NCBI RefSeq assembly: GCF_006345805.1 | Contig: NW_021824342.1 | Coordinates: forward strand, 1-19,091 | Length of the DNA stretch: 19,091 nucleotides | Direction of reading: 5' to 3' | From: Octopus sinensis | Taxonomy: Eukaryota | Shown here: piece after piece, positions 1-19,091 of the stretch | Position numbering within the stretch: position 1 is the stretch's first letter | Layout of the letters: every line of letters starts with the position of its first letter | Made by a program: the position numbers and the translations under genes | The notes under the pieces: generated by a model | Told to the model about the DNA's origin: nothing | The model's input: the letters and a program-made list of their open reading frames with translations, nothing else | Database searches by the model: none

Positions 1-172
1 TACATACATACATGCATACATCATACATACATACATACATACATACATACATACATACATGTTACATACATACATACAACATACATACATCCATACATAC
101 ATACATACATACATACATACATACATACATACATACATACATACATACAAACATACATACATACATACATAT
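1..172. repeat. (TACA)n microsatellite
   Basis: Directly visible. Confidence 0.97.
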
Positions 173-862
173 ATGTGAGGGCAGGCTCGTATGAAAGAGT
201 CAACAAATGAAAAGAAGTACTACTCAAAAAAGTCAATTGAAGCTGACTCAGTTCTACATTACTTAAAAATTCATGGAAACGAAATATGTCATCTTCAGCT
301 GCAGAGTCAGAGTGAAGAGAAATTTTTTTAAAATGCGCCCAAATCCGTAAAGTGAACATGGTGATGGTGTCTAGTAAGGTTTGGTGTTTCAGCGACGGTA
401 TAGCTATACAGAGCAAGAGTACCAGTGTGATAGTTTGTTATATATTAGTTTGTGTGTCGAGCATGGTTTCCGGTGCAAATATTGCGAGTTGTTTTACACG
501 AAAGAGGAAATAATCTCACTGTGCGCAAACTGAGGTTATAGACATTCTGGTGGCCATCTACCTCGAGGGAGGCCTTTCCGGGATATCCGCGATTGATTGA
601 TTGGAATACATTAACAAAATCTATTTGTTTTTGTGACAACAATAAGATGGATTGGTTCGCTTGTTGATGAATTCTGCAAACATGTGTATGCATATGAATA
701 CACGTATGTGTATGTATGCTTACATGTTTGTATGTTTATGTACGTGAGTGTATGTGTACGTACATATTTGTGCATAGGCGTGCAGGTGTGTGCTTATGTA
801 TATTTGCGAAAGTAAATACACGACAGGTAGCTTTTGATTTGTTGCAAGCATATAACCCAGTA

Positions 863-930
863 CAACTTGCTACATGGTTTGGTTTTTGGTAATTTTTGCA
901 ACTTGGTACATGGTTTGGTTTTTGGTAATT
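863..930. repeat. Tandem duplication, period 36
   Basis: caacttg(c/g)tacatggtttggtttttggtaatt at 863-894 and 899-930, with one mismatch. Confidence 0.9.
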
Positions 931-1689
931 AAACTAGCAAATACGGCAGAATACACATGAAAGGACTAAACCAGCGCCCGACTAACGACTATCAAGTAAT
1001 ATTGAACGAAGACACGGTAATATTGAGAATAAGCGCACTGTAAGAAGACTTTGAGAACGATGGTACTCCTGGTTCTTGTTAAAAGAACCGTCTCGGAGAA
1101 AGACAGATTAGGCTCTTTAACCATATTAAGGAGTAGACTATCTGAGTCGTCCTGCTATTTTGCGGCTCCAGAAACACAAAAATCTAGAAGCTATAACGAT
1201 CAGGTTTGAAGGCATTTGCCGACAGATAGAATTTCCCGTAGAATTTTGAATTTTGGAAGTGGTATCAGTTGTCCTATGATTGCTTTTACCACTGGATCGT
1301 TCAACTTTACAGTGAGGGTAGTGATACTGAGAAATGCGCACCACTGCTACTATCATATAGCACCATTATGCATGTATCTTTTCCTGCCATAAAGAAAGTT
1401 AATTTCGTATGTCAGATGTTTATGCTACAGTGTATAGGTATCTAACACGCGTGTTCTGTTACAGTGATATTCATCAAGAAAGTAATTACAGAATTATATT
1501 CTTCATAAGATTACAGTATAGATGTAGCATAGGCATTAGTAATCATAAGGTTCTGGTCACCTGCGCAACTGCAACATCAGCTGCAGACTCTCTTTAAAGA
1601 ATGCGGTAATCAAAATATTCACAATTGAAAGCTAAAATAAGCATCCATTTATTTCCGTGAATGACCATTGACTTGTGTCGTAAACACAC

Positions 1690-1829
1690 ACATATATGTA
1701 TGCGACTATATGTATTTATGTATTATATATGTACATACATACGCACACACACACACATGTATATATATACAGATACATATAAATATATACAGATACACAC
1801 ATATATATATATATAACGTGTATATATAT

Positions 1830-1863
<34 letters not shown>

Positions 1864-2220
1864 TATATATATATATATAATATATATATAATAGATATAT
1901 ATATATATATATGTATTATATATTATATATATATATATATATAATAAATACATATACATACATATTTTATGTATGTATATATATATATATACATATATAT
2001 ACATACATTATATATATATAACATATACATATATATATATATATACATATATACATATATACATATATACATATATACATATACATATATACATATACAT
2101 ATATACATATACATATATACATATATATATATATATAAACGTATATACAAATATATATATATACACACATATACATACATATAATTATGTATGCATATAT
2201 GTATACATATAGGTAGGTAT
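1690..2220. repeat. Compound (AT)n/(ATATAC)n/(AC)n microsatellite block
   Basis: Directly visible. Confidence 0.95.
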
Positions 2221-2297
2221 ACATTAAATACATGACAACAAATGTACTGAAATGAAAGTATGTAGAACTTTCATGATTTGTTCAGTGGTCTACATGT

Positions 2298-2525
<228 letters not shown>

Positions 2526-2804
2526 GTAGGACTATGTATGTAGAAATATATGCGTGCATAAATGTATGTGAATTATTTCACACATGTCCAGAAACTATAT
2601 TTCGTAGACTACGAAAAATCACTGTCACATGCAATAAAAAATGGCTACTTCTTTTTTTTTTCCCACAGACTTTTACTTCTATCATTATATTTTAGACCAT
2701 GACAGCAAACACAATCGTATTCCTTTTAAAACCTGGAATCAATTTCTTTGTATAGCATCGCCTACCAATTTCTGTAATTATCCCCCTTCATGTAATAAAT
2801 ATAA

Positions 2805-2955
2805 ATGTGTATATGCGCATATAGACAATATATATATATATATAGATATATATATATATATATATATATATGCGTGTGTGTGTGCATGCGCGTGTATATA
2901 TGTAAATATATGTATGTGTGTGTATGTATATATACATATATATATATACACATTC
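2805..2955. repeat. Compound (AT)/(GT) microsatellite
   Basis: Directly visible. Confidence 0.92.
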
Positions 2956-3140
2956 ACACGCACTCATTGTTGTTGCTTTCACAGTTATTACATAGAAGTA
3001 TCTTTCTTCGATTTTCTTCGTTCTAAAGAATGTCGTTATATCAGGAAAATTGTCTGTTTACTTCCTATTACATCTTACTTGTACACGATTACCATCCTAA
3101 TTTCGTTGTGCGTCTGTGTGTATAACAGATGGATAGCTAC

Positions 3141-3141
<1 letters not shown>

Positions 3142-3176
<35 letters not shown>

Positions 3177-3195
3177 AAGAGAGAGGAAGGGAGAG
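3142..3195. repeat. (AG)n microsatellite
   Basis: Directly visible. Confidence 0.93.
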
Positions 3196-3279
3196 AATGT
3201 GTGTAGGACAGACACAGAGAAAAACCGTTACATGCTTTATGATGTGTAGTAAACAAAAACTAGAAATCAGTCATATATT

Positions 3280-3328
<49 letters not shown>

Positions 3329-3423
3329 GAGAGAGAGAGAGAGAGAGATGTATGTATATATATATATAGATATATATATATATATATTATGTATACATCT
3401 GTATATATATGTATATATGTACA

Positions 3424-3475
<52 letters not shown>

Positions 3476-3490
3476 TACAGTATATATGAA
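3280..3490. repeat. Compound (GT)/(AT)/(AG)/(AT) microsatellite
   Basis: Directly visible. Confidence 0.93.
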
Positions 3491-4710
3491 TATGAAACTC
3501 ACACATGTGTGTGTATGTCTGTAATTATGTATGTATACACATAAACACGCACACATGATCTGACATGCACCCGCGCACATACACACAATCTAATTTTTTT
3601 GTTTTTTATTTATTTATTTATTTATTTGTTTATTTTGGTCCTTGTGAACGGAAGAACATGAGTGAAAGGGAAAGAGAATACAGAATACATAATGTATAAT
3701 GTCAACGATTTCTAAGAGTTTTTCGTTAAATGTCTGCCTTTCGGCTTTGGTAACATATGCAATTGAATCCTGTCAACTGGTACCTACTATATCGATAGCG
3801 AATCTGTTGTTATAAAGAAAGAGCAGAATCAATTCGAATGTAGAACTTTCTTTCTAAGTTATAACTTTTCAGAGTCAATAACAACTCAGACCCTTATCTT
3901 TTTGCTTGGCATCGTCGGTGATATCTCTAAGACTCACTTGCCAATTTGCTAAGGGCCATCCAGATAATTTTCTGCGATATATTTAGCGTATTACAGTAAT
4001 TGGTTCAGTAACAAGTTCTAATGGCCACTTGTATTTATATCGATGTGCTGCCGGCAGAGGACATTTGAATATTTTATAGCAGAGTCTATGGCAACCCAGT
4101 TTCGCTGCTTAGTTCGATCGGTCTCTTGGGTAGAACTTTGTAATAAAACAATGCTTGCGTTTCAGGTGCCACTACAGAATTTTCTAGATGTTATTGATGA
4201 GTAATATTGATAATTTTTGAAATCGTTCGACACCATCTGCTAATTGTTTCAGTGGGTTTTCTATATGGAAGCTATCTACACACCCTCCTACCCCTACCCC
4301 ACCCCACCTCCAAAAAAATAAATAGAAAATAAAGATATGATTTTCCTCTTTGTTAAGTTGTAATTTATAGAGTGTATATTATATGTTGGTGACGCATCGA
4401 AGTTGTTAAAGATTCACTTCAAGACGGAAAGAGTTGTATGATTCATTAAAGATTTCCTCTTTTCTTCTTATTTTTCTTTTTTTTTTTTTCTTTTGATAAA
4501 CTCACCTTCCATTAAATATTTTAAAGTATCCGCGCGCGGTGCTAGTATGTGTTGATCCCTTTTTGGCAAATGAATGCTCATACTTTTCGTTTTTACAAAT
4601 GGGGGTAGACAGATTAGTGGTTTAGTCTGAAGAAAATGGATTAGCTGTTTTGTAAGCAGATGCATTTACAGAATAGATGAACGTTCTATATAATTATGAT
4701 TGGTGGGTAA

Positions 4711-4910
4711 GGCGGCGAGCTGGCAGAAACGTTAGCACGCCGGGCGAAATGCGTAGCCGTATTTCGTCTGCCGTTACGTTCCGAATTCAAATTCGGGGTC
4801 GATAAATTAAGTACTAGTTACGCACTGGAGTTGATATAATCGACTTAATCCGTTTGTCTCTCCTTGTTTGTCCCCTGTGTGTTTAGCCCCTTGTGGGTAG
4901 TAAAGAAATA
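4711..4910 (+). mobile_element. tRNA-derived SINE, family A, copy 1 (internal 31-nt deletion)
   Basis: It starts ggcggcgagctggcagaaacgttagcacgccgggcgaaatgc, has an A-box-like TGGCAGAAACG and a B-box-like GAATTCAAATTC, and ends tttagccccttgtgggtagtaaagaaata. It aligns along its length with 7189-7404 and with the reverse complement of 18398-18585. Confidence 0.85.
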
Positions 4911-5515
4911 TATATAATTATGGTTGGGGATGGAATATAGCAAAAACTGCTTGGCGTGGCTTTAATATAAACGTGGAAATAATTGCAGATACTTATAATT
5001 AAATAATTACGAATTAAGGAAGGTTCTATGCAATGATTAAATTTTGATGTGTTTTCAAAGTGACACTAAACTTTTTTTCTTTTCCCTTCCATATTCTATT
5101 CTTTTACTTTTTTCCCCATTTATTCCGATGATGGTCTATCATCCGAAATGTTATATTCTTTTCTATTTCTCTGACTGAGTAATGACGTAAAGACATTGGC
5201 ATTTTTCATGTATCTCCTTCTGTTAATTAGCTGAAATTGTTCGTCAGAATAAACTATTAGAAACCGCTGACGTCAGGAGTATTTCTACCACAAATTCAAG
5301 CTAGAAGGCGTCACAAGTTTTTATTAGGAAACATTAGTAATAATATTTAAACTGATTTTACGATTGAATATGAAGAGAGTCAAATTACTTTACGCTTTTA
5401 TGTAAACGGTAGATTAAATATTTTTTTAGCTATTTCATAATATTTGAACAATGTCCCATGACGTACCATTGGACTCACATATCTTTCTCACAATTTTTTT
5501 TGAAGGCTTAGTGAT

Positions 5516-5524
5516 ATGTATGTA

Positions 5525-5561
<37 letters not shown>

Positions 5562-5705
5562 ATTATGTATGCATGTATGTATGTATGCATGCATGTACGT
5601 ACATATGTATGAGCATGTATGTGTGTGCATGTATGTGTGCATGTATGTGTGTATGTATATGTGTGTGTATATATACATTTGTTTGTATATGCATATATGT
5701 ATACA
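5516..5705. repeat. Compound (TATG)n/(GT)n microsatellite
   Basis: Directly visible. Confidence 0.93.
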
Positions 5706-6532
5706 CAACGTATATTCAAGCATTACAAGCAAGAATCAGCGGGCCTGTTTCTATTTCTTTTTCAAATTAGTTCTTGTAATGTCTAATATCGTTTTACGTT
5801 AAAATTTCTAGCAGTTATTTCATTCATAATATATATAAATGAAAAGAAACACATAAATTCCAATACATGATTTCTATACAGTATGCACACTCTATATACG
5901 TATCATTTGTCGCCTCTGAATTTGAATTCAGCATGATTGCACTCTCGCCAAACATATAAAGATTGTAAATTTACAAAAACATATCTATAATTCTTTTATT
6001 TCACTAAATATATTTCCTTGTCAATAACACGTTCTCAGCTCTCCGAAGATCTTGATATTTTATATTTTATTCTTAACATATTTCGGATTCTGTTTGCCAG
6101 TTTCCTGCGTATGTCTTTCTATTGGCATATATCACTTTAACACTTTCGCAGCTACACAGGCTGATAAATCTCACTTCTCTTTTTATACTGTGTTATAGAA
6201 ATTTAATATCTGTTGTTAGAATGTTTCTATAGGAACTGTTCAATATAAGCGTGAAAGAATCATTTCAAAATCAACATTCAGCGGTGTACATATATATCTC
6301 AATATTCTCGTCTAAAGCTAACCTACGACATATCTTCGTAAAATATTTTAATGAAATTTTATTTTCTGAATTTTCTCCATAGGATTAATTCATATATGAA
6401 ACTGGTGTATATGAATAAAACTAGATAGGTTTAATCATAATAATACCACAATATTATTACCATGTAGCATCCGATTTATTGAGATTCTTTCAAAGCATCT
6501 ACATCTGTGTACATCTGTTCATGAATTGACTT

Positions 6533-6602
6533 ATATACACATTCAAATACACACATACATACATACATACATCATACATACATATACATACATACATACA
6601 TA

Positions 6603-6673
<71 letters not shown>

Positions 6674-6733
6674 TTAATATATATATATATATATATAATA
6701 TATATTATAGATATATATATATATATATATATA
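6533..6733. repeat. (ATAC)n followed by (AT)n
   Basis: Directly visible. Confidence 0.95.
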
Positions 6734-7091
6734 GCAGTCAATTAGATAAACGAAATTACTACTTCTGATGAAATTACCGCTATTGTAGTACGCTACATAT
6801 GGTCATGGGATCCGCCATGGGATCCACCAGAAAGAGCAGCTGTCTCCCCCAGACTTCAGAGATGGTAATTAATATTGAATAATATAGTTCGGGTTCAATA
6901 TATGAAAATTACTCAAGACTGTTATGGCGGTCTAAGATGATCGGAGTATCTAAAGAACAACATTTCTACAATTAATCCCAATAACTACAAAGTTCACCTA
7001 CCGGAAGTTATAGCAAAAATCCGATCGCACCTTATAAATTGGGAGTGTATATTGGAAGAGGTAGTTTTGTTGAATTGTTTGTTTGTAAATG

Positions 7092-7160
7092 AGATGGTCA
7101 CGGTTGGAGTACAGTGACCATATACCCGTTTAGCCAAAAATGATCTACGGCTAAACGGGC
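7092..7160 (+). repeat. Short interspersed repeat fragment, related to 7494-7570
   Basis: agatggtcacggttggagtacagtgaccata...ggctaaac resembles agatggaatgattgtggttggagtgcctttggttata...gagctaaac. It is probably a SINE 3' module. Confidence 0.45.
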
Positions 7161-7188
7161 CAATCAGGTGATCGGAGTGGTCCTTGAC

Positions 7189-7404
7189 TAGCACGCCGGG
7201 CGAAATGCTTTGTGGTATTTCATCCACCGCTACGTTCTGAGTTCAAATTCTGCCGAGGTCGACTTTGTCTTTCATCCTTTCGGGGTCGATAAATTAAGTA
7301 CCAGTTACCCACTGGGGTCGATGTAATCGACTAAATCTCTTTGTCTGTCCTTGTTTGTCCTCTCTATGTTTAGCCCCTTGTGGGCAATAAAGAAATAAGA
7401 AATA
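7189..7404 (+). mobile_element. tRNA-derived SINE, family A, copy 2 (lacks the first ~20 nt)
   Basis: tagcacgccgggcgaaatgc...gagttcaaattctgccgaggtcgactttgtctttcatcctttcggggtcgataaattaagtacc...tttagccccttgtgggcaataaagaaataag. It is colinear with 4711-4910. Confidence 0.85.
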
Positions 7405-7493
7405 GTAAAAATATCTCCATCACACAACATACCGTTTAAAAAGGAACATATTGGTTAAGTTTATTCCTGAATGCACCTAGCTAAACAACACAG

Positions 7494-7570
7494 ATGGAAT
7501 GATTGTGGTTGGAGTGCCTTTGGTTATAGGTCTGGCCTGGGAGCTAAACAAAAGAACTAAAAACAAACAA
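7494..7570 (+). repeat. Short interspersed repeat fragment, related to 7092-7160
   Basis: It shares gatgg..ggttggagt..ctaaac and ends in an (A)AAC-rich tail. Confidence 0.45.
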
Positions 7571-7715
7571 GTAAAATTATTAGCATATGAGTGAAATTCC
7601 ACGCATAAGATTTCATGTTCACATCCCTGTTGTAGATTGTCCTTAAAATTGTGACTAACCTGAAATGTTTTATTTCCATCTCAAATTTTCATCAAAAACT
7701 TTCAGATCCAGGTTC

Positions 7716-7716
<1 letters not shown>

Positions 7717-7802
<86 letters not shown>
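7717..7802. repeat. (AT)n microsatellite
   Basis: Directly visible. Confidence 0.96.
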
Positions 7803-7807
<5 letters not shown>

Positions 7808-8005
7808 TCGTTAGTTACTGCACGCATTTTTTTTCTCTCCTTCTTTCTGTGTTTTTTTCTCTCTGTGTATCTTTCTGTTGAAGAGCGTAGGCTCGAAACG
7901 TTAAAGACTTGTTTTATTTATATTTCCTGAGCGCCATACTAATACAATTGTTTGTTTGTTTTCCACCTGCCTTCGTCTTTTGTCTATTTTCATAAAGCTT
8001 CCCGT

Positions 8006-8006
<1 letters not shown>
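7803..8006 (+). mobile_element. ~200-bp interspersed repeat flanked by (AT)n on both sides, probably Penelope-like-derived and non-autonomous; copy 1
   Basis: It aligns with the reverse complement of 15540-15741: tctttctg..gaagagc..taggctcgaaacgt..aaaga, gagcgcca-actaataca, cttcgtc. It contains a hammerhead-like fold. Confidence 0.7.
7870..7907 (+). ncRNA. Minimal type-I hammerhead-ribozyme-like motif with a variant core
   Basis: UCUUU-CUGUUGAA-GAGC(GUAG)GCUC-GAA-ACGU-U-AAAGA. Stem I is UCUUU/AAAGA, stem II is GAGC/GCUC and stem III is the palindrome ACGU, as in minimal hammerheads of Penelope-like elements. Position 6 is U rather than the canonical A. Activity is not shown. Confidence 0.55.
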
Positions 8007-8033
<27 letters not shown>

Positions 8034-8037
<4 letters not shown>

Positions 8038-8123
8038 CGTGATCACCGTGACCGACCAGGCTATCAGATGTTGCTACACATCGTTAGCCACAATGCGCTT
8101 CGCATTGTTTTAGCGAGCAGGCC
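8034..8123. repeat. Short interspersed repeat remnant with a hairpin
   Basis: tcaccgtgatcaccgtgaccgaccaggctatcagatgttgctacacatcg, with a perfect 8-bp stem acaatgcg/cgcattgt (8090-8108). I recall it as a common octopus repeat; this is unverified. Confidence 0.45.
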
Positions 8124-8184
8124 TATATATATATATATTGATAGAGAGAAAGAGTGAAAGAAAGCGAGGAAGGAAGAAAGGCGG

Positions 8185-8255
8185 AGAGAGACAGACTGAC
8201 AGATAGACAGACAGACGGACACACAAACACAGACACAGACAGACAGACAGATAGG
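8185..8255. repeat. (AGAC)n/(AC)n microsatellite
   Basis: Directly visible. Confidence 0.9.
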
Positions 8256-10271
8256 TGAAGAAAAAGCAAGCATGCATAAAACTTCATGTTCACGCCAGTT
8301 ACTGTATATCGAAAGTGAGAATAATTTAAATATATCACTTACACCTGAAATCTTTGTAGAAAACATTTCTATCGAAGTTCATTAAAGGAAAGCAAATATC
8401 AATCCTAATTGACAACATAATTTCCTCGCTTTATTCCCATTTGTTCCCAGCTGATATAAAACCACACATTTACACATAACCATGTTCACGCTTGGCCCCA
8501 AATCCCTCAGACACATATCTATGTCAACTGTGCGTCAATCTAGACACTCTTCACACATACTTCATTTCTCCCACGCATGTCAGGTGTATTATTATACTTT
8601 CTCTCTTCTCCACCGCAGAACACCCTTATTTCATTCTCACCTATTTCAGGATCGTAACATTATTTACAACTCTTCCCGCGACAACTGAGCTACAATCTAT
8701 CTATACATTAACTGTTGTCGGCACATATTATCTATTTCACTGACGACGAATCTTACCTTATTATAGATAAAACTGATGAGATGATTTTATTAATGCATCG
8801 ATAGCCGTTCAGCTCTCATACAGTGGCTATAAACTGAGAAAAATATTTCGTTTTGGGATTTGGTTTGCAAGATTCTTTATATGAGATCGTGTGTTGAAGC
8901 ATATTCTGTTGTGCCTGGGGAGAGACATTTTCTTTTTGCGCCTTATTATGTAACACACTCACCGGTAAAATTTCCACTTTTTTCTTATTTTTATTCTAAA
9001 ATTTTCGTTGCGTCTTGCAACCTTTTCAATAGTTTTGACTCACTGAGAAAAATATGTTTTTCTTTTAAGAAAGTGCTAATTTTAATATAAATACTTTAAA
9101 TTAGCATTATAGTGATCAGTGTATAAAGGCCTATTATAATTTCTAAGACTAAAATGCTTTTGTTGAGCAAGATGATTTAGTGGCAGGTTACGCCTGACTT
9201 TTTCAGCATTAGTCTTTATATGTGCCCGGGCATCTTTAGCAGCGGCACTAACTAGTTATACACATTTCAACAATCTCCGGTTGTTATTGTATTTCGTAAC
9301 TTTTCTTCTAAAGCCCAAGTGACAGTAAAAGGAAATCAGGAACATATTATTTAAACGTCAGATCAGATACAAATGTAAACATTTGCTGACAGCTTCTGAT
9401 TTTCAGTGAAAAGTCGTATTACCTAACTGCACTCATCTATTGAGAATTTAAGCCAAGTGGTTAACAACAAACGGCATGATAGTCTTCTGGCTTATTCACA
9501 AATAATCTTCCTTTGCTTGGTGGTCAATGTGCAAAAAAAAGAAATACAATTAAACTTTATACCCAGAATACTGGCAGTACAAAAAGAGGGGATTTGTTTC
9601 ATTGTACAACTTCCTTTGCATCTTAAACAAATCGCTTCTTCAGATATATCAATGGTGGACTCAAATGTTGTCTCAACAATTTTGAGTAATTCCGAAACTA
9701 TTAGTTACATAGATTCATGGGATTGTATAGTTGTATTATATATATATTACATGTACCTAAATATGAAACACGTCTAAATATTAAATACATCTAAATATTA
9801 AATGCGTATGAATATTAAATACATCTAAATTTACGCAAAAGCGAGAGAAGAATATATAAAGTGTCCGAGAACTATTCAATATGAATTAAAGGCGTTTGAT
9901 CTATGTAACGTAATGCAATAAAGTATTCCCCTGGCGATCCATTGTAGTTACGCATCCAATTGCACTTAGAACAGCCTATGCACAGATTTCAAATAACTAA
10001 ACTAGTGAAAAGTACGAAGGAAACAAATGATATACACACGGGATTATCTTAATTTCTCCTAGATTTGCTAAGTATATCATAAGCAGTTATACTATCAAGA
10101 ATAGTAGTAGCTTAACCACGATACTTGAAGTAGACTGGACTATCATAATCTAAGGGGAGTTCTGAACTAAACGGCAACAGTAGAACATTTAACTGTACAC
10201 ACACGATATGCTACCCGTGCATGTCTATGTATGAGTGTATAGATAGATAGCTATATATATATATATATATA

Positions 10272-10390
10272 TAGTAATGCATCGATATACGAGTTAATTT
10301 GTTCCCGGAGACCACTCGTAAAGCGAAAACGCGTAAACAGAGCAATAATTTTCCAAAGTAGCAATGTAATAAATCGTAATTCGTTCCAAG
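10272..10390 (+). mobile_element. Possible terminal fragment of a pogo/Tigger-like DNA transposon or MITE
   Basis: It starts in (TA)n with tagtaatgcatcgatatacgagttaatttgttcc, has an internal tacgagt/actcgta inverted pair (10288-10294/10314-10320) and a repeated taatt(t/c)gttcc motif. The resemblance to CAGT..CCTCG..ATACGAG termini is from memory, and no second terminus was found. Confidence 0.4.
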
Positions 10391-10446
10391 AAAAATATTT
10401 TGCCTATAGAATTTATAATTCTCGTACATAAATAACAATAAACAAC

Positions 10447-10495
10447 AGTAAAATATAAATATTTTAAGTAAAATATAAATATTTTAAGTAAAATA
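10447..10495. repeat. 20-bp tandem repeat x ~2.5
   Basis: agtaaaatataaatatttta occurs twice, plus a partial third unit. Confidence 0.9.
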
Positions 10496-10539
10496 AAAGA
10501 ATGTCAGGATCATTTATAATAAAAAATATTATTATTATT

Positions 10540-11028
10540 GTCATTTACTTTTAATCTGCATGTTAGATGCAATCACCTGCCGGGGCACACCCAGCGCCCT
10601 AGGGCAAGTGAAGGTTAAGAGTTGTTGAAATATAGCTGAAAGGTTGGGGAGGGGAAGTAGAGAAATCCTCCATGTAATACAACACAAACATTTAGATTGA
10701 TAGGGTTTTTCTAAGGATGTGGGCAGAGCAGTACTTGTTAGCTCAATCTTTTGGATTCCTTGAGACATGGTTCTCCAGGGATATTGTCTAGGTGTTTCTG
10801 ACATCCCTTTTTATCATACCTGGGGCACCTACAATAACAGGAACAGTTTTTGTTTAGATTCCACATCTTTTGTATTTCGATTTCCAGGTCCTATATTTAC
10901 TAAGTTTGTCAAATTCCTTTACAGATATATTTTATCAGTGGGGACGCTTACCTCTATTAGCTGCAGGTATTTTTCTTTCCTGTCTTTTAAACAATTATGT
11001 CTGGCGATTAGCCTTGATCGTTCTGTGA
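10540..11028 (-). mobile_element. 5'-truncated R4/Dong element of a second family (RLE domain + 3' UTR)
   Basis: The frame-corrected minus strand reads RTIKANR-DIIV-KDRKEKYLQLIEVSVPTD-NISVKEFDKLSKY-DLEIEIQKMWNL-TKTVPVIVGAPGMIK-GCQKHLDNIPGEPC-QGIQKIELTST-HILRKTLSI* (stop 10692-10694). The 3' UTR 10540-10691 is unlike that of the long copy. A short (TAA)4 tail is at 10527-10539. Amino-acid identity to the long copy's RLE is roughly 60% by hand alignment. Confidence 0.9.
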
Positions 11029-11058
11029 TTTTTTTTTTTTTTTTTTTGTTGACGAAAA

Positions 11059-11059
<1 letters not shown>

Positions 11060-11092
<33 letters not shown>

Positions 11093-11135
11093 TATTATTA
11101 TATTATTATATTATATTATTATTATTATTTTTATT
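11060..11135. repeat. (TAA)n tract at the 3' end of the long R4/Dong copy
   Basis: Interrupted (TAT)n run directly abutting the 3' UTR. Confidence 0.95.
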
Positions 11136-11232
11136 CAGTAGTTTATTTTTTATAGCGTGCTTTCACTTCACTACCGAGCGCAGCTCTGTGTGCCTTGGGT
11201 ATGTGCTGTGATTTGTTGTGATGCTCTGATGG

Positions 11233-14200
11233 TTATTGTATGGAAAGTGTTCTGCGTAGGATGTATGCAGTGCCTAGTAGTGCAATTTTCTGTATGTTAT
11301 ATGTGTTTGTAAGTCCTGGTTGTTTTGTTATGTATTTGTCTGAATATTTTTTATCATGCCTAATGCACCTACTATGATAGGAATTGTTTCTGTTTTCAGG
11401 TTCCACATTCTAGTTACCTCTATTTCCAGGTCTTGTGTATTTTGAGAGTTTCTACATTTCTTTTAGAGACACGTTGTCATCTGCCGGTATTGATACATCA
11501 ATTAGAAAGCATTTTTTTCTTCATGATCTCTGACAACTATATCTGGTCTGTTGGCCTTAATTTCTCTATCTGTGTGTATCGGCATATCCCAGAGTATGGT
11601 TGCTTTCTCGTTTCTGTGACCTTTTCTAGGGTGTGCCTATACCATCTTTTTTCAGTTGTTATTTCCATAATGTTGGCATAGCTTCCAATGTATGTAGGTT
11701 CCAACTCTGTCATGTCTGTGAATATATTCCTTCTTAGCCAGGACTGGGCAGCTAGAGATAATATGATTTATTGTTTTCTTGTCCATCTCCACATATTCTG
11801 CAGTACTTGTAATATTTCTTTCATTACATGTTTTGGTAATTTCTCGGCTGGGGGGTTTGGTCTTGTGCTGCAATTAAAAATCCCTCTGTTTCTGCTTTGA
11901 GTCCTGAGCTTCTCAACCATTGCTGGGATTTTCTTTGTCTATTTCTTTTGCGTTTAGTTTAGTGCAGTATTTACATGAAGGGGCTTTTTTTGCCATCGTT
12001 TTATCATGGCTCGTTGCTGTTCTATTTTTAGTTTGGATTTCATTTGTTTTATAGCTTTTGTTGTTTCTTCATCATCTTCTTCTTCTTCTTTGTGTTTATT
12101 AGGTGGTATGATTTCTTGTTTATTTGTCAGCTTCCTTAAATACCTGAGAACAGTTTTTGTTTTGCTCGTGTTTTGCTGCTATCTGGATCAGTTTTCCTTC
12201 CTTCTGAAGTAGGTATTTTTTGCAGACCTATGGTGGTTATTTTATAGTAGTTTTCCAGCTGTATAAGCCTCTACCACCTTCTATACGTTGTATATATAGT
12301 CTTTCTATGTCAGATTTTGGGTGATGCATCCTAGATCCTGTCAATATTTTTCTTGTTTTCCTATCTATTTTGGACAGTTCATTTCGTGTCCAGTTAAGGA
12401 TATTGGTAGCTGTAACTTATAACTGGGAGCTAAAGTGTTGATACCTATTATCTTGTTTTTAGCATTGAGCTCTGTTTTTAGTATTGATCTAACTCGTCTA
12501 TAATATTTTTTTTATTTTCTCTTTCATTTGGTGTGTTGTGTCTTATCTAGTTCATGGATTCCTAAGTATTTGTAAGTTTGGCTTTGGTCTAATTCTTTTA
12601 TTTCATTGGTTTTATCTAGTGTGATGTGTTACTCTTAACTAGTTTTCCTCTTTTCATGGTTACTTTGGCGCATTTTCTAATCCAAATTTCATATCTATTT
12701 CTTTGGTAAATCCATGAACTGTCTTTAATAGTGTTTCCAGCTGTTTGTCATTTGCAGCGTATAGTTTTAGGTCATCCATATATAAAAGGTGGCTGATCGT
12801 TTTGCCGTAACATTTATATCCGCATCCAGTTCTATTTAGCATATCAGATAGAGGTGACAGTGCCAAGCAGAAAAGGAGTGGAGAGAGCGTGTCTCCCTGG
12901 AATATCCTCTTCTAATGGGGATGTCTTTGGTTTTCATGAGTCCCTCTTTTGTTTGGAGCTGTAGCACTGTGTTGCCATTTATTCATAGAGTGCTCTATGA
13001 ATTTATGATTGTTGGTGCTACTTTGTTAAGGCTAGTGCTTCGAGGATCCATGTGTGGGGGATGCTATCAAACGCCTTTTGTAGTCAATCCAGGCCATACT
13101 GAGGCTTTCTTCTTTCTGTGGTGTCTTCAGTTACGGTTTATTAATCATTAGTTGATCTTTACAGCCATATGAGCCCTTGCGGCATCCTTTCTGCTCTTCT
13201 GGGAACAGTTGTTTTCGTCCAGGTGCTTGTTCAGCCTTTGCGATATCACTGCAGTAAATGCCTTGAACATAGTAGGGAGGCAGGTTATTGGTCTGTAGTT
13301 TTCTGGTTTTGTTGTTTCATTTGATTTGGGAATTAAGATGGTTTTCCTCTTCGTGAGCCATTCAGGCATTGTCTCTGGCTCTGCTAAAGTTTTCAGCCAG
13401 CTTTTTGTGCATTCCAGTTAGATATTTCAACCAGAAGTTGGGGATCTTGTCATGCCCAGGTGGCCTTCCAGTTGCTTAGTTTTGCAGTGCCTGGGTGACC
13501 TCTTCAGTTGTTATGTTGGGGGTCCAAAGTTGTTCAGATGCCGAGTTTGTTATTTTCATACTCCTTTTTTTGGCTGTTCGTTCGCCGACCATATTTCTTT
13601 CAGAATTCTTCCATTCTTCTGCCGTTGGTGCTGCAGTAACTTCTATTTTATTTTTGCCCAGTTCTTGGTAGAACTTTTGGGGTCGGAGTTGAACTTTTTG
13701 TTCTGTTCAAAGAAGCGTTGGCGTTTCTTTGTACCGGCGGATCCTGAGCTTTGGCAAGGATATCTTGCTTCAGCTTTTCTTTTATCTCCGGCAAATTTTT
13801 CTGTGATGTTATATTTGCGGAGCATTTTGTTCTTTTTTTATTGCTCAGTAGCGTTACTTGTTGCTGATTTCATTAAGAATCGACAGGTCCTTTTCTAATT
13901 TTTTTTATTTTGTTTTGGATGTTATTTATCCACAGGGTTTGTTGGGTGGTGGTACTCCTGTTTGGGGCGGGTTTGGGTGAGTATCCAGCTTCTTTTGTGG
14001 CTGCAGTGGCTGCTGCGTTATATCAAGTCATTTAGTTCAGTGATATCACTTTTTTTTGTTTCAGTGGCTAGTTCAGTGACGGCTAGGTTTATGTTGTTTA
14101 TAATTGGTGTTGTTATTGCGTTTATTTTGATTCTTGGGAGGTATGGTCGGTGGTCCATTTTGAGCTCTGTGGTTTTTAGTTCTTTGATTATTTTATTTTT

Positions 14201-14840
14201 TATATTATCATAAATCATTAGGCCCCCCTTCGTTGTTTACATCGTGTTTGTTGGGAATGTTGCGTTTGTCTTCGTGTTTTACAGTTTCAGTGTTTATATT
14301 ATTGGGCATTATTGTGTGGCTTCTATCTACATTTTCCTGGTGTATTTTTTCTTTTAAATGTTCTATTCTATTTCTGATATTTTTTTGGCTTTGAGAAGTA
14401 TCTTCGTACGTTAGCTAATTTATTAGGGTTCATTGCTGTATCCAAGTCTATATCTCTAGTATTTTTCCTTCCATATTTTATATGTATGTGTTGTTGATTT
14501 CATTTTGTGGGTAGAGCATTGCTGTGAAGTATGCGTGTAAGATAGAAATGTATTCCTCACGCGTCCATTTACGTCTTTTGGGTTTTAATTGGCGGGACAT
14601 GAGGTACAACGTCCGGCCCATTATTTTGACGGTCATCATTTTTGTAGGGTACCGGTCCGTTTATTTCTGTTGTCACATTATTTCGCACGTGTAGTTTTTC
14701 GTACATTTTTTGTTGTAGGTTTAATGTACGTACCGCTCGATTGTTATTCTTGGGTTGAATAGTATCGGTGGCATTATTTCTTCGTAGTTTCCTTTGTACA
14801 TGGTGTTTGAGGTCGGGGATGATCGTGTTGTTCCACGCAT
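11233..14840 (-). pseudogene. Frameshifted single ORF of the R4/Dong element (N-terminal domain, RT ~12555-13370, CCHC 11748-11802, RLE ~11233-11560)
   Basis: Track ORFs 14018-14218, 13643-13825, 13148-13369, 12660-12866 and 11652-11873 are in-register pieces of it. There are many 1-nt indels and at least one in-frame TAG (11452-11454). The start is uncertain; the ATG at 14838-14840 is a candidate only. Confidence 0.88.
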
Positions 14841-15051
14841 GTTTACATGTGTTGTGTTAGAGGTGGAGATAATATCGAGTCAAAATACATCATTTTTCGT
14901 TTCGAAAATAGTAATAAATTTCAATTCGTATTACTTACTCGGATATAGTCCAATTCTTTGTTAGTAAATCTTTGGCTCCATAGGGTGTCCTTGTTTTCGA
15001 GTTTTGTGGATAGATTTCGGAGCTCTGTATTTTCTTCTTACTCTTAAACGT

Positions 15052-15089
15052 CCCCGGTGTCTTCTCTTAACCCCGGTGTCTTCTCTTAA
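15052..15089. repeat. Perfect 2 x 19-bp tandem duplication at the 5' end of the R4/Dong copy
   Basis: ccccggtgtcttctcttaa at 15052-15070 and again at 15071-15089. Confidence 0.95.
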
Positions 15090-15092
15090 ACC

Positions 15093-15104
15093 TTATTATT
15101 ATTA

Positions 15105-15162
<58 letters not shown>
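15093..15162. repeat. (TAA)n tract at the 5' end of the long R4/Dong copy
   Basis: About 23 units of TTA with one interruption. Confidence 0.95.
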
Positions 15163-15164
<2 letters not shown>

Positions 15165-15295
15165 TATCGTTTCTGAATCACTTTCACTCGCACTACCCTT
15201 GCCTACACCATAACGATCGCGATCGCCGATTCACAAGCACCTGGAGACGGATTTGTTGATGTCTAGAGTTGTTTGCTTAGAAGGGTTTTTTTCGC
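15163..15295 (-). mobile_element. Probable 3' terminus of a third R4/Dong-related element (or a dependent SINE) ending in (TAA)n
   Basis: The minus strand reads aaaaaacccttctaagcaaacaactctagacatcaacaaatc...ggtagtgcgagtgaaag...tgaataataat. This parallels the long copy's end agaacactttccatacaataaccatcagagcatcacaacaaatc...ggtagtgaagtgaaag...tgaataa. There is no clear coding sequence upstream. Confidence 0.45.
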
Positions 15296-15399
15296 TCTCT
15301 ATAAATTTCTCGGTTACACATTAAAGCATTTAACATTTTTATAGTCATTATGAAATAAATCTTGTTTCATAATGCGGGTCCCCGTAAACTGAGATATTA

Positions 15400-15494
15400 C
15401 TGTATATGTATGTATGTATATATATATACATACACATATATGTATATATATATATATGTGTATATATATATATATTTCAATGTGTGTGTCTGTG

Positions 15495-15539
<45 letters not shown>
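15400..15539. repeat. Compound (AT)/(GT) microsatellite
   Basis: Directly visible. Confidence 0.93.
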
Positions 15540-15542
<3 letters not shown>

Positions 15543-15740
15543 GAAATTTACAGAAAACAAAGAAACACAAGGACGAAGATATGTGTAAAACAACCACAAG
15601 CAGGTGTATTAGTTTGGCGCTCGGGAAGATGAGGAAAATCTTTTACGTTTCGAACCTAGGCTCTACAGCAGAAAGAAACACAAGGAAATAATCAGAGTGA
15701 GGAATAAAAAACTTGTGGATTTAGCGGTCAATTAGGATAC

Positions 15741-15741
<1 letters not shown>
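15540..15741 (-). mobile_element. Same ~200-bp (AT)n-flanked repeat; copy 2
   Basis: The reverse complement is homologous to 7803-8006 (roughly three quarters identical by eye over the central ~110 nt). (AT)n tracts lie on both sides. Confidence 0.7.
15639..15676 (-). ncRNA. Second, more decayed hammerhead-like motif
   Basis: The reverse complement reads UCUUU-CUGCUGUA-GAGC(CUAG)GUUC-GAA-ACGU-A-AAAGA. The same three stems are kept (one G-U pair in stem II), but the core differs at positions 6 and 9. Confidence 0.45.
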
Positions 15742-15790
<49 letters not shown>

Positions 15791-16607
15791 AAACGGGCTC
15801 TTACAGTCGGCTTTTCGATGCCCCCATTGGCGGCGTTACACTTATCTGGCCTTTAAATAGCGTTTATAAATAAGACCGGCACCCATAGCCCTTGGTAACA
15901 AATTCTGAAATAGATTTAAGATATCTACATTAACCACTGCAAGGGAAATTACTCCGTAAGACAAACGGGGCTTGTTTTTTCACAGCGGGGGGTTTCCTTG
16001 TCAAGGTAGGCTTAGATGAACACACACACACACACATAAAACATAAAATATATATATATAATTTCTTTATTGTTTTTCTTTCTGCCACCCAACGTTATCA
16101 TGGCAGTAGCCACTGAAGCCGAACGATCAAACGCACACCGTACACAAAAATGTTTCTACCCCTACGCCAACACACACATATATAGAACAGTATACACAAC
16201 ACACACGTCTCTAAGTAGATTTTTTCTCGCCCCTTTATAAAACATCCAATATTCTTTAAATAGTCAGAACTTTATTCTCGGTCACAAAGAACATCTATAC
16301 ACCCCCACCAACATGTTTGACCGATGCCTGACCTGTTGAATTCTTCAGCCACCGGTTCTCAACATACACTGATAAACAGTTTCGCCATGGGCTCTTAGGG
16401 CACAGTTCGATTTGTTTTTTGCTCGCCTCTGTTCTGTTTTTGTTTTCCAACGGATTTCCTTTTTTCTTCCTGAAGAGAAAGACACAATATGGTCCCATTA
16501 TTCAATCGGATTTTGGTAATTTGTGCCTTTCGAAACACGTGTAGAATGAAATAAAACGATTTCTGTTCAATATGCGTTCAGCTCCATTTCTTCAATTCAC
16601 CAATAAT

Positions 16608-16611
<4 letters not shown>

Positions 16612-16652
<41 letters not shown>

Positions 16653-16660
16653 CATATATT

Positions 16661-16691
<31 letters not shown>

Positions 16692-16876
16692 CTACATATT
16701 ATATATATATATATTATATATATATATATATATATTTACATGCATATATATATATATATAATATATTATGGTAAAGCTGTATTGATAGATATAAGCATAA
16801 ACGAATGTATTAATGTGTATATATATATATATATATAGATATATATATATCTATATAGATATATATATATATATAT
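16612..16876. repeat. (AT)n blocks
   Basis: Directly visible; interrupted at ~16766-16816. Confidence 0.93.
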
Positions 16877-17000
16877 TCCTTGTGTTGTATGTCTTATACT
16901 CTGTTTTTTCCTTGTTTGAAAAAAGTTCGTTTCCATGTTTTGCTTTTTTGTTTTCGTTCTCATTGTGCTCAACGTTTTTTTTTGTCCTGTACCCATATAT
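16877..17000 (+). repeat. T-rich interspersed repeat remnant embedded in (AT)n
   Basis: ttccttgtgttgtatgtc...gaaaaaagttcgtttccatg...gtcctgtacccatatatgcatg, with simple repeats on both sides. I recall it as a common octopus repeat; this is unverified. Confidence 0.4.
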
Positions 17001-17071
17001 GCATGTATATATACATATGTACATATATGTAATGTAATATGCATATATTTATATATTATTTCTATTACTAA

Positions 17072-17079
17072 TATTATTA

Positions 17080-17116
<37 letters not shown>

Positions 17117-17138
17117 TTATTATTATTATTATTATTAT
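17072..17138. repeat. (TAA)n tract with no R4/Dong sequence attached
   Basis: Directly visible; the flanks are simple repeats and a SINE tail. Confidence 0.93.
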
Positions 17139-17183
17139 ATATATGTATGTATATGAATATGTATGTATGTATATGTTTTTGAA

Positions 17184-17334
17184 GGACTTGTTTTGGTTTC
17201 TGTCTATTAAATGCACTCACAAAGCTTTCGTCGGCCTAAGGCTATAGTAAGACGACTCTCGCTCAAGTTGCAGTGGGATTAAATCGGAAACCATGAGGCT
17301 GGGAAGCAAGCGTCTTACCCACAGCCACGCCTGC
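17184..17334 (-). mobile_element. tRNA-derived SINE, family B
   Basis: The reverse complement reads gcaggcgtggctgtgggtaagacgcttgcttcccagcctcatggtttccgatttaatcccactgc...ctatagccttaggccgacgaaagctttgtgagtg...agacagaaac. It has a tRNA-like head with decayed A/B boxes and runs into a (TACA/TA) simple-repeat tail. The family assignment is from recollection of octopus SINEs. Confidence 0.7.
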
Positions 17335-17590
17335 GAATATACTTTTTATAGAGAATTTGTAGAGATTACCTTAACAACCGATTTAATAGCACTGCTAACA
17401 CAGTAGAACACAGAATTTTCTTATAAAGCGCATAATATACTTTTTAATATATGATGGTTGCATAACGAAATACAGTGTCCCTATAAGTCATTAACAGCTT
17501 TTGCTTTCATTCCTGGTTGTGGTGGTAATATTCTAATCGTCTTAAACTACATACGAGTAACTTAGAAAATTACTATTTTTAAATCTCATA

Positions 17591-17938
17591 ATGAGAGATA
17601 TTCAGCAACAGTACTTTGGAGTAAAGTTTGTTTGCCAACATAACATGGCAGTCTTGGTTTAGGACTAATGTTGCTGTAATTTATCCCCCGGAGACATCGT
17701 CTCCAACTCACTATACGACACGATATGTGTCCTTATATTTTCGAACAGGGAAATCTTGTTTTCAGGCCGAGGGGATGTGCTAGATTCCCTTGTTCGAAAA
17801 TATAAGGGCACATATCGTGTCGTATAGCTGGCTGGAGACGATGTCTCCTGGGCCTAAATTACTGTAACATTCGTCCTAAACCAGGATTGCCATGTTATGT
17901 TGGCAAACAATCTGTACTCCGAGCAAAGTAACTCTCAT
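17591..17938. mobile_element. Foldback/MITE-like element made of long inverted arms
   Basis: 17618-17756 pairs with 17782-17920 at 122/139 identity by hand count, around a 25-nt spacer. The outer ends are atgagag (17591-17597) and ctctcat (17932-17938), with TA dinucleotides at or next to both ends. It has no coding capacity. Confidence 0.85.
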
Positions 17939-17946
17939 AACTTTAC

Positions 17947-18366
17947 CATGAAATTGTGTGTCTGTTTAAGTAATGTTTTAAAATAATACTTGTAAGTAAT
18001 GTTTTTAAAAACAATGAATGTGCATTCGCACGTTACGTTCGTTTTGCTTCGTTGAATTTCGTTCTGGATTAGAAAAAGAAACGCTGATTTCGAAATGTTT
18101 GATTAATCTGTTTTATTGATGTATGTTCTAATACTTGAGGATGTGTGTCCAGGTGTGCGTATGCATAAATATGTATGTATGGATACATGCTTACATAATT
18201 CTTTGTATATATCTGTGTGTATGCTCATATATGTAAATATATGCGTATGCATGGACGTATGCAAAATGAGCACGTGCATACGCTTTCATTGTTTTTACAA
18301 GCATTAATTAAAAATATTACTTAAAATAATTACTTTAAAACACTACTTTAACAACACAACTTCATG
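17947..18366. repeat. Imperfect inverted repeat pair 17947-18018 / 18285-18366
   Basis: catgaaattgtgtgtctgtttaagtaatgttttaaaataatacttgtaagtaatgtttttaaaaacaatgaa aligns, with gaps, to the reverse complement catgaagttgtgttgttaaagtagtgttttaaagtaattattttaagtaatattttt...aaaaacaatgaa. Confidence 0.65.
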
Positions 18367-18397
18367 TCTTCGTTTGTATGGGGTTTAAAGCGTTTAT

Positions 18398-18585
18398 AAT
18401 ATTGATTTCAAATTTTGGAACAAATTCAGTAATTTCGGTTGGTGAGGGGATTATACGTCGATTACATCGACCCCAGTGCTCAACTGGTACTTATTTTGTT
18501 TTTATCATAAACTCATAACGTAAAGTCGGATAAAATACCGCTAAGCATTTTGCCCAGCGTACAAACGATTCTGCCATTTTGCCGC
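18398..18585 (-). mobile_element. tRNA-derived SINE related to family A, with a different 3' tail and an internal deletion
   Basis: The reverse complement reads gcggcaaaatggcagaatcgtttgtacgctgggcaaaatgcttagcggtatttt...aagtaccagttgagcactggggtcgatgtaatcgac...ccaaaattttgaaatcaatatt. It shares its head and the ctggggtcgatgtaatcgac block with copy 2. Confidence 0.8.
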
Positions 18586-18861
18586 TCTAAGGCGTTTTAT
18601 ATTATTACCACGAGAACCAAAAACGTAAGCTTCAAGCATCTGTTTTTGGAAATGTCGCTCGCAAAGTTTTAGAAAAATAACAAAGATAAACGTTTTCTTC
18701 AACTTCCATTTCGTATTTCAAAAAATTTTGAAAGGATGAATATATCAATAAAAAACTGGCCTAACTTGCGAGATTATAATCAGAAACGAACAACTTTGCG
18801 TACTGGAAATAGGAACCTTTCAGTTTTATAATGTATTAAAGAAGATTTTACACTTACAAAA

Positions 18862-18875
18862 TATATATATATATA

Positions 18876-18925
<50 letters not shown>

Positions 18926-18926
18926 C
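18862..18926. repeat. (AT)n microsatellite
   Basis: Directly visible. Confidence 0.95.
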
Positions 18927-19091
18927 TATTTACTCCTTAATCAAACCAATATTGACTGTCATTTTTCAAGAAGTATTCAGTAAACATAAAGAAAGAGATT
19001 TTATTTCTATTTGAATGTAAATACTACAACTGTGTCAGCTTTTTCCAGTTTCTCATATCATTTTGTCCGGAGCAACATATAAAATGTGAAT

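What the first reader, a model, noticed from the sequence alone, without database searches (positions are those of the whole stretch)
10527..15295. Head-to-tail stack of two, probably three, different R4/Dong-type retrotransposons sharing one (TAA)n landing site
Seen: on the minus strand the order is [3' end #3]-(TAA)n-[full-length copy]-(TAA)n-[5'-truncated copy of another family]-(TAA)4, all in one orientation. The two coding copies are only ~60% identical in the RLE by hand and have unrelated 3' UTRs. Established: Dong elements of the R4 clade are RLE elements that target (TAA)n microsatellites. Inference: several distinct families share this target, and each insertion leaves a (TAA)n tail that is a fresh target. 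That would build self-extending multi-family arrays, analogous to telomeric retrotransposon arrays but interstitial. I do not know of a description of this in cephalopods, but cannot check.
Basis: partly seen in the sequence, partly recalled or inferred. Interest (0 to 1): 0.72.

Follow-up and report, generated by a model that had tools for sequence, protein, structure and literature searches.

The report
Two stacked (TAA)n-targeting Dong-type retrotransposons
Two dead copies of different lineages of a Dong/R4-type jumping gene sit head-to-tail in one (TAA)n microsatellite; this is the expected behaviour of a known TAA-targeting family, and the claimed third copy is not supported.

Summary
The core observation holds. 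On the minus strand the order is (TAA)23, copy A, an imperfect (TAA)~26, a 30-nt filler, copy B, then (TAA)4.

- **Copy A** is full length (about 3.96 kb) but dead.
- **Copy B** is 5'-truncated: the last ~110 codons plus a 3'UTR.
- **Different lineages:** A and B are 62% identical in protein and 74% in DNA. B is 76-79% identical to other database proteins.
- **Architecture:** both have the Dong/R4 layout, with a single ORF, a Myb-like N-terminus without zinc fingers, RT, CCHC and a PD..D..K restriction-like endonuclease.
- **The "third 3' end" (15163-15295) is not supported.** It has no coding similarity, no family 3'UTR hairpin and no stable fold.

(TAA)n targeting by Dong in insects, molluscs and cnidarians is published, and Dong-R4 is already annotated in octopus genomes. 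In unrelated loci I fetched, adjacent relatives were co-oriented 10 to 2, usually with (TAA)n between them, and were mutually divergent. One foreign locus holds a three-tier stack. Multi-lineage stacking therefore looks like a general by-product of strand-specific TAA targeting.

"Self-extending arrays" remains inference. I could not run an RT phylogeny against R4, Dong, HERO or NeSL. Interest is low to moderate. A covarying 3'UTR hairpin across the family is the most novel by-product.

The parts
15163..15295 (-). Unit '#3': sequence directly upstream of the first (TAA)n tract. Its origin is unknown. It is most likely plain flank and not a demonstrable LINE 3' end.
   Evidence: No tblastn hit to six full-length homologues and no endonuclease-tail motif in its three-frame translation. 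No hairpin-model hit at E<=10. MFE z-score +2.16. Only a 17-nt match to A's 3'UTR, reached by 13/500 shuffles.
15093..15162 (-). (TAA)23, the upstream part of the target microsatellite at A's 5' junction
   Evidence: TRF period 3, 23.7 copies, 97% matches; sequence read.
14802..15092 (-). Copy A 5'UTR (~291 nt). It begins GGTTTAAGAG and includes a perfect 2x19-nt direct repeat at 15052-15089.
   Evidence: family D20. The ORF alignment starts at 14781, with an ATG at about 14801.
11236..14801 (-). Copy A single-ORF remnant (~1180 codons). Myb-like W-x2-EEY...LANVRRY 14576..14398; RT 13366..12554 (YMDD at 12782..12759); CCHC knuckle 11802..11703; endonuclease RPD...LIDVS...KLSKY 11552..11437.
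   Evidence: Frameshift-aware alignment to P0007 residues 4-1220: 48% identity, 33-41 frameshifts, 4-7 stops. RVT_1 E 3.2e-33. The homologue's endonuclease motif aligns to the solved R2 endonuclease.
11136..11235 (-). Copy A 3'UTR, with a degenerate copy of the family hairpin at 11150-11213
   Evidence: Model R1 hit of 15.7 bits, E about 0.012, second best in the window and at the expected position. The MFE fold shows the residual outer stem.
11059..11135 (-). Imperfect (TAA)~26: A's tail and/or the residual target tract
   Evidence: TRF 27 copies, 87% matches, 10% indels.
11029..11058 (-). Filler at B's 5' junction: TTTTTCGTCAAC followed by A19
   Evidence: Read directly; A19 listed by TRF at 11029-11047. 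Origin unexplained.
10695..11028 (-). Copy B coding remnant, 5'-truncated inside the endonuclease domain (from ..HRTIKANRPDIIV to ..ILRKTLSI)
   Evidence: Alignment to the C-termini of P0037 (81/103), P0023 (78/104) and P0028 (79/104), against 65/104 to A.
10540..10694 (-). Copy B 3'UTR, with an intact two-stem family hairpin at 10556-10619
   Evidence: Model R1 hit of 55.4 bits, E 4.6e-16. The model was built only from foreign loci. The MFE fold reproduces the same two stems.
10527..10539 (-). (TAA)4 tail of B, followed by non-repeat flank
17049..17138 (-). A separate (TAA)~30 tract in the same orientation, with no Dong-like sequence next to it. It may be an unoccupied target. It is context and not part of the stack.
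   Evidence: TRF 30.3 copies, 85% matches. No tblastn or hairpin-model hit adjacent to it.

Best explanation
This is a small nest of two dead non-LTR retrotransposons of the (TAA)n-specific Dong/R4 type. They were most likely inserted one after the other into the same strand of one (TAA)n microsatellite by target-primed reverse transcription.

Proposed mechanism (inferred from R2 and Dong biology unless marked as shown):
1. The element protein carries an N-terminal Myb-like DNA-binding region, an RT, a CCHC knuckle and a C-terminal PD..D..K restriction-like endonuclease. This architecture is shown here.
2. The protein recognises the (TAA)n duplex strand-specifically and nicks the TTA strand.
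3. The (UAA)n 3' tail of the element RNA anneals to the nicked strand and primes cDNA synthesis.
4. A structured hairpin in the 3'UTR, about 25-45 nt upstream of the tail, is the likely RT-binding handle. The hairpin and its covariation are shown here. Its function is inferred.
5. Each insertion splits the tract. That leaves (TAA)n upstream of the new copy and a tail downstream, so later insertions of any TAA-specific lineage land in the same orientation.

The result is a co-oriented, mixed-lineage stack. Copy B aborted reverse transcription inside the endonuclease region, so it is 5'-truncated. Copy A was copied to its 5' end. Both have since decayed. The sequence upstream of the first tract (#3) is most likely ordinary flank.
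For: Window anatomy.
- The layout and the tracts are as described.
- A is full length and B is truncated.

Domain content.
- RVT_1 is present.
- The homologue's endonuclease motif aligns with the solved R2 endonuclease, KPD..VVDVTV..KVRKY. A carries the same motif.
- Among 14 full-length homologues there is no APE domain and no N-terminal zinc-finger hit.
- Homologues have a single ORF of about 1200 aa on contigs of about 4 kb.

Family-wide (TAA)n association.
- Of 19 C-terminally complete copies in metagenome loci with at least 100 nt of room, 15 have (TAA)n 70-270 nt after the stop.
- The same holds for all the ENA-locus copies mapped.
- 5'-truncated copies abut (TAA)n on their 5' side.

Stacking elsewhere.
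- Stacks occur in L001, L003/4, L028, L073, L075 and L077.
- Neighbours are co-oriented 10 to 2 (one-sided binomial p=0.019). Eight of the ten co-oriented pairs have (TAA)n between them, and neighbours are no more than 81% identical in DNA.

3'UTR hairpin.
- 92% of cells are paired, against 61% in shuffles and 29-45% when partners are slid.
- 11 of 15 pairs show compensatory changes.
- The model finds both A and B.

Literature.
- R4/Dong has RT plus an REL-endonuclease and a Myb-like N-terminus without zinc fingers (PMC7998251).
- Dong-R4 is abundant and recently active in Octopus vulgaris (PMC13282606).
Against: - No RT phylogeny against named R4, Dong, Rex6, HERO, NeSL or CRE references could be run. 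Some HERO families are also microsatellite-specific (PMC4640811).
- Rfam models detected no HDV-like 5' ribozyme, as reported for Dong and R4, at the 5' ends of A or of intact foreign copies.
- Pfam does not call the Myb-like region.
- B's upstream junction carries 30 nt of unexplained filler, and B's downstream tract has only 4 units. The precise target position and the order of events are therefore not established.
- One foreign full-length copy (L002) has no (TAA)n upstream.
- All population-level evidence comes from unidentified non-octopus host DNA in metagenome assemblies. The host genome of the window was not available.
Confidence: 0.75

Rival explanations
1. Single-event chimera. Reverse transcription began on B's RNA and aborted inside the endonuclease region. 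The RT then switched templates, first onto a polyadenylated RNA (giving TTTTTCGTCAAC plus A19) and then onto the (UAA)n tail of an A-lineage RNA. A and B were thus inserted together.
For: The unexplained 12 nt plus A19 filler sits exactly at B's 5' end. End-to-end template jumping is an established in vitro property of R2-type reverse transcriptases (my own knowledge, not checked here). Both copies look similarly decayed: roughly one frameshift per 55-95 nt (my own count from the alignments).
Against: The middle tract is long (about 26 units) and imperfect, like an independent microsatellite. In foreign loci the junction tracts between stacked copies are plain (TAA)5-21 without fillers, which fits sequential targeting. 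No direct evidence exists for either order.
Confidence: 0.12
2. Chance adjacency. The (TAA)n tracts are only the elements' own 3' tails. The elements insert in any AT-rich DNA, and A happened to land next to B.
For: Many terminal copies have only short downstream tracts of 3-7 units followed by unique sequence. L002 lacks an upstream tract.
Against: 5'-truncated copies in independent loci start within about 1-23 nt of an upstream (TAA)n. Tails cannot explain that. Neighbours are co-oriented 10 to 2, with (TAA)n at 8 of the 10 junctions. Published work documents (TAA)n targeting (PMC3812793, PMC7998251).
Confidence: 0.05
3. Same mechanism but a different clade. The elements belong to a microsatellite-specific HERO-like or other RLE lineage and not to R4/Dong.
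For: Some HERO families target microsatellites (PMC4640811). Hero copies of about 4.2 kb are also annotated in O. vulgaris (PMC13282606). No reference-based tree was run.
Against: Octopus Dong-R4 insertions outnumber Hero among recently active copies, 1129 to 13 (PMC13282606). The architecture (Myb-like N-terminus, no zinc finger) and the TAA target match the published R4/Dong description. A louse homologue family (P0109 cluster, 43% identity over the full query) comes from a species listed among R4/Dong-like elements in PMC7998251, although the accession could not be matched.
Confidence: 0.08

Closest known systems
Dong (Bombyx mori), DongAg (Anopheles), DongBg (Biomphalaria glabrata): (TAA)n-specific members of the R4 clade
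   Same: Single ORF with RT, CCHC and a restriction-like endonuclease. Myb-like N-terminus without zinc fingers. (TAA)n at both junctions and a (TAA)n 3' tail. A mollusc host is already documented (PMC3812793, PMC7998251).
   Different: Clade membership was not confirmed here by phylogeny. The HDV-like 5' ribozyme reported for Dong (PMC3774820) was not detected by Rfam models. The copies here are dead and belong to two diverged lineages.
R2 (28S rDNA-specific RLE LINE; solved structures 9nl2, 9nl3, 9dou, 8gh6)
   Same: Homologous RT, CCHC and endonuclease core (E 3e-31 to 3e-21). The endonuclease catalytic motif aligns. Mobilisation by TPRT with a structured 3'UTR handle.
   Different: R2 has N-terminal zinc finger(s) and targets one site in 28S rDNA. 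These elements target a microsatellite and lack the zinc finger.
Telomere-repeat-specific LINE arrays (TRAS/SART in Bombyx; HeT-A/TART/TAHRE in Drosophila)
   Same: Head-to-tail, co-oriented, multi-family stacks arise because the target is a strand-asymmetric simple repeat that each insertion regenerates (my own knowledge; TRAS is cited in PMC5035012).
   Different: Those elements use APE-type endonucleases or end-attachment, sit at chromosome ends and, in Drosophila, serve a host function. Here the stacks are interstitial and small (2-3 copies seen), with no sign of function.
Other repeat-targeting LINEs inserted in tandem (Utopia in U2 snRNA genes; Kibi/Koshi, Waldo/Mino and Togen in other microsatellites)
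   Same: Target-specific LINEs that pile up in their repeat target. Utopia-1_NVit is 'occasionally inserted in tandem' (PMC4640811).
   Different: Different clades and targets. In the papers I could search I found no explicit published description of mixed-lineage Dong stacks.

Membership tests
R4/Dong clade of RLE non-LTR retrotransposons | Non-LTR type reverse transcriptase domain | tested here: met
   RVT_1 E 3.2e-33 on A's conceptual translation. Found in 14/14 full-length homologues.
R4/Dong clade of RLE non-LTR retrotransposons | C-terminal CCHC motif followed by a PD..(D/E)xK restriction-like endonuclease, and no APE endonuclease | tested here: met
   A carries CRICGDGQE..H..C, RPDIVV, LIDVS and K.SKY. 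The homologue's motif aligns with the R2 endonuclease in 9nl3_A. No Exo_endo_phos hit in 14 homologues.
R4/Dong clade of RLE non-LTR retrotransposons | Single ORF in an element of about 4-5 kb | tested here: met
   Homologues of about 1170-1250 aa on contigs of about 3.8-4.5 kb. A spans 3957 bp between the tracts.
R4/Dong clade of RLE non-LTR retrotransposons | N-terminal divergent Myb/SANT-like domain without zinc fingers (PMC7998251) | tested here: inconclusive
   A conserved W-x2-EEY ... W ... NKLAN-RR block is present in A and in all homologues. Pfam gives no Myb hit and no zinc-finger hit. No profile-profile or structure test was run.
R4/Dong clade of RLE non-LTR retrotransposons | Dong subgroup: insertion into (TAA)n with a (TAA)n 3' tail | tested here: met
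   In the window, (TAA)n flanks A on both sides. B has (TAA)~26 plus the filler upstream and (TAA)4 downstream. In foreign loci 15/19 copies have tails, and truncated copies abut an upstream (TAA)n.
R4/Dong clade of RLE non-LTR retrotransposons | RT phylogeny groups with R4, Dong and Rex6 and not with R2, NeSL, HERO or CRE | not testable with these tools
   No named reference sequences of these clades were reachable. Only R2 chains from the PDB were available. Supplements searched held none.
R4/Dong clade of RLE non-LTR retrotransposons | HDV-like self-cleaving ribozyme at the 5' end (shown for Dong and R4, PMC3774820) | tested here: inconclusive
   No HDV-like Rfam hit at E<=10 in window 10000-16000, nor at E<=1 in L001, L002, L004 or L005. 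No Rfam family matched either way, and copy A is decayed. No dedicated descriptor search was run.
HERO clade (some microsatellite-specific families) | RT phylogeny within HERO | not testable with these tools
   No HERO reference sequence was available. This family was considered only because PMC4640811 notes microsatellite-specific HERO families.
R2 clade | N-terminal C2H2 zinc finger(s) plus Myb, and a 28S rDNA target | tested here: not met
   No zinc-finger hit in 14 homologues. The flanks are (TAA)n and not rDNA. The alignment to R2 begins only at about residue 357.

The most novel reading that the evidence does not exclude
(TAA)n-specific Dong-type lineages may routinely build co-oriented, mixed-lineage stacks across animal phyla, because every insertion regenerates an oriented (TAA)n landing pad. 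Several lineages may coexist on this one niche because each carries its own covarying version of a conserved two-stem 3'UTR hairpin, which lets each RT recognise its own RNA. If 5' ribozymes are present, read-through transcription of a stack could release several element RNAs from one transcript.
Probability: 0.3. Interest if true: 0.5.

Novelty: new member of a known kind. Interest (0 to 1): 0.27.

Why it matters
For annotation, this locus should be read as two decayed Dong-R4 copies of different lineages nested in a TAA microsatellite. It is not a gene or a novel element class.

More broadly, it illustrates how strand-specific microsatellite targeting produces oriented multi-lineage stacks. 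Such targeting keeps insertions out of genes and may help explain the high copy number of Dong-R4 in octopus genomes.

The covarying 3'UTR hairpin gives a compact, testable candidate for the RNA handle that these reverse transcriptases recognise. It could also serve as a sensitive marker for very short 3'-end fragments that protein searches miss.

Tried and rejected
- **HDV-like 5' ribozyme.** Rfam searches of the window and of four foreign loci gave no hit. All window hits were TA-microsatellite "miRNA" artefacts.
- **Unit #3 as a third element.** Rejected as unproven.
- **Stack inside an older TIR/MITE.** The two outer flanks show no direct or inverted similarity beyond chance.
- **Identifying the source genome.** An exact look-up of a window ORF found nothing on record. 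Loci fetched through B-like proteins are only about 71% identical in DNA and share no other repeats with the window, so they are not the same species.
- **Reference sequences or accessions for an R4/Dong/HERO tree.** None were held in the paper supplements searched. The Dong (1993) paper and the Biedler et al. (2015) R4-clade paper were not held.
- **5' junctions in metagenome contigs.** Most contigs end inside the 5'UTR, so they say little about 5' junctions of full-length copies.
- **Published description of Dong stacks.** Six literature searches found none. This is absence of evidence within the held library only.


Full report
**What is in the window.** Read on the minus strand, the region contains three co-oriented (TAA)n tracts:
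- 15162..15093: 23.7 units, 97% matches.
- 11135..11059: 27 units, 87% matches, 10% indels.
- 10539..10527: 4 units.

A fourth tract in the same orientation lies 1.9 kb upstream at 17138..17049. No retrotransposon sequence lies next to it.

**Copy A.** The 3957 bp between the first two tracts encode a decayed single ORF.
- A stitched translation of the RT region matches Pfam RVT_1 at E 3.2e-33.
- A search of the large protein collection with the stitched RT-to-C-terminus translation gave over 1500 hits. The best are about 1170-1250-aa single-ORF proteins on contigs of about 4 kb, at up to 50% identity.
- I wrote a frameshift-aware protein-to-DNA aligner. With it, P0007 residues 4-1220 align to window 14781..11239 at 48% identity. 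Depending on the penalty, the alignment needs 33-41 frameshifts and has 4-7 in-frame stops.
- A is therefore full length but long dead.

Landmarks of A:

| Feature | Window coordinates |
|---|---|
| Conserved N-terminal W-x2-EEY...NKLANVRRY block | 14576..14398 |
| RT (YMDD at 12782) | 13366..12554 |
| CCHC knuckle | 11802..11703 |
| Endonuclease motif RPDIVV...LIDVS...KLSKY | 11552..11437 |
| 5'UTR (starts directly after (TAA)23) | 15092..14802 |
| 3'UTR | 11235..11136 |

The 5'UTR contains a perfect 2x19-nt direct repeat.

**Copy B.** After the middle tract come 30 nt of filler (TTTTTCGTCAAC plus A19, 11058..11029). Then comes a 5'-truncated copy.
- 11028..10695 encodes the last ~110 residues (..HRTIKANRPDIIV to ILRKTLSI).
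- This is followed by a ~150-nt 3'UTR and (TAA)4.
- B is 76-79% identical to P0037, P0023 and P0028, but only 65/104 (62%) identical to A's own C-terminus. A and B are 74% identical in DNA over 313 aligned bases.
- Their 3'UTRs have no significant primary-sequence similarity.

**Unit #3 (15295..15163).** This is not supported as a third element.
- It gave no hit to six full-length homologues in tblastn over the whole window, and its three-frame translation shows no endonuclease-tail motif.
- Its only similarity to A's 3'UTR is a 17-nt match that 13 of 500 shuffles reach.
- It gave no hit to the family 3'UTR hairpin model described below, even at E<=10 with filters off.
- It folds less stably than its own shuffles (z +2.16), whereas B's 3'UTR folds into the family hairpin.
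- Some lineages lack that hairpin, so a tiny 3' fragment of another lineage cannot be excluded. I put this at about 0.25.

**What family.** The architecture matches the published description of R4/Dong (PMC7998251): a single ORF, no APE domain, RT, CCHC, a C-terminal PD..D..K endonuclease, and a Myb-like N-terminus without zinc fingers.
- The full-length homologue P0007 aligns to solved R2 proteins at E 3e-31 to 3e-21. Its RPD / IDMS / K.SKY motif falls on the R2 endonuclease motif KPD / VDVT / K.RKY. Copy A carries the same motif.
- Among 14 full-length homologues, Pfam finds RVT_1 and a sub-threshold zf-RVT in all 14. It finds no Exo_endo_phos and no N-terminal zinc finger.
- Octopus genomes are annotated with abundant, recently active Dong-R4 LINEs: 5 families and 1129 near-intact insertions in O. 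vulgaris, against 13 for Hero (PMC13282606; also PMC8967140).
- One named homologue family is a 10-member "reverse transcriptase, putative" cluster in Pediculus humanus corporis. That species is listed among R4/Dong-like elements in PMC7998251, but I could not match accessions.
- I could not run the RT phylogeny, because no named R4, Dong, Rex6, NeSL or HERO sequences were reachable. This matters because some HERO families are also microsatellite-specific (PMC4640811).
- I therefore call the elements "Dong/R4-type" at about 0.85-0.9, not proven.

**Is the TAA association and the stacking more than chance?** The source genome was not available, so I fetched loci encoding relatives from public assemblies. 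They are not the same species as the window. DNA identity to B is about 71%, and no other repeats are shared.
- *3' ends.* In metagenome contigs, 15 of the 19 C-terminally complete copies with at least 100 nt of room have (TAA)n 70-270 nt after the stop. All copies in the longer ENA loci do too.
- *5' ends.* 5'-truncated copies begin within about 1-23 nt of an upstream (TAA)n in L001, L028, L053, L061, L073, L075, L077 and L087. A 3' tail cannot explain this. It is the signature of insertion into the tract.
- *Full-length copies.* L001 (two copies), L003/4 and L005 have (TAA)n or a degenerate TAA tract directly upstream. L002 does not.
- *Adjacency.* 8 of about 22 independent loci with usable flanks (my own tally from the maps) have a second Dong-like copy within about 1.2 kb.
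- *Orientation.* Neighbour pairs are co-oriented 10 to 2 (one-sided binomial p=0.019). Eight of the ten co-oriented pairs have (TAA)n at the junction. Neighbours are no more than 81% identical in DNA or undetectable by blastn, so they belong to different lineages.
- *Three tiers.* L075 holds (TAA)9, a ~0.7-kb 3' fragment, (TAA)5, a ~0.4-kb fragment, (TAA)7 and a copy of at least 2.9 kb.

Mixed-lineage, co-oriented stacks joined by (TAA)n are thus a recurrent property of this family. They are not peculiar to this window.

**A conserved 3'UTR hairpin.** Right-aligning the 3'UTRs showed a shared motif, CC(C/U)(U/A)AGG ... C(C/U)(C/G)GG ... AUUGUA.
- An alignment of 11 foreign sequences gives a two-stem hairpin: a 9-bp outer stem, a 3-nt internal loop and a 6-bp inner stem.
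- 92% of cells are paired, against 61% in column shuffles and 29-45% when partners are slid by 1-3 columns.
- 11 of 15 pairs show compensatory double changes.
- A covariance model built only from these foreign sequences hits B's 3'UTR at 55.4 bits (E 4.6e-16). It hits A's 3'UTR at 15.7 bits (E about 0.012), which is the second-best hit in the window and lies at the expected place.
- In the foreign loci the model also finds extra 3'-end fragments just upstream of (TAA)n tracts.
- By analogy with R2, this is the likely RT-binding handle. The stems differ between lineages while the junction nucleotides are fixed. That is compatible with lineage-specific recognition (inference).

**Mechanism and order of events.** The best reading is sequential target-primed reverse transcription into one strand-defined (TAA)n tract. 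B aborted inside the endonuclease region, and A was copied to its 5' end.
- Which copy came first cannot be read from this locus. Both are heavily decayed.
- The upstream tract is purer (97%) than the middle one (87%), but slippage makes purity a poor clock.
- The 12 nt plus A19 filler at B's 5' junction is unexplained. It keeps alive a single-event template-switch chimera as a rival (about 0.12).
- "Self-extending arrays" is plausible. Junction tracts between stacked copies can be as short as typical tails (5-7 units), so a tail may suffice as a target. It is not demonstrated, and no stack larger than three was seen.

**Ribozyme.** Dong and R4 have an HDV-like self-cleaving ribozyme at the 5' end (PMC3774820). 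In a stack, this would allow read-through transcripts to be processed into unit RNAs. Rfam gave no HDV-like hit in A or in intact foreign copies. No dedicated descriptor search was run, so this is inconclusive.

**Verdict.** TAA-specific Dong/R4-type LINEs are already documented in molluscs and annotated in octopus. Stacking is the expected consequence of strand-specific repeat targeting, as seen for other repeat-targeting LINEs. In six literature searches I found no explicit published description of mixed-lineage Dong stacks or of the 3'UTR hairpin. These are modest additions and not a new category.

Noticed in passing
window 10556-10619 and 11150-11213 (minus strand); L001 9714-9777, L003 7829-7896, L005 7840-7903, L008, L009, L012, L019, L021, L028, L075 (two sites), L002: A conserved two-stem hairpin lies in the 3'UTR about 25-45 nt upstream of the (TAA)n tail. 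92% of cells are paired and 11/15 pairs show compensatory changes. The junction nucleotides are fixed and the stems are lineage-specific. About half of the 3'UTRs examined lack the motif, so other lineages may use another structure.
   Followed up: yes
window 11029-11058: A 30-nt filler (TTTTTCGTCAAC plus A19) lies between the middle (TAA)n tract and the truncated 5' end of copy B. It could be non-templated or template-switch material, or the remnant of a minute poly(A)-tailed insertion.
   Followed up: no
window 15052-15089: A perfect 2x19-nt tandem duplication (CCCCGGTGTCTTCTCTTAA on the plus strand) sits at the very 5' end of the otherwise heavily decayed copy A. Perfect identity suggests a recent slippage event.
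   Followed up: no
window 11236-14801: Copy A needs 33-41 frameshifts but has only 4-7 in-frame stops. This indel-heavy decay could reflect indel-biased mutation, or homopolymer errors in a long-read assembly.
   Followed up: no
window 17049-17138: A (TAA)~30 tract lies in the same orientation as the stack but with no Dong-like coding or hairpin signal next to it. It may be an unoccupied target. A SINE-like sequence lies just upstream on the minus strand.
   Followed up: partly
window 17618-17920: A large inverted repeat: 139-nt arms, 88% complementary, 25-nt spacer. It looks like a foldback or MITE-like element.
   Followed up: partly
window ~17200-17345 and ~18430-18600 (minus strand): From memory only, these look like tRNA-derived SINE copies of the kind abundant in octopus genomes (e.g. 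...cactggggtcgatgtaatcgac...). This fits a cephalopod source but was not verified with any tool.
   Followed up: no
window 10447-10495: A perfect 2.5-copy tandem repeat of a 20-nt unit (AGTAAAATATAAATATTTTA) lies in the flank just downstream of the stack.
   Followed up: no
L075 5133-9246; L001 3639-14161: Foreign stacks. L075 holds (TAA)9, a 3' fragment, (TAA)5, a fragment, (TAA)7 and a long truncated copy. L001 holds (TAA)19, a truncated copy, (TAA)6 and a full-length intact copy, followed about 550 nt later by (TAA)21 and a further near-full-length copy. All are co-oriented and of different lineages.
   Followed up: yes
window 15397-15540 and 10212-10290: The Rfam 'miRNA' hits (mir-297, mir-1277 and others, all far below gathering scores) fall on (TA)n/(TG)n microsatellites and are low-complexity artefacts.
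   Followed up: yes
L025 3094-3122: In this foreign locus a C-terminally complete copy is followed, about 96 nt after its end, by a (TTA)9 tract, the opposite strand of the usual tail. This is an exception to the strand rule and is unexplained.
   Followed up: no
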